64,000 nt of DNA from the NCBI GenBank assembly GCA_963422645.2, contig CAXXVO010000018.1, positions 1-64,000 of the forward strand, in the 5' to 3' direction. The notes beneath the pieces are model-generated. The model saw only the letters and a list, made by a program, of their open reading frames with translations. It ran no database searches and was not told where the DNA came from. The position numbers and the translations under genes were made by a program. The stretch is from Alphaproteobacteria bacterium (lineage in GTDB: Bacteria > Pseudomonadota > Alphaproteobacteria > UBA828). This document shows positions 1-64,000 of the stretch, piece after piece (positions within the stretch are counted from its first letter, which is position 1; each line of letters begins with the position of its first letter).

Positions 1-2
1 GT

Positions 3-302
3 GGCCATTCCGTCGGCATTCACACACAAGAGATGGCGCATGCCCGCCGGCTGGCGGAGGAGCTGGATACCGCGCGAGTGCTCGTAAACATGGCACATAC
101 CTTCGGAAACGGCGGCGGGTTCGACAGCGGACTTAACTTCACGCTTTCCATGGGCTGCGGAACCTGGCAGGGCAACAGCATCAGCGAAAACCTGAACTAC
201 CGGCACTTCCTCAACATCACCCATCTCGCGGTGCCGATCCCCGAGGACAGGCCCAGCGAGGATGCGCTCTTCGGCGCCTACTGGGACAAGTACGGCAGGT
301 AG
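3..302 (+). CDS. C-terminal part of an acylating aldehyde dehydrogenase (SauS-like sulfoacetaldehyde dehydrogenase); starts before the window
   Basis: GHSVGIHT...GNGGGFDSGLNFTLSMGCGTWQGNSISENLNYRHFLN is the acylating ALDH C-terminal signature; xsc/tau genes nearby. Confidence 0.75.
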   Translation, partial: GHSVGIHTQEMAHARRLAEELDTARVLVNMAHTFGNGGGFDSGLNFTLSMGCGTWQGNSISENLNYRHFLNITHLAVPIPEDRPSEDALFGAYWDKYGR

Positions 303-340
303 GCGTCGCCGGCGGCGGCCTGCGGATCCGAACGACAGAG

Positions 341-1486
341 ATGAACTTCGAGGAACATGCGGCGAAGCCGCTGCTGCAGGCGGCGGGTATTGCGATCCCG
401 CGCGGGCGCGTGGCCCGAAGCGCCGGCGAGGCGGAGGCCGCCGCGGCGGCACTCGGAGTGCCCGTGATGGTCAAGGCGCAAGTGCCGGCGGGCAAGCGGG
501 GCAAGGCCGGCGGTATCCGAGGGGCGTGCGATCCCAAGGCAGCCCGTGACGCAGCGAGCGCAATCCTCGGCATGGAGATCGCGGGGCACCCCGTTGTCTC
601 GGTCCTGGTCGAAGAGCAGATGCAGGTCGCGGCGGAATACTACGCCGCGGTCTTGAGCGACGCGGCGTCCAAGGGGCCGCTGGTCATGTTTTCGCCCGAG
701 GGCGGCATGGACGTCGAGGAGATTGCGGCGTCGATGCCGGACCGGCTGGGGCAAGCGCCTGTCGACATCCTGCGCGGGTTCGACCTGGACTCGGCGCGCG
801 CAATGCAGGGCGGCCTCGGCGTCGACGGCGACGAGGGGCCTGTCGCCGAGACTCTGGTCGCGCTCTATCGCGCGTATCGCGACAACGACGCGGAGCTGCT
901 CGAGATCAATCCCCTCGCCCGGCTCGCGGATGGGCGGCTGGTCGCGCTCGACTGCAAGTTTGTTCTCGACGATTCCGGGATCCAGCGCAGGCAGGACCTC
1001 GCCGGCAGAGGGAGCCCGGAACCGCTCACGGCGCTAGAGGCGAGGGCACGGGCCCTCGGGTTGCGGTACATCGAGCTCGACGGCGACATCGGCGTGCTCG
1101 CCAACGGCGCCGGGCTTACCATGACCACCATGGACGTGATCGCGCATCACGGCGGGCGGCCGGCGAATTTCCTGGAGATCGGCGGCGACGCATACACCAA
1201 GGCCAGGCCGGCCTTGGAGCTCGTGCTCGACAACCCCAAGATCAAGTGTCTCTTGGTGAACTTCTGCGGTGCCTTCGCGCGCACCGACGTGATGACCGGC
1301 GGGCTGCTCGACGCCTGGGAGGCGCTCAAGCCATCCATTCCGGTGTTCTTCAGCGTGCGCGGCACCGGCTCGGCCGAGGCGCAGGCGATGCTGCGCGAAC
1401 GACTCGGCGTGACCCCCTGCAAGACGATGGACGGGGCAATTGTCGCGGCAATCGCGGCGGCTAGCGACGCCGGAGCTTCCCGATGA
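341..1486 (+). CDS. Succinyl-CoA synthetase-like ADP-forming CoA ligase, beta subunit
   Basis: KAQVPAGKRGKAGGI, EINPL, NGAGLTMTTMD, PANFLEIGG ATP-grasp/SucC motifs. Confidence 0.9.
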   Translation: MNFEEHAAKPLLQAAGIAIPRGRVARSAGEAEAAAAALGVPVMVKAQVPAGKRGKAGGIRGACDPKAARDAASAILGMEIAGHPVVSVLVEEQMQVAAEYYAAVLSDAASKGPLVMFSPEGGMDVEEIAASMPDRLGQAPVDILRGFDLDSARAMQGGLGVDGDEGPVAETLVALYRAYRDNDAELLEINPLARLADGRLVALDCKFVLDDSGIQRRQDLAGRGSPEPLTALEARARALGLRYIELDGDIGVLANGAGLTMTTMDVIAHHGGRPANFLEIGGDAYTKARPALELVLDNPKIKCLLVNFCGAFARTDVMTGGLLDAWEALKPSIPVFFSVRGTGSAEAQAMLRERLGVTPCKTMDGAIVAAIAAASDAGASR

Positions 1487-2352
1487 TCGTGCGGGGCGCA
1501 GACCGCGTGCTCGTTCAGGGAATCACCGGCAAGCAGGGCACGTACTGGACCGAGCGCATGCAAGCATACGGCACGCAGGTCGTCGCGGGCGTGAACCCCA
1601 AGAAGGCGGGCACCGAGCATTGCGGCGTGCCGGTCTACGCGAGCGCCGGCGATGCCATGCGCGAGGTCGGCTTCGACGTGTCGGTGCTGTTCATCCCGCC
1701 GCTCGGGGTGAAGGCGGCGGCGCAGGATGCAATGGAAGCGGGATGCGCGCGCCTCGTCGTCCTTACCGAGCATGTTCCGGTGCAGGACGTGATGGAGTTG
1801 CTGGCGATGGCACGGGCGAATGGCGCCGCCATCGTCGGGCCCAACACCGCAGGGCTGGTGACGCCCGCCGAGTGTTTCGTCGGCTTTATGCCAGCGTTCG
1901 AGTCCGACGTCTTCCGGCCGGGCGGGATTGGTGTGATCTCCCGCAGCGGCAGCCTCGGTACCCTGGTCTGCCTCAACTTGGTGCAGGCGGGCTTCGGGCA
2001 ATCCGCCTTCATCGGTATCGGCGGTGATCCGATCGTCGGAACGACCATCCGCGACGCGCTGGAGGTGCTGGATGCCGACGAGCGCACCGATGCAGTCGTG
2101 GTGGTCGGCGAGATCGGCGGGACGATGGAGGAGGACGCGGCGGAGTACGCGCGAGGCATGGCCAAGCCGGTCGTCGCCTTCATTGCCGGCGCCGCGTCGC
2201 CGCCCGGCAAGAAGATGGGACACGCCGGCGCCATCGTGATGGGCGACAAGGGCACTTACACATCGAAGCGCAAGGCGTTGGAAGCAGCCGGGGTGGCGGT
2301 GCTTGCCACGCCTTCCGAGGTTGGGCGCGCTCTTCACGCGGCGCTGGGCTGA
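1483..2352 (+). CDS. Succinyl-CoA synthetase-like CoA ligase, alpha subunit
   Basis: VQGITGKQG, GPNTAG, SRSGSL, GIGGDP, MGHAGA (phospho-His); ATGA overlap with the beta subunit. Confidence 0.9.
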   Translation: MIVRGADRVLVQGITGKQGTYWTERMQAYGTQVVAGVNPKKAGTEHCGVPVYASAGDAMREVGFDVSVLFIPPLGVKAAAQDAMEAGCARLVVLTEHVPVQDVMELLAMARANGAAIVGPNTAGLVTPAECFVGFMPAFESDVFRPGGIGVISRSGSLGTLVCLNLVQAGFGQSAFIGIGGDPIVGTTIRDALEVLDADERTDAVVVVGEIGGTMEEDAAEYARGMAKPVVAFIAGAASPPGKKMGHAGAIVMGDKGTYTSKRKALEAAGVAVLATPSEVGRALHAALG

Positions 2353-2421
2353 GTGCGTGATTGCGCGGCCAGTCTCGCTGGCTAGCATTCAAGTTAACGA
2401 CAGGCGGAAGGGAAGAGGCAC

Positions 2422-3564
2422 ATGACGGATGCGAACCAGCCCGAGGTGCATCGGGGCCTGAAGGATCTGTGCTTCGATCGATCGCCGACCACGCTCATCG
2501 ACGGCCGCGCCGGCGAGCTCCGCTATCGGGGGTACTCGATCCACGATCTCGCCCAGCACTCGTCGTTCGAGGAGACCGCCTACCTCCTGCTCCACGGTGA
2601 GCTTCCGACGCGGACTCAGTTTGCGGCCTTCGACGGCGCGTTGAAGGAGGCGCGCACGCTGCCCGGCGCGATCCACGACATCATCGGCGCGGTGAAGGAC
2701 TCGCACCCCATGGACGTGCTGCGGACCGCAGTCTCCGCGCTTGCCGCCTACGATCCCGATACGAGCGACAACTCAATGGAGGCGACGCGCCGCAAGAGCA
2801 TCCGGCTCACCTCGCAGGTGCCGATGATCGTGACCGCGCACCACCACATCCGCCAGGGCCGTGGGCCGGTGCCTGCGAGCGCGGACCTCGGCCATGCCGC
2901 GAACTTCCTCTACATGCTCAAGGGGGAAGCGCCGAGCGAGGACGCTTCATCGTTGATGGACACCGACATGGTGCTGCACGCCGAGCACGGCTCCAACGCC
3001 TCCTCGTTCACCGCGCGGGTCGTCGTCAGCACTGATGCGAACCTGCATGCGGGCATCACTGCGGCGGTGGCCGCGCTCTCCGGCCCCGCGCACGGCGGCG
3101 CGGCCGAGAACGTGATGCGCATGGCCAGAGAGATCGACGATCCGGCCAAGGCGGCGGACTACGTCAAGGCGAAGCGGAAGGCGCGCGAGCCGATCATGGG
3201 CTTCGGCCACCGGGTCTACCGGGCCGAGGACCCCCGCGCCCGGCACATGCGCGAAGGGGTCAGGCGGCTCTCGGAAGAGATGGGGGAGCCGCAGTGGCAC
3301 GCGATCCTCGAAGCGCTAGTCGAGGCTATGCGCCCCTACGCCCGGCACGGCGTCAACGTGAACGTCGATTTCTACGCGGGCGTCGTCTACTACCTGCACG
3401 GGATCCCGGAGGACTTGTTCGTGCCGATCTTCGCCATCGGGCGGATCCCGGGGTGGACCGTGCAGGCGATGGAGCAGCTTGAGAACAACATCCTGATCCG
3501 CCCGCGCCTGCTCTACACCGGGCCCGACGCGCGCGAGTACGTTCCGATCGACGAACGGGGATAA
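2422..3564 (+). CDS. Citrate/2-methylcitrate synthase
   Basis: LRYRGY, HAEHGSNAS, GPAHGGA, MGFGHRVY..EDPR, NVDFYAG motifs. Confidence 0.92.
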   Translation: MTDANQPEVHRGLKDLCFDRSPTTLIDGRAGELRYRGYSIHDLAQHSSFEETAYLLLHGELPTRTQFAAFDGALKEARTLPGAIHDIIGAVKDSHPMDVLRTAVSALAAYDPDTSDNSMEATRRKSIRLTSQVPMIVTAHHHIRQGRGPVPASADLGHAANFLYMLKGEAPSEDASSLMDTDMVLHAEHGSNASSFTARVVVSTDANLHAGITAAVAALSGPAHGGAAENVMRMAREIDDPAKAADYVKAKRKAREPIMGFGHRVYRAEDPRARHMREGVRRLSEEMGEPQWHAILEALVEAMRPYARHGVNVNVDFYAGVVYYLHGIPEDLFVPIFAIGRIPGWTVQAMEQLENNILIRPRLLYTGPDAREYVPIDERG

Positions 3565-3568
3565 GCAG

Positions 3569-4567
3569 TCAGGCCATCGCTGCGGTAATCGCCGCCGCGG
3601 CCACGATGTCGTCCACCGTCGCCCCACGCGAGAGATCGCAGAGCGGCCGCGCGAAGCCTTGCAGGAAGGGCCCGATCGCGCGCATTCGGCCTAAGTGCTC
3701 GCAGAGCTTGTAGCCGATGTTGCCGGCGTCGAGGTCCGGGAAGACGAGCACGTTTGCCCTGCCCGCCACATCGCTCGGGCTCTCGGCGTGCTCCGCGCGC
3801 GTCCCGCGCGACATCTTGAGCGCGGCGACCCGCGGCACGAGCGCGGCGTCCGCTTGGAGCTCGCCATCGACCGCGATCTCCGGCGCCCGCGAGCGCACGA
3901 TCTCCACCGCGCGGCGGACCTTCTCGACCCGTTCATGCTTGGCGCTCCCGCGGGTGGAGAACGACAGCATTGCCACCCGCGCAGGAACCCCCAATCGCTC
4001 GGCGCTGGCGGCCGACGCAATGGCGATATCCGCGAGCGCGTCTGCGTCCGGATCGACGTTGACCGCGCAGTCGGCGAAGACCAGCGGATCGCCATCCCCA
4101 CTGGGCACCATGATAAAGAAGCTCGATGGCGTCGCGATGCCGTCCGCGAGACCCACCGACATCAGCCCGGCCTCGATGACCCGCGCCGTGGGCTGGCTGG
4201 CGCCGGCTACGAGCGCATCGGCATCGCCGGCCTTCACCGCCATCGCCGCGTAGAAGAGCGGCTTCGCGAGCAGACGTCGCGCCACCCGCTCGTTCGCCTT
4301 CGGCCGGCCTTGGACGTAGAGCGCCGCATAGGCATCAAGCGCTTCGCTCGTCCGCGGCGATACGCTCTCGATCGCATCGAGCGGCGCGTCGGCTGCTGCG
4401 GCCGACACTTCCAGCGCCTCACGATCGCCGATCAGGAGAGGCCGGGCGATGCCTTCGTCGTGCAGTCGCCGGGCCGCTTGAAGGATCCTCGGGTCGTCGC
4501 CCTCCGGCAGGACGATGGTGCGCCGACGTGCTTTCGCTTGCGCGATGAGGCGCTCGACGAGGTCCAC
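3569..4567 (-). CDS. pta: Phosphate acetyltransferase
   Basis: [43 protein letters not shown]; directly downstream of xsc. Confidence 0.92.
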
Positions 4568-6334
4568 TATTGGGAGTGCATGTCGGCGCCGTCGATGCCG
4601 GCCACGACGTTCGGCTTCTTCATCGCATCCCGGCGGAAGGGCTCGCCCAGCTCCTGGTTCAGGATGACCTCGATGAAGGTCGTGACGCCCTCGGCCTGCG
4701 CTTCACACGACTCACGGAGTGCTGCCGTCAGCTCCTCCATCGTGCTTACCGCGACGCCCTTCAGTCCGCACGCGTCCGCGACCCTGGCGTAGCTGAGGTC
4801 GGGGTTCAGCTCGGTGCCGACAAAGTTGTTGTCGTACCAGAGGATCGAGTTGCGCTTCTCCGCGCCCCACTGGTAGTTGCGGAAGATCACCATGGTGATC
4901 GCCGGCCATCCCTCGCGCCCCATGGATGCCATCTCGCTCATGGAAATGCCGAAGGCGCCATCGCCGGCGAAGCCGACGACCGACACGTCCGGGCAGCCGA
5001 TCTTTGGCGCCGATGATAGCCGGGAAGCCGTACCCGCAGGGCCCGAAGAGGCCCGGCGCGAGGTATTTTCGTCCCTCCTCGAAGGTCGGGTAGGCGTTGC
5101 CGATGGCGCAATTGTTGCCGATGTCGGACGAGATGATGGCGTCCTTCGGCAGGCCGTCCTGAATGGCGCGCCATGCCATCCGCGCCGACATCCGGTCGGG
5201 CTCGCGAGTGCGGGCGTCCACGTTCCAGGTGGTTCCCGGGTCGTCGTCCTCGTGGTCCATGCTGGCGAGCGTCTGGAGCCAGGCGGAGCGGGTCTGATGG
5301 ATCGCCGCCCGGCGCTCCTCACGGCCCGCGTCGCCCGCGGTGTTTGAGAGCTGCTCGCGCAGCTGCTGTGCCACCTTCTTCGCGTCACCGCAGATCCCGA
5401 CCGTGACCTTCTTGGTGAGGCCGATGCGATCCGGGTTCATGTCCACCTGAATGACCGCGGCATCCTTGGGCCAGTAGTCGATGCCGTAGCCCGGCAGAGT
5501 GGAAAAGGGGTTGAGGCGGGTGCCCAGCGCCAGCACCACGTCCGCCTGCGCGATCAGCTCCATCGCGGCCTTGGAGCCGTTGTAGCCGAGGGGGCCGACG
5601 GCAAGCGGGTGCGAGCCGGGGAAGCTGTCGTTGTGCTGGTAGCCGGAGCAGACCGGCGCGTCGAGGCGTTCGGCAAGCGCCCGGCACGCGTCGATTGCCT
5701 CTCCAATCACCACACCGCCGCCCGAGAGGATTACCGGGAAGCGGGCTTCGGAAAGAAGCCGCGCCGCCTCTGCGACCGAGCTCTCGCCACCCGCCGAGCG
5801 CTCGAGGTGCACGATCGGCGGCAGATCGACATCAATCTCCTGGGTCCAGAGATCGCGCGGCACGTTGATCTGTGCGGGTGCGGACTGGCGGAATGCGTTC
5901 TCGATCACCCGATTGAGCACCTCCGCCATGCGGGAGGCGTCGCGCACTTCCTCCTGGTAGCAGACCATCTCCTCGAAGAGCGCCATCTGCGCCACCTCCT
6001 GGAACCCGCCCTGGCCGATGGTCTTGTTGGCCGCCTGGGGAGTCACCAGCAGCAGGGGCGTGTGGTTCCAGTAGGCGGTCTTCACCGGGGTCACGAGATT
6101 GGTGATGCCGGGGCCGTTCTGGCCGATGCACATCGCGATCTTGCCGCTGGCACGGGTGTAGCCGTCGCACATGAAGCCCGCGTTGCTCTCGTGGGCCACG
6201 TCCCAGAAGGTGATGCCGGCCTTCGGGAAGAGGTCCGAGATCGGCATGAAGGCGGAGCCGATGATGCCGAACACGTGCTCGATCCCGTGCCGTTGCAGCA
6301 CCTTCACGAAGGCTTCTTCAGTGGTCATTCTCAT
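4567..6334 (-). CDS. xsc: Sulfoacetaldehyde acetyltransferase (ThDP-dependent) with an apparent 1-nt frameshift near 5003-5005
   Basis: [11 protein letters not shown]...GIIGSAF N-terminus; GDGAFGIS...[10 protein letters not shown]...[12 protein letters not shown]-terminus in a shifted frame; removing one T from TTT at 5003-5005 restores GAKIGCPD. Confidence 0.9.
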
Positions 6335-6401
6335 GGCGATACGTTCCCGTTCCTTTCGTTTCCTGACTGCTGCCACACGAAGGCCGGCAGCTTCGACGGC
6401 A

Positions 6402-7319
6402 TCAGCCCTTCCCCTTCCAGGGGATCAGCCATGATTCGAGCAGGCGCATGAGCATCTCGATGGCGAAGCCGATCGCGCCGATGATGATGATCCCGATCAC
6501 GACCACGTCGGTCTGGAGGAAGTTCTTGGCGATCATCATCATCGAGCCGACGCCCTGATCCGCCGCCACAAGCTCGGCCGCGACCAGCGTTCCCCAGCAC
6601 ACACCCATGGAGATCCTGAGGCCCGTGAATATCTCGGGGAGCGCGTTCGGCAGGATGACGTAGCGCAGCACTTGATACTTGGAGGCGCCCAGGGAATAGG
6701 CCGCGTGGACCTTGGAGATCTGCACCGAGCTTACGCCTGCGCGGGCGGCGATCAGCATGATGAAGAGCGCCGCCAGGAAGAGCAGGAAGATCTTGGCGAC
6801 CTCGTCGATCCCCAGCCACAGGATCACGAGCGGGATCAGGGCGAGCGGCGGGATCGGGCGGACGAACTCGACGATGGGGTCGAAGAGACCGCGCGCCACC
6901 GAGTTCAGGCCCATGGCAAAGCCGAGCGGAATGCCGACGGCCGCGCCGATGATGACGCCGAGGAGCACGCGCTTGACCGAGGTCCCGACGTGCTCCCAGA
7001 GCGAAATGTTGCGGTAGCCATCGACCAAGAGGCTGACGAAGCGGTCGACGACGCCGGGCCTGGCGCGATCGGGGTTGTCCCAGGGATAGAGGCTGCCTTC
7101 GAGCGGCGGCCAGAAGAGGGGATCGATGATCCCGCTGACGGTCGCAAGCCACCAGGCCAGGATCAGCAGGATCAGGGTCAGGACAGACCACAGGCGGCCG
7201 GAGTTCACCGCCGAGGCATCGCCGAACTTGACCGTCTTCTGCCGGGTGAACGAGGTGTCCGCGATGCCGAGCCACATGGCCCAGCGCGAGGGTTGCCCGC
7301 CTTGCTTGCGCTTCGCCAC
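6402..7319 (-). CDS. tauC: Taurine/sulfonate ABC transporter permease
   Basis: RPIPPLALIPL, AAYSLGAS, LVAAEL motifs; context. Confidence 0.8.
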   Translation of the reverse strand: MAKRKQGGQPSRWAMWLGIADTSFTRQKTVKFGDASAVNSGRLWSVLTLILLILAWWLATVSGIIDPLFWPPLEGSLYPWDNPDRARPGVVDRFVSLLVDGYRNISLWEHVGTSVKRVLLGVIIGAAVGIPLGFAMGLNSVARGLFDPIVEFVRPIPPLALIPLVILWLGIDEVAKIFLLFLAALFIMLIAARAGVSSVQISKVHAAYSLGASKYQVLRYVILPNALPEIFTGLRISMGVCWGTLVAAELVAADQGVGSMMMIAKNFLQTDVVVIGIIIIGAIGFAIEMLMRLLESWLIPWKGKG

Positions 7320-7329
7320 GGCCCGCTCG

Positions 7330-8136
7330 TCAGCCCCTGTCCGCGCCGCTCATGATCTCCTCCTCCATCTCCCAGATCATGGAGAGGATCTCCTCGCGGG
7401 CTTCGATGAAAGCGGGCTGGGCCTTGATCGCGCGGGCGTCGCCTTCGACACCCTGCTCGGCGAAAGGAAGCTCATACTCCTTGTGTATCCGGCCGGGGCG
7501 CGGCGCCATCACCACCAGGCGCTCACCGAGGAAGAGCGCCTCCTCGACCGAATGGGTGATCAGGATGATGGTCTTGCCGGTCTCCTTCCAGAGCTTGAGC
7601 ACGAGGCCCTGCATCTTCTCGCGGGTCAGCGCGTCGAGCGCGCCGAGCGGCTCGTCCATCAGGATCACGTCCGGATCGTTCGCCAGGCACCGGGCCAGGG
7701 CCACGCGCTGCTGCATGCCGCCGGAGAGCTGATAGACCGGCTTGTCGGCGAAGTCCCGCAGCGCCACGGTGTCGAGCAGCCGCCCGACCGTCTTCTTGAT
7801 CTCGGCGCGGGGCACCCCGCACATGCGCGGGCCGAAGCTCACGTTCTGGGCGACCGTCATCCACTCGAAGAGCGCGCCCTGCTGGAACACCACGCCGCGT
7901 TCCTTGTGCGGGCCGGTCACCTGATGGCCGTTGAGAAGCGCCTGGCCTGCGGTCGGCGCGAGGAAGCCGCCGACGATGTTGAGCAAGGTGGTCTTGCCGC
8001 AGCCGGAAGGGCCCAGCACGGCCATCAGTTCACCGGGCTTCAGGTGCAGCGAGACATCTTCAAGGGCATGGACCTTGCCGCCGTTCGGCAAGGTGAAGAC
8101 CATCGAGACGTTGTCGATGACCAGCCCGTCCATCAC
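7330..8136 (-). CDS. tauB: Taurine/sulfonate ABC transporter ATP-binding protein
   Basis: [33 protein letters not shown]. Confidence 0.85.
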   Translation of the reverse strand: MMDGLVIDNVSMVFTLPNGGKVHALEDVSLHLKPGELMAVLGPSGCGKTTLLNIVGGFLAPTAGQALLNGHQVTGPHKERGVVFQQGALFEWMTVAQNVSFGPRMCGVPRAEIKKTVGRLLDTVALRDFADKPVYQLSGGMQQRVALARCLANDPDVILMDEPLGALDALTREKMQGLVLKLWKETGKTIILITHSVEEALFLGERLVVMAPRPGRIHKEYELPFAEQGVEGDARAIKAQPAFIEAREEILSMIWEMEEEIMSGADRG

Positions 8137-8256
8137 GCTCCCTTCTTCCCGGGCCCGAAAGGGCCTGGACCCTAACAGCCGCGGGCGTCCCGCGCCATGA
8201 GCACAAGGCGCCGATCCCCGCTAGGTGCGAGGACCGGCTATCGGCAACGGAGTCCC

Positions 8257-8291
8257 CTCCCTGCCTCCCGGAGGAGAGTGGAGGCAGGGAG
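8257..8291. promoter_or_regulatory. Intercistronic 12-bp stem-loop between tauA and tauB
   Basis: CTCCCTGCCTCC (8257-8268) pairs with GGAGGCAGGGAG (8280-8291). Confidence 0.55.
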
Positions 8292-8341
8292 GAGTTGCCG
8301 CCGCTGCTGCGGCCCGCCGGCCGCAGTCGCCCCCCTAGGGC

Positions 8342-8542
8342 CTAGAGGAAGCTGTCGTCGATCGCGGAGTCGTAGCTGTCCAGCGCGCTGTCGAGCTGGC
8401 CCTGCTGGACGAAGAAGTCCGCCACTTCCTTGGTGAAGGCCTGCACGGTGCCGCCCATCCAGGCCTCGGACTTCTGGTCCGCCGCAGACGGGAACGAGAA
8501 CATGCCGAGCATGTCTTCCGTCGCCGCGAGGTCCATGCCGGC
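8342..8542 (-). pseudogene. tauA: C-terminal remnant of the taurine ABC substrate-binding protein, cut by the IS4 end
   Basis: AGMDL..FSFPSAADQKSEAWMGG..VADFFVQQGQLDSALDSYDSAIDDSFL; frame stops at the IS end at 8543. Confidence 0.7.
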
Positions 8543-9475
8543 CAATGGCATTCACTTAGCGGTTTTCGACTGTTCACTTAAGGAGTCGTGTTCTTGCGCT
8601 GTCGGTTGCGTGCGTTTCTGTCGTTCAGGTGTTCAGGCGACGGCCCGCTTTGCGCGTGCCCACTTGCCGCGGGGTTTGCGCGACCTGCGTTCGCAGGACC
8701 GGCCGGGGCGCGGGCGCTGACGCGCCTGGTTGATGCAGGAGAGGACATGGCTGAGGGTTTCGGCGACCATCGCCGTATGGCGCAGCAGCAGCGCTTCGAG
8801 GTTGCGCGCGACGGTGGCGAGGCCGTTGCTGAAGTTGGCTTTCATCGCCGGCTTGCCGTCGGCAGGGCGCTCGGCGTCGAGGCTTGCGTTGCTGCGGTTG
8901 GTGAAGAGCCGGGTCATGGCGATGAGGTTGAAGTGGGCGAAGAGCTCCTGGCGGACGCCGCGCTCGGTCTGGCTGTGGAAGGCCTCGACGGCCATGGCCT
9001 GTTTCGAGGTCTTGTAGAGTTCCTCGATTCCCCAGCGCGCGTGATAGAGCTCGGCCAGTTCCGCGACGCTCCAGGCCTTGGGGTCGAGGAGGGTGGTGGC
9101 GAGGATGAAGACCGTGCTGCCGATGCGGTAGCGGACCAGTCGCAGGCGCAGCGGGGTGGCGTCGACGTGCGGCGTCTTGCGGCGCAGCTTTCTCAGGGTG
9201 TCCTTTCCGGGAGCGACGGTGATCGGCGCGTCCGTGCGGCCGTCGGCGATGAAGGCGTCGAGGGCGGCGCCTGCCTTGAAGGCGTCGAGGGCGGCGCCTG
9301 CCTTCTTCTTGATCCGGAACACGGGGTGCAGGCCGCGGGCGACATGGGCGTGCAGCATCTCCCAAGAGTAGTAGCCGCGGTCATAGACCACGATGTCGTT
9401 GGCCGAGAGCGCCTTGAGGTGGGCGAGGGCGGCCCTTCTTTCGTCGCCGTGCGCGACCAGGTCGAAGTCCACCGG
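8543..9475 (-). mobile_element. Truncated IS4-family element (3' half of transposase 8633-9475 plus terminal end)
   Basis: VYDRGY and YHARWGIEELYKTSK (YREK-type) motifs; end sequence CAATGGCATTCACTTA; 5' part lost at the junction with the next transposon. Confidence 0.8.
9251..9304. repeat. 27-bp tandem duplication in the IS4 transposase (KAGAALDAF x2)
   Basis: GAAGGCGTCGAGGGCGGCGCCTGCCTT occurs twice in tandem. Confidence 0.9.
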
Positions 9476-9625
9476 TGAGCGCGCGCGGTCTTTCAGCGGG
9501 GATCGGGGCCTGATCCGCTCGGATTTGTTGAGGTTTTGGGGCGGGTGCCCCTCGGCGAACTTGCAAGAAGTTCGCCGGGGGGCTTTGTCTCGTGGTGACG
9601 GTCACAATCGCCAGAGACGGCCCCA

Positions 9626-10243
9626 ATGTCGCACAACATTTTCCGCCACTCCATGCTTTGCAACGCCCTGGTCTGGGCCTGGCTGCGCGAGGTCGATGAG
9701 GCCGAGGCGGCGCGCTGCCGCGAGGCGGGCTGCCGACACTGCCCCGGCAAGCTGCACAGCGCGACGTATCCGCGCAAGCCGTACGGTCTGGCAGCCGAGT
9801 TGAGGGAAGAGGGCACGCGGCGGTTCAGCTTCTGCTGCGCGGATTGCCGCCTGCGAGCGACCCCACCATCGGTACGATTCTTCGGGCGCCGCTTTTATCT
9901 GGGCGCCCTGTTCGTTCTGTTGAGTGCACTGGTTCTGAGAGGCGGGGTGCGGTTGCAGACGATCAAGCGGAAGTGGGGGGTCTCGGTCGCCACACTGCGC
10001 CGCTGGCGGAAGTGGTGGCTGGAGGCGTTCCCGGCGACGGAGCCCTGGGGAGCGAAGCGTGGCGAACTGGTGATGCCACCCGAGGAGGTGCCGCTGCCCT
10101 TCGTGCTGCGGCAGATGCGGGGCGGACGCTTCGGTGAGCGTCTGTTCCTGAGCCTGATCTGGTTCAAGCCGTGGACGGGCTATTGCGGGCTCGGCGATGG
10201 CTCGGCGCCGCCCGCAGAAAGTGTTCCTGTCACGCCCGGATAG
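9626..10243 (+). CDS. Transposon accessory protein, Cys-rich (putative zinc-binding) with a probable HTH
   Basis: CRHC and CCADC motifs; GVSVATLRRWRKWW HTH-like segment; first ORF inside the left end. Confidence 0.6.
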   Translation: MSHNIFRHSMLCNALVWAWLREVDEAEAARCREAGCRHCPGKLHSATYPRKPYGLAAELREEGTRRFSFCCADCRLRATPPSVRFFGRRFYLGALFVLLSALVLRGGVRLQTIKRKWGVSVATLRRWRKWWLEAFPATEPWGAKRGELVMPPEEVPLPFVLRQMRGGRFGERLFLSLIWFKPWTGYCGLGDGSAPPAESVPVTPG

Positions 10244-10809
10244 GGCGTTCTACATGGGCATCTCTCCGATGCGGCGAGGGAGGGATGCCGGAATGGACAA
10301 GGACGACGCGGGCGCCAGGCGCGAGAAGTGGGCCCGGCTGCGCTTTGCGGTGGTGGGGCCGCTTCTGGCTTCACCGCCGCCTGCAGGCCAGCTGGGGGCC
10401 GAGTTCGAGCGTCTGTCGCAGCGCGACTGGGAGCACCCGTCGGGCAAGGGGCCGGTGCGCTTTGCGGCCTCGACGATCGAGCGCTGGTACTACCGGGCGC
10501 GGGCAGAGGAGCAGGACCCGGTCAAGGCGCTGCGCCGGAAGCCTCGGACCGACGTCGGCCGCGAGCGGTCCATGTCGGCGGGGCTGATCGCGGCGCTGCG
10601 CGAGCAGTACCGGGTCCATCCCTCGTGGGCGGCGCAGCTCCACTACGAGACCCTCAAGGCTCATGTTGCGACCCATCCCGAGCTCGGCCCGATGCCGTCC
10701 TACGCGACGCTGACGCGGGCGATGCGCAATCGCGGCCTGGTGCGCGAGCGCCCCAGGAAGTGGCACGAGGGTGAGGACAAGCCGGCGGTCGAAGCCCGCG
10801 AGGTCCTTA

Positions 10810-12968
10810 CCCAAGTTGGCACTTTTTCCGTTTGTTCGGGGCCGAATTGGCCAGGTTTTTCCGGCTGACACACCAGATATAGCGTTGACGAGAAGGGCAC
10901 GCCCCTACATTTGCGATTGCCGTCTCGAACTCCCTTTGTAGTGCCAGGGAATGGTGGGTTTGCAGGATTTCCCTTGACCCCACCACCAAAGCCGACATAT
11001 CTGAACCCGCCACGACCAAAACGTGCCGGGCGACATGTTCATCAGGGCAACCAAGACCCACACTACCGAAGGCAAGCCGGTCCGCAGCCATCGCCTCGTG
11101 CTCTCGCAGCGCATCGGCGACAAGGTCAGGCAGCGCACGCTTCTCAACCTCGGCACCGACTATCCGGTGCCGAAGGAGAAATGGCGCGAAGTTGCCGGAC
11201 TCGCCGAGGCGCTGCTCAACGGCCGCCCGCCGCTGCTCGAAGCCGCGCCGGACGTGCAGGCCGCAGCCGAGGACATCGTCGCCAAGCTCAGGGCCAGGGG
11301 GTTCCGCCCCGAGGCGATACAGGAAGAGGCGCGCAAGCCCGACATCGCCACCGTCGACCTCGATACCCTGGAGCACGAGAACCCGCGCACGGTCGGCTGC
11401 GAGCGCCTGTGCCTCAAGGCCCTCGACGACCTCGGCTTCGCCGACATCCTCCACGGCCTCGATATCAAGGGCCGCGACGGGCGCATCGCCAGCGCGCTGA
11501 TCGTCGCCAGGATGGTCCATCCCGCCAGCGAGCGTGACACCAGCCGCTGGCTGCGCCGCGACAGCGCGACCGCCGAGCTCCTGGGGCTGGAGGGCGACCG
11601 CAAGGCGCTGCGGCGCAAGACGCTCTACCGCATCGGCGACCTGCTCTGGCGCCACCGGGCCGCCATTCAGCGGGAGCTGTTCAACCGCGAGCGCGCGCTG
11701 CTCGACCTGCCCGAAACGATCGCCTTTTACGATCTCACCAATGTCCACTACCACGGCCACACCCACGGCCAGCTTCCCAGGTTCGGGCGCTCCAAGCAGA
11801 AGCGCGACGACTGTCCGCTGATCACGCTGGCGCTGGCGCTCGACGGCGCAGGCTTCCCGCGCAGTTGCGAGATCCTGCCGGGCAACGTGAGCGAGCCGGG
11901 CACGCTGGAGGACGCGCTGGTCAGGCTCGAGGCGGTGTGCGGCGGCACGGCGCCGAAGCCCACGGTGGTCATGGACGCGGGCATCGCCACCGAGGAGAAC
12001 GTCGCGTGGCTGGGCGAGCAGGGCTACGACTGGATCGCGGTCAGCCGCGGCGCCAGGCCGCCGCTGCCCGAGGGCGGGCCCGAGGCTCTGCTGATCACCA
12101 GCGCGCGGCACGAGGTGCGCGCCTGGCGGCTTGCCAGCGAGGACGGCGAGGCGCGGCTCTACGTCGTCAGCGAGGGCAAGAAGAAGGCCGAGAACGCGAT
12201 CATCGGCCTCAGGCGGAACCGCTTCGAGGCGGCGCTGGAAAGGCTCCATAGCGGCCTGCCGGTCAAGGGCCGCCTCAAGCGCTACGACAGGGTGCTGGAG
12301 AGCATTGGCCGTCTCAAGCAGCGCTTCTCCACCGTCGCCAGACACTACGAGGTCACGGTCGAGAAGGCGAAAACCGGCCCCAACGCCGCCGCCGTGCGCT
12401 TCAAGCGCAGGCCGCAATACGACGAGGCCGACGAGGGCGCCGGCGCCTATGTGCTGCGCACCAGCCACGTCGACTGGGATATCGAGACGATCCTGCGGAC
12501 CTACTGGCGCATCACCGACATCGAGGCCACCTTCCGCAGCCTGAAATCCGAGCTCGGCCTTCGCCCGATCTGGCACCAGCTCGACCGTCGCATCGCGGCC
12601 CACCTGCTGATCGCCGTGCTGGCCTATCACGCCGTGCATCTGATCCGTACCCGACTGGCCGCGCGGGGCATCCACAAGTGCTGGGCATCGATCCGCGAGG
12701 GCATGCGGACCTGGGTGCGGATCACCACGCGACTGCGCCAGACCGACGGCACCTTGATCGTCAACCGCCAGGACACGCGCCCGGCCGCCGAGGTCGCCCA
12801 AATCTCCTCGGCGGCGGGTGTTGACCCCGCCATCCACCGCACGAGGACCCGCCTGACGAGCTGACAGAATCTCACAAAATGTAGTGCCATGTTGGAATCG
12901 GCAGAGAAAAATATTGCGCCATATCAAAGCGATAAACGACAGCAGAACACAAAAAGTGCCAACCTGGG
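10810..12968 (+). mobile_element. IS1634-family insertion sequence
   Basis: Inverted repeats CCCAAGTTGGCACTTTTT / AAAAAGTGCCAACCTGGG; 4-bp CTTA duplication on both sides. Confidence 0.88.
11035..12864 (+). CDS. IS1634-family DDE transposase
   Basis: FYDLTN, GRSKQKRDD, VMDAGI, IEATFRSLKSELGLRPIWH. Confidence 0.88.
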   Translation: MFIRATKTHTTEGKPVRSHRLVLSQRIGDKVRQRTLLNLGTDYPVPKEKWREVAGLAEALLNGRPPLLEAAPDVQAAAEDIVAKLRARGFRPEAIQEEARKPDIATVDLDTLEHENPRTVGCERLCLKALDDLGFADILHGLDIKGRDGRIASALIVARMVHPASERDTSRWLRRDSATAELLGLEGDRKALRRKTLYRIGDLLWRHRAAIQRELFNRERALLDLPETIAFYDLTNVHYHGHTHGQLPRFGRSKQKRDDCPLITLALALDGAGFPRSCEILPGNVSEPGTLEDALVRLEAVCGGTAPKPTVVMDAGIATEENVAWLGEQGYDWIAVSRGARPPLPEGGPEALLITSARHEVRAWRLASEDGEARLYVVSEGKKKAENAIIGLRRNRFEAALERLHSGLPVKGRLKRYDRVLESIGRLKQRFSTVARHYEVTVEKAKTGPNAAAVRFKRRPQYDEADEGAGAYVLRTSHVDWDIETILRTYWRITDIEATFRSLKSELGLRPIWHQLDRRIAAHLLIAVLAYHAVHLIRTRLAARGIHKCWASIREGMRTWVRITTRLRQTDGTLIVNRQDTRPAAEVAQISSAAGVDPAIHRTRTRLTS

Positions 12969-13927
12969 CTTAGCTACGAGGTGTCTCGCAGTCACGCGCT
13001 GTGGCACGGGGACTTCCACCACGGCAAGCGCCGCGTGCTGACGGCGTCGGGCGAATGGCAGACGCCCATCCTGCTCGGCTTCCTCGACGACCACTCCAGG
13101 CTTGGCTGCCACCTGCAGTGGTACCTGGAGGAGACCGCCGAGGTCTTCGTCCACGGGCTCTGTCAGGCCTTCATGAAGAGGGACTTGCCCAGGTCCCTGC
13201 TGACCGACAACGGCGGGCCGATGACGGCGGGCGAGGTCGAGGAGGGCTTGCACCGCCTCGGCATCGTGGGGGCCACGACACTCGCTTACAGCCCCCATCA
13301 AAATGGAAAAATCGAGTCGTTCTGGGGCACGGTCGAGGGCCGCCTGATGGCTCAGCTCGAAGGCGTCGACGCGCTCACCCTGAAGATGCTCAACGACGCC
13401 ACCATAGCCTGGCTGGAGCAGGACTACCATCGGCGGGTGCACCGCGAGCTCGGCATGACGCCGCATGAACGCCTCGCCGGGAGCGTCAAGGCATCGAGGC
13501 CCTGCCCCGCCTCGGACGAGCTCAAGGCGGCCTTCCGCATCGCCAGGAAGCGCACGCTCAGGCGCTCGGACGGCACCGTCTCGGTCGAGGGCATCCGCTA
13601 CCAGGTGCCACAGCCGTGGCGCCACCTGAGGACGCTCTGGGTCCGCTATGCGCGCTGGGACCTCAGCGGCGTCGATCTGGTGGAAGGCCGAAGCGGCGAG
13701 CGGCTGTGCACGCTGTACCCCCTCGACAAGCGCGGCAACGCCGATGGCGTCCGCCGTCCTGCGAGACCCGGCAGCGACCATGGCGGCGCCAGCGCGGGCG
13801 TCGGCGAACTTCCGCCGCTGCTCAAGGGCGTGCTCGACGCCCAGGCCGCAACAGGCCTGCCGCCGGCCTGGGTACCCCATAACAAGACGCCCGGTCCGGG
13901 CGAGGACGACGATCAGGGAGATCCGTC

Positions 13928-14761
13928 ATGAACCGCGAGCTGCTCACCTTCTACGGGCTCAAATGGAACCCCTTCGCCACCGACCTTCCGGTCGACAGCC
14001 TCATGGTGAGCCCCGCCGTCGACAGCTTCTGCCTCAGAATCGAGCATCATCTTGTGCGCCAGGGCGGCTTCGCGTTGATCGCCGGCGAGCCCGGCACCGG
14101 AAAGAGCGTGGCGTTGCGCGTGCTCGCCGACCGCCTCGGCCGCTCGGACGGGCTCAGGGTCTGTGCCATCACCCACCCCTCTTCCAGGCTGTCCGACTTC
14201 TACCGCGAGATCGGCGGGATGTTCGGCGTCGACCTGATGTACAACAACCGCTGGGCCAGCTTCAAAAACCTGCGCGAGCGATGGCTCACCCATGTCGACG
14301 ACACCCGCATGCGGCCCGTGGTGCTCATCGACGAGGCCCAGGAGCTGCTGCCCTCGGTGATCTCCGAGATCCGCCTGCTGGCGTCCACCGACTTCGACTC
14401 GCGCGCCATCCTCTCGGTCGTCTTCGCCGGCGACAGCCGCCTGATCGACAGGCTCCGCCAGCCCGACTTGCAGCCCATCGCCTCGCGCCTGCGCCAGCGC
14501 CTGGTCATGACCCAGGCAGACGCCGGCGACCTCGCGGCCCTGCTCGACCATCTGGTCGAGCAGGCCGGCAATCCGGGCCTCATGAGCGCAGAGCTCAAGG
14601 ACACCCTGGTCACCCACGCCGGCGGCAACCCCAGGGCGCTTACCGTCATGGGCGACATGCTGCTCGCCGCCGGCGCCGAGAAGAACCGCGAGGTTCTCGA
14701 CGAGAAGCTCTTCATGGAGATCCTGGGCGAGCCCGCCAAGCCGAAGAGGGCACGGCGGTGA
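13928..14761 (+). CDS. ExeA-like AAA+ ATPase (transposition helper, MuB/TniB/IstB-like role)
   Basis: YGLKWNPF, Walker A GEPGTGKS, Walker B LIDEAQ, GGNPR; ATGA coupling to the integrase. Confidence 0.85.
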   Translation: MNRELLTFYGLKWNPFATDLPVDSLMVSPAVDSFCLRIEHHLVRQGGFALIAGEPGTGKSVALRVLADRLGRSDGLRVCAITHPSSRLSDFYREIGGMFGVDLMYNNRWASFKNLRERWLTHVDDTRMRPVVLIDEAQELLPSVISEIRLLASTDFDSRAILSVVFAGDSRLIDRLRQPDLQPIASRLRQRLVMTQADAGDLAALLDHLVEQAGNPGLMSAELKDTLVTHAGGNPRALTVMGDMLLAAGAEKNREVLDEKLFMEILGEPAKPKRARR

Positions 14762-15756
14762 AGGGCTTCCCGACACGGGCGCCGATGCAGCTCGAGGATC
14801 GCCCCCGGGCGCAACAGTGGATGGTGGACACGCTGTGGGCCGAGCAGGCCGTGGGCATCGTCGGCGGCGAGCCCAAGTGCGGCAAATCCCTGCTCGCGCT
14901 CGATCTCGCCGTCGCCGTGGCCACCGGCGTCCCATGCCTGCGCCACTACCGCCCCAGCGCAAGCGGCACCGTGCTGCTCTTCGCCGCCGAGGACGCCGGC
15001 CACAGGGTGCGCAAGCGTCTGCAGGGGATCGCCCGCGCCGCCGCCACCCCCTTCGACGAACTCGACATCGCCGTCATCGACGTGCCCACCCTGCGTCTCG
15101 ACCAGCGCATCGACCGTCAGCGCCTGCAGGAGACCGTGGAGCGCATCGAACCGCGCCTCCTGATCCTCGATCCCCTGGTCCGCCTGCACAGCGTCGACGA
15201 GAACGCCGTCGCAGAGATCGCCCCCATCCTCGGCTTCCTGCGCGAACTGCAGCGCCGCTTCGAAACCGCCGTCCTCCTCGTCCACCACGCCCGCAAGAGC
15301 GGCGGCACCCGGCCGGGGCAGGCCCTGCGCGGGAGCAGCGAGCTGCACGCTTGGGGTGACTCAAATCTGTACCTGCGCCGGCGCGACAAGAAGATCGTCA
15401 TGACGGTCGAGCAGCGCGACGCCCGGGGCCTCAACGACATCGAGCTGGAACTCGTCGACGGCGGACATGGGCCGGCCTTCCGTCTGCACCAGGACGCGGC
15501 AGATGAAGACAGGCACGAGCCCGCCACCGTCGAGCAGCGCGTCTTCAAGGCGATCGAGCAGGCCGAAAAGCCGCTCTCGAAAGCCCAGATCCGCTCACGC
15601 GCCGCTGCCCGCAACGCCACCGTCGTTGCCGCCATCGAGAGCCTCACCAGGGAGGGGCGCATCGAACGGGCGCCCAGGGGTGGCTATCGCCTCGCAGCCG
15701 CCGAGGCGCACCGGGAGCCGCAATCCCCTGCCGCCATCAACGGAAGTGCGGGATGA
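14758..15756 (+). CDS. RepA/AAA_25-type RecA-like helicase with C-terminal winged helix
   Basis: GEPKCGKS, AAED, LILDPL, LVHHARK, RGSS motifs; GTGA coupling to the ATPase. Confidence 0.8.
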   Translation: MKGFPTRAPMQLEDRPRAQQWMVDTLWAEQAVGIVGGEPKCGKSLLALDLAVAVATGVPCLRHYRPSASGTVLLFAAEDAGHRVRKRLQGIARAAATPFDELDIAVIDVPTLRLDQRIDRQRLQETVERIEPRLLILDPLVRLHSVDENAVAEIAPILGFLRELQRRFETAVLLVHHARKSGGTRPGQALRGSSELHAWGDSNLYLRRRDKKIVMTVEQRDARGLNDIELELVDGGHGPAFRLHQDAADEDRHEPATVEQRVFKAIEQAEKPLSKAQIRSRAAARNATVVAAIESLTREGRIERAPRGGYRLAAAEAHREPQSPAAINGSAG

Positions 15757-15757
15757 G

Positions 15758-15816
15758 GCGTTCCCGTTCCCGTTCCCGGAACTCTTAAGCGTTGAAGGGT
15801 ACAGGAACGGGAACGC
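15758..15816. repeat. Perfect 13-bp inverted repeat with (GTTCCC)x3; candidate replication origin
   Basis: GCGTTCCCGTTCC (15758-15770) and GGAACGGGAACGC (15804-15816) between the helicase and primase genes. Confidence 0.6.
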
Positions 15817-15858
15817 CGTCAGCCTCCCTTCCAAGCAGACCTTCGCCGGGACCCGGCA

Positions 15859-16728
15859 ATGAGCGGCGGCGATCCCCTGGCCACCTGCCGCAACATCCCC
15901 CTCGACCGGGTCGCCGCCGCCCTCGGCTACCGCAGAGACCCGACCGACCGGGCGCGCTTCAAGCGCGGGGGCTCGGTCATCAGCATCAACGGCGAGAAGT
16001 TCTTCGATCACCTGCGCGGCACGGGAGGGGGTGGCGCCATCGACCTCGTCATCCATGCGACGGGATGCCGCTTCCCGGAAGCCCTCCGCTTCCTCGGAAG
16101 CCATGAGGGGCGGAGGGAGATCACCACCATCCCAGCCGCCCCGCGACGCCTGCGGCTGCCAAGGCCCAGTCCCCGCGCCTGGCCCAGGGTCCGGGACGCC
16201 CTCATCCGCCAACGCGCTATCGGCACCGACGTGCTCGAAGCCTGCCACGGCCGAGGCCTCCTCTACGCCGATGACAGGATCAACGCCGTCTTCATCTGCC
16301 GAAACGCCAGCGGGCACACGACCGGCGCCGAGATCCTCGGCACCGCGCCGCAGCCCGGAACAAAACGCTTCAGGGGCATGGCCCCGGGATCGCGCAAGGC
16401 GCGTGGCGGCTTCTGGCTCCACTGCGACCGAAACCAGCCCGCCCTCGTCATCCTCACCGAGAGCGCCGTCGACGCCATCTCTGCACGAAGCCTGCGCGTC
16501 GAGGGGACGCGCGAGAACGGCGCCGTCGTCGCCTCAACCGCCGGCATCGCCAGCTCGGTCCCGCCCTGGATCAAGGAGTGGAAGCCACGTCGCATCGTCT
16601 GTGCCTACGACGCAGACAGCGCCGGCGACACTGCCGCCGAGCATCTCGTGCTCAACGATCCAAGGGTGAAAAGGTTGCGCCCACGACACGCCAAGGACTG
16701 GAACGAGATGCTCCTGCGGTCTCGATGA
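15859..16728 (+). CDS. Toprim-domain primase-like protein (DUF3991/Toprim type)
   Basis: GGGAIDLV N-terminal motif, LTESAVDAIS, AYDADSAG (DxD), KDWNE. Confidence 0.8.
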   Translation: MSGGDPLATCRNIPLDRVAAALGYRRDPTDRARFKRGGSVISINGEKFFDHLRGTGGGGAIDLVIHATGCRFPEALRFLGSHEGRREITTIPAAPRRLRLPRPSPRAWPRVRDALIRQRAIGTDVLEACHGRGLLYADDRINAVFICRNASGHTTGAEILGTAPQPGTKRFRGMAPGSRKARGGFWLHCDRNQPALVILTESAVDAISARSLRVEGTRENGAVVASTAGIASSVPPWIKEWKPRRIVCAYDADSAGDTAAEHLVLNDPRVKRLRPRHAKDWNEMLLRSR

Positions 16729-16828
16729 AAGCCAGGCCACTCACCGCTCTCGCAGATCAACCAAGCGCCGCATCACGAACATCAAATAATCCGAAAACCG
16801 CACCATCAAATGCTGGGCGCACGCTCAG

Positions 16829-17020
16829 TGGCAGGCCGGATCGTCGAACACGGCACAGGCGCTCTTCGCTGCTACGACCAACGGCTTGGGCTTGGGCGCC
16901 GGGCTCCTGATCGCGGGTCTGCTCTATGCCGCCTGGGGCGCCAATGCCTACTGGGTATGCGCCGCAGTCTCCGGCTTGGGCCTCATCGCGGTGCTGGCCA
17001 TGCGGACCGGCGCCCGATAG
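16829..17020 (+). pseudogene. C-terminal remnant of an MFS transporter, truncated by the transposon end
   Basis: Manual translation WQAGSSNTAQALFAATTNGLGLGAGLLIAGLLYAAWGANAYWVCAAVSGLGLIAVLAMRTGAR*, resembling the last two MFS helices. Confidence 0.6.
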
Positions 17021-17033
17021 GCACCGGATCGAA

Positions 17034-17219
17034 TCAGTGGTCGGCGCTGCCGGCCGCGCCCTCCTTCAGGACGAAGCGGCGATCGCAGTAGGGGCAGTCG
17101 ATGGCCCCCTTTGTTTCCAAGTTGAGGAACACGCGCGGATGGCCGAGCGCGCCGCCACCGCCGTTGCACGCGACGACCGTATCGTCGACCTCGATGATCT
17201 CGGGCGGGTCGATGGTCAA
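17034..17219 (-). CDS. zf-CHCC zinc-finger protein (complex I NDUFS6-like)
   Basis: VACNGGGGALGHPRVFLNL...CPYC; TTG start assumed. Confidence 0.85.
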   Translation of the reverse strand: MTIDPPEIIEVDDTVVACNGGGGALGHPRVFLNLETKGAIDCPYCDRRFVLKEGAAGSADH

Positions 17220-17437
17220 GGGACGTTCCTCATTGTCTCTGCATGGTCTGCGCCAGCATTTGACCCCGGCGGCGAGGCGATGATACCCATTGCCCGCCGC
17301 CATTCAACCGGACGCCGCCGCCTGCGGCGCCACTATCCGCACCGTTGCCATCCACACCGCAGCCTTCCGCGCCGTGGAGAGCCGAGCCTGAAGGGCATCG
17401 TCCTGCACCAGACACACGCCCACGACAGGCCCGCGCC

Positions 17438-18334
17438 ATGAGCAAGGCGGTGCCTTACGTCCGCGACCTCGAATTCACGTATGGCGAGGCAGCGCAGGTC
17501 TCGCCGCTCATACGCCGCGTCATCGCGCACAACCCCAGCGTCTTCACCTTCCACGGCACCGGCACCTACATCGTGGGCCGCGGAAATGTGGCAGTCATCG
17601 ACGCCGGGCCGGACCTTGCCGAGCATGTCGATGCCGTGCTCGCAGCCGTGCGCGGTGAGACCGTGACCCACCTCATCGTGACTCACACCCATATCGATCA
17701 CTCGCCTGCGACCCGCCACATCAAGGCTGCAACCGGTGCCGAGAGTTACGGCTTTGGCCCGCACGGAGGCGGGGAGGGGCCGGCGGTCGAGGAAGGCGCG
17801 GACCGCGACTTCGTACCGGATCATCGCGTCGAGGACGGAGCGGTGATCGAAGGCTGCGGCTGGACGCTGGAGGCTGTCCACACTCCCGGCCACACTTCCA
17901 ACCATCTCTGTTTCGCTCTAGCGGAGGAGCGGGCGCTCTTCTCGGGCGATCACGTGATGGGGTGGTCCACCACGGTGGTCTCGCCGCCGGATGGGGACAT
18001 GGGCGCTTACATGGCCTCGCTGGAGAAGCTGAAGGCGCGCAACGAGACAACTTACTGGCCCACGCATGGGCCGCCGATCGCGAAATCGCAACGTTTTGTC
18101 GGCAAGCTGCTTGGCCATCGGCGCCAACGGGAGGCGGAGATCCTGTCCGCCGTCGCGGACGGCGCAGCGACCATTCCAGAGATCGTGGCCCTGCGCTACC
18201 GGGGGCTCGACCCGCGCCTCCGCCCCGCCGCCGCCCGCACCGTGCTCGCCCACCTGATCCATCTGGTTGAGAGCGGGCGCGTCGCCTGCCCCGGCGAACC
18301 GGACGAAGACGCACGCTACCGCGCAGTCGCGTAG
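17438..18334 (+). CDS. MBL-fold metallo-hydrolase
   Basis: THTHIDH, HTPGH, SGDH, PTHG. Confidence 0.9.
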   Translation: MSKAVPYVRDLEFTYGEAAQVSPLIRRVIAHNPSVFTFHGTGTYIVGRGNVAVIDAGPDLAEHVDAVLAAVRGETVTHLIVTHTHIDHSPATRHIKAATGAESYGFGPHGGGEGPAVEEGADRDFVPDHRVEDGAVIEGCGWTLEAVHTPGHTSNHLCFALAEERALFSGDHVMGWSTTVVSPPDGDMGAYMASLEKLKARNETTYWPTHGPPIAKSQRFVGKLLGHRRQREAEILSAVADGAATIPEIVALRYRGLDPRLRPAAARTVLAHLIHLVESGRVACPGEPDEDARYRAVA

Positions 18335-18349
18335 CGGGAAGGCTGATCC

Positions 18350-19141
18350 TTAGCGGGCACGCCTCTTGGGCGGCGAATCGCGGAACTCCTTGACCTGAGC
18401 GCGCGCGGCGCCCTGGAGCAGCTTCACGTCCTGACCACAGACAACCAGATCGTAGCCACGTTCGAACGTCCATTTGACCGACTTGCCGGGGCGCGTGACC
18501 GTGGCCAGCAGCTTCCCCGTCGCCCGCATCTTGCGCTCCGCCTTCTGGATCAAGCGGATTACCGCCGGTTCCGTCATGTCCAGCATGTGACCGATGCTCG
18601 CCGAGATATCGCTCGGCCCCAAGAACAGCATGTCGACGCCGTCGACGGCCGCGATCTCTTCAATATTGTCGATCGCCTCCTCAGTCTCGATTTGGCAGGC
18701 GACAAGCAACTCCTGCGGCATTGCCGCGCGATAGTCCGCGATCCGCGAACCCCAGCCGGAGCAACGCGCGGCATGCGGCGCCACCCCGCGCACACCCTCC
18801 GTCGGAAAACGGCAGGCGGCGACCGCAGCCTCGGCCTCAGCGGCGTTCTGCACGTATGGCACGACGACGCCCATCACGCCGATGTCGAGGGCGCGCTTGA
18901 TGTAGACCATGTCGTTCCACGGCACGCGCATCATTGGAGTCGCGCCAGACGCGGCTGCTGCCTGCATCAGGCTGATGGCGTTGAGGAGGTCGCCGGGCCC
19001 GTGCTCGTGGTCCATGATGACCGTGTCGTAGCCGGCGTTGGCGACGACTTCGGCAGCGATGGGGCTGCCCATCGCGAGCCAGGCACCCAGTGCGGGCTCG
19101 CCCGCGAGCATTTTCCTCTTGCAGCGGTTCTCGACAGTCAT
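18350..19141 (-). CDS. HpcH/HpaI-family aldolase
   Basis: DHEHG, KRALDIG, QIET, FLGPSD. Confidence 0.9.
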
Positions 19142-19264
19142 GCGCAGCGCCTCCCGGCTGTGTGACGATTTGGAAATGGGGGAAATCCATCGGCCCATGA
19201 CACATGGGCGATGGGCGCGGCCGCTTCTACCACGGCCCGCACGAGCGGGACAGGCGGCGCGAGA

Positions 19265-21715
<2,451 letters not shown>

Positions 21716-21817
21716 TGTTCCTCGTGCGCCTTAGGACTGCGCTTTAGAGCGGTGGCCGGCGCCACCGCTCTCACCTACGCAAGGTAAGTACTGAGTGGCG
21801 GCCGTTCAAGCGGCCTC

Positions 21818-23086
21818 TCAGGATGCCGACGAGCTCGCGTCCTCGAGTCGGTCGGAATAGATCAGGAGAGGCTGTGCCCGGCCCTCGACCACCTCGCGGT
21901 TGATCACGACTTCCTCGACCGAATCGTAGCTCGGCAGATCGAACATCGGATCGAGCAGGATGCCCTCGAGGATGGAGCGCAGGCCGCGGGCGCCGGTTTT
22001 CCGCGCGATGGCCCTGTGAGCGACCGCGCGCAGCGCGTCCTCCGTGAAGGCCAGCGTCACGCTCTCCATGTCGAAGAGCTTCTCGTACTGCTTCACGAGA
22101 GCGTTCTTCGGCTTGACCAGAATTTCTACCAGCGCGTCCGCTTCGAGATCGTCGAGGGTTGCAAGCACGGGTAGCCGGCCGACAAACTCGGGGATGAGCC
22201 CAAAGCCAAGCAGGTCCTCGGGCTCGACCTCGCGCAGGATCTCGCCCGTCTTGCGCTCGTCCGGCGAGCGCACGTCGGCACCGAAGCCGATCGCCATGCC
22301 GCGCCCGCGCTGGGAAATGATCTTCTCCAGGCCCGAAAAGGCGCCGCCGCAGATAAACAGGATATTGGTCGTGTCGACTTGCAGGAACTCCTGCTGCGGA
22401 TGCTTGCGCCCGCCTTGGGGCGGAACCGACGCCACGGTGCCTTCCATGATCTTGAGCAGCGCCTGCTGCACGCCCTCGCCGGAGACGTCCCGCGTGATGG
22501 ACGGGTTGTCCGACTTGCGGGCGATCTTGTCCACCTCGTCGAGGTAGACGATGCCGCGCTGTGCCCGCTCGACATTGTAGTCGGCCGATTGGAGCAGCTT
22601 CAGGATGATGTTCTCGACATCTTCGCCGACGTAGCCCGCCTCGGTCAGCGTGGTCGCATCGGCCATCGTGAAGGGCACGTCGAGAATGCGGGCCAGCGTC
22701 TGCGCAAGCAGGGTCTTGCCGCAGCCGGTCGGCCCGATGAGCAAGATGTTGGACTTGGCGAGTTCGACCTCGTTGCCCTTGCTGCCGTGGGCGAGGCGCT
22801 TGTAGTGATTGTGCACAGCGACGGAGAGCACGCGCTTGGCGTGGTCCTGTCCGATCACATAGTCGGCCAATACCTCGCAGATCTCGGAGGGAGTCGGTAC
22901 GCCGTCACGGCTCTTGACCCGCGCGCTCTTGTGCTCCTCGCGGATAATGTCCATGCAGAGCTCGACGCACTCGTCGCAGATGAACACAGTCGGCCCCGCG
23001 ATGAGCTTGCGCACCTCGTGCTGGCTCTTGCCGCAGAAAGAGCAGTACAGCGTGTTCTTCGAATCGCCGCCGCTGGACTTGTTCAT
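21818..23086 (-). CDS. clpX: Clp protease ATP-binding subunit
   Basis: CSFCGK zinc finger, [11 protein letters not shown] loop, RKHP. Confidence 0.98.
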
Positions 23087-23310
23087 GTCCGCTCCGTACC
23101 GTCGCTCGCCGGGACTTGCCCGCTCAATCCGTCCTTAGGCTCGCGACGCTCTTCTCCAGACAACCCGAACCCCGTGAGGTTGGCAAACACCCCGGCCCGT
23201 GTCTAGGCCGAACATGCGGTGATTTCCAGGCCCAACATCTAGTGTTTCTCGGCCCCGGCCTTGGGACAGGATGTACCACGCAGCGGCATGCTCCGGCTAA
23301 ACTGCCGCCT

Positions 23311-23970
23311 CTAGCTTCCCTTCTTGGCGCTGCCCTTGGCCTCCGAGTCGTCCGGGCTCTCCGGCCGCCGGGCCACCACATCGTCCACAATGCCGAACTC
23401 CTTAGCTTCGTGGGGAGTCATGAACTTGTCACGTTCCAGGTTTTCTTCGATCACCGCAAGGTCCTGGCGGGTATGGCTCACGTAAATTTCATTGAGGCGC
23501 TGGCGCAGCAACAGGATTTCCTTGGCGTGAATCTCAATGTCGGTGGCCTGCCCCTGAAAGCCGCCGGACGGCTGATGCAGCATGATCCGAGCATTGGGTA
23601 GGGCGAAGCGCTGCCCCTCAGAGCCTGCCGCCAGCAGCAATGAGCCCATGGAAGCCGCCTGGCCGATGCAAAGCGTCGCCACCGCCGGGCGCACATACTG
23701 CATCGTGTCGTAAATCGCGAGACCCGACGTCACCAGGCCGCCGGGGCTGTTGATGTAGACGGAGATGTCCTTGGTCGGGTTCTCCGATTCCAGGAACAAG
23801 AGCTGCGCGGTGATCAGGCTCGCGACCTCATCGCCGATACCGCCGGTGAGGAAAATGATCCGTTCCTTGAGCAGGCGCGAGTAAATGTCGTAGGCACGCT
23901 CGCCCCGGTTGGTCTGCTCCACGACCATGGGTACGAGGGTGTTTGCGTAGGTTTCGACGATATCCGCCAT
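23311..23970 (-). CDS. clpP: Clp protease proteolytic subunit
   Basis: [32 protein letters not shown]. Confidence 0.98.
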
Positions 23971-23996
23971 GGCAATGCCCCTTCCGGCCTGTCGGA

Positions 23997-25433
23997 TTAG
24001 CTCGATTCACCAGGCGCGGTGCTATCGCCGTCGCCGACCTCTGCCGACTCTTCCTCGCCAGCAGCAGGGTCTCCGGACTTAGACGGTTTCTCGTCGTCAT
24101 CCGGGTCGCGCATCAGCGTTTCCACATCCACCACCTCATCGGAGACCGCGGCGAGTTCGCTGAGGAACGCGATTACCTTGTCTTCGAACACCGTCGGGCC
24201 GAAGCGTTCCAGCGCTTGCGGCTGGCTCCGGTAGTACTCGAGAAGTCGCTGTGGCTCGGGATGCCCGCGGGCGCTCATCATGGCAGCGCGGAGCAGGTCC
24301 TCCTGTTCGACCGATATGTCGTTGGCCCCGCCTATTTCCGCGACCAGGAGACCGAGGCGCACCCGCCTCTCGGCGATCCTCCGAAACTCCTCCCGTGCCT
24401 CCTCTTCCGGCTGGTCGAGAATTGTGGCGATTTCCGCCTCGGCGCGTTTGGCGTCGTTCTCGATTTGCTGCCAGACGGCGTCGAACTCACGCTCGACCAT
24501 GCCGGGCGGCACGTCGAACTTGTAGCGCTCATCGAGGACATCGAGCAGCGAGCGCTTGAGACGGGCCTGGGAGGCTTGATCGTACTGCTCCTGGATCTGC
24601 CCTCGCACCACGCCGCGCAGCTCGTCCAGGTTCTCAGCGCCCCGGCGTTCGGCGAAGGAGTCGTCGACCGTGGTCGGCAGCCGCTCCTGCACTTCCTTGA
24701 CCGTAATCTTGAAGACGGTCGCCGCCGCTGCCGCTGCGGGCTCATTCTGCTCACCGGCTTCCGAGTCAGGTGTTTCAGGCGCGATCGTTACTTCGCGCTC
24801 CTCGCCTGCCTGAGCGCCGACGAGCTGCTGGGTCATTTCGGGCATGAGCGCTTCGGTATCGAGCTCCAGCGGCACGTCCGTGCCGCTCCGCTCTGGCGCC
24901 GGCTTGCCGTCGACCTCGACGGCGATGTCGACCAGAAGCTGGTCGCCTTCCTGGGCCGCCCGCGGTGACTCGACCGGCTCGAAAAGCTTTTCGGCCTCGG
25001 CGAGTCGGCCAAGCGCGTCCGCCACCGCATCATCGGTCACTTCGGCCTTGAGTCGGGTGACGGTCAGGTCGGAGAAGTCGCCGAGCTCGATGTTCGGCAA
25101 GACCTCCATCCCCATGGTGAACTCGAGATCCTTGCCCTCGTCGTAGGCCGTGATTTCGATCTCGGGCTGCATGGCCGGGCGCAACTCGCGCTCCTCCAAG
25201 ACCTCGCGCGTGCGGGTCTCGATCGTCTGTTGCAGCACCTCGCCCAGCACGCGCGGCTGATATTGGCGGCGCACGATCGAGAGTGGCACTTTGCCGCGCC
25301 GAAAGCCCTTCATGGTCACGGTCTTGCGTAGCTCGTCGAGCCGTCCCTCGACCTCGGATTCGAGATCGGCTGCCGGCACCGTCACCTTGAGTTCACGCTT
25401 CAACCCCTCGGAGAGGGTTTCTGTTACCTGCAT
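23997..25433 (-). CDS. tig: Trigger factor
   Basis: GFRRGKVP signature, [10 protein letters not shown]; tig-clpP-clpX-lon order. Confidence 0.96.
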
Positions 25434-25507
25434 GGCCTAGCGCTCATGTCGTACTCCGCATGGCCCATACGCGCCCAACGGGACGCGGGTGCGGGCTCCA
25501 CCGGCGA

Positions 25508-25592
25508 TGGTGCGGGCGAAGGGACTCGAACCCCCACGGCCTTAGCCACGTGGTCCTAAACCACGCGCGTCTACCAATTCCGCCACGCCCGC
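25508..25592 (-). tRNA. tRNA-Leu(TAG)
   Basis: GCGGGCG acceptor, CGTGG-TTTAGGA-CCACG anticodon arm, variable arm, GGTTCGAGT, CCA end. Confidence 0.95.
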
Positions 25593-25744
25593 GCGCCCCC
25601 GGCCAATTCTAGAATCGTACAACGCTCCGGAGCCGGAGCGGCATCGGGCGCCCTATAGCACAGAAGAGCGCCGATAAGCCAAGACGCCGACCAAACTCGT
25701 TTCCGACTTGAACGAAGACACGCGGACTGATGGTATCGCGCCGC

Positions 25745-25834
25745 GGATGGGTGGCCGAGCGGTCGAAGGCACCGGTCTTGAAAACCGGCAGGGGCGCGAG
25801 TCCCTCGTGGGTTCGAATCCCACCCCATCCGCCA
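25745..25834 (+). tRNA. tRNA-Ser(TGA)
   Basis: GGATGGG acceptor, CCGGT-CTTGAAA-ACCGG anticodon arm, long variable arm, GGTTCGAATCC, GCCA end. Confidence 0.95.
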
Positions 25835-26728
25835 CGTATCTTCCATAATATATTGTAATGAAATGATTTCTCGAGGGCGTAGCGTGTTGCTCCCTATTTA
25901 GAACCGTATTCGAAGTGCGATTTCGCGACACGCCCGGGGACCGTATAGGACGATCCCACCCGTCGCACTCCGGTTGCCCACGGGGTGAAACCCCGGTCAG
26001 TCAGCGCGCGGGAATATCTCTGACCACAGCTCGCTGTCTACTCCGGGACCCGGATCGCGCGCGATCCACCGGCGGCGGATCAGCTTCGATCGAGTCGGGG
26101 CGATAGGGGCGGGCAACTGTTCGGATGCACTCGACCTCGGTCGCCAGCCCTGTACGCCAGGCGCAGGCGCGCGGCTCGGCCGGCACCGCGCGACTGCCCC
26201 GTCCCGTCCGCCAAGCGCCGGCTCCACCATCCCGACGGGAACCGGCGGCGCGCCCTGCCGGCTTCGACCGCGTGCGGGGCCTCGACGGGCCAGCGCCTCG
26301 ATCCGCCTGAAGGCCTCAACTCCACAGCGCTATTGAGAGGGACGGCGCGATTGACAAGGGAGCCGCCTTCATCTGAGGTCGGCTCCCCGTGGTGGCCATG
26401 CCATGCCTCGCCAAGCCCTGCCGGGCGGGTGGCACTGTTTGTCAACCAGCGGCAGGAAGGCAAACCCGTTAGAGGGTTCCCTGTGGCCTTTCGAACGGCG
26501 ACGCGAATCGCAGCTCAGCGGCACCTGCTGTCAACAACGAAGGACGGTCCACCAAGCCCGCCCTTTCAAGTTGAAGTCGGAAGCACAGCACGAGTCGGCA
26601 CCAGCCCCAAAATGGTCAAGCACTACCCGGCTTGCGCGAAAGCCGAGCGGGGCGCCGTTGCCCGCCTCCGCCACGGCGCATGCTGAGCGCACCCCGAAGC
26701 AGTCACCGGGTCGAGCCCTCGACCAGCG

Positions 26729-28710
26729 CTAGGCTGAACTTCCGGAGCGGATATTGAGCTAAGCCATTGCGGTTGCTTTGGAAAGCACCGTTTCGCGGAG
26801 TCGCGTACTGGGTACGCTACAGGCTGACGCCGAGCAGGTCGAGCGCCTGGCGCTGCAGCTTCGTCGGTTTGGTGACCAGGTCGAAGGGCGGTGCTCCGGG
26901 CAGTTTCGGCTGAACTCTGTTCCTGGCGATGGTCGCCAGGTCTTCGAGGAGGGTGCGGAAGCTATGCACCGGCACGCCGTCTGGTGTGCGCTTGGCGGCG
27001 GCCTTGCGCCGGGCCGAAGGCGAGGGCTTTGCCGGTGCGACGATGGAGGCGCGCGCGGCGTCCGCGCCCGCCGGGTCGTCCTCGTCGAACAGGATGGGGG
27101 CGAGCCTTTGGCGCATGTGCCACTCGACATGGTAGGCGAGCATGCACAGCAGGACGTGGGCGCGCACGCGCTCAGGCCGATAGTGGTGGATGGGCCGCAC
27201 CTTGAGGTCGACCGTCTTGACGCTTCGGAAGGCGCGCTCGATGCGGCTCAATCCCTTGTAGGCGCGCACCGTGTCCTCGGCCCCGAGCTCGCGCTCGGAC
27301 AGGCTGGTGCGGATGACGTAGAGGCCATCGAGCGCCGCCTCTTCGGCGATCCGCTCTGCGTTGCGCCGCCAGGCGAAGCCGTCATCGGCGATCTCCAGGT
27401 CGAAGTGCTTTCCGACCTTGTGCTTGCCGATGACCTTGCCCACGCGCAGCCCGATCTTGTCCTTGCCGGCGAGACGGCGCTTGTCGCGCCGGGTTGCCGC
27501 ACGGATCGCGTCGAGATCGCTCTCGGTGGCCTGGAGCAGGGCCTCGCGCTTGCGCGCGCGCTCTTCGGCGAGCAGCGGGTTGCGGCAGGCGATCAGGCGC
27601 TCGCCGGGGAAGTCGGGATGATGGATCTCGGCCAGGGCGCGCTCGTCGAAGAGCGAGAGCTGCAGCGTCCCGCCGGAGGCCAGCTCGCGGATCGCCGGCG
27701 CCCGCAGCGCGCTGATCCACTCCAGCCCGGCCGGCTTCACCTCCTCGCGGATGCGCGCCTCGGTGAGCATGCCGCGATCGCCCACGAGAACGACCCGCGA
27801 AAGCCGGAAGCGCCGGCGCAGCTTGTCGATCTGCGTGCCCAGTGTGGCCGGATCGGCGGTGTTGCCCTCGAACACCTCCACCGCCACCGGGCAGCCCTGC
27901 GCGTTGCACAGAAGCCCGAACACGATCTGCAGCTTGCCGCGCTTGCCGTCGCGGGAGTAGCCGTGACGCGCCAGCGGACAGCAGCGCCCCTCCAGCCAGG
28001 TCGAAGTGACGTCGTAGAGCACCAGCGCGCCGTCCTCGAGATGACGCTCGGCCAGACCCCGCTCGATCCTGGGCTGGCGCTGCAGTAGCCAGTCCATCGC
28101 CTCGTAGAGCTCGTCTTCGCCGACCTCGCCCAGGGCGAGCGCCTCGCCGAGGCCGTGGCCAAGCGTGTCCTCGCTGAGCCCGCGCGCGGTGGCGAGCTTC
28201 GAGCGCGGCGCCACGATGCGGGCGACGATCATGGCCACCACGAGATCGCGCAGCCGCGAGCGCCTGGCGCCGATCAGCCGTTCCAGACCGAGGCCGCGCA
28301 GGGCGCCGAGCACCGCTGCCACATGGCCGAAGGGACGCGAGCGGGTGATGTCGAAGCCGTCGTGCTCGCGGATCGTCTCGCCTCGGGGCACTGCGGTTCC
28401 GCCGCGCAGCAGGATGCGCAGACCGTCGATCAGGTGCGGCGGCCACTTGGACAGATTGGCCAGGGTGCGTTTTCTGATTTTTCCGCCCGCGCGCCATGAT
28501 TCGCGCAGGAGGATTGCGGGCGGGGAGTTCCGGTTTGGGACGCTCTCGATATACATGGGGACGGAACATAGCCCACCTCCCGCCTCATATCAACCACCTC
28601 TCTCCATTTACATGGGTACACTTTGCATCTGCGCCGAAGGCCGATACGCCCGTAAGATCAACGGCTTAGCCCCGAAAATCAGCCCATTTCCGGGGGGAAG
28701 TTCGGGCTAG
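26729..28710 (-). mobile_element. IS1634-family insertion sequence (second type)
   Basis: Imperfect inverted repeats CTAGGCTGAACTTCC / GGAAGTTCGGGCTAG; no clear target duplication. Confidence 0.8.
26817..28556 (-). CDS. IS1634-family DDE transposase
   Basis: LYDVTS, GYSRD, VGDRGM, IERAFRSVKTVDLKVRPIHH. Confidence 0.9.
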   Translation of the reverse strand: MYIESVPNRNSPPAILLRESWRAGGKIRKRTLANLSKWPPHLIDGLRILLRGGTAVPRGETIREHDGFDITRSRPFGHVAAVLGALRGLGLERLIGARRSRLRDLVVAMIVARIVAPRSKLATARGLSEDTLGHGLGEALALGEVGEDELYEAMDWLLQRQPRIERGLAERHLEDGALVLYDVTSTWLEGRCCPLARHGYSRDGKRGKLQIVFGLLCNAQGCPVAVEVFEGNTADPATLGTQIDKLRRRFRLSRVVLVGDRGMLTEARIREEVKPAGLEWISALRAPAIRELASGGTLQLSLFDERALAEIHHPDFPGERLIACRNPLLAEERARKREALLQATESDLDAIRAATRRDKRRLAGKDKIGLRVGKVIGKHKVGKHFDLEIADDGFAWRRNAERIAEEAALDGLYVIRTSLSERELGAEDTVRAYKGLSRIERAFRSVKTVDLKVRPIHHYRPERVRAHVLLCMLAYHVEWHMRQRLAPILFDEDDPAGADAARASIVAPAKPSPSARRKAAAKRTPDGVPVHSFRTLLEDLATIARNRVQPKLPGAPPFDLVTKPTKLQRQALDLLGVSL

Positions 28711-29948
28711 GGGCGTCGCCGCTCCACAATCGCGCGTTGATTCCGGGATCGCCTGGGGGATACTCGAGTCAGCGCTGGGGTCGCCCTCCAATGCCAGCGG
28801 GCTTCCTGGCCCTGAGCCTCGACCCCCTGCGGTCACAGACCCGACTCCGCCGCGCTCTCGCAGTTGACGCCATCGCTCGGATATCCGAGTCTCACCGTCG
28901 GCCCCGAAAAAAAAGGTGTCACTACGCCCACCCTCCGGGGAGGGCGTCCCCACCACTACGACATCGGGGCCACCCGGCGCCCTCGACCGGCCACGGCCTC
29001 GACCAGCTCGACGGCGCGACCGGATGCCAGCGCCTCGACCTCGACCGGCCCGCCCTGGCGGATGCCGGCACCTTCGACCGGCTCGCCGCTCGCGGCGCCG
29101 TCGCCCGCCACGGCAAGGGCACGGGGAAGCCTGAGTGCCGGAGCTGGCCCCGATGCCATAGCGACGGCGATGCCCACCGCCACAAGCAGCGGACAACGGG
29201 GCATCGAGGCATCAGGGCCGCTACCGAGACTCGGCGAACGCCCCGCAAACGTCAACGGCCTCGATCGGCCGCCGATCCTGCCGGCGCACCCGCCCGCCTC
29301 CCCACCATCCCGGTGATGCCGCAGAACGCACCCGCACCGCCTCGACCGCCCCGCCCGCCGATGGCACGCGGAGGCCTCGCCGCTTCGACCGGCCCCGCCC
29401 GGCCGGGTCCACCGCCCCGCCGCGCGCACCCGCCCGCGCCCGACCGCAGGGAGGGGGGGAGGCCCGGCGCCGACCGACCCCCCCCCTTCTGTCAGGTCGC
29501 TTCACGCGCCAGCGCCGAATTTCGAGCTCCGGGGGGACACAATAGGCCGGTCCGTGCCGAGCGCGTGGGTAACTGCCGTCCGGCCGAAACCCGACCGAGC
29601 GCAGCCCCCACCCCACCCCGTGCGCGCGATCACCCGCATTTCGGCCCTTTGACCCCCGCGGGTGCCCTGCATATCCCCCGTCTCGGACGCGCCTCGCGGG
29701 CCAGAGACCCCCGAAAGTGGGCGGAGGGGGCCGGAATCGGGGGAAAAGGCGGGTGCACACGCGCGGCAGCGCAGCGATTCCCCGGCCGATCCCCGCATAA
29801 TCCCCCGCACGGCGCCCGGAATGCGTGTCACGTCAAGGGCTTGGCGCCCCGCCCGGCCGAAAAGGGATCGCTGCACGTGAACTGCACGGTTCGAGGCCGG
29901 CGCGCTATGCTGCGCCCCGTGGAATCAGCGTCCAGGGGGGGCGATATC

Positions 29949-30542
29949 ATGGTCACGCAAGAGCACTGGTCCCCGCCCCGCGTGGGGTCACGCGAGCATT
30001 GCGCGCTGGGGTGGCTCGCCATGGTCGAGCCGCCGCCCGGCGTCGTGATCCCGACCGCCGCGTGGCTGCCGGCGGCGAGGGTGTCGGGGATGAAGGTCGG
30101 CGCAGTCAAGCGGCTGGCGCGGCGTGCGGCAGAAGGCGGCGATCCGCGCGTCCGGTGGCTCGCGGATCACTTGGAGCGGCTGCGCCGGCGGGCGCCTCGC
30201 GGGCCGGGCGACCTCTCCCGTGTCCGGCTCGCGGACTGGCTGCGGCGCCGGGGCCTGACGTGGCGGCAGGTCGCGCGCGCCTGCGGCTACGCGGAGGCCG
30301 ACAACGGGCGCAGCATCCGCCGGGCGGTGCGGCGCTATCGGCAGCGCCTGGCGAACGGCGACACGCTGCCGAAGGCGCGCGCGGCGTACCAGCTCCGGCA
30401 ACGCGGCGAAGGGTGGACGGCGGTCGCGCGCCGGGTCGGCTATTCGAGCGGCCGGTCGGCTCGGGTCATGGCGCGGCGCTACGCGGAGCGCGCGGGGCTG
30501 GCGTGGCCGGTGCCAGTGCAAGTGGTGCCGACCGCGCATTAG
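29949..30542 (+). CDS. Hypothetical basic protein with two tandem HTH-like repeats
   Basis: LRRRGLTWRQVARACGY and LRQRGEGWTAVARRVGY; purine-rich stretch upstream of ATG 29949. Confidence 0.55.
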   Translation: MVTQEHWSPPRVGSREHCALGWLAMVEPPPGVVIPTAAWLPAARVSGMKVGAVKRLARRAAEGGDPRVRWLADHLERLRRRAPRGPGDLSRVRLADWLRRRGLTWRQVARACGYAEADNGRSIRRAVRRYRQRLANGDTLPKARAAYQLRQRGEGWTAVARRVGYSSGRSARVMARRYAERAGLAWPVPVQVVPTAH

Positions 30543-32281
30543 GTGCGCGCCAAGCTGCGGCACGGACATCTGTGGACCGTTGGTTAGAACAGGTTCCGAT
30601 CGCTCAGCAGAGCCCGACCTAGAATGGTCGGTAGGCCTGCGGTAGCCTGCGGGTGCTGGAGTCCGTGGCTCCTCAACTCCAGCCGCACAGGATCGGGATG
30701 ACAGATCGACATGGAAGCAGGCGACCGATTCTTCGAACGCCCGATCCTCAATTCACCCTACGAGTATCCTTTGGTAACTGCCCAGGTCGTCTGATTTGTC
30801 ATTTTGGGCCAGTGGATTGAGGCGTTTCTCGTTCGGAGTTGGTGGAAAGGGCTTGACGGGAATTTCGGGAAATGACTCAACAACGACATGAGCAATCCCG
30901 AGTCGCCGCGCGGCCCTTCGACGGGAGCAGCGCCCGAAACGCCCGCGCAGAAGATCGCCCGCCTGGAGGAGGAGAACGCCCGGCTTCGGGAGGAAAATGC
31001 CTGGCTTCGGCAGCAGAACGCGCGGCTGGAAGAGCAAGTCGCGCGTCTCGTCGAGCGCATCGAGGAGTTGGAGCGCCGTCTCGGCCTCAACAGCGGCAAC
31101 AGCGGCAAGCCGCCTTCGAGCGATGGGCTGAGGAAGCCGAATTCGAAGCGGCGAACCCGAAGCCTGCGCGGCAAATCGGGCCGCAAGCCCGGTGGCCAGC
31201 CCGGCCACAAGGGCAAGACGCTGCGCCGCGCCGATCACCCGGATCGGGTGAAGGATCACGTCCCGGCTTCCTGCAAGGGATGCGGTTCGCCGCTTTCGGA
31301 CGCGGCCAGGGCGGGAACGCCCGTCGCCCGCCAGGTGTTCGATCTGCCCGAGCCGAGCCCCCTGGAGGTGACCGAGCACCGGGCGCATGCCAAGTGCTGC
31401 GGGCATTGCGGGACGGTGACCCGGGCGGCGTTCCCCGACGGGGTGTCGGCGCCGGTGCAGTACGGCCCGCGCATTGCCGGGGTGGCGGTCTACCTTCAGC
31501 ACGCTCACTTCCTGCCGGAGGATCGGCTGTCGCAGGTGATGGCCGAGCTCTTCGGCGCGCCGGTGACGGCTGCGACGTTGGCGACGATGAGCGAGAGGGC
31601 GGCCGAGCGGCTGCGGGACGCGGCCTTGCACATACAGGACCTGGCGGCGGGCACGGCGCGGGTGAAACACATGGACGAGACCGGCTTGCGGATCGGCGGT
31701 CAGACGCAGTGGCTTCATGTGATCTGCACGCCGCTGCTGGCGGCGTACCGGGTCAGCGGCAAGCGCGGCGCCCTGCTCTCGGGTGTCTCCGGCATCGTCG
31801 TGCACGATCACTGGAAGCCGTACTTCGCGATGGAAGGGGTGGAGCACGGCCTGTGCAACGCCCATCACCTGCGGGAGTTGCAGGCGCTGGTGGACATCGA
31901 AGGGGAGGCTTGGGCCCGGCGGATGCAGCAGCTCCTGCGCCGAGCCAATCGCGCCGCCCGCATCGCGCTGGACAAGGATATCGCCGTTCCGGCGAGGCTT
32001 GTGGCGCTGATCGAGCGCCGATACGACGAGATCATCGCCGATGCGCTGGCCTTTCACGAGAGCCAACCACCGTTCTCGCCTGGCAAGAGGAAGAAGCGCC
32101 GGAAGCGAAGGATCGGTCACAATCTGGCCTTGAGGCTGCGCGACCACAAATGCGCGGTGCTCCGGTTCCTGATCGACCTCGAGGTCGGGTTCACGAACAA
32201 CGAGGCCGAGCGCGACCTTCGGATGATGAAGCTGCGCCAGAAGATCTCCGGGGGCTTCCGGTCCGCGCAGGGGGCCGAGAA

Positions 32282-33932
32282 GACGCCCTGAACGCAAAAG
32301 GCAACCTTCGCCTTCGGTGCTGTGGTTGCCGGGTTTCGACGGGTCTGGACCGCCGCCTGGCGATCCCGAGATTGGGATTGAATGGCGAATGGTGATTTTG
32401 TCCTCGGTGACCAACACCTCCTTCACGATGAGCCGGACGATGCGCTGCCGTTCGGCGATGTCCAGGGTTTCGGCGGACGAGTGCAGCCGCGCCAGAAAGC
32501 CGGTCAGCGTCTCGGCGAGCCGGAGATAGGTCTCGCGATCCTTCGCCCGATCGACGGTGGATTGCAGTTCGCGATTCAGAGCCTGATCCTGACGACGGAG
32601 CTCGGGCGTTCTGTCGCGCAGTTCATCGATTGTAATCAACTCCTCCTGATAGGCGTTGACCAGGCGGTCGATGCTTTTTCGGACCCGGATCAGACGGTGC
32701 CGCAGGTCGTTCTCGCGCTGCTGGTTTGGATCGGAAGCGCGGGCCGCCTGTAGTCGCCGGTCGATCTCGGCGCCGATCAGTGCTGGATCCTCGAGCAGGC
32801 GGACCACTTCGCCCCAGACGACGTCATCGAGCAAGTCCTGGCGCACCGGCCGACTGTCGCACACCGGTCCGTTGAGATGGCGCCAAGAGTCAGAACCCAG
32901 GCAGCGATAATAGGAGATCTTGCGGGCACTCGTCTGGGCCGATGTGCGAGACAGCGCGTAGCCGCATTTGCCGCACGAGACCAGTCCCTGGAGCACGCTG
33001 GGCGTCTTCGTGCGACGCGGCGCGTGGATCTTGTTCATCTCCAGCCGCTCTTCGGCCAGGGCGAAGGTCTCTTCGCTGACGATCGCCGGCACCGGGATCT
33101 CGATCCACTCCTCACGCGGTTTTTCGTGACCGCCGGTCGTGCCGCTGGCCACGCCGCGGCGCAGGCGCAGAGGACGTGTCACACATTTACGCGGCATCTG
33201 GCGGGTCTTGCCGAAACAGGCTTTCCCCTTGTACGCCGGATTGCGGAGCATCGCCCACACCGTCGAGCGTTCCCAGCGCGAGCGCCCGGTGGAGGTGGGT
33301 ACCGCGCGCTCATTGAGCCTGCAGGTGATCGCGCCGATGCTCATGTGATCGCAGGTGTAGCAGCGGTAAACCTCGCGAACCACCGACGCCTGCGGCTCGA
33401 CGATTTCGTAGAACGCATCGCTGTCCGGGGTTTTCTTGTGGTAGCGGTAGCCATAGGGCGCGCCGCCGAGGACGGCGATTTCGCCGCGTCGCGCCCGATG
33501 TCGCTTGCCGCGCCGGGAACGCTCCAGGATTTGCGCGCGCTCGTATTCCGCAATCATGCCCTGGAACTGGACGAGCAGATGATCTTCCGGGGTTTCCATC
33601 GACGGCGCTCTCAAGAACACGGTCTCGACGCCCTGACGGGCCAGCTCCTCGATGATCAGAACCTGGTAGGCATAGCGCCGGCTCATACGGTCCGGGGCAT
33701 GGACCAGCACCGTGTCGATGCGCCCTTCCGCGGCGAGATCCCTGACCCGCTCGAGCCCCGGGCGTTCGAGAACGGCGCCGGTATAGCCGTCATCTTCAAT
33801 GATCATGTCGGGCGCGACGCTGTAACCGTGGTCCTCGGCGTAGGCGATCAGGGCCTCGGTCTGGCTCGCTATCGTGTTGTCATCTCTCTGCCGCTCGCCG
33901 GAGACCCGCGCGTAAATGGCTGCGATCTTCAT
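32282..33932 (-). CDS. Large serine recombinase; no stop inside the element, frame stays open to 30753
   Basis: YARVS catalytic Ser, DRMSR, YGYRY recombinase domain, CGKCG..YYRC zinc ribbon, coiled coil. Confidence 0.9.
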
Positions 33933-34130
33933 GGTCGTCTCCTATGTCCTGCGCTCGGACCGGGATTTGCCGTGAAACAGATTCTGGCGAGGGACGCGCG
34001 GTGACGCTCCAACCCCGAGGTCACGGCGTTGGCTGAGACCGCCAGGGTCGGCGCGGCGGAGACGAGCGGTGGACTTCCCCGATGTGGTCCGAAGCGGTCC
34101 CGCGTAGCCGGCTGACGAGATGCGGGCCGC

Positions 34131-35381
34131 TCAGGCGGCCTTGAGTTCCGCGCCTACGGGCTCGATGTAGCCGTAGCGGCGGAGCATGCGGATCCACCGA
34201 GGAGCGTTGCGCTTGACCATCAGAGCGTCGTAGTCGGCCGTGCGGTCGTAGTAGGGCCTGCCGGTCTTGAGCACCACATAGATGATGCGCAGCATCTTGT
34301 GAGCGCCGGCGACGATGGCGCGCTTGTAGCCGCGCCGGGCGGCGAGGGCGCGGTGATGAGCCTCGAACTGGCACCCCTTGGTTCGGGCCGCGCCGTGGGC
34401 ACACTCGACGAGGCAGGCGCGCAGGGTCTTGGAGCCCATGCGGGTGCGTGCGTTGCGGCGCTTGCCCCCGCTCTCGTTGTTGCCGGGGCAGAGCCCGGCC
34501 CAGGCGGCGAAGTGCTCCTTGGAGGCGAACACGCCGATGTCGGGGCCGATCTCGATGAGGATGGTCGAGGCGGCGGTGCGGTCGATGCCGGGGATGGTGG
34601 TCAGCAGACGGAGCTGCTCCTCCCACGGTGTCATCTGCCCGTCGATCTTCCTGGTGTAGGACGCGATGCGCGCCTCAAGCGCGTCATGCTCCTCCAGCAG
34701 GTCGTTGAGCATGAAGCGGTCGTTGTCGCCCAGGCTCAGGGTGAGCGCCTCGCCGAGCCCCTCCAGCTTGTTCGCAACGTGGCTGGTGAGCGAGGCGAGG
34801 ATGACCTCGCGCGCCGTCCCCTGCGCCAGGCCGTCGAGGATCTTCCGGCCGTTGACGCCGAAGACGTCGGAGAGGATGCCGCCGATGCGCGCACCGGCGC
34901 GGTCGATGATCTTCTGCACGCGGTTGCGCACGGCGGAGCGCTGCCTGACCAGGACGCGGCGCTGGCGGCTCAGTGCGCGCAGCTCCCGGAACGGCTCAGG
35001 CGGAACGTGGGAAGGCGTGCAGAGCCCGAACTGGCACACGCAGGCCAGCCACACGCTGTCCGCCACGTCGGTCTTGCGCCCCTTCAACTGCTTCACCTGA
35101 CGCGCATGCACCAGGATCGCCTCGAGCCCGGCCGCCTCCAGGGCCGCGAAGGGCGCCTGCCAGTAGACCCCGGTCCCTTCCATCACCGCAGCCTCGACGC
35201 CGTGACCGGTCAGCCACGCGACCATCTCCTCCAGACCGCTCGGCAGCGTGCCGAAGCAGCGCGTCTCCACCACCGGCTCACCCTCGCCCTCACAGAGGCG
35301 AACCGTCGCGGTGATCTCCATCTTGTGCACGTCCAGACCCGCCGCGCGCGGCCGGACGACGTGCAAGCCTTCCGTCTTCAT
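34131..35381 (-). CDS. IS110-family DEDD recombinase/transposase
   Basis: GLDVHK, MEGTGVYW, RKTDVADS, IPGI, WAGLCPGNNESGGK. Confidence 0.93.
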   Translation of the reverse strand: MKTEGLHVVRPRAAGLDVHKMEITATVRLCEGEGEPVVETRCFGTLPSGLEEMVAWLTGHGVEAAVMEGTGVYWQAPFAALEAAGLEAILVHARQVKQLKGRKTDVADSVWLACVCQFGLCTPSHVPPEPFRELRALSRQRRVLVRQRSAVRNRVQKIIDRAGARIGGILSDVFGVNGRKILDGLAQGTAREVILASLTSHVANKLEGLGEALTLSLGDNDRFMLNDLLEEHDALEARIASYTRKIDGQMTPWEEQLRLLTTIPGIDRTAASTILIEIGPDIGVFASKEHFAAWAGLCPGNNESGGKRRNARTRMGSKTLRACLVECAHGAARTKGCQFEAHHRALAARRGYKRAIVAGAHKMLRIIYVVLKTGRPYYDRTADYDALMVKRNAPRWIRMLRRYGYIEPVGAELKAA

Positions 35382-35446
35382 CGCCTTCCTCCTCATTTGC
35401 GCTCTCGCCACGGCGGCGTACGATCACGCCGTGGCATCGCCACGGT

Positions 35447-35623
35447 GGAGGCGGGGACAGCGGTCGGAAGAACACGCATCCGACGAGCGGGTGCGGTGCA
35501 ATTTGCCGCGCGTCCACGGCCACGGGCCGGGTACAATACGGGGTGCGGAGCCGGCCGCCGGAAGCAGTTTTGTCATCGGGAACTACGTCACCGATATAAC
35601 GACGCTCACACGTCCCCACCTCC
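35447..35623 (-). ncRNA. Candidate IS110 bridge RNA
   Basis: Non-coding left end; 12-bp closing stem with one G-U pair; internal matches to the target flank and the donor end. Confidence 0.5.
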
Positions 35624-35846
35624 GCCAATACCCATCCTGACACGGCAAATGGGTGCAAGCGCAAGGAAAACGTCAGCCGAACCGCTCCTGTTTCATGCCA
35701 CGGGGTGGCTCAGAACCGCGGGGACCATGACTGTTTTGTGAGTTTGATCGGGCACCAGGATCGCGTAGGCGTTGTGGAGTTTGGCGTCGAGCAGACGATC
35801 GAAGGCATAAGCGAGGTGAACCGTGGGCCGAGCGCCCAAGCGACGT

Positions 35847-36176
35847 TCAGCCATGCCGATCCGCGTCCGATAAAAAGCGTCTCAGCGCCCGCGCGACGAT
35901 CTCCCCGATGGAGTGGCCGCTGCTCCTGGCGTGGGCTCGCAAGGTCTCCGCCAGAGTGCCTGGAATCTTGATGGTGATCGGGATCAGCTCTTCGGTCGGC
36001 TCGGCCGGCTGGCCCATGGCGCGCGCGTCCTGGACGTAGCGATAGGACTGACGCTGCGACAGCCCGAAGCGCTGCGACAGCCGTGCCACGGCTTCGCTCG
36101 CCGTGGCGCCCTGGGCGAGCAGCGTGTAGGCGGCATTGAGCCGCTCGACCTTCTGGGATCTTGTTGACCGGATCAT
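35847..36176 (-). CDS. Small HTH / ribbon-helix-helix-like DNA-binding protein of the recombinase element
   Basis: RFGLSQRQSYRYV HTH-like segment; ITIKIPGTLAETLRAHA..SIGEIVARALRRFL RHH-like segment. Confidence 0.65.
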   Translation of the reverse strand: MIRSTRSQKVERLNAAYTLLAQGATASEAVARLSQRFGLSQRQSYRYVQDARAMGQPAEPTEELIPITIKIPGTLAETLRAHARSSGHSIGEIVARALRRFLSDADRHG

Positions 36177-36480
36177 TTGCCATAAGAATATTACCGTTTG
36201 CGGCGCAAGTCAGTCAAGGGACGGTCTCGCCATTCCACAATCTGACGTTCGAAGCGGAAGTTACCTTTTGCGTTCAGGGCGTCAGCTTCGCCATCCTGCG
36301 CAGCGTCATCACCACCGCCAGAAAGCAGGGCTGGAATATCATCGAAGCCCTGACCAGCCCATCGGATCGGCTCATCGCCACCGTCAAGTGCGCGTAAGCT
36401 CACCTGGCACGGGTTCTCCAACAGCGGAGCCATTCTCATAAACGATCATGGTCGACGCCGTGCTGGACCACCCCATAGAA

Positions 36481-36665
36481 TGAAAATCGGTGCCCGTCGC
36501 GCGGGCGGACTTCGGGCCACATCGGGGTAGCTTACCGGTCGCAGTCCGCAAGAGGGGCATCGTGAGCTGTGAAACCCGGCGACCCCAGAGGAGCACACGG
36601 GCGTCGCGTGGGTAGCGTTGTGCCGAATCCCAGAGAATTTTCACAGCAAGAACCTGGGCAGTTAC
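36481..36665 (+). repeat. 185-bp IS66 right-end segment, repeated at 46419-46602
   Basis: The two copies read as identical apart from one G in a G run. Confidence 0.9.
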
Positions 36666-39600
36666 ATCCTTTGCAGCACTGGGAGCTTGACGAGAGCGGC
36701 CAGCCCACCAACCGCATCCTCGAGCTGCGGCGTCAGGTCTCGTTCATCACGCCGATCCCCAAGCCAAAGAAGAGCAAGGGGTCGCAACAGACGCTGATCT
36801 TCGACGAGGAAGCACAGCGGGTCGCGACCGAAGGCCAGCAATACGAGCTGGCGCAGACGATCAACAGCGTACGGAATGCCGTCGATCGCTGGCGGGAGCT
36901 GCCAGATCAAGGACAGTGGCGCGTGACACCGGAGACGGCCCGGCTGCTGCACCACTGGCGCCACCACAGGTTCAACGATATCCGCCCTTTCTTCTGCCAG
37001 GTCGAGGCGGTGGAGACGGCGATTTGGCTAACCGAGGTCGCACCCCAGATCGCCGCAGGACGCCGGTTCCTCGAACACCTGGACAACGCGAACAAGGAAG
37101 CCAATCCGGCGCTCTCCAGGTTGGCGCTGAAGCTCGCCACCGGCGCAGGCAAGACCACCGTGATGGCCATGCTCATCGCATGGCAGACGATCAACGCGGT
37201 GCGCCGCCCGAACAGCAGGCGCTTCACGCGGGGCTTCCTGATCGTCACTCCCGGCATCACCATCAAGGACCGGCTCCGGGTGCTCCAGCCCAACGACCCG
37301 GACAGCTACTACCAGAGCCGTGAGCTGGTACCGGGCGACATGCTGGGCGATCTCGAACGAGCGAAGATCGTCATCACCAACTTCCATGCCTTCAAGCGCC
37401 GCGAAACGATGGAGGTCTCCAAGGGCGGCCGGGCTCTGCTCCAGGGTCGCGGTCCCGATATAAGGTCGACCGAGAGCGAAGGACAGATGCTTCAGCGGGT
37501 CATGCCCGAGATCATGGGCATGAAGAACGTGCTCGCGCTGAACGACGAGGCGCACCACTGCTATCGCGAGAAGCCCGGCGAGGACGACGAAGGCAACCTG
37601 AAGGGCGAGGACCGCAAGGAAGCCGAGAAGAACCGCGAAGCCGCGAGGCTGTGGATTTCCGGGTTGGAGGCGGTGGGTCAGAAGCTCGGCCTCACCCGCG
37701 TGATCGACCTCTCGGCGACGCCCTTCTTCCTGCGCGGCTCGGGCTACGCGGAAGGGACGCTCTTCCCCTGGACGATGAGCGACTTCTCCCTCATGGACGC
37801 CATCGAGTGCGGAATCGTCAAGCTGCCCCGTGTGCCGGTGGCCGACAACATCCCCGGCGGCGACATGCCGAAGTTCCGCAACCTGTGGGAGCATATCCGC
37901 AAGGACATGCCGAGGAAGGGGCGCGGCAAGACCTCCAATCTCAATCCGCTGCAGATTCCCGTAACTCTGCAGACGGCGCTGGAGGCCCTCTACGGTCACT
38001 ACGAGAAGACCTTCGCTCTCTGGCACGAGGCCGGCATCGAGGTCCCGCCCTGCTTCATCGTGGTCTGCAACAACACCTCGACCTCGAAGCTCATCTACGA
38101 CTACATCGCGGGCTTCCAACGAGAAAACCCGGATGGCTCCACGACTCTGGTCAACGGTCGGCTCAAGCTGTTCCAAAATTTTGACGAGCATGGCACCCCG
38201 CTCGCGCGCCCGCGCACTCTCCTGATCGACAGCGAACAGCTCGAGTCCGGCGATGCGCTCGACAAGAACTTCCGCGCCATGGCGGCGGACGAGATCGAGC
38301 GCTTCCGCTGGGAGATCATCAAGCGCACGGGCGACAAGAAGCGGGCTGATAACCTCTCCGACCAGGACCTGCTGCGTGAGGCGATGAACACTGTTGGCAA
38401 GGAAGGCCGGCTCGGCGGCGCGACCCGCTGCGTCGTCTCGGTCTCGATGCTGACCGAGGGGTGGGACGCAAACACCGTCACCCACGTGCTCGGCGTGCGC
38501 GCCTTCGGCACGCAGCTCCTTTGCGAGCAGGCGGTGGGCCGGGCGCTGCGCCGGCAATCCTACGAGCTGAGCGACGACAACCTGTTTCCCGTCGAGTACG
38601 CCGACGTGCTCGGCATCCCCTTCGACTTCACAGCGAAGCCTGTGGTCGCCCCGCCGCAGAAGCCCACCAACGCGGTCCAGGTCAAAGCGATTACGCCGGA
38701 GCGCGACCGCTGCGAAATCCGTTTTCCGCGTGTCCAGGGTTACCGCGTCGAATTGCCGGAGGAACGATTACAGGCGACCTTCACTGCCGATGACACGCTG
38801 GTTCTGACGCCCGCGCTCGTCGGCCCCTCTCGCACTCGGGTTGAGGGGATTATCGGTGAGGGGGTCGATCTCAACCTGGTTCACACGGGCGATCTGCGCC
38901 GCTCGACCCTGCTGTTTCACCTCACCAAGCGTCTGCTGGAGACGAAGTGGTGCGATCCGGGAGAGGAGCCGAAGCTCCACCTGTTCGGCCAGCTCAAGCG
39001 GGTTGCACGGCAGTGGCTCGACGATCATCTCGTCTGCAAGGGCGGCACGTACCCGGCGCAGCTCATGTATCTGGAGTTGGCGGACATGGCCTGCGAGCGC
39101 ATCACGCGAGGGATCGTCGAGCGGCATGTGGACGAGCGCCCCGTGAAGGCGGTGCTCGATCCCTACAATCCCGCCGGCTCGACGATCCACGTGCGCCTCA
39201 CTACGTCGAAGAAGACGCTGAGGAAGACCGATGCCCGCTATTGCCACATCAACTATGTCGTCTGCGACAGCGACTGGGAGGACCAGTTCTGTTTCGTGGC
39301 CGAGGGGCATCCCCGCGTCCGCGCCTACGTCAAGAACCACGGACTGGGCCTCGAAGTGCCCTATCTGCGCGGTTCCGAGCCGCACAGATACATCCCCGAC
39401 TTCATCGTGCTGGTGGACGACGGCCGTGGCGAGGACGACCCGCTGCACCTGATTGTCGAAGTCAAGGGCTACCGCGGCGAAGACGCGAAGGTGAAGAAGG
39501 CGACCATGGAGACCTATTGGGTGCCGGGCGTGAATGCGCTCGGCACCTTCGGGCGCTGGGCCTTCGCCGAGTTCACGGATGTCTACGAGTTCGAGGCGGG

Positions 39601-39683
39601 GTTCGACGCGCTTGTCCGTGGCTTTCTTCTCAAAGATGCTGCCGAATGAAACCGACTCACTCGGGCACCGGAAGGAACCAGAT

Positions 39684-39923
39684 GTGAAGCTGCACTACTA
39701 TCCCGAGACCGACAGCCTCTATTATCCCGAGACCGACAGCCTCTATGTCGAGTTCAAGGCGGGGCCAGGCGTGGAGACGCGCGAGGTCTCGGACGGCCTG
39801 AACGTCGACCTCGACGGGGACGGCGAAGTCGTGGGCTTCGACATCGACCACGAGTCCCGGCGCCTCGATCTCTCGACGCTGGAGACCGAGGCGCTGCCGC
39901 TGCGCTCCACCAGGGTCGGATGA
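39684..39923 (+). CDS. DUF2283-like small protein with a 24-bp internal tandem duplication
   Basis: KLHYYPETDSLY(YPETDSLY)VEF..DLDGDGEVVGFDI. Confidence 0.7.
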   Translation: MKLHYYPETDSLYYPETDSLYVEFKAGPGVETREVSDGLNVDLDGDGEVVGFDIDHESRRLDLSTLETEALPLRSTRVG

Positions 39924-39967
39924 TCCGTGGCACCTGAGATCAGGATGGCGAAGGCGAGGAAGGGCCG

Positions 39968-40258
39968 GTGAGCAGGGACGATGTTCTCGCGCTGCTACGG
40001 GCGCACAAGACGACGCTGGCGCAGCGCTTCGGCGTGACCGATCTCGCCCTGTTCGGCTCGTTCGCCCGCAACCGGGCCGACGATGACAGCGATGTCGACA
40101 TCCTGGTTCGTTTCGACGGCCCTGTGGACTGGCGGCGCTATTTCGGGGCGCAGTTCTATCTGGAGGACCTGTTCGGTCGCCCGGTCGACCTGGCGACCGA
40201 CGCGACGCTCCGGGCCGAGCTGCGGCCCTATGTGATGCGGGACGCCGTGAATGTCTGA
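39968..40258 (+). CDS. Minimal nucleotidyltransferase (MNT antitoxin)
   Basis: LFGSFAR...DSDVDILV, GRPVDL. Confidence 0.88.
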   Translation: MSRDDVLALLRAHKTTLAQRFGVTDLALFGSFARNRADDDSDVDILVRFDGPVDWRRYFGAQFYLEDLFGRPVDLATDATLRAELRPYVMRDAVNV

Positions 40259-40622
40259 GGCGGGAGAGAGGAAGCGGGAATGGCGCTTCTACGTCTCGGA
40301 CATGATCGGTTTCTGCGAGAGGGTCCTGGACTATACCGCCGGGCTGGACCGGGCATCGTTCGTCGCCAGCGCGATGACGTATGACGCCGTCCTGCGCAAT
40401 CTTGAGTTGATTGGCGAAGCGGCGACCCATATCCCCGAAGCGGTCCGCGACGCTCATCCCGAAATTCCCTGGCGTGCGATCGTCGGAGCGCGCAACCGTC
40501 TCGCCCACAGCTACCTGCTGATCGACGACGAAATCATCTGGACCATGATCGAGGACGCCGTACCGAGCCTTCTTCCCGCGCTCCGGGCGCTCCTGGAGAC
40601 TTCCGGCGAGGACGGCGCGTAG
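40251..40622 (+). CDS. HEPN/DUF86 ribonuclease toxin
   Basis: IGEAA, IPWRAI, RNRLAHSY (RX4HXY); overlaps MNT. Confidence 0.88.
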   Translation: MSEAGERKREWRFYVSDMIGFCERVLDYTAGLDRASFVASAMTYDAVLRNLELIGEAATHIPEAVRDAHPEIPWRAIVGARNRLAHSYLLIDDEIIWTMIEDAVPSLLPALRALLETSGEDGA

Positions 40623-41492
40623 ATGGCGAAGCGAAAGAAGAAGTCGAAGTCCGTCGAGACGCTCACGCATGGCGAGGCGGCGCGGCGCAACATCCCGACC
40701 GCCGAATACCACCCCGTCATGGCCGACGAGGACAAGGCGCCGATCCGCGCGGCCTACGAGCGCCGTAACCGCGACCTCGACCCGCAGCTCGTCTGGCGCG
40801 GCAAGGACGAGCAGGACATGGCCGACCTCGTCGTCCAGGCGCCGCCGCTCTACATCCAGGAGAAGGTGCACCCAAAAGTCCTGATCGACGAACTGCTGCG
40901 GCAAACGAAGGAACGGCGGGAGGAGGAGGCGCCCACCGCGCCCGACCTCTTCGCCGATTTCAACGGCCTGCCTGACGGCGCTGCGCGCACCGAGTTCTAC
41001 CGTCACGACGCCAACTGGTCGAACCGCATGATCCTCGGCGACAGCCTGCAGGTCATGGCCTCGCTGGCGGAGCGCGAGGGCCTGCGCGGCAAGGTGCAGT
41101 GCATCTATATCGACCCGCCCTACGGCATCCGCTTCAACTCCAACTTCCAGTGGTCCACCACCAGCCGCGACGTGAAGGACGGCAAGGCCCAGCACATTAC
41201 CCGCGAGCCCGAGCAGGTGAAGGCCTTTCGCGACACCTGGCGCGACGGCATCCACTCCTACCTGAGCTACCTGCGCGACCGGCTGACCGTGGCGCGCGAC
41301 CTGTTGACCGAAAGCGGTTCGGTCTTCGTGCAGATCGGCGATGAGAACGTGCACCGCGTTCGCGCGTTGATGGACGAAATGTTGTAACTACCCAGGTACC
41401 CCGCCGCCAGTTCTGAGTGCGTGCTGATGTTGCTTGCCGTCGGTGCCGTTTCGCCGTCGGCGCGTCGTTGATCCCCGCTTGACTGTATAGGT

Positions 41493-44009
41493 TCAGACTT
41501 CCTGACCTCGTGATGCTGGCTGTTCTGGGCAGCGTGCCGGGAACTCCTTGAATTCTGATACATTTCGGTTGTTTCAGGCGGTTTTTCGCTGGGTGTCGCG
41601 CCCGAGGTCTGATATTATAATTTGATACCAATTGCACGGGGTCTCAACCATGCCCAGTACCCTCCCAATGTGCCCTCCAGAGGCGGTCTCGATCGGCAAC
41701 AGCTGCTTCGCCGTCCTGATCTCGGACGACACCTTCACCTACTTTTCCAACCTCATTCCCTTTGACAGCCACGCCGCCGATGACCGCACGGCCATGCTCT
41801 TGCGGATCGGCCGCCTCGCGGCGATCAGCGCGGTCTCGCCGCAGGAACTGGCTGACGCTTTCGCTGTCTCGCGCGCGACGGTGCAGCGCGCACGACGGCG
41901 CTACCTGGCCGAGGGCGAAGCGGGGTTCATGAAGCCCCGGCGCGGTCGCGGGCCGTCGGTGTTCACTCCGGAGTTGGCGGAGAAGGCGACGGCGTTGCTG
42001 GCATCGGGCCTGAGCGGCTCTGCGGCGGCCCGGGTTCTCGGCGTGTCAGCGCCATCGGTCAACAAGTGGCGCCGTCAGGGACTGATCGGCAACACGGAGG
42101 CGGATGGGGAGCCCGGACGCTCAGCGCTGGCTGCGCCGCCTGACGCGGGTGCGGCTCCTGAAGGCCGTGTCGATGAAGAGAGTACCGGTGCCCCGGGGCC
42201 GGAGACGGCGCCGGGGCTGGAAGCGCAGCCGCAAACGGATCGCAGCGCGCGCGATCGGCGGGACCGGCAGGCGCCGATGGGGCGTGCGACTTGCGATGTT
42301 CCGGCTCGGGTTCTGGCCAGTTGTGGACAGGCGGGGCCGGTCGAACCGCAGTTCGCCGCCGCCGCCCGCGGTGTCCGCTTCGGCGGCGTGCTCGCCGCCC
42401 TGCCGGCCCTGCTGAAGGAAGGTCTTCTCTCCGAGACCGGTCTCCTGCCATTGCTGCCGAAGGGCTATTACGGCTTGCCTACGATCCTGCTCTTCCTGGC
42501 CTTCATGACCTTGGCGCGGGTGCGCAACCCCGAGAGCCTGCGCTACCAGGCGCCGGGCGAATGGGGCGCCATTCTCGGCCTCGATCGCTGCCCCGAGGTC
42601 AAGACGCTGCGCCGCAAGATCGCTCTCATCGCCGACGACGAGGCCGGCGTGCGGGCGTGGCAGCTCGCCCTTGCCAGGCGCTGGCAGGCGCCGACGAGCC
42701 GGAGCTCTGGGCGACGCTGGCCATCGACGGGCACGTCAAGGTCTACTCCGGCCGCAAGGGGCGCTTGCCCAAGCACTTCGTCTCGCGCGAGAAGCTGTGC
42801 CTGCCGGCGAGCGCCAGCTACTGGATCAACGCTCTGGGCGGCAAGCCGCTGCTCTGTCTGCACAAGCCGCTGGACCCGAAGATGGTCGCGGCCATCGAAG
42901 CCGACGTGGTGCCGGCGCTGCAGGAGCTTGGGATCGTTGGCGCCGGGGCGCCGGACCTGACCGCCGAGCATCCCGGCCAGCCGGCGCTCACCCTGGTCTT
43001 CGACCGCGAGGGCTGGAGCCCGGATCTGTTCCGCCGGCTGGCGAGGCGCGGCGTCGCCTGCCTGACCTGGCACAAGAACTTCAGGGGCGAGGACTGGCCG
43101 GCCGAGGACTTCGGCGCGATGACCGTTCCCATTCACGGACCGGCGGCGGACGGCAGCGCCACCATGCGGCTGGCTGAGAAGCCGGTGACGTTGCCGAACG
43201 GCTTCAGGGTGCGCCAGATCCGCCGCCTGCTCGACAACGGCCGTCAGGTGCCGCTGATCACCACCGATCCGCACAAGCCGATGGCTGAGGTTGCGGGCGC
43301 CATGTTCTCGCGCTGGTCGCAGGAGAACTTCTTCAAGTACATGCGTGACGAGTTCAATCTCGACGCCCTGCCGACCCACGAGCTCGAGCCTCTCGATCCC
43401 GCCGCCATGGTCGTCAACCCGCTGCGGCGGGCCTATGACAAGGCAATCCATCGCCTCGACCGCCAGCTTGGCCGCCTGCGCAACCGCATCGCCGACACGG
43501 CCCGGAAGAAGCAGCCGACGGCGGAACTCAGGAGGGAAGTCAGGGACCTCCAGGATGTCCGCGACATCGTCAGGGCCAGCCGCAGGGAGACGCCCAAGCA
43601 CTGCCGGGCCGGCGACCTCGACGAAGCCGAGCAGCTCGATGCCTTGCCCGCGCGCGAGCGCCTCCTCCTCGACGTCATCCGGATGATCGCCTACCGCGCC
43701 GAAACCCGCATGATGCTTCCCGTCATGCAGGCGCAGGGCCACAAGCCCCATCCCCGGAAACTGCTTCAAGCGCTGCTCACCGCCGATGCCGACATCCTGC
43801 CGGATCCTGGCAATGGCCTCCTGCGGGTCCACATTCTTGGCCTCGCAAACGACGCCTGCGACCGTTGGATCGATGCGGTTCTGAGCGACCTGAACGCCAC
43901 CGAAACGGTCTTCCCCGGCACCCGTCTGCGCATAGTCTACGACATCGACGGGGCCTCGGAATCCGCGCGGCTCGTGTCACCTAAAATCAGCAGAGGTCAG
44001 GAAGTCTGA
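41493..44009 (+). mobile_element. Unclassified DDE-type IS, copy 1; frameshifted transposase 41650-44009
   Basis: 17-bp inverted repeats TCAGACTTCCTGACCTC / GAGGTCAGGAAGTCTGA; N-terminal HTH; IDGH, FDREG, RWSQENFFK motifs; frame change near 42690. Confidence 0.8.
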
Positions 44010-44725
44010 GTTTCAGCGTGGAGATGCCCTCCACGAAGTCCCGCACGTAGTCGTCGATCGGGTTTGTGACGATCTCTTCGGGCGTGCCGACCTGCACGAT
44101 CCGGCCGTCATTCATGATCGCGATGCGGCTGCCGATACGAATCGCCTCGTCCAGATCGTGCGTGATGAAGACCGTCGTCTTGTTCAGCTCGGCCGAGAGC
44201 GTCATGAACTGCTCTTGAAGCCGCCGCCGAATCAGAGGGTCCAGCGCTGAGAAGGGCTCATCCATCAAGAGGATCTCGGGATCCGACGCGAGAGCGCGGG
44301 CGAGCCCGACCCGTTGCTGCATGCCGCCCGACAGCTCGCTCGGAAATCGGTCCTCGTAACCGTCGAGATTGACGAGGCTGAGGCAGCGTTGGGAGACCTC
44401 CCAGCGCGTCGCTTTCGGCTGACCCTGTACCTGCAGCGGGAACGCCACGTTGTCGCGGACCGTGCGGTGCGGGAAGAGCGCCATGTGCTGGAACACCATG
44501 CCGATCTGGGCGGCGCGCAGTTTCCTCAACTCGCCTTCGCCAAGCGCAAGCACGTCCCGCCCCAGAACCTCGATGCGACCGGAGGTCGGCTCGATCAACC
44601 GGTTGATGTGGCGCACCATGGTCGACTTCCCCGAGCCGGATAGACCCATGACGCAAAAGATCTCGCCGCGCGGGACCTCGAACGAGCAATCCGCGATTCC
44701 AACCACGCATCCGAACTGCTCGAAC
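44010..44725 (-). pseudogene. Internal fragment of a glycine-betaine/proline ABC ATPase (ProV/OpuAA-like)
   Basis: [39 protein letters not shown]; both ends truncated. Confidence 0.85.
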
Positions 44726-44778
44726 GCCTGGCGGTGCTGGCCGCGATCATGGCCGTCGAGGCCGACGAGGGTTCGTGA
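44721..44778 (+). pseudogene. C-terminal remnant of an IS66-borne DNA methyltransferase
   Basis: ERLAVLAAIMAVEADEGS* matches ERLAVLAAMMAVEAEDT* of the intact gene ending at 60758; same GTGA overlap with tnpC. Confidence 0.75.
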
Positions 44779-46316
44779 CAGTGTCGCGCTGGCACGAGGA
44801 CCTCGCTGCCCACGACGAGGCCTTCGCGTGCCTGCAGGACCTTTTCACCCCACAATCCTTCGCAATGACCGCCGTCAAAGCCATTCGGGAATGGGGCCAG
44901 AGGTTGCTGCGCCTGAGCGCGGCCCTGGTCAAGGAGAACGACGCGCTGGAGCGGGAGAACGCCCGCTTGCGCGAGCGGATCGCCGAACTCGAGCGCAGCG
45001 CCGCGCTCGACAGCACCACCAGCTCCAAGCCGCCGGCCAGCGACGGTCTGAAGAAGAAGAGCGGTGACCGGGAGAAGCGCACCCGGAGCCAGCGCGGCAA
45101 GTCCGACAGGCCCAGTGGCGGCCAGCCGGGCCACAAGGGAACTACCCTGGAGCGGACCGCGACGCCCGACCATGTCGTCGATCATGATCCGTCCGCCTGT
45201 GAGGGCTGCGGCGCGCCGCTGTCGGACGCTGACCGTCACGGAGCCCCCGTCTGCCGGCAGGTCTTCGATGTGCCCGAGCCGCAGCCCCTCGAGGTCACCG
45301 AACATCGCGGCCATCGTTGCCTCTGCGCTGCCTGCGGCACCGTGACGACAGCCGTCTTCCCGAACGGCGTGAGCGCACCGGTCCAATACGGGCCGCGCAT
45401 CACCGCGTGGGTGACCTACCTGCTGCACGCTCAGTTCATTCCCGAGAAGCGGGTCGCCGAGGTCATGAGCGACCGCTTCGCGGTCAAGCTCTCAACAGCC
45501 ACCATCGTCGCCATGGGAAGGCGCACCGCCCGGCGCTTCGAGGGCTTCCTCGATCGCCTCGCGGAGATCATCCGCACCGCAGCCCCAGTCAAACACCTCG
45601 ACGAGACCGGCATCCGCATCGCCGCCCGGACCCATTGGCTCCATGTGCTGTGCACCCCGTTGCTCACCATCCTGCGCGTCGCCACCGGGCGCAGCCACAT
45701 CGACGAGAAGCTCAACGGCATCGTCATCCATGACGACTACGCCACCTACTTCGCTCTCGAGGGCGTGCGCCACGGGGCCTGCAACGCCCATCACCTGCGC
45801 GAGCTCCAAGCCCTCATCGAGATCGAGAAGGAAGACTGGGCAACGAGCACGCACCGGCTCCTCATCCGTGCCAACAGAGCCGCCCGCTTCGCCCACAAGA
45901 ACGACCGCGACGTGCCCGCCTCACTGGTGGCCCGCATCTCGCGAGCCTGGGACCGCATCCTCGAACGTGCCATCGCCTCTCACGAAGAAATGCCACCGCT
46001 CCAGACCGGAAAGCGCGGACGACAAAAGCGCCGCATCGGTCACAACCTCGCCCTCCGACTCCAGAAGTACAAGGAGGGGTGCCTGCGCTTCCTCACCGAT
46101 CCGCGAACCCCCTTCTCCAACAACGAGGCCGAGCGCGACCTCCGAATGGGCAAGCTGCGCCAGAAAATCTCAGGCGGCTTCCGCTCGATACAAGGCGCCC
46201 GCGACTTCGCAAACCTGCGATCCGTCATCGCCACCGCTCGAAAACAGCGCTGGAATGTCCTCGAAACCCTGGCGCACCCCGATCCAATCCAGCTGATCCC
46301 CGTATTGCGCTTCTGA
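44775..46316 (+). CDS. IS66 transposase TnpC
   Basis: SSKPPASD, HLDETG, CNAHHLREL, NNEAERDLR. Confidence 0.9.
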   Translation: MTVSRWHEDLAAHDEAFACLQDLFTPQSFAMTAVKAIREWGQRLLRLSAALVKENDALERENARLRERIAELERSAALDSTTSSKPPASDGLKKKSGDREKRTRSQRGKSDRPSGGQPGHKGTTLERTATPDHVVDHDPSACEGCGAPLSDADRHGAPVCRQVFDVPEPQPLEVTEHRGHRCLCAACGTVTTAVFPNGVSAPVQYGPRITAWVTYLLHAQFIPEKRVAEVMSDRFAVKLSTATIVAMGRRTARRFEGFLDRLAEIIRTAAPVKHLDETGIRIAARTHWLHVLCTPLLTILRVATGRSHIDEKLNGIVIHDDYATYFALEGVRHGACNAHHLRELQALIEIEKEDWATSTHRLLIRANRAARFAHKNDRDVPASLVARISRAWDRILERAIASHEEMPPLQTGKRGRQKRRIGHNLALRLQKYKEGCLRFLTDPRTPFSNNEAERDLRMGKLRQKISGGFRSIQGARDFANLRSVIATARKQRWNVLETLAHPDPIQLIPVLRF

Positions 46317-46950
46317 AATCCTGCGCTGCTCCGGGAAAGCGCCGCCTGACCCCTGGCTGGTCAGAACCATCAATCCATCACGTCCGAGTGCTCGGCAGAA
46401 TCAGACCTGGGCAGTTACTGAAAATCGGTGCCCGTCGCGCGGGCGGACTTCGGGCCACATCGGGGTAGCTTACCGGTCGCAGTCCGCAAGAGGGCATCGT
46501 GAGCTGTGAAACCCGGCGACCCCAGAGGAGCACACGGGCGTCGCGTGGGTAGCGTTGTGCCGAATCCCAGAGAATTTTCACAGCAAGAACCTGGGCAGTT
46601 ACGAAATGTTTGGGCCGGAGAACCTCTGCGCCCAACTAACCGTTCTCAAGACAGCCGGACAGAGTGCGGAGTTAATTGCTGGAACGGCAGACTTCGTGCT
46701 CTGGTATGCCAGAAAAAGACCAAGTGTGAAGTTTCGGACTCCTCTCATATACAAGTCCTTAGATACCGACAAAGCCGGCGTTTATCGTTGGGTTCGCAAG
46801 TTGGATGGATCCGTACGGCAACTCTCAAGAGAAGAACGCTTTAACGGCCGCACAGAAAACGTATTCAGGTACGATAACCTTACTTCCCAACGACCTCCCG
46901 GCGATTTCCCAGTGGAGGTCGATGGCAAGACTTACAGGTCGGGGAAAGGA

Positions 46951-49025
46951 TCAGACTTCCTGACCTCGTGATGCTGGCTGTTCTGGGCAGCGTGCCGGGA
47001 ACTCCTTGAATTCTGATACATTTCGGTTGTTTCAGGCGGTTTTTCGCTGGGTGTCGCGCCCGAGGTCTGATATTATAATTTGATACCAATTGCACGGTCT
47101 CAACCATGCCCAGTACCCTCCCAATGTGCCCTCCAGAGGCGGTCTCGATCGGCAACAGCTGCTTCGCCGTCCTGATCTCGGACGACACCTTCACCTACTT
47201 TTCCAACCTCATTCCCTTTGACAGCCACGCCGCCGATGACCGCACGGCCATGCTCTTGCGGATCGGCCGCCTCGCGGCGATCAGCGCGGTCTCGCCGCAG
47301 GAACTGGCTGACGCTTTCGCTGTCTCGCGCGCGACGGTGCAGCGCGCACGACGGCGCTACCTGGCCGAGGGCGAAGCGGGGTTCATGAAGCCCCGGCGCG
47401 GTCGCGGGCCGTCGGTGTTCACTCCGGAGTTGGCGGAGAAGGCGACGGCGTTGCTGGCATCGGGCCTGAGCGGCTCTGCGGCGGCCCGGGTTCTCGGCGT
47501 GTCAGCGCCATCGGTCAACAAGTGGCGCCGTCAGGGACTGATCGGCAACACGGAGGCGGATGGGGAGCCCGGACGCTCAGCGCTGGCTGCGCCGCCTGAC
47601 GCGGGTGCGGCTCCTGAAGGCCGTGTCGATGAAGAGAGTACCGGTGCCCCGGGGCCGGAGACGGCGCCGGGGCTGGAAGCGCAGCCGCAAACGGATCGCA
47701 GCGCGCGCGATCGGCGGGACCGGCAGGCGCCGATGGGGCGTGCGACTTGCGATGTTCCGGCTCGGGTTCTGGCCAGTTGTGGACAGGCGGGGCCGGTCGA
47801 ACCGCAGTTCGCCGCCGCCGCCCGCGGTGTCCGCTTCGGCGGCGTGCTCGCCGCCCTGCCGGCCCTGCTGAAGGAAGGTCTTCTCTCCGAGACCGGTCTC
47901 CTGCCATTGCTGCCGAAGGGCTATTACGGCTTGCCTACGATCCTGCTCTTCCTGGCCTTCATGACCTTGGCGCGGGTGCGCAACCCCGAGAGCCTGCGCT
48001 ACCAGGCGCCGGGCGAATGGGGCGCCATTCTCGGCCTCGATCGCTGCCCCGAGGTCAAGACGCTGCGCCGCAAGATCGCTCTCATCGCCGACGACGAGGC
48101 CGGCGTGCGGGCGTGGCAGCTCGCCCTTGCCAGGCGCTGGCAGGCGCCGACGAGCCGGAGCTCTGGGCGACGCTGGCCATCGACGGGCACGTCAAGGTCT
48201 ACTCCGGCCGCAAGGGGCGCTTGCCCAAGCACTTCGTCTCGCGCGAGAAGCTGTGCCTGCCGGCGAGCGCCAGCTACTGGATCAACGCTCTGGGCGGCAA
48301 GCCGCTGCTCTGTCTGCACAAGCCGCTGGACCCGAAGATGGTCGCGGCCATCGAAGCCGACGTGGTGCCGGCGCTGCAGGAGCTTGGGATCGTTGGCGCC
48401 GGGGCGCCGGACCTGACCGCCGAGCATCCCGGCCAGCCGGCGCTCACCCTGGTCTTCGACCGCGAGGGCTGGAGCCCGGATCTGTTCCGCCGGCTGGCGA
48501 GGCGCGGCGTCGCCTGCCTGACCTGGCACAAGAACTTCAGGGGCGAGGACTGGCCGGCCGAGGACTTCGGCGCGATGACCGTTCCCATTCACGGACCGGC
48601 GGCGGACGGCAGCGCCACCATGCGGCTGGCTGAGAAGCCGGTGACGTTGCCGAACGGCTTCAGGGTGCGCCAGATCCGCCGCCTGCTCGACAACGGCCGT
48701 CAGGTGCCGCTGATCACCACCGATCCGCACAAGCCGATGGCTGAGGTTGCGGGCGCCATGTTCTCGCGCTGGTCGCAGGAGAACTTCTTCAAGTACATGC
48801 GTGACGAGTTCAATCTCGACGCCCTGCCGACCCACGAGCTCGAGCCTCTCGATTGACAGGTACTGGGCATGGTTGAGACCGTGCAATTGGTATCAAATTA
48901 TAATATCAGACCTCGGGCGCGACACCCAGCGAAAAACCGCCTGAAACAACCGAAATGTATCAGAATTCAAGGAGTTCCCGGCACGCTGCCCAGAACAGCC
49001 AGCATCACGAGGTCAGGAAGTCTGA
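46951..49025 (+). mobile_element. Copy 2 of the unclassified IS, truncated near 48853 and closed by an inverted left end (about 48859-49025)
   Basis: Near-identical to 41493-43398; 48859-49025 is the reverse complement of its first ~167 bp. Confidence 0.85.
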
Positions 49026-49087
49026 TGTTTGGCGAAATCATCGTTGTCCCTGTCCTCTGGATTGATCGCGCCGGAGTCCTGGGGCAT
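49026..49087 (-). pseudogene. 5' stub of a divergent gene truncated by the IS end
   Basis: GAGGAGG RBS followed by MPQDSGAINPEDRDNDDFAK, which runs into the IS. Confidence 0.45.
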
Positions 49088-49303
49088 ATAGGGGACCTCC
49101 TCAATGTGACGTCGAATTTGGAGGCGTGCCACAGAGCATCAGGCAATCCATCGAGGCCACAAAGGACATCAAGTGCGAGTATTGGAGAAGTCTTGTGATA
49201 AGTATTCGCCTTTGTTTCTCGCAGTAAGTTCTACAACTCCAAGACCATAATTGACAGTTTTAGTGATTTATTGGTAATATCGGAAGACAAGTGGGAGGAC
49301 CGC

Positions 49304-50356
49304 ATGAACACAGTTTTGCGTAAAGTCGTAATTGCGTCGGGCGCCGCCGTATTCGGTGTCGCAGGCGTCTTGCTAACGCAACCCGCTTCGGCGGAAGGCC
49401 AGCTCAACGTCTACAACTGGGGCGATTACATCAACCCAGAGGTGCTGACCCGGTTCACCGAGGACACCGGAATCGAGGTGACCCTCGACACCTACGGCAC
49501 CAATGAGGAAATGCTGGCGAAAATTCAGGCCGGCGCGACAGGTTACGACATCGTCTTCCCGTCGGTTCACATGCGCGACATCATGCAGAAGCTCGGGTTG
49601 CTACACGACGCAAAGGTCAACACGCTTCAGGGATTCGAGAACATCGACCCGGTCGCCAAGCGGTCCAGCGTCGACCCCGAGAGCTCATTTTGCTTGCCTT
49701 ATGCCTGGGGTGCGGTCGGCATCTTCTACAACAAGGAAGAAGCCGGCGAGCTCACCTCTTGGGAGGACTTCTTTGCGCTGCCTGACAGGGGCAAGAAGAT
49801 CACCATGCTCGACGACTTGCGCGAGACCATTGGTGTTGCCCTCATCAAGAATGGCCACTCCGTGAACACGGCGGATTCGGATGCTCTCAAGCAGGCCGAG
49901 GCCTGGCTGCTCGAGCGCAAGGACAAGATTTCGGCGTTTACCTACGACATCGTGCCGCTCGTTCAGGCCGGTGACATCGCGGCAGCGCACTGGTACGTGG
50001 GCGCGACCATCTACACGCTCCAGGAGCCCGACCGGCTCGGCTTCGTGATCCCGGAAGAAGGCGCGACGATGTACCAGGAGGACATTTGCGTTCTCAAGAC
50101 TGCGCCGAACAAGGAGAGCGCGATTCGCTTCTTCGAGTTCTACCTCCAGCCCGAGATTGCCGCTCTCAACACGCTCCAGCAGGTCAACGGCACGGCCAAT
50201 GTGCCTGCGCGCGATCTCCTGCCGCCTGAGCTGAAGGAAAATCCGAACACCAATCCTCCGCCCGAGGTGATGGCAAAGCTTCAGATCTTTACGGATCTCG
50301 GCAAGGATCTGCGCAAGTACAATCGCGTCTGGACCAAGGTGCGCACGGCCCAGTAG
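49304..50356 (+). CDS. Polyamine ABC substrate-binding protein (PotD/PotF family)
   Basis: LNVYNWGDYI, NEEMLAK, GYDIVFPS, PYAWG, IPEEG. Confidence 0.88.
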   Translation: MNTVLRKVVIASGAAVFGVAGVLLTQPASAEGQLNVYNWGDYINPEVLTRFTEDTGIEVTLDTYGTNEEMLAKIQAGATGYDIVFPSVHMRDIMQKLGLLHDAKVNTLQGFENIDPVAKRSSVDPESSFCLPYAWGAVGIFYNKEEAGELTSWEDFFALPDRGKKITMLDDLRETIGVALIKNGHSVNTADSDALKQAEAWLLERKDKISAFTYDIVPLVQAGDIAAAHWYVGATIYTLQEPDRLGFVIPEEGATMYQEDICVLKTAPNKESAIRFFEFYLQPEIAALNTLQQVNGTANVPARDLLPPELKENPNTNPPPEVMAKLQIFTDLGKDLRKYNRVWTKVRTAQ

Positions 50357-50379
50357 CAAGCCATTCAAATCGGCGCACG

Positions 50380-51543
50380 GTGGCGACAGGCCTGAGTCCG
50401 TCATCGGGAATGAGCGGCGCCGGATCGCCCACTTCGGGCGATCCGGTGGCCGAGGTGTTCGATGCCGTAAAGCGCTTCGCTGCGCCCGAAGGCGGCACGG
50501 TGACCGCGCTGGACGAGGTCTCCCTAGCGGTCAGCGCCGGTGAGTTCGTGACCCTGCTCGGCCCGTCGGGCTGTGGCAAGACGACCCTGCTGCGCTGCAT
50601 CAGCGGCTTTGAAGACCTCGATTCCGGCGAAGTGCGCATCGCTGGGGAGTTGATGACCGGGGTGCCGGCGCAGCACCGGCCGGTCAACACCGTATTTCAG
50701 ACCTACGCGCTCTTTCCACATCTACGCGTGGAAGCCAACGTCGCCTACGGCCTCGAGGTCACGGGCGTGCCACGGCGCGAGCGCACGCTACGCGTGGCCC
50801 AGGCCCTGGAGCAGGTCGGACTCCAGGGCCTGGAACGCCGCAAGCCGGACCAGTTGTCGGGCGGGCAGCGTCAGCGCGTCGCGCTGGCGCGCGCCATCAT
50901 CAACCGGCCCAAGCTTCTGCTGCTCGACGAGCCCTTGTCGGCGCTCGACCGCAACCTGCGGCATTCGATGCAGCTCGAGCTCAAGATCCTGCAGCACGAG
51001 CTCGGGATCTGCTTCCTCTTCGTCACCCATGACCAGGAGGAAGCGCTGACGATGTCGGACCGCATCGTCGTCCTGAACCACGGCAGGATCGAGCAGATCG
51101 GGACGCCAGAGCAGCTCTATCACACGCCGGCCACGACCTTCGTCGCCCAGTTCATCGGCGACGGGGCCCTTTTCACCGGCTCGGTCGAAGGCGGCCCGGA
51201 CCCGGCGCTCGTGACCGATGACGGTCTGCGACTCGCGGTTCGCGACGGCGTACCGGCCGGGTGCAGGATGACGATGCTGCTGCGCCCCGAGCAGCTCGGC
51301 GGAGCGCCTGCGGGCGCGGACCCCGCGTTCGGCGTCGTGGAGGCGACGCTCGAACAGTCGGTCTTTTACGGCGCGACGCGCCAGCTGGTTTGCCGGCTCG
51401 GCAACGGTGCCGCCATCACGGTCACGCCCAACCCGGGCGGCGCTGACGAAGAGCTCTTCCGGGCGCAACCCGGCGACCCGCTCAGGCTCGCCTACCTGCG
51501 CACGGAACCGCATCTGATCGAGGAAGCGCCCGATGGCGCTTAG
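50380..51543 (+). CDS. Polyamine ABC ATP-binding protein (PotA family)
   Basis: GPSGCGKT, RPVNTVFQ, LSGGQRQR, THDQEEA. Confidence 0.88.
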   Translation: MATGLSPSSGMSGAGSPTSGDPVAEVFDAVKRFAAPEGGTVTALDEVSLAVSAGEFVTLLGPSGCGKTTLLRCISGFEDLDSGEVRIAGELMTGVPAQHRPVNTVFQTYALFPHLRVEANVAYGLEVTGVPRRERTLRVAQALEQVGLQGLERRKPDQLSGGQRQRVALARAIINRPKLLLLDEPLSALDRNLRHSMQLELKILQHELGICFLFVTHDQEEALTMSDRIVVLNHGRIEQIGTPEQLYHTPATTFVAQFIGDGALFTGSVEGGPDPALVTDDGLRLAVRDGVPAGCRMTMLLRPEQLGGAPAGADPAFGVVEATLEQSVFYGATRQLVCRLGNGAAITVTPNPGGADEELFRAQPGDPLRLAYLRTEPHLIEEAPDGA

Positions 51544-52417
51544 GCGCGACAGGTCCCGGCTGGCATTTCTGCTCGGACCCGTCAGCCTGTTCCTCGGCAC
51601 ATGTTTCGTCGGCCCGCTCGCGGTGATGATTATCTTCAGTTTTCTGGAGCCCGGGCTCTACGGCGGCGTCGAATGGAACCTTTATCACTGGAATTTCGGA
51701 CGCATTCTCGGCTGGGCCGATGGCGAATGGGAGGATTTCGACTGGGTTTATGCCGAGATCTTTGCGCGTTCGGCCCGGCTCGCCCTGTTCAATGTGCTGA
51801 TCACTCTCGTGATCTGCTACCCCGCGGCGCTCTGGGTGCGCAGCCTGTCGCGGCGGTGGCGTCTGTTTGTCGTGTTCTTGATCACGCTGCCCTTCTTCAT
51901 CAGCCTGGTAATACGACTCTTTGCCTGGGTGCTGATTCTCCGCCCCACCGGGTTTCTCAATTCCAGCCTGCTCGGCCTCGGCCTGATTTCGGAGCCGTTC
52001 GACATCATCTTCACGGAGACAGCCGTGCTCATCGGCATGGCCTACATCTTGCTACCCTTCATGTTCCTGCCGGTCTATGCGTCCGTGGAGAAGCTGGATC
52101 GTTCGCTCGTCGAAGTTTCGTCGGACCTAGGCGCGAGCTCGTTCCAGACCTTCTGTCGAGTGACGGTGCCGCTGACGCTGCCGGGCATCGCGGCCGGTTC
52201 CGTCCTAGTGTTCATCCCCAGCCTCGGCAACTTCATCGTTCCCGACCTGCTGGGCGGCGCCAAGGTCATGATGATCGGCAACCTGATCGAGCAGCAATTC
52301 CTGTCCGCGCGCAACTGGCCCTTCGGTGCGGCGCTGTCGGTCATGATGATGGCCGTCATGTTTCTGCTTATTCTCATCTACTTGCGGCGCATCGGCCGGA
52401 TGCAGACCAGGCCATGA
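51533..52417 (+). CDS. Polyamine ABC permease (PotB family)
   Basis: LPFMFLPVY, DLGAS, NWPFGAALS. Confidence 0.88.
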   Translation: MALRRDRSRLAFLLGPVSLFLGTCFVGPLAVMIIFSFLEPGLYGGVEWNLYHWNFGRILGWADGEWEDFDWVYAEIFARSARLALFNVLITLVICYPAALWVRSLSRRWRLFVVFLITLPFFISLVIRLFAWVLILRPTGFLNSSLLGLGLISEPFDIIFTETAVLIGMAYILLPFMFLPVYASVEKLDRSLVEVSSDLGASSFQTFCRVTVPLTLPGIAAGSVLVFIPSLGNFIVPDLLGGAKVMMIGNLIEQQFLSARNWPFGAALSVMMMAVMFLLILIYLRRIGRMQTRP

Positions 52418-53235
52418 AAGTGCGGCTGAGGCGGCGCCTTTTCAGCACGTATGGCGTGCTCTTCCTGGTGTTCGTTTACGCGCCGATCGTGATGATCGTC
52501 GCGTTCTCGTTCAATTCCAACCCGATCAACATGATGATTTGGTCGGGTTTCACGTTCGACTGGTACTGGACGATTTTCGGCTATCCGACGCAGTTGAACG
52601 AGCAGACGCTCTACGTCGAATCGACCGATCAGCTGCTTGCCGCGGTCAAGAACAGTCTCGTCGTCGCCGCCTTCACCACGTCGATTTCGACGGTGCTGGG
52701 CACCATGACCGCGCTGGCGCTCTATCGCTATCGCTTCCGTGCGCAGCGCTTTTATCAGGGCCTGCTCTACATGCCGATGGTGATGCCCGACATCGTTCTG
52801 GGGATCGCCCTGCTCGTATTCTTCGTCAGTATCGGCATGTCGCTCGGGCTGGTTTCGATCATCATCGGGCACTGCACCTTCCTGATCTCCTACGTCTTCG
52901 TCGTCGTCAGCGCCCGGCTTGCCGGCATGGACAACACGCTGGAGGAAGCGTCCGCGGACCTCGGCGCCAGCGAATGGGTCACCTTCCGCCGCGTCACACT
53001 GCCGCATATCCTGCCGGGCGTGGTCGGCGGTGCGTTGCTCGCCTTCATCATCTCCATGGACGATCTGGTGATCACCTACTTCATCGCCGGTGTGGATTCG
53101 ACCACGTTGCCCCTCTTTATCTACGGTATGCTGCGGCGCGGGGTGAAACCGCAGATCAATGCCATTGCAACACTGATGCTGTTGTTTACCTTCATTATCG
53201 CCTCGCTCGGCCTCTACCTGCGTCGGCGAAGCTGA
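52414..53235 (+). CDS. Polyamine ABC permease (PotC family)
   Basis: YAPI..FSFN, EEASADLGAS, TTLPL, PQINA; ATGA overlap with the previous permease. Confidence 0.88.
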   Translation: MKVRLRRRLFSTYGVLFLVFVYAPIVMIVAFSFNSNPINMMIWSGFTFDWYWTIFGYPTQLNEQTLYVESTDQLLAAVKNSLVVAAFTTSISTVLGTMTALALYRYRFRAQRFYQGLLYMPMVMPDIVLGIALLVFFVSIGMSLGLVSIIIGHCTFLISYVFVVVSARLAGMDNTLEEASADLGASEWVTFRRVTLPHILPGVVGGALLAFIISMDDLVITYFIAGVDSTTLPLFIYGMLRRGVKPQINAIATLMLLFTFIIASLGLYLRRRS

Positions 53236-53239
53236 AGGG

Positions 53240-54334
53240 GTGATCGACATGCCCAAGCCGCGCGGGCGCGATCTTGGCCTGCCCTTCCCCGGAGAGACCG
53301 GCCGCTACAACGCGATCACGGACGTTCCCGGCGTCGAGGTCGGTTTCACCACGAGGATCGAGGGCGAGGGACCGCTGATCAAAGGACAGGGCCCGGTCCG
53401 CACCGGCGTGACCGCCATCCTGCCCCTCGGCCGGCAGTCCACGCCCGAGCCGGTCTGGGCCGGCATGTACGCTCTCAACGGCAACGGCGAGATGACCGGA
53501 ACCCACTGGATCCGCGATGGCGGCTATCTCGTCGGTCCGGTCTGCATCACCAACACCCACAGTGTCGGGATCGTCCATCACGCGGCAACGAGATGGATGA
53601 TCCGGACCTATGCCGAGGCCTGGCGGAACGAGCACCTCTGGGCCATGCCCGTCGTTGCCGAGACCTATGACGGCGTCCTGAACGACATCAACGGCCAGCA
53701 TGTCACCGAAGCGGACGCCCTCGCGGCACTCGACAGCGCGACCTCCGGCGCCGTGCCTGAGGGCAATGTGGGCGGCGGCACCGGCATGATCTGCTACGAA
53801 TTCAAGGGTGGCACCGGCACGGCCTCACGGCGGCTCGAGATCGACGACACGGCGTTCCATGTTGGCGCCCTGGTGCAGGCCAATCACGGCATCAGGCCCT
53901 GGTTCACGGTGCTCGGCCGCCGGCTTGGCCCGCGCATGCCGGAAGGCCGCCTGCTCGACAAGGAGCAGGGCTCGATCATTGCGATTCTCGCGACCGACCT
54001 GCCCCTGGCACCGCACCAGCTCACGCGGCTGGCGAAGCGTGCGGCGATCGCTATCGGACGCGGCGGGACACCAGGCGGCAACAACTCGGGCGACATCTTT
54101 CTCGCGTTCAGCACGGCGAACCGCGGCCCGCTGCCTCAGCTTGCCGCCTTGCGGCGCGACTTCGTCATGATCAACGACGAAGCCTTCGATCCAATCTATC
54201 TCGCGGCCGTCGAGGCCATCGAGGAGGCTGTGGTGAACGCCATGCTCGCAGCCGACGACATGACCACGGTGCGCCCCGCCGGCCACGTCTGCCGCGCCCT
54301 CGACGGACACCGGCTGATGGCGCTCATGGCGTAG
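53240..54334 (+). CDS. DmpA/P1-family (S58) aminopeptidase
   Basis: NAITDVPGVEVG, NGNGEMTG, GGGTGM, KGGTGT, GSII autoprocessing site, SGDIFLAFST. Confidence 0.9.
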   Translation: MIDMPKPRGRDLGLPFPGETGRYNAITDVPGVEVGFTTRIEGEGPLIKGQGPVRTGVTAILPLGRQSTPEPVWAGMYALNGNGEMTGTHWIRDGGYLVGPVCITNTHSVGIVHHAATRWMIRTYAEAWRNEHLWAMPVVAETYDGVLNDINGQHVTEADALAALDSATSGAVPEGNVGGGTGMICYEFKGGTGTASRRLEIDDTAFHVGALVQANHGIRPWFTVLGRRLGPRMPEGRLLDKEQGSIIAILATDLPLAPHQLTRLAKRAAIAIGRGGTPGGNNSGDIFLAFSTANRGPLPQLAALRRDFVMINDEAFDPIYLAAVEAIEEAVVNAMLAADDMTTVRPAGHVCRALDGHRLMALMA

Positions 54335-54366
54335 GCCGACCCGTCGCGTCGGCAGCTGAGCGTCCC

Positions 54367-55809
54367 CTACTGAATCAGTTCCGGGATTCGAGACGCGCGC
54401 GGCGCCCGCGCGACGGCGGGGCGCTCGCAGGCTTGAAACTCTCCGTGCCCGGCCTCTGCGCAGAGCGCGCCATCGCGCCACACCGGCCGACCGCGCGACA
54501 GCGTGATGCCAGGCCAAGCCCCGAGAGTCATCCCTTCGTAAGGCGTGTAGTCGCAGTCATGGTGCAGCCGATCGTTGGTGACGGTGACGGGCGTATCGGT
54601 GTCCCAGATCACCAGGTCGGCGTCGGCGCCGATCGCGATCGCGCCCTTGCGCGGGTAGAGCCCGTATAGCTTGGCGACGTTCGTCGACGTCATCCGGACG
54701 AACTGGTTGACGTCGATCCGGCCCTTGAGCACGCCCTCGGAGAACAGCAGCGGCATCCGCGTCTCCACGCCGGGGACGCCGTTCGGCACCTTGTGAAAGC
54801 CTGCGCTCGTTCCGGCGATCTGCTTGCCCTTGGGGTCCGCGTACCGGAAGGGCGAGTGATCAGAGGAGACGATGTCGAAGACGCCGCGTGCGAGCGCAGC
54901 CCAGATCGCCTCCTGGTCGTCGGCGCCGCGGGGCGGCGGCGTGCAGATGAACTTCGCCCCCTCGAAGCCCTCGACGTCGTAGGCATCCTCGGTCAGCAGC
55001 AGATACTGGGGGCAGGTCTCGGCATGGATCGCGAGGCCTCTGGCACGGGCCCAGTCGATCTGCTCCACTACCTCGCGCGCGGACACGTGCACGAGGACGA
55101 TGGGCACGCCCACGAGCTCGGACATGGACATGGCGCGGTGCGTGGCCTCGCGCTCGCCGATCACGGGATGCGCCTTGGTGTGGTACTTGGGCGCGGTGAG
55201 GCCCTTGTCCACCAGCCGCTCGGTCAACCACTCGATGAACTCGCTATTCTCGGCGTGCACCATGCTGATCGCCTGCTCCCGACGCATCGCGGTCAGCACG
55301 TCGAGCACCTGGCGGTCGGTGAGCTGCAGGCCTTCGTAGGTCATGTAGAGCTTGTAGGAGGTGTAGCCCTCACGTACGAGCGAGGGCAGCTCCTGGTTCA
55401 GCACCTGCGCGGTGGGATCGGTGATAATGGCGTGGAAAGCGTAGTCGATGAAGCAGCGCCCCTCGGCGCTCTCGCGGTAATCGGCGAGCACCCGGCTAAG
55501 CGATGCGCCGTGGTCCTGAAAGGCGAAGGGGATGATGGTCGTCGTGCCGCCGCAGGCGGCCGAACGCGAGCCGGTATAGAAGTTGTCGGCGATCTCGGCC
55601 CCGTCGGGCAGGCGCTGCTCCAGATGGATGTGCCCGTCGATACCGCCCGGGGTGATCGTCCGGCCCGCGGCGTCGATCTCCTCGCGTCCCCGGCCGAGGG
55701 AAGCGGCGATGGCCTCGATCCTCCCGGATTGGATGCCGATGTCGCCGTTGAAGACGTCCGCCGCTGTCGCGATCGTCCCGTTGCGGATCACCAGATCGAA
55801 GTCGGTCAC
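54367..55809 (-). CDS. hydA: Dihydropyrimidinase / D-hydantoinase
   Basis: PGGIDGHIH, GGTTT, KLYMTY, HAEN, ETCPQY, SDH. Confidence 0.85.
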   Translation of the reverse strand: MTDFDLVIRNGTIATAADVFNGDIGIQSGRIEAIAASLGRGREEIDAAGRTITPGGIDGHIHLEQRLPDGAEIADNFYTGSRSAACGGTTTIIPFAFQDHGASLSRVLADYRESAEGRCFIDYAFHAIITDPTAQVLNQELPSLVREGYTSYKLYMTYEGLQLTDRQVLDVLTAMRREQAISMVHAENSEFIEWLTERLVDKGLTAPKYHTKAHPVIGEREATHRAMSMSELVGVPIVLVHVSAREVVEQIDWARARGLAIHAETCPQYLLLTEDAYDVEGFEGAKFICTPPPRGADDQEAIWAALARGVFDIVSSDHSPFRYADPKGKQIAGTSAGFHKVPNGVPGVETRMPLLFSEGVLKGRIDVNQFVRMTSTNVAKLYGLYPRKGAIAIGADADLVIWDTDTPVTVTNDRLHHDCDYTPYEGMTLGAWPGITLSRGRPVWRDGALCAEAGHGEFQACERPAVARAPRASRIPELIQ

Positions 55810-55867
55810 AATGCCCTCACCCTGTTTTCTTGCCGCCGTCGATGGTTCGGCGCGCGCCGCGATTGCA

Positions 55868-56740
55868 TCAACCGTGAGCGACCACGCGCCCCGCCTGCGG
55901 CGTCCACTGCAGCAGTCGTCTCGATAGCCGATCGAAGATGGCATAGCTGATCGAGGCGTAGAACACGAAGATCAGCGCCACCACGAACATCCTGTCCAAG
56001 TAGGCGAACTGTTCGGAGTAAATGATCATGTAGCCGAGCCCGGATTGGGCGCCCAGATACTCTGCACCGAGCACCGCGGCCCAGCCGATGCCGAGGCTGA
56101 GCAGGATGGTTCCCCGCATCTCGGGAAAGATCGCCGGCAAGACGACAGTGCGGTAGATCTGCAGGCGCGAGGCGCCGAGCGTGCGGGCGTTGTCGATGTA
56201 GATCTGCGGGACGTTCTTCACCGCATTCACCACGCCGGCGAAGAAGATGACTCCGACGCCGTAGCCCACGAAGGCGATTTTGCCGACGAAGTCGATGCCG
56301 AACCAGAGCTGGAACATCGGCACCATGGCGAGCAGCGGCAGGGTGCGGAGGAGCTGAACCGGCAGGTCGACGATCCGGCGGGTCCACCGCGACCACGACA
56401 CCGCGAGGCCGAGAAGGGAGCCCACGACGCCGCCCATGGCGAGCCCGACGTAGAGCCGCACGATTGTGTCCGCCGAGTGGTCCAGGATGGACAGAAGCGC
56501 GGCGAGGTAGCTCTGCGGTGCGCCCTCGGCGACCGAAGGAACGCCCAAACCGCCCCGCCAATAGTCCGAGAGCGACAGCAGGGTGCGGCTGAACACGATC
56601 TGCCACCCCGGCACCATGGGCTCGCCAGGCACCGCCTCTGCCGTGTAGATCGTCGACAGGATTTGCCAGAGTCCGGCCATCGCGAGCAGGGCCAGGATCG
56701 AGACCCGGCGGCGGCGGAATTGCGCGATCAGCCACTTCAT
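55868..56740 (-). CDS. SsuC/TauC-type ABC permease
   Basis: RTLPLLAMVP, ARTLGAS, GAEYLGAQSGLG. Confidence 0.85.
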   Translation of the reverse strand: MKWLIAQFRRRRVSILALLAMAGLWQILSTIYTAEAVPGEPMVPGWQIVFSRTLLSLSDYWRGGLGVPSVAEGAPQSYLAALLSILDHSADTIVRLYVGLAMGGVVGSLLGLAVSWSRWTRRIVDLPVQLLRTLPLLAMVPMFQLWFGIDFVGKIAFVGYGVGVIFFAGVVNAVKNVPQIYIDNARTLGASRLQIYRTVVLPAIFPEMRGTILLSLGIGWAAVLGAEYLGAQSGLGYMIIYSEQFAYLDRMFVVALIFVFYASISYAIFDRLSRRLLQWTPQAGRVVAHG

Positions 56741-56743
56741 GGG

Positions 56744-57568
56744 TCAGCCTGCGCTCGCCGGCGCGGCGGCGGCGCCTTTCGAGTCTTCCAGTCCGAGGTG
56801 CGCAAGCAGGACATGCTTGTGCTGCACCATGGTGGGCTCCATGAGCCCGTCGGTGGTGCGCGGTCGCGGCGCTTCGACGGCGAGATCGTCGACAATCCGG
56901 CCGCTGTGCATCACCAGGATCCGGTCTGCCAGGATCAACGCCTCGTCCACGTCGTGGGTCACGAAGACGACGGTGCGCCGTTCGTTCGTCCCCGCCTCGG
57001 TCCACAGCGCGAGCAGCACATCGTGCAGGTTGCGTTTGGTGACGTAGTCGACGGCGCCGAAGGGCTCGTCGAGAAGCAGCACGTTCGCGCCGTTGGCGAA
57101 TACGGTGGCGACGGCGACGCGCTTCAGCATGCCGCCCGAGAGCTCGCGCGGCCACGCCCTCGCCACGTGCGAGAGGCCCACGCGCTCCAGGTAGAACTCT
57201 GCGCTCTTGCGCCGCTCGGCCCTGCCGACCCCCCGGCACTTCAGTCCGTACTCGACGTTGTCGATCACGCGCAGCCAGGGAAAGACGCTGTCCTGCTGGA
57301 ACACCATGCCGCGTTCCGGGCCGGGCCGGGTGACGCTCTCCCCTTCCACCTCAAGCGTACCGAACGACGGAAGCATGAGCCCGGCGGTGAGCTTGAGCAG
57401 CGTCGACTTGCCGCAACCGGACGGCCCGACCAGGCAAACGAACTGTCCCCGGTCGATCCGGAACGACACGTCGTCGAGCGCCGTCACCGTCTGCCGGTCC
57501 GCGCGCCGGAAGGTCCTGGACAGGCTACTTGCCACGATGACGCCCCGGCCCTCTGCCCTTCCCGCCAA
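56744..57568 (-). CDS. SsuB/TauB-type ABC ATP-binding protein
   Basis: GPSGCGKS, LSGGMLKR, LDEPFGA, VTHD; TTG start assumed. Confidence 0.85.
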   Translation of the reverse strand: MAGRAEGRGVIVASSLSRTFRRADRQTVTALDDVSFRIDRGQFVCLVGPSGCGKSTLLKLTAGLMLPSFGTLEVEGESVTRPGPERGMVFQQDSVFPWLRVIDNVEYGLKCRGVGRAERRKSAEFYLERVGLSHVARAWPRELSGGMLKRVAVATVFANGANVLLLDEPFGAVDYVTKRNLHDVLLALWTEAGTNERRTVVFVTHDVDEALILADRILVMHSGRIVDDLAVEAPRPRTTDGLMEPTMVQHKHVLLAHLGLEDSKGAAAAPASAG

Positions 57569-57572
57569 TGCA

Positions 57573-58370
57573 TCACCCTCCGCCGGTTCGGGCCTCGACG
57601 CTCCACGCCGAGATGTAGGAGAAGAATCGGGCGGTGAAGGCATCGAAGACAACCGCCAGAATGCCGAGCACGAGAAGAGCCGCGAAGATGCCTTCCATAT
57701 CGATCGAGCCCGCGAGGACCTGGACGATCTTTCCGATGCCCTGCTGCGCGCCGAGCAGCTCGGCGATGGCTTCCAGACCCCAGGCCCCGGCAAGCGCGAT
57801 CCGGATGCCGCCGAGGATCTGCGGTACGGTGCCCCTAATGAGAACGTCCCAGATGACGCGCCTGCGGCTCGCGCCGAGCGTGTAGGCGGCGTCCTCGAAA
57901 ACGGGATCCAGCGTGCTGGCTGCGCGCTGGGCATAGATGTAGAGGATGACGGCGACGTAGATGGACACCAGCAGCACGGCGCTGATCCTGCCGGTGCCGA
58001 ACCAGATCAGGAAGAAGGGCGCCAGGACGAGGATGGGGATTGTCCCCAGCACCAAGAGCACCGGATCGATGACGGAGCGGATGAGATCGAAGCGCGCCGT
58101 CACCAAGCCGCAGACGGTCCCGACAGTGGCCCCGAGGACGACCGCGATCAGGACATTCCCGGTCGTGTAGAGCATGCTGTCGAGAAGGCCCGTTTCGGGC
58201 AGCCCGTAGAAGAGCAGATAGTCCGCGACGACAAAGTCCTCGGCGATGCGCACCGCCACATGCGCCGGATGCGGCAGCGAGATGAGCGGGAGGGCCAGCG
58301 TCAGCAACTGCCAGACGGCCACCAGGAGCACGAGGCCGATCAGGCCCAGGACGTCAAATCGTCTCGCCAT
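57573..58370 (-). CDS. SsuC/TauC-type ABC permease
   Basis: IPILVLAPFFLIWFG, AAYTLGAS, AELLGAQQGIG. Confidence 0.82.
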   Translation of the reverse strand: MARRFDVLGLIGLVLLVAVWQLLTLALPLISLPHPAHVAVRIAEDFVVADYLLFYGLPETGLLDSMLYTTGNVLIAVVLGATVGTVCGLVTARFDLIRSVIDPVLLVLGTIPILVLAPFFLIWFGTGRISAVLLVSIYVAVILYIYAQRAASTLDPVFEDAAYTLGASRRRVIWDVLIRGTVPQILGGIRIALAGAWGLEAIAELLGAQQGIGKIVQVLAGSIDMEGIFAALLVLGILAVVFDAFTARFFSYISAWSVEARTGGG

Positions 58371-58533
58371 CAGCGCGAGAATACCGGCTGCACGATGCCC
58401 CACTTTGGCGCGTATGCCGCCCGCCTGGCAGCGGACGGCGCAACCGGCGCGCCGGTCATATCTGACGCCGCGCGCCGGCCGGCCCTATTCGCCTTCCTGA
58501 ACCCTTCGTCAGGCGAGGGACGAACGCCCGAGC

Positions 58534-59859
58534 CTATGACGATGCGGCAGTAGCCATGCGATAGGCATCCAGGAAGTTGAACCACTCGAAGTACTGCTTC
58601 GCGCGGTCGAGCAACCCTTGCTTGTCGGCATCGAGGGACTGGCCTTCGAGATCCGCGATCATCGCCGCCGACTTCGCCTGGTAGTCCTTCATCTGCTCCC
58701 AGATTGCAGCCCCCAAGACGAACGTTTCGGCCGTGACCGCATCGGCAGGCAGCAGACCCTTCTCGGCCCAGTCCGCTATGATCGCGGGCCACGCGTTCAA
58801 GTAGTAGAGCAGGCTCGACTCGTCACGGTAGTACTTCTCGTTGTACTCGAACGACGAGTAAGGATGCAGGATGGCGACCGTCTCCTCCACCCCCTTGGCA
58901 TCCAGGTCGGTTCCCGCGACGCTGTTCAGATAGGGCGCCTGGAGCTCGTAGAGCGAGGGATCCTCGTCGACAGCGGCGAGCGTGCGCCACGCCACGGAGA
59001 GAAAGCGCAGGATCGTGTTCTGGTTCTCGTTGATGTAGTTCGAGTTCGACGCGATACCGACGAAGGTCACCAGCTTCTGCATCGGCGAATCCAAGCCGCC
59101 GGGCCCGTAGTTGTAGAGATCGCCGACATCGATGAGGTTGGTCCATCCCGCCTTCATCAGGGTGTAGACGATCGGCGCGCCTTCGGGATTGACGAAGTCG
59201 ATGCGGCCGGCCTTGGCCAGCACGAGCGACTTGGCATCGTCCATCAGGTCGAGGTCCCAGGTCGCGCCCGAGAAAGCGGATACGGCCTCCTCGAAGGGCC
59301 GCTTGCTCAGTACCGGCGATCCGACGAGGGTCTTGCCGTTCATCGGTGCCAACGCGGCGGTGATGGCCTCCTCGAAGCCTATGCCCTCGGCGATGTAGTC
59401 CTTGAAGCTCTTCAGCCCGAGTTCCGGGTTGGCCAGGAGCGCGGTGCCGAGGAAGTTGTCGGTGAACGCGACGCACTTCAGCGTGTTCGCGCTTTTGTAG
59501 GTCGGCAGCATCAACGGGCAGTACTGACTCGAAATGTCGAGCTGGCCGTTGAGGAGCAGCGCGTTGACGTTGGTGTCGGTGACCTTCAGGCCGAGCTCTT
59601 CCGGCCCGATCGTGATGCCGGCGTCCGCGAACCAACCCTTCTTCATGGCGATGACGTAGAAGGTGTTGTCGGCATAGGGACGCATGCCGAAGTTGACCTC
59701 CGCCGTCGGAATGTCGGTTCCGGGTTCGGGTGGGGCCGGCGTATAGACGTCGGCCGCAGTCGCGGATGGCGACCCGGTCGTAAGCAATAGCGCCAATGCG
59801 CCGGCGAATGCCGCAGCGACGCCTGCGGAGCGTTTTGTATGTCTCAATTGTTGGATCAT
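58534..59859 (-). CDS. ABC substrate-binding protein (SsuA/THI5-like)
   Basis: Signal peptide, IAMKKGWFADAG, LLNGQLDI; first gene of the operon. Confidence 0.75.
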   Translation of the reverse strand: MIQQLRHTKRSAGVAAAFAGALALLLTTGSPSATAADVYTPAPPEPGTDIPTAEVNFGMRPYADNTFYVIAMKKGWFADAGITIGPEELGLKVTDTNVNALLLNGQLDISSQYCPLMLPTYKSANTLKCVAFTDNFLGTALLANPELGLKSFKDYIAEGIGFEEAITAALAPMNGKTLVGSPVLSKRPFEEAVSAFSGATWDLDLMDDAKSLVLAKAGRIDFVNPEGAPIVYTLMKAGWTNLIDVGDLYNYGPGGLDSPMQKLVTFVGIASNSNYINENQNTILRFLSVAWRTLAAVDEDPSLYELQAPYLNSVAGTDLDAKGVEETVAILHPYSSFEYNEKYYRDESSLLYYLNAWPAIIADWAEKGLLPADAVTAETFVLGAAIWEQMKDYQAKSAAMIADLEGQSLDADKQGLLDRAKQYFEWFNFLDAYRMATAASS

Positions 59860-60092
59860 TTCTCCCCCTCCCCTGGGTGACGAGTCGATGGCGTCCGTAA
59901 CGGGTCGGGTGTTCTCGGCCCGCTTCGCAGCAAGGCATCGAATATTATTCGTAACTACCCAGGTACCCCAATCCTGAGTTGAGGACGGTGATTATGGCGG
60001 CGGCCGCGGCCTGGTTCTGCCACCGCGATTGGTTCTTGACCTCATAGAGTTGCGGGACTATGGACTGCTCTCTCGCGTGACGGGAGCGGTCC

Positions 60093-60758
60093 ATGGGGTA
60101 TTTCGGCTCGAAGGCGACAGCAGGTCTGTGCCAAGCGCTGATTGCGCTGATGCCGCCGCACTCCGTCTACATCGAAAGCCACCTTGGGGGCGGGGCGCTG
60201 ACGAAGCGCAAGCCGCCGGCCGTGCGTTCGATCGGCATCGACCGCGATGCGCAGGCGCTCGAGGCCTTCGTCTGCGACTACCCGGTCGATCTGGTTCACG
60301 GCTGTGCCCATGACTTCCTGGCCTCGTTCCCGTTCCTGGGCCCGGAGCTGGTTTACAGCGATCCGCCCTATCTGCACGCGACCCGCCGCTCGGCGCAGCG
60401 CTACCGCTTCGAGTACGAGGAGGCCGGCCACGTCGCGCTTCTCGCGCTGCTCAAGGCTCTGCCCTGCCAGGTCATGATCTCGGGCCATCCGTCGGCGCTC
60501 TATGACGAGGTGCTGGCGGGATGGCGCCGGCTGGCGCTGCAGGTCACGACCCAGGGTCTGGTGCGAACCGAGGTCGTCTGGTTCAACTACGCCCCCGACC
60601 GGATGCATTGGGCCAGCCACGCAGGCCGGAACTTCACCGACCGCCAGCGCATCAAGCGCAAGGCAGCCAACTGGGGCCGGCGCTACCAGGCCTTGCCGCC
60701 GGGCGAACGCCTCGCCGTGCTCGCCGCCATGATGGCCGTCGAGGCCGAAGACACGTGA
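60093..60758 (+). CDS. Dam-like (D12 class) N6-adenine DNA methyltransferase
   Basis: YFGSK, YIESHLGGG SAM-binding motif, YSDPPY catalytic motif, MISG, EVVWFNY. Confidence 0.85.
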   Translation: MGYFGSKATAGLCQALIALMPPHSVYIESHLGGGALTKRKPPAVRSIGIDRDAQALEAFVCDYPVDLVHGCAHDFLASFPFLGPELVYSDPPYLHATRRSAQRYRFEYEEAGHVALLALLKALPCQVMISGHPSALYDEVLAGWRRLALQVTTQGLVRTEVVWFNYAPDRMHWASHAGRNFTDRQRIKRKAANWGRRYQALPPGERLAVLAAMMAVEAEDT

Positions 60759-62296
60759 CGGTGTCGCACTGGCACGAAGACCTCGCCGCCCGTAACGAGG
60801 CCTTCTGCTGCCTGAAGGAGCTTCTCGAGCCATCATCCCTCGCAACCACTGTCGTCGTTGCCGTCCGGGAATGGGGGCAGGGGCTGCTGCGATCAGCCAC
60901 CGCGCTCGCCCGGGAAAATGCCGCACTCGAGCAGGAGAACGCGGCCCTGCGCGAGCGCATCGCCGAACTCGAGCGCAGCGCGGCCCTCAACAGCACCACA
61001 AGCAGCAAGCCCCCCGCCAGCGACGGGCTCAAGAAGAAAAGCGGAGCCCAGAGGCGCACCCAAAGCCAGCGCGGAAAGTCCGGCGGGCCCAGTGGCGGCC
61101 AGCCCGGCCACAAGGGAACCACCCTCGCGCGGAGCGACAGCCCGGACCGTGTCGTCGATCACCACCCCTCCACCTGTTCCGGCTGTGGCGTCGAGCTCTC
61201 GGACGCCGACCGGCAAGGCGCGCCCGCCTGTCGGCAGGTCTTCGACGTACCCGAGCCGCAGCCTCTCGAGGTCACCGAACACCGCGCCCATCGCTGCCTC
61301 TGCGGCGCATGCGGCACGCTGACACGAGCCGCCTTCCCGCCGGGCGTCACCGCCCCGGTCCAGTACGGCCCTCGCATCACCGCTTGGGTGAGTTACCTGC
61401 TGTACGCCCAGTTCGTGCCCGAGAAGCGTCTGGCCGAACTCATGAGCGACATCTTCGCGGTGTCCATCTCCACTGCCACGATCGCCGCCATGGGCCGGCG
61501 CACAGCGCAGCGCTTCGAGGGCTTCCTCGACCATGTCGCCGATCTGATCCGCACGCAGGCGCCGGTCAAGCACCTCGACGAGACCGGCCTGCGTATCGCC
61601 GCCCGTACCCGCTGGCTCCATGTGCTGTGCACCCCGTTGCTCACCGTCCTGCGCATCGGCGAGGGACGCGGCGATGTCGAAAAGAACCTGAAAGGCATCC
61701 TCGTCCACGACGACTTCGCCCCCTACTTCACCATCAAGGGCGTCCGCCACGGCGCCTGCAACGCACATCACCTGCGCGAACTCCAGGCCCTGATCGACAT
61801 CGAGAAGGAGGAATGGGCGGCGAGCATGCACCGCCTGCTTCAGCGCGCTCAGCGCAGGGCCGCCCGCTTCGCCCGTGAGAAAGACCGTCAAGTCCCCGCC
61901 TCCCTGGTGGCCCGCATCTCAAGGGCATGGGACCGTATCCTCGAAGAAGCCATCGCCTTCCATGAGGCCCAACCGCCGCTCCAGATCGCAAAGCGAGGGC
62001 GAAAGAAACGCCGCATCGGCCACAACCTCGCGCGCCGCCTTCAAAAGCATAAGGAGGGCTGCCTGCGCTTCCTCACCGACCTGCGCACGCCGTTCACGAA
62101 TAACGAGGCGGAGCGTGACATCCGTATGAACAAAGTGCATGAGAAGATCTCAGGCGGCTTCCGCTCCCTGCAAGGCGCCTGCAACTTCGCCGGAATGCGC
62201 AGCGTCATCGTCACCGCTCGAAAGCAAGGCTGGAACATCCTGCAAATCCTGGCGCACCCGGAACCGATGCAGCTGATCCCTATACTGCGCTCCTGA
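60755..62296 (+). CDS. IS66 transposase TnpC
   Basis: SSKPPASD, HLDETG, CNAHHLREL, TNNEAERDIR; GTGA overlap with the methyltransferase. Confidence 0.9.
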   Translation: MTVSHWHEDLAARNEAFCCLKELLEPSSLATTVVVAVREWGQGLLRSATALARENAALEQENAALRERIAELERSAALNSTTSSKPPASDGLKKKSGAQRRTQSQRGKSGGPSGGQPGHKGTTLARSDSPDRVVDHHPSTCSGCGVELSDADRQGAPACRQVFDVPEPQPLEVTEHRAHRCLCGACGTLTRAAFPPGVTAPVQYGPRITAWVSYLLYAQFVPEKRLAELMSDIFAVSISTATIAAMGRRTAQRFEGFLDHVADLIRTQAPVKHLDETGLRIAARTRWLHVLCTPLLTVLRIGEGRGDVEKNLKGILVHDDFAPYFTIKGVRHGACNAHHLRELQALIDIEKEEWAASMHRLLQRAQRRAARFAREKDRQVPASLVARISRAWDRILEEAIAFHEAQPPLQIAKRGRKKRRIGHNLARRLQKHKEGCLRFLTDLRTPFTNNEAERDIRMNKVHEKISGGFRSLQGACNFAGMRSVIVTARKQGWNILQILAHPEPMQLIPILRS

Positions 62297-62718
62297 ACTT
62301 CTCCGGCTCATCCTGAGTATCGCTGTCCTCTCATCTTGTTCGCGACGCGGCGTTCATCATCCTCTCGCGCTCAAGAGAGTAGGCACCCCCGCGGCGTGGG
62401 GGCGTTGACGCAAAAGGAACTGGCTTGTTCCATAAGAGAGAGGGGGTACCTGGGCAGTTACTATTATTCTTCTTGGTTGCCGACCTTCGAATGGCGGTGC
62501 GCATGAATCTTGTTTGGCGCCTGAGTGTGTGTCAAGCGCGCGTCCCGAGCACAGACGGCACCCGTCCGACCCAACCATCCAGCAGCGTCTCGCGCAAAGA
62601 TGAAGGTCGCGCCGGAGCCGGCGATACTGTTCGGAGTGGCTGCCGATCCACCTCGACGGGATTGGGGTGCTTTGCGATACTGGCTCTCCGTAGGCTCGAC
62701 TGCCGGGGAGGACGGGAC

Positions 62719-63921
62719 ATCAAGGTCGCGGAGCGCATGGGCGGCCTGCCGCGGATCGGCCTCGACATCATGGGCGATCTCGCCGACGAGCAGGACAGCA
62801 CGGGGGCCAGCGAGCCGTCCTTCCGGCTCGAGAATGCCGACAGCGACATCCCGCCGCCCGAGAACGCCGTCCGGGCGACGCGCGAAACGGTCGGCGAGGA
62901 TGCCTACAACAGCTGGCTGCCGCTGGTCGGCTTGCGGGAGCTGAGGCAGGCGGTCGCGAACAGCATCCGCCGCGATGACGGCCTCGATTACGACTGGTCG
63001 AGCGAAGTCATCATCACGAACGGGGTGCAGGAGGGGCTGCTCTCCACCCTGCTCGCGCTGCTCGACCCGGGCGACGGAGTGATCACGCCGGAGCCTGCCT
63101 ATTCCGGCATCATCAACCGCATTCGCCTCGCCCACGGCGTGCCGCTCTTCGTGCCGCTCCGCGAGGAAAGAGGCTGGCGCCTCGACCTCGACGCGCTCGA
63201 ACGGCAGGGGGCCGAGGCGAGCGCCAAGGCGATCGTCTTCAATGCCACCAACATGCCGACCGGCGTGCTCTACACGCAGGACGAGCTCGACGCCATCGCC
63301 GATCTCGCCAGGCGGCGCGATCTCTGGGTTGTCTATTCCGCGCCGACGTCGCGGCTCACCTTCGATGTCGAGCGCGCGCCCAACATCGCCACGTGGCCCG
63401 GTATGCGGGAGCGGACGATCATCCTCGACGGGGTCTCCAAGGACTTCAACATGACCGCCTGGCGGATCGGCTGGGCGGTGGCCGACAAGGCGGTGATCGA
63501 GCATGTCGGCAAGGCGCACATGTACAACGGGACCCTCACCAGCGCCTTCGCCCAGGCCGGCGTCATCGCCCTGCTGAACGACCATGAAGGCGCCAACGCC
63601 TATCTGCGCCGCTGCGCAGGCATCCTTGCCGAGCGCGGCCGGCTTGCCGCCGACGGTCTCAACGCGATGCCAGGGCTTAGCTGCGTGCCGCCCGAGGGTG
63701 GCTGGTGGTTCCTGCTGGACCATCGCCCGCTGGAAGCCGACGACGCGGCGTTCGCCCACGCCCTGATGGAGCAGGCCAATGTCGCGGTGACGCCCATGGG
63801 CACTTGGGGCCCATCGACCGCGATAGGTCATGTGCGCATCATCTTCGCCAACGAGCCCGTCGAGCGCCTTCGCGAGGCGGTCTCGCGCATAGGCCGGGTG
63901 GCGGCCGGGCTCGCGCGATAG
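62719..63921 (+). CDS. PLP-dependent class I/II aminotransferase; start uncertain (ATC 62719 or ATG 62737)
   Basis: GLRELRQAVA, ITNGVQEG, NMPTG, SKDFNMTAWRIGW. Confidence 0.85.
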   Translation: MKVAERMGGLPRIGLDIMGDLADEQDSTGASEPSFRLENADSDIPPPENAVRATRETVGEDAYNSWLPLVGLRELRQAVANSIRRDDGLDYDWSSEVIITNGVQEGLLSTLLALLDPGDGVITPEPAYSGIINRIRLAHGVPLFVPLREERGWRLDLDALERQGAEASAKAIVFNATNMPTGVLYTQDELDAIADLARRRDLWVVYSAPTSRLTFDVERAPNIATWPGMRERTIILDGVSKDFNMTAWRIGWAVADKAVIEHVGKAHMYNGTLTSAFAQAGVIALLNDHEGANAYLRRCAGILAERGRLAADGLNAMPGLSCVPPEGGWWFLLDHRPLEADDAAFAHALMEQANVAVTPMGTWGPSTAIGHVRIIFANEPVERLREAVSRIGRVAAGLAR

Positions 63922-64000
63922 CCTTTCCCGTTCCCGCAAGACGGTGCTCACCGAAAGAAGCACTGCGGGAATGGCGCCATGTCCGCATGGCACGCGCGCC

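Follow-up and report, generated by a model that had tools for sequence, protein, structure and literature searches.

Whether a bacterial transposon can provide for its own replication is the question raised by positions 9476 to 16827 of the window (the whole 64,000-nucleotide stretch of DNA that was analysed), which an initial annotation had proposed to be a discrete TG...CA transposon of ~5.2 kb encoding its own helicase and primase. The element carries genes for a predicted unwinding enzyme and a predicted primer maker, together with an origin-like array, and so may start its own copying.

Boundaries and copies of the element

The locus is confirmed to be one copy, broken by an insertion sequence (IS), of a five-gene transposon that is a member of the Tn6049 family (Table 1). 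The terminal TGAGCG begins at 9476 and the terminal CGCTCA finishes at 16827, and alignments to other copies in the same genome break off at exactly these positions; the boundaries are identical across 12 full-length copies, so the element is a discrete unit as annotated, and without the interrupting IS it is 5,189 bp long. The family terminal consensus TGAGCGTGnnCACGnnnnnTGATG is found across phyla. The end motifs reported at 16780, 16804 and 9523 are present, CATCAAAT occurring just twice in the 64-kb window, at the first two of these positions, against a chance expectation of 0.71 over the whole window. The terminator-like hairpin inside the left end, located at 240-276 in copy L002, may block read-in transcription; it is weak on its own, because three such sites were found against 2.3 expected.

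Table 1. Features of the interrupted element, in window coordinates
Feature	Position	Strand	Remarks
Left end	9476-9545	+	terminal TGAGCGCGCGCGG and subterminal repeats, among them ATTTGTTG at 9523
Terminator-like hairpin	9547-9583	+	16 pairs and T-rich tail; between left end and gene 1
Gene 1, Cys-rich Zn-ribbon/HTH protein	9626-10243	+	205 aa
Gene 2, 5' part, DDE transposase HTH region	10293-10809	+	cut by IS insertion
Secondary insertion, IS1634-type IS	10810-12968	+	2,159 bp; 613-aa DDE_Tnp_1 transposase; not part of the element
Gene 2, 3' part, transposase rve catalytic core and C-terminal region	12969-13931	+	rve, rve_3
Gene 3, AAA_22 ATPase ('gspA' of Tn6049)	13928-14761	+	277 aa
Gene 4, AAA_25 RepA-like helicase with C-terminal winged-HTH	14758-15756	+	332 aa; GTG start
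Inverted hexamer repeat array	15757-15817	.	candidate helicase-binding site or origin
Gene 5, DUF3991 and Toprim (Toprim_2) protein	15859-16728	+	289 aa
Right end	16760-16827	+	two CATCAAAT repeats 24 bp apart, then terminal ...GCGCACGCTCA

The interrupting IS, one of 14 copies in the genome, has 23-nt inverted repeats and is flanked by a 4-bp CTTA target duplication; its insertion inactivates the copy in the window. The intact transposase has 491 residues (ORF at 986-2461 of L002). The overlaps thought to couple transposase, ATPase and helicase genes are real, i.e. ATGA at the first junction (13928-13931) and GTGA at the second (14758-14761).

The host genome contains eight uninterrupted and four IS-interrupted full-length copies, as well as many fragments, with 99-100% identity. 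The uninterrupted copies span 5,189-5,192 bp; all five ORFs are intact in six of the eight, and in one the Toprim gene is interrupted by a stop codon. BLAST searches of the genome gave matches on 15 of 23 contigs, 27 for the left part and 38 for the right part; of the latter, 37 have 98.98-100% identity and the remaining one, a short fragment of the right end, has 89%. A search for further copies and target duplications, as had been suggested, thus gave both: duplications of 4-5 bp are present at five of the 12 full-length copies. The other seven have no matching duplication, which is accounted for equally well by rearrangement between copies and by replicative transposition. The assembly contains no head-to-tail tandem of the element, and no end-to-end joint was seen in the contigs of three runs, which are unable to show its absence. 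All five genes belong to the transposon, which has been active recently.

In agreement with the initial annotation, the element shows no ORFs for structural or conjugation functions or for cargo, nor does it have a resolvase, TnsA, a polymerase gene or a separate initiator gene. Satellites and integrative elements often carry helicase-primase pairs, and PADLOC weakly matches a DnaG-like domain model to the Toprim part; both would fit a phage satellite, or a defence/anti-defence island, for which the transposase is just a means of integration. Such an origin is, however, very improbable. PADLOC otherwise reports only generic P-loop matches, and neither packaging or capsid genes nor a regulator switch or known defence genes were found; a viral contig collection yielded only three relatives of the helicase, all distant. 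Copy numbers in the dozens within a genome, along with target duplications, are what is expected of a transposon. The earlier suggestion of a satellite is unsupported because no packaging or phage genes were found.

The Tn6049-type core and its size forms

On sequence grounds, the first three genes, coding for the Zn-ribbon/HTH protein, an IS481/Mu-like DDE transposase and a MuB-like AAA_22 ATPase, are assigned to the Tn6049 family. Gene 1 precedes the transposase gene at every locus whose contig reaches far enough, and its residues C36, C39, C71 and C74 do not vary among 32 sequences; its HTH_23 match is weak and its distant relatives bear DUF6431, and within the transposition module it appears to be an accessory protein of DUF6431-like type that binds DNA. 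The transposase matches the PHROG 310 transposase at 6e-35, but falls under the NCBIfam cut-offs for IS481, IS3 and IS21 (nearest model IS481, 117 bits versus a cut-off of 224). The gene 3 product, which matches both AAA_22 and PHROG 296 'DNA transposition protein' at 6e-19 and is encoded at 80 of 80 related loci, is predicted to be a MuB/TniB-type helper.

Tn6049, a little-studied transposon known from Cupriavidus metallidurans CH34 and from plasmid pHS87a of Pseudomonas aeruginosa, has a homologous transposase (~50% identity over 93% of its length on pMOL28, pMOL30 and pHS87a) and the same order of small Cys-rich protein, transposase and AAA ATPase 'gspA'. The excerpted text of one report names the family in print and states its transposition module to be "not categorized" (PMC6210171); extracts of two others give 12 copies in CH34 (PMC2864759) and short imperfect inverted ends with a 4-bp direct repeat (PMC4739549), and in these respects also, many copies per genome included, Tn6049 resembles the element in the window. 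By contrast, Tn6049 is 3.5 kb long, has a published terminal repeat of TGTGC... in place of TGAGCG, and its ATPase gene is followed by nothing more than a 71-aa ORF that lacks any Pfam match; the AAA_25 helicase, the repeat array and the primase are all absent. The architecture had been described as matching no known family, which is incorrect for the three-gene core.

More broadly, the element shares with transposons of the Mu, Tn5053, Tn552, Tn7 and IS21 types its TG...CA ends, several subterminal repeats, 4-5 bp duplications, and an rve-type transposase followed by a helper ATPase; it differs in having neither resolvase nor TnsA and in the sub-threshold scores of its transposase. Transposons of these types depend on host replication or on cut-and-paste, and we know of none with a helicase, an iteron array and a primase.

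Relatives were found in more than 10 phyla and in three sizes, i.e. the core alone, as in Tn6049 (~3.4 kb; 3.25-3.5 kb), the core with the AAA_25 helicase (~4.4 kb), and the core with helicase and primase (~5.2 kb), and in multi-copy sets the ends fall after the last gene in each size form. A species of the same genus (G008) has at least nine copies of an 87%-identical five-gene form, and two further same-genus genomes (G005 and G009) each have at least nine copies that align only up to the helicase gene, eight of those in G009 spanning 1-4062. In other assemblies, eight copies of a 4,384-bp form and four of a 4,354-bp form end ~330 bp past the helicase gene (duplications in seven of eight and four of four, respectively), a 5,160-bp relative has its end beyond the Toprim gene and bears a 5-bp duplication, and a 3,267-bp three-gene form is present in three copies. 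The helicase and Toprim genes thus lie inside the ends in independent multi-copy relatives as well as in the host genome. The possibility, raised at the outset, that homologues end before the helicase gene is true of the three-gene forms and untrue of four- and five-gene relatives, which end after the helicase or Toprim gene.

Because many relatives end before the helicase gene, the family at large can transpose without helicase and primase, and the helicase-array-primase module is an optional add-on, since three-gene relatives multiply without it. Helicase-bearing relatives comprise 29 four-gene loci versus five with this Toprim protein, and priming is not essential to the role of the helicase because most such relatives have no primase.

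Helicase, repeat array and primase

The gene 4 product matches AAA_25 at 3e-36, and its only sequence match in the PDB is the RepA helicase of RSF1010 (1g8y; 8e-9 with the single protein, 1.4e-16 with a profile). The helicase gene is present at 54 of 82 loci; across phyla, 27 sequences show no change in the P-loop and other motif residues, and the main clades of the transposase tree reappear in the helicase tree. It can be inferred that the protein is an RSF1010-RepA-like helicase that has co-diverged with the transposase, as is newly described here, and that it is a long-term part of the element and not a chance neighbour.

It is unlikely, in our judgement, that helicase, array and primase are instead the captured remnant of a replicon from a small plasmid or integrative element, carried as cargo with no part in mobility. 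The resemblance of the helicase to that of a plasmid would fit such a capture, as would its patchy presence on the transposase tree (needing 8-11 state changes), the movement of three-gene relatives without the module, and the fact that the nearest plasmid relatives of the Toprim protein fall under MobV relaxase annotations on small plasmids. The agreement of the two trees and the motif residues kept intact across phyla argue otherwise, as do the constant place and orientation of the module, the translational coupling of the helicase gene to the ATPase gene in the closest clade, the lack of other cargo in the element, the presence of just two plasmid matches to the helicase, both weak, and the uptake of primases described below.

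The array directly after the helicase gene consists of three CGTTCC units, a 21-nt spacer, two GGAACG units and one degenerate unit, with hairpin z-scores of -4.0 and -5.2. Periodic palindromes were sought with strict settings (16-nt arms, at most two mismatches), and 24 of 41 distinct four- or five-gene elements have one immediately behind the helicase gene; in 27 three-gene elements there are three palindromes after the ATPase gene, in two elements (L071 and L087), none of them periodic. With a regular expression for the repeat, 21 of 37 helicase-bearing elements with sequence at this position matched, versus 0 of 22 three-gene elements, and across 240,448 bp of element sequence there was no match at any other position; arrays, some of them degenerate, can be made out by eye in the 16 remaining sequences. 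The unit varies by clade (GTTCCC, GTTACC, GTTTCC, CTTCCG), with periodicity and inverted symmetry both kept. In the closest clade, the residue after a conserved winged-HTH arginine shifts with the third base of the unit, being N with GGGAAC (five elements), P or T with GGTAAC (four) and A with GGAAAC (one), a tentative pattern in 10 related elements. The array, reported here for the first time, is a candidate helicase-binding site or origin; it could alternatively be an operator or a transcript structure.

Gene 5 is predicted to have a DnaG-type primase fold, also new here. Its AF2 model (pLDDT 88) has as best Foldseek PDB matches the primase domains of DnaG, T7 gp4, T4 gp61 and Twinkle, from 2e-7; E201 and D251 are invariant and D253 nearly so, and CHC2 cysteines are absent. 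In another clade, L049 has at the same position a CHC2 Zn-ribbon and Toprim primase scarcely similar to gene 5, and the DUF3991-Toprim family directly follows IstB in 39 of 57 metagenome loci with at least 800 bp upstream, one such unit being a 5,094-bp IS21-type element with different flanks and an 8-bp duplication. A further new observation is that primases have apparently been recruited repeatedly, a different DnaG-type enzyme in L049 and the same family in an IS21-type transposon.

Mu, Tn7 and Tn5053-type transposons employ several ATPases and target selectors, and the array is intergenic, where an operator or attenuator could sit. It may be that the AAA_25 protein is a regulatory DNA-binding ATPase, i.e. 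an autorepressor acting at the array, or chooses or prepares targets, with the Toprim protein a nuclease or accessory factor; Toprim domains do occur in nucleases, the available text on OLD being one example (PMC8649781). We doubt this, however: the best sequence match of the AAA_25 protein is a true replicative helicase, the whole Toprim protein fold, N-terminal domains included, fits primases, with OLD and RecR appearing only at E >= 0.01, the second primase type bears the CHC2 zinc ribbon typical of DnaG, and six units in two inverted triplets would be better suited to the assembly of a single or double ring than to a simple operator role.

Possible self-primed replication

The replication role earlier suggested for helicase and primase is now better founded, though still putative, given the RepA-like helicase, the DnaG-primase fold and the iteron-like array beside the helicase gene. 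The reading we favour, and hold to be somewhat on the probable side, is self-primed replication coupled to transposition. By homology, the Zn-ribbon/HTH protein, the IS481/Mu-like transposase, the MuB/TniB-like ATPase and the TGAGCG ends, each bearing a pair of subterminal repeats, would form a transposition module whose insertion makes 4-5 bp target duplications. The hexameric RepA-like helicase, the inverted 3+3 array and the DnaG-type primase would form an element-borne origin and primosome, in which the winged-HTH of the helicase recognises the repeats, the helicase loads itself there and the primase supplies primers, leaving only the host polymerase to be needed. This module may drive the DNA synthesis required by this kind of transposition, either in a copy-out step from a strand-bridged intermediate to a circle or in copying of the strand-transfer intermediate; it might also amplify an excised circle. 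In every case the host helicase-loading and priming system would not be needed. As a counterpoint, three-gene relatives, including Tn6049 and the 3,267-bp form, spread well without the module.

A similar logic is known from the IncQ plasmid RSF1010 (RepA helicase, RepB' primase, RepC initiator and iterons), which is independent of host helicase loading and priming. Both encode a RepA-type helicase and a primase and have short direct repeats near these genes. The element is, however, a chromosomal transposon and not a plasmid, its hexamers are in two inverted triplets, and it has no RepC-like initiator gene, the helicase itself bearing a winged-HTH; its primase is of the DnaG/Toprim type by fold, which we take not to be the RepB' kind.

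Among self-synthesizing or self-replicating mobile elements, casposons (PMC4046053), Polintons and SCCmec, with its primase-helicase pair (PMC7581432), are likewise integrating elements with part of their own replication machinery. They integrate by means of Cas1, a serine recombinase or a eukaryotic integrase, and most encode a polymerase, whereas the element in the window combines an AAA+ helper with a DDE transposase of the bacterial kind and has no polymerase gene.

According to the accessible part of a preprint, IS3- and IS21-type elements form circles via copy-out primed from a 3'OH, a step at which the primase-helicase IEE (insertion sequence excision enhancer) is proposed to act (bioRxiv 10.1101/2023.06.07.543989). 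As far as that text goes, IEE also ties a primase and a helicase to the replication step of transposition, but is a host PrimPol-helicase encoded by a separate genomic gene, in which an AEP-type primase is fused to a helicase, and promotes excision of copy-out-paste-in IS elements; in the present case a DnaG-type and a RepA-type gene form part of the transposon itself.

The element and its copies in the host genome

The element at 9476-16827 of the window carries five co-oriented genes, and the ATGA and GTGA overlaps reported between them in the initial annotation are real. Its termini are TGAGCGCGCGCGG... on the left and ...GCGCACGCTCA on the right, and the only two occurrences of CATCAAAT in the 64-kb window lie in that right end, 24 bp apart. 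The IS that splits the transposase gene is present in 14 copies in the same genome. A promoter scan found none, and an Rfam search of window 9000-17300 returned no family. The final 76 bp to the left of the element (9400-9475) are identical at at least 13 other places in the genome, so that this copy lies in or beside another multicopy IS, the other half of which is missing. Since the ORF on the right lacks its 5' part, the two flanks do not belong together; the copy sits between a truncated IS4-type transposase gene and a 3' fragment of another ORF, and its flanks have thus been rearranged.

Positions of features in the window and in related loci
Feature	Position	Details
IS4-type transposase gene (DDE_Tnp_1), left flank	window 8633-9472 (-)	5'-truncated
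Terminator-like hairpin	window 9547-9583	just inside left end, before first gene; 16 pairs, T-rich tail
Cys-rich/HTH protein	window 9626-10243	205 aa
DDE transposase, two pieces	window 10293-10809 and 12969-13931	
IS1634-type IS, splitting transposase	window 10810-12968	2,159 bp; 613-aa DDE_Tnp_1 ORF; 23-nt inverted repeats; CTTA duplication
AAA_22 ATPase	window 13928-14761	
AAA_25 protein (helicase)	window 14758-15756	GTG start
Repeat array	window 15757-15817	directly past helicase stop; CGTTCC x3, 21-nt spacer, complementary units inverted
DUF3991+Toprim_2 protein	window 15859-16728	
C-terminal end of longer ORF, right flank	window 16828-17020 (+)	hydrophobic; membrane transporter-like by eye
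Region right of intact copy in window's genome	L002:5336-6857 (G000 C19:161244-162765)	includes 328-aa ORF, minus strand
CHC2 Zn-ribbon + Toprim_2 primase, related locus	L049:4094-5029	311 aa
CHC2-only ORF, related locus	L095:5904-6218	104 aa
IS21-type units, 5,094 bp	L166:471-5564, L167:655-5748, L172:419-5512	

The sequences show directly where the element begins and ends, how many copies there are, which of them have target duplications and what its genes are homologous to. In the 5.9-Mb genome of the window (23 contigs; 99.6% completeness and 8.5% contamination by markers), BLAST searches with the two halves of the element gave 27 and 38 matches, on 15 contigs, with identities of 98.98-100% save for one right-end fragment at 89%. 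Eight copies are uninterrupted, at 5,189-5,192 bp, and four full-length copies, including that in the window, have another IS inside; the start and end bases are identical in all full-length copies. All five ORFs are open in six of the eight uninterrupted copies; of the other two, one has its Toprim gene interrupted by a stop and the other has a frameshifted transposase gene. A direct repeat of 4 or 5 bp flanks five of the 12 full-length copies. Its absence from the other seven may be due to intramolecular events of a replicative kind or to the many copies having recombined with one another; when flanks were matched between copies as a test for inversions or deletions, 4-5-mers matched by chance too often.

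The left flanks of 24 copies in this genome often end in CGG, CCGG or GG, which could be a target preference or GC-rich background. One copy has its left end joined to an interior position of an inverted copy (contig C6, 432375), and another has its right end joined to an interior position of the next copy (contig C3, 164349/164350); such insertion of copies into copies suggests that there is no strong target immunity. Two variants of the helicase gene coexist among the copies of the genome, differing by six clustered base changes that affect 4 amino acids (L002:3634-3660 in the coordinates of an intact copy at C19:156077-161265); one of them is also the form found in runs labelled as another organism. 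To the right of the same copy, contig depth is even higher in three runs, so that this region is another repeat. Among the matches listed, 20 sequencing runs contain part of the element, none of them recorded as RNA, and the end-to-end joint of the element was not seen in the contigs of three runs.

Relation to Tn6049 and other named systems

The family is known by name, as Tn6049. Over 7,000 protein clusters are related to the transposase, and a pattern scan of one genome per species gave 80 loci, from Alpha-, Beta-, Gamma- and Deltaproteobacteria as well as Acidobacteriota, Gemmatimonadota, Planctomycetota, Verrucomicrobiota, Actinomycetota, Nitrospinota, Myxococcota and several candidate phyla. 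The best annotated plasmid matches are pMOL28 and pMOL30 of Cupriavidus metallidurans CH34 and pHS87a of Pseudomonas aeruginosa, to the records of which the transposase is 49.8% identical over residues 10-467 of 491 (about 50% over 93%); these plasmid copies are Tn6049. The annotated order on pMOL30 is a 181-aa 'transposase' (homologous to the Cys-rich protein), a 479-aa transposase, a 277-aa AAA ATPase and then a 71-aa ORF. Homologues of both transposase-flanking genes were detected in the two Tn6049 plasmid loci, L101 and L102, and in the family tree the transposase of the present element groups with L101, apart from the 29%-identical outgroups. Passages of the relevant papers describe Tn6049 as 3.5 kb, with 12 copies in CH34, all having the ATPase 'gspA' (PMC2864759), and, on pHS87a, as having 12-bp imperfect inverted repeats and a 4-bp direct repeat (PMC4739549); one such passage states that its transposition module "could not be categorized" (PMC6210171).

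The present element thus resembles Tn6049 in its homologous transposase, with a Cys-rich protein upstream and an AAA ATPase directly downstream, and in its short imperfect terminal inverted repeats and short target duplication. By contrast, the published terminal repeat of Tn6049 is unlike the TGAGCG... ends found here and, whereas Tn6049 has transposition genes only within 3.5 kb, the present element has two more genes and a repeat array inside the ends of a 5,189-bp unit, and is therefore a variant and not Tn6049 itself. No description of Tn6049-like forms bearing a helicase, array or primase was found in open-access full texts (main text) and preprints. Distant relatives, 29% identical, have the same gene trio, with the first gene annotated DUF6431; a language-model search placed the Cys-rich protein next to DUF6431 clusters, which is a lead only. 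Judging by titles and the opening lines of abstracts, none of the open-access papers and preprints found on DUF3991 or DUF6431 concerns transposons.

The transposase is nearest to IS481/IS3-type enzymes and Mu-like phage transposases, but does not reach the cut-off of the IS481 family model (NF033577, 117 bits against 224), and the element is a five-gene unit rather than a single-gene IS. With Mu-, Tn5053- and Tn7-type elements it has in common a DDE transposase with an AAA+ regulator, TG..CA ends, multiple subterminal sites and a 5-bp duplication, but such common working features do not prove that it belongs to one or another of these families. The Zn-ribbon/HTH protein has no significant Pfam match to TniQ, and its best PDB fold match has an E-value of 0.3 (model pLDDT 78), so a relationship to TniQ is only an analogy; the element has an ORF neither for a resolvase nor for TnsA. 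A RepA-type helicase is shared with IncQ-type replicons, but there is neither a RepC initiator ORF nor a RepB'-type primase here, the primase being DnaG-type by fold. Unlike casposons and Polintons, the element has no DNA polymerase gene (polymerase families gave no match to any of its five proteins). Defence-system models gave no membership in a known defence system.

Forms of the family, the helicase and its repeat array

A transposase-ATPase pair is present in all 80 loci, with the Cys-rich gene wherever the contig is long enough. With the two plasmid loci included, an AAA_25 gene follows the ATPase gene in 54 of 82 loci, and five of these 54 have the window-type Toprim gene as well. The ends of each form were fixed by comparing copies inside one assembly.

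Forms of the family with ends fixed by comparison of copies
Genes	Length	Copies	Target duplication
3	3,267 bp	3	
4	4,384 bp	8	5 bp in 4, 4 bp in 3, none in 1
4	4,354 bp	4	5 bp in 4/4
5	5,160 bp	2 compared	5 bp

Duplications of 4-5 bp thus flank 11 of 12 copies of the two related four-gene elements. A terminal consensus, TGAGCGTGnnCACGnnnnnTGATG, recurs across phyla; a generic search for inverted ends was too noisy in GC-rich flanks, and a scan with this family consensus was used instead, which places the right end 80-470 bp past the last recognised gene in most loci and gives size classes of about 3.25-3.5, 4.2-4.5 and 5.1-5.2 kb. In a set of 30 genomes related to that of the window, a congener carries nine or more full-length copies of a five-gene form with 87% identity, and two others carry nine or more copies apiece of forms whose alignment extends no further than the helicase gene. 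Homologues ending before the helicase, which the initial annotation had named as evidence against a transposon with its own replication genes, do therefore exist, but the forms with helicase or primase are bounded units themselves.

The helicase might be a passenger of the family or a working part of it. By sequence, it matches a single PDB entry, the hexameric helicase RepA of RSF1010 (1g8y; 8e-9 with the single sequence, 1.4e-16 with a profile), its last ~80 residues form a winged-HTH-like segment, and the P-loop and other helicase motif residues are invariant in 27 sequences. The same main clades are seen in a tree of the transposase built from the query, 67 distinct loci and two outgroups (70 rows, after removal of those with under 400 matched residues, in-frame stops or identity to another row) and in an AAA_25 tree of 34 rows. 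Comparison of these sequences indicates that, where present, the helicase has diverged together with the transposase. The four-gene state requires 8-11 changes on the transposase tree, hence the helicase has been gained or lost repeatedly. That the helicase, array and primase are passive cargo we consider unlikely. A satellite or defence role for the element is very improbable; in viral contigs, three relatives of the helicase were found, all distant.

The array directly past the helicase stop has DNA hairpin z-scores of -4.0 and -5.2 in the window. Relatives likewise have an array 3' of the helicase gene, with a unit that differs by clade (GTTCCC, GTTACC, GTTTCC, GGTTCCC or CTTCCG). Exact tandem-repeat detection of hexamers was too strict and was replaced by a palindrome scan and a repeat regex. 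The strict palindrome scan found a periodic palindrome after the helicase gene in 24 of 41 distinct four- and five-gene elements, as against three non-periodic palindromes after the ATPase gene among 27 three-gene elements (loci L071 and L087). The regex matched in 21 of 37 elements with at least 110 bp available versus none of 22 three-gene elements, and gave no match in the rest of the 240,448 bp of element sequence; in the 16 misses with sequence, arrays are visible by eye, some of them degenerate (e.g. one clear left unit in L046). The helicase gene and the repeat array co-occur, and the array finding is new.

A plain hairpin requires complementarity only. The retention of a 6-7-bp periodicity and of inverted symmetry while the letters change thus points to a protein that binds each unit. 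In the closest clade, the residue after the conserved winged-HTH Arg goes with the third base of the unit, i.e. N with GGGAAC (five elements), P/T with GGTAAC (four) and A with GGAAAC (one); this covariation is suggestive, although shared ancestry of the 10 elements may contribute to it. A regulatory or target-choice role for the module of helicase, array and primase seems to us improbable. In viral origins, initiator helicases assemble on inverted short repeats, and by analogy the two inverted site triplets beside a gene for a ring helicase with its own putative DNA-binding domain recall such origins.

The Toprim protein, recurring primases and the proposed role of the module

The model of the Toprim protein (32 aligned homologues, pLDDT 88) has as its best PDB fold matches the zinc-binding and polymerase domains of Aquifex DnaG (2e-7), followed by a T7 gp4 primase fragment and Twinkle, with T4 gp61 and E. 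coli DnaG also among the top matches; Toprim proteins of the OLD, RecR and JetD types match only at E >= 0.01. Of its acidic residues, E201 and D251 do not vary among the homologues, and D253 hardly does. Pfam gave no match to a CHC2 zinc finger, and the N-terminal domain has a weak likeness to the zinc-binding domain (1d0q, E 0.03). Its predicted fold is that of a DnaG-type primase. Clusters with 70% or higher identity to the Toprim protein number more than 70, and some of these lie on contigs of ~5.2 kb.

Primases recur in the slot after the helicase gene and array. In another clade, the 5,099-bp locus L049 has there a primase whose similarity to that of the window is confined to a short Toprim stretch, and L095, also of another clade, has a CHC2-only ORF. 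When metagenomes were scanned with the Toprim alignment, 80 loci were recovered, only three of them Tn6049-like. The Toprim gene directly follows an IstB_IS21 gene in 39 of 57 loci with at least 800 bp upstream, and, where 3,400 bp or more of upstream sequence is available, 27 of 36 loci show the order small ORF, ParB/KorB-like HTH protein, IstA-like transposase, IstB, Toprim. An identical IS21-type unit with imperfect inverted ends lies on three contigs with different flanks, in one of which it is flanked by an exact 8-bp duplication. This second kind of ~5.1-kb transposon, IS21-type with DUF3991-Toprim, was also observed in L129, L187 and about 27 further metagenome loci. No description of IS21-type elements with a primase, nor any paper pairing IstB with Toprim, was found in the main text of open-access papers and in preprints.

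A preprint describes circle formation by IS3- and IS21-type elements through a copy-out step primed from a 3'OH, at which IEE, a primase-helicase, is proposed to act (bioRxiv 10.1101/2023.06.07.543989). For the present element, the core trio would carry out transposition, the helicase would load at the array through its winged HTH, and the Toprim primase would make primers; helicase and primase together would serve the synthesis step of transposition or amplify an excised circle. Being built in, they would make a copy-out step independent of host helicase loading. We modestly favour such a self-primed replication module, serving transposition synthesis or circle amplification. Counting against self-replication, three-gene forms thrive without the module, most helicase-bearing forms lack the primase, the element has neither a polymerase gene nor a separate initiator gene, and no end-to-end junction was seen in the contigs of three sequencing runs. 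A complex prediction from the helicase and Toprim alignments scored 0.01 ('no answer'), which is evidence neither way on binding.

To our knowledge, whatever DNA synthesis the movement of bacterial DDE transposons requires is supplied by the host, and we know of no case other than phage Mu for which the host functions and the building of a fork on the transposition intermediate are known in detail. It is conceivable, if somewhat short of probable, that this widespread family consists of transposon-replicon hybrids having their own origin and initiator helicase, some with a primase, that copy themselves during or after excision and take only the polymerase from the host. If so, they would be a bacterial counterpart of the self-synthesizing transposons, and the independent recruitment of the same primase family by an IS21-type element would make self-priming a general, so far unnoticed, feature of circle-forming transposons. 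The module could also explain why the family is spread across more than 10 phyla and why it multiplies in bursts that reach dozens of copies in a genome. An element with a helicase, a matching array and sometimes a primase would make the synthesis step directly testable in a 5-kb unit, with the natural three-, four- and five-gene forms as a ready-made deletion series.

The closest plasmid relatives of the Toprim protein are found under MobV relaxase annotations, including those of 2.9-kb plasmids; DUF3991-Toprim proteins so annotated occur on the 2.9-kb plasmids of Paracoccus aestuarii (H26, H27) and on cyanobacterial plasmids. The combination of MobV with DUF3991-Toprim is a relaxase-primase fusion, which may be the only large gene of a very small plasmid.

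Follow-up and report, generated by a model that had tools for sequence, protein, structure and literature searches.

One of the described systems that are closest to the locus analyzed here is IS621, in which the loops of the bridge RNA consist, in this order, of a stem, a left guide, a stem-loop and a right guide, and the top strand is cut 3' of the core, as reported in the structural description by Hiraizumi et al. 2024 (PMC11208158). Durrant et al. 2024 (PMC11208160) state that bridge RNAs are predicted in 85.7% of IS110-group elements, and the criterion given there for this group is a left end that is longer than the right one and carries the RNA. The seekRNAs described by Siddiquee et al. 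2024 (PMC11187229) have the complement of the top strand first in IS1111-type elements and the reverse order in IS110-type elements. Furthermore, two preprints (10.64898/2026.08.14.744561 and 10.64898/2026.08.31.748434) describe tandem IS110 modules with matches to the left donor only and recombination through a half match. The kind of mechanism has been known since 2024 and the present element is a new example of it. The layout found in its clade is unlike that of the studied examples but may already be contained in the supplementary tables or covariance models of Durrant et al.

The window, that is, the whole stretch of 64,000 nucleotides that was analyzed, contains an intact IS110-family element (35733 to 33966, minus strand). 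Judging from comparative sequence evidence, a bridge RNA some 180 nt in length is very probably encoded by its 352-nt left end. As in IS621, to the extent that PMC11208160 and PMC11208158 describe it, there is a recombinase of the DEDD/serine type, the RNA (predicted in the present case) lies in the left end, 5' of the gene, segments with the sense of the left target plus core and of the left donor plus core are present, the target module precedes the donor module, and target and donor have a 2-nt core in common. Several features differ from those given for IS621 in these sources. The core is AA within a run of A's, unlike the CT of IS621; in each of the two left guides, the AA that is always common is followed by an additional A; the left target guide is located on the 3' side of its loop, unlike the order of stem, left target guide, stem-loop and right target guide in IS621; and the donor module is a multiloop in which no right-donor guide was found. 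The features of the element at the DNA level are as follows.

33966 to 35733, minus strand: complete IS110-family insertion sequence, 1,768 bp, starting with CAGTCATGGTCC and finishing with TTTCACGGCAAA
35734 to 35739, minus strand: left flank ACAAAA (left target half, core and one base)
33960 to 33965, minus strand: right flank TCCCGG (right target half of the window copy)
35723 to 35733, minus strand: left-end terminus (variable triplet CAG, then conserved TCATGGTC)
33966 to 33974, minus strand: right-end terminus CACGGCAAA, made up of the left donor half, the core AA and a further A
35641 to 35650, minus strand: inverted copy of the right-end terminus, AUUUGCCGUG, upstream of the scaffold
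34131 to 35381, minus strand: recombinase gene, 416 aa, with the Pfam domains DEDD_Tnp_IS110 and Transposase_20

The ends were assigned from the 48 copies of the element in the host genome and from two empty paralogous sites. The copies include 47 with the full anchor spacing and one that is 32 bp shorter; 47 copies are 100% identical over 1,766-1,768 aligned bases (BLAST). The empty sites read ...ACTCACAAAATCCCGGTCC... (also given as ...GATCAAACTCACAAAATCCCGGTCCGAG...), so that the CACAAAA which precedes the element and the TCCCGG which follows it are contiguous in both. On these grounds, the element is the segment CAGTCATGG...CACGGCAAA, with end positions that are exact only to within the A-run. 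Subtraction of the empty from the occupied site leaves 1,768 bp, with AA(A) common to target and donor and without a target-site duplication. A sequence-only reading of the same DNA had delimited the element as 33964-35740, which includes seven flank bases too many at the left and two at the right; the target and donor junctions reconstructed from that interval, with the right halves CCGGTC and ATGGTC, are artefacts of the misplaced ends, given the 48 copies and the two empty sites. The same evidence rejects the TC core proposed there, as the common bases are A's.

The dinucleotide common to both partners is AA, within ACAAAA in the target and within GGCAAA in the donor. The final six positions of the 33 unique left flanks have the composition A29 C33 A32 A33 A33 A33. 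In the 33 unique right flanks, the bases 3' of ...CACGGC are A33, A32 (T1) and A24/G8/T1, followed by T14/G8/C7/A4, with no further conservation past these bases; in copies other than that of the window, conservation of the right flank stops after its first base. The third A is accordingly variable at the right junction only. Since the top strand of IS621 is cut 3' of the core, the always-common dinucleotide is most likely the AA directly 3' of ACA in the target and of GGC in the donor, and the base after it would be the first base of the right flank, usually A. The lengths of the A-runs could contain homopolymer assembly errors, which may blur the register of the core. Placing the core at the last two A's of the guides appears less likely because, under IS621-like cleavage, a variable core base should show at the left junction. 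However, it is in the right flanks that a base other than A stands third after GGC, in 9 of 33 (G in eight, T in one), and only one of the 33 left flanks departs from AAAA, at the first A and not the last. One copy (C6:66373) has an unexplained right junction, GGC-AT.

The non-coding ends measure 352 nt at the left, 5' of the gene, and 165 nt at the right, 3' of it. The left end being the longer one and containing the predicted RNA, the element belongs with the IS110 group rather than the IS1111 group. In all relatives, the terminal CACGGC is flanked by TTT...AAA, which can be compared with the short, 2-3 bp subterminal inverted repeat that is a trait of the IS110 group. The right terminus itself reads CACGGC, CACAGC or CACAAC across the relatives and changes along with the donor guide. 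The triplet at the left terminus is CAG, CCG, CCT, CGC, TGA, CGG, CTG, CTC, CGT or CGA, and the adjacent NCATGG is kept. The inverted copy of the donor end that had been reported at 35641-35650 is indeed present (CGGCAAAT on the plus strand at 35643-35650). This 10-nt sequence is located 84 nt inside the left end of the window element, and near relatives retain only UGCCGUG. Its possible role as an anti-guide was rejected, given that the donor changes of distant relatives are not followed.

The recombinase contains both the DEDD RuvC-like domain (DEDD_Tnp_IS110, PF01548, E 1.8e-23) and the Tnp domain with the predicted catalytic serine (Transposase_20, PF02371, E 4.5e-21). Comparison with the IS621 transposase chain 8wt6_A gave E 6.3e-16 and brought the serine of ESG and the motif KTDxxD into register: MEGTG, KTDVAD and NESG of the recombinase align with IEATG, KTDTVD and YESG of 8wt6_A, and the corresponding IS621 motifs contain E60, D102/D105 and S241, according to PMC11208158. 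The first D was taken from GLDVHK in the open reading frame by reading rather than by alignment. The relationship is distant (E 6e-16), and the protein is larger than that of IS621, 416 aa compared with the 326 aa given in one of the preprints (10.64898/2026.08.14.744561).

The relatives used for comparison are 57 loci from one genome per species, with 97% to 42% protein identity, supplemented by 6 metagenome loci and a sister genome. The nearest plasmid-borne relatives show at most 42% identity. A sample of 401 genomes of the class yielded only two relatives, at 40%, and a search of five further genomes for more insertion sites of the relatives found no extra copies of those types. The structure alignment comprises 26 sequences, namely the window element and 25 of the 27 chosen representatives; L092 and L112, in which the anchor patterns were unmatched, the nested locus L108 and truncated loci were left out. 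The tests of guides against flanks include only those loci in which guide, end and flank were all found by pattern; L056, L057 and L059 have no guide call, and L113, with a flank cut at the contig end, was scored 0 and kept. The left ends of the relatives align over a conserved scaffold in which exactly the two guide segments vary. The elements of this scaffold, all of them predicted, are listed below.

35446 to 35624, minus strand: bridge-RNA scaffold, with outer stem P1 (35624-35613 with 35457-35446)
35562 to 35607, minus strand: target-binding stem-loop, with stem P_T (35607-35603 with 35566-35562), an internal loop and P2 (35593-35577)
35594 to 35602, minus strand: candidate right target guide 'x', UCGUUAUAU, on the 5' side of the target loop; weak in the window element
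35568 to 35576, minus strand: left target guide AUGACAAAA, forming the 3' side of the target loop, with an invariant C after it at 35567
35458 to 35560, minus strand: donor-binding multiloop, closed by P_J and P_D and holding P4 and P5
35560-35557 with 35461-35458 (P_J) and 35553-35551 with 35467-35465 (P_D), minus strand: closing stems of the donor multiloop
35535-35511 (P4) and 35496-35475 (P5), minus strand: hairpins of the donor multiloop
35502 to 35510, minus strand: left donor guide CGCGGCAAA, between P4 and P5

RNAalifold applied to the 26 scaffolds predicts six helices: P1, then the target stem-loop, then P_J and P_D around P4, the donor guide and P5. In this consensus of 36 pairs, 95.6% of the cells are paired, compared with 87.9% in shuffles (none of 500 reaches the observed value) and 41-53% in slid alignments, the consensus having been derived from the same alignment, which favours the structure in the slid control. 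Changes on both sides, that is, compensatory ones, are found in 11 pairs among the 26 relatives. For example, the P_T pair 36/87 is GC in 13 sequences, UA in 10, AU in 2 and CG in 1; the P2 pair 57/70 is AU in 14 and GC in 12; and the P_J pair 92/203 is CG in 11 and GC in 11. P4 is nearly completely invariant and is therefore uninformative either way, whereas ViennaRNA predicts a hairpin in the P5 stretch of all 26 relatives, with differing sequences, weak or shifted in two of them (L104 and L106). Both left guides are unpaired in the consensus fold. The single-sequence fold of the window element is no better than those of shuffles (z -0.14 and -1.56), and for this reason the comparative structure was relied upon. 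A search with Rfam 15 over 33500-36200 at E up to 10 returned only sub-threshold chance matches and no matching family, and a scan across a natural junction of right end and left end (L116) detected neither a sigma-70-like promoter nor an intrinsic terminator.

The sequence-only reading had bounded a 177-nt stretch by GGAGGTGGGGAC (35623-35612) and GTCCCCGCCTCC (35458-35447), and these 12-nt arms are present as stated. The two matches on which that reading relied, ACAAAAC at 35567-35573 and CGGCAAAT at 35501-35508 (both on the minus strand), are present and fall in unpaired loops rather than in stems. In the 64-kb window, the corresponding motif words occur 5 and 6 times on both strands, compared with 1.6 and 2.1 expected; the number of chance matches within the 352-nt left end is about 0.005, by arithmetic from the genome composition. 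As the ends of the element have been corrected, both matches become stronger. In particular, the target match, which had been thought to exclude the core, corresponds to the left target plus core.

The left target guide AUGACAAAA equals the left target plus core, in the same sense as the left flank, and ends in the core. Comparison with the cognate flanks of the relatives showed agreement at 3.63 of the 5 variable positions, compared with 1.17 for non-cognate flanks (38 distinct pairs, 23 guide variants), and none of 20,000 permutations of guide types was as good, a figure that overstates independence because the relatives represent a few lineages, mostly from metagenome-assembled genomes. In each relative, most of the guide agrees with the left flank of that same element. 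Examples of guides with their own left flanks are AGAUCUAAA with CATCTAAA, AACGCAAA with GACGCAAA, ACACCAAA with TCACCAAA, UUGAGAAA with GTTGAGAAA and UGUUGAAA with CGTTGAAA. Among relatives of the seekRNA elements, too, natural reprogramming of this kind is described (PMC11187229). The left donor guide CGCGGCAAA equals the right-end terminus CGGCAAA including the core, in the same sense. It tracks the right terminus through CGGC, CAGC and CAAC, which are three variants only, with a single discordant pair (L108), and scores 6.06 for cognate and 4.03 for non-cognate pairs in the window scan. When all windows of the alignment were scanned, peaks appeared only at the two left guides, with differences of 2.8 and 2.0, and all other differences were below 0.9. 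Thus, the target- and donor-matching segments, at exactly the two places originally indicated, covary with the flanks and the ends, and the left end shows a covarying secondary structure. Of the bridge RNA with a TC core that had been proposed, the bridge RNA in the left end stands, as far as covariation and predicted fold go, and the TC core falls.

At the insertion sites of the window element, ACAAA serves as the effective target, a further A being preferred after it and a G, weakly, ahead of it (17 of 33), and the logo of the 33 unique sites agrees with the guide GACAAAA. The genome with the copies masked contains 370 ACAAAA words, the left junctions of the copies included. T at the second base of the right flank is found in 14 of the 33 occupied sites compared with 100 of the 370 ACAAAA sites, and in 10 of about 24 when only flanks with three A's are taken (a hand count); it is not clearly enriched.

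These findings are best explained by a pathway in which the outer stem of the RNA would enclose a target-binding stem-loop with an internal loop, followed by the donor-binding multiloop. In the first module, the 3' side of the loop, AUGACAAAA, would correspond to the top strand of the insertion site (…ACA-AA-A) and the donor-loop segment CGCGGCAAA to the right terminus of the element (…CGGC-AA-A), and the DEDD/serine recombinase would exchange strands at the common AA. By analogy with IS621 and the seekRNAs, the RNA is presumably made and bound by the recombinase, and recombination would proceed via a circle.

The right halves of target and donor are less clear. Apart from the two left guides, the most variable segment of the scaffold is x, opposite the left target guide on the 5' side of its loop. 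The longest run of complementarity between x and the core plus right flank has a mean of 4.11 nt, compared with 3.29 nt for non-cognate pairs (28 pairs, 18 types of x), with a permutation fraction of 0.0002 of 5,000, which likewise overstates independence among these few lineages. Examples include CCGCAU opposite ATGCGG, GAAGGU opposite ACCTTC and CGUUUU opposite AAAACG, and an unbiased scan for complementarity to the right target peaks at the columns of x. In the window element, the complementary runs of x are only 2-4 nt long, and there is hardly any conservation among its own right flanks. To find a guide for the right donor half, every window of 14-16 columns was scanned for a cognate excess of complementarity or identity to the left-terminus triplet. 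The scan covered the scaffold, the left end over its full length and the right end over its last 175 nt, and no guide was detected; the best cognate difference was 0.33, compared with 2.0-2.8 for the left guides. Several candidates were rejected by eye, namely the strand after the donor guide, the loops of P4 and P5, GUAUUGUA before P4, GAAACAG at element positions 40-46, and a right-end CTG read as the inverted repeat of CAG.

It is possible, although we put this forward only tentatively, that the target loop of this clade is reversed relative to that of IS621 (right guide, hairpin, left guide) and that the donor is read through its left half only. If x is the right guide, the element combines the IS110 layout with the order of IS1111-type elements, unlike the IS110-type seekRNAs as presented in PMC11187229. 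If this reading is true, the clade would be a natural 'half-match' bridge system, and the low information involved (a target of 5-6 nt and no reading of the right donor) would account for the rapid multiplication to 48 identical copies and for the arrays in tandem. Weak or absent reading of the right half is in keeping with these arrays, with the number of copies (48) and with an effective target that is short.

According to a competing and rather unlikely explanation, the RNA is a canonical bridge RNA with four guides, like that of IS621, and its right guides pair with invariant bases. The right-donor guide would then be the strand 3' of P5 (GUGUUCUU in the window element), and the right guides would be invisible to covariation because their partners are the invariant core AA, the next A and the C of the left end. 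The bases adjacent to the core are indeed nearly invariant, AAA and then C in all but one relative; in the window element, UGUU 3' of P5 could pair with AACA, and L084 has AGUUU opposite AAACU. Most close relatives, however, have GUGUCCU in this position whatever their triplet, without the UU needed for the core, and the scan of the right donor half gave no window with a cognate excess. Moreover, the left target guide directly adjoins the closing stem, so that no 3'-side strand is left in the target loop for a right guide.

A very unlikely possibility is that the conserved structure of the left end merely regulates the recombinase gene, as a 5' untranslated region or as a site acting in the DNA, and that the two matches are internal copies of target and end which are used at the level of DNA and are not RNA guides. 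The location of the scaffold directly 5' of the gene and the use of guide-coding DNA itself as a target in one relative are in line with such a role. The compensatory changes, however, keep Watson-Crick and G-U pairs, which points to selection on an RNA fold, and across 23 variants the two variable segments change together with flank and terminus, in the manner of the bridge RNAs and seekRNAs as described in PMC11208160 and PMC11187229. That the matches are due to chance and the site is chosen by the protein alone has a practically negligible probability: the effective target is short (5-6 nt) and most of the approximately 370 ACAAAA sites in the genome are unoccupied, but no permutation reached the observed agreement of guides and flanks, and in the window scans no place other than the two guides gives a peak.

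This interpretation would add a well-resolved natural bridge-RNA system, as judged by sequence comparison, with 33 independent insertion sites and two empty sites in one genome and 23 naturally reprogrammed guide variants among the relatives in the data set. The guide rules of IS621 appear to apply to both left guides of this distantly related lineage of 416-aa recombinases, whereas the layout of the loops and the reading of the right half differ. If the inverted order of the target loop and the lack of a right-donor guide hold, they bear on the extent of RNA-DNA pairing that a bridge recombinase needs and on how off-target and tandem insertions arise. For annotation, the lesson is that with a core inside a homopolymer, the ends of an element may be misplaced by several bases if only one copy is used to guess them.

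The host genome contains 17 copies in six head-to-tail arrays of 2, 2, 2, 3, 3 and 5 complete copies, comparable to the tandem IS110 loci described in the preprints. Unlike the tandem or expanded loci presented there, the units are all identical, complete elements within a single genome, and five junctions have an extra A. Of the 11 internal junctions, 6 read GGCAAA/CAG and 5 read GGCAAAA/CAG. The former is the junction expected of a circle with abutted ends and would be the product expected of recombination via the left-donor half alone; the latter fits ordinary insertion into a right junction GGCAAAA, which is one mismatch from the target. Altogether, the six arrays fit the half-match recombination already reported in the preprints. 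Finally, in L108, a miniature copy sits exactly 3' of AAA in the guide-coding DNA of another copy, an insertion site that would be expected if the guide mimics the target.

Some of the IS110 copies in the genome from which the window derives (G000) are organized in head-to-tail arrays of identical elements that are found on five contigs:

C11:48116-56956, array of five identical copies
C16:27180-32482, array of three identical copies
C10:44758-50062, array of three identical copies
C8:169705-173239, array of two identical copies
C8:727931-731467, array of two identical copies
C5:476526-480062, array of two identical copies

The junctions within these arrays contain three A's, as expected for a circle junction (GGCAAA|CAG), at six sites and four A's, i.e., one extra, at five. 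A tandem arrangement is also apparent at L104, a related IS110 locus, which is flanked on the left by the right terminus of a second copy.

The IS110 copy in the window resides in a 2,237-bp serine-recombinase unit that is itself inserted within an IS66-family repeat, and these nested elements are adjoined by a further gene:

about 30774-32281 and 36286-36665, IS66-family transposase repeat of ~1.9 kb (DDE_Tnp_IS66 and zf-IS66 domains)
32282-33965 and 35734-36286, the 2,237-bp unit hosting the IS110 copy
start at 33932, large serine recombinase gene of this unit (Resolvase, Recombinase and Zn_ribbon_recom domains)
35847-36176, ribbon-helix-helix protein gene, part of the same unit
36569-39649, plus strand, protein of 1,026 aa containing a type III restriction res-subunit helicase domain

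The genome encompasses five copies of the 2,237-bp unit, two of which are empty; the other three carry IS110 as a single element, an array of two and an array of three, respectively. The surrounding IS66-family repeat is present in well over 100 near-identical copies. The 1,059-aa ORF at 30753..33932 is not a genuine gene; it is a read-through artefact of the nesting of the serine-recombinase unit in this repeat. In the 1,026-aa protein, the match to an endonuclease domain is below the threshold (19.8 bits vs. a cut-off of 23.4). Farther along the window, at about 41489-42000, there is a ~510-bp repeat with many dozens of copies genome-wide.

Two IS110 copies in G000 are deviant. The copy at C16:23524-25259 is 32 bp shorter owing to a deletion between short direct repeats (element positions about 297-318), just 3' of the predicted bridge-RNA scaffold and within a hairpin that is missing also from distant relatives and from the related locus L058. 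The copy at C6:66373 shows GGC-AT rather than GGC-AA at the right junction and is unique in lacking an A at the second position of the core; this may stem either from a core mismatch or from mutation at a later stage.

The left end contains two occurrences of GCCGUG, which is complementary to the word CACGGC of the right terminus. At 35511-35520, it lies in hairpin P4, within the invariant 3' strand, and immediately precedes the donor guide; at 35641-35648, it lies within the upstream inverted copy of the right terminus. Pairing of GCCGUG with the donor guide could mask the latter.

At L108, another related locus, a gene-less miniature derivative of ~240 bp, extending from left terminus to right terminus, is located about 130-371 nt upstream of the recombinase start. 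The miniature is inserted into a full copy exactly after the AAA of the DNA encoding the target guide; therefore, the guide DNA itself served as the target.
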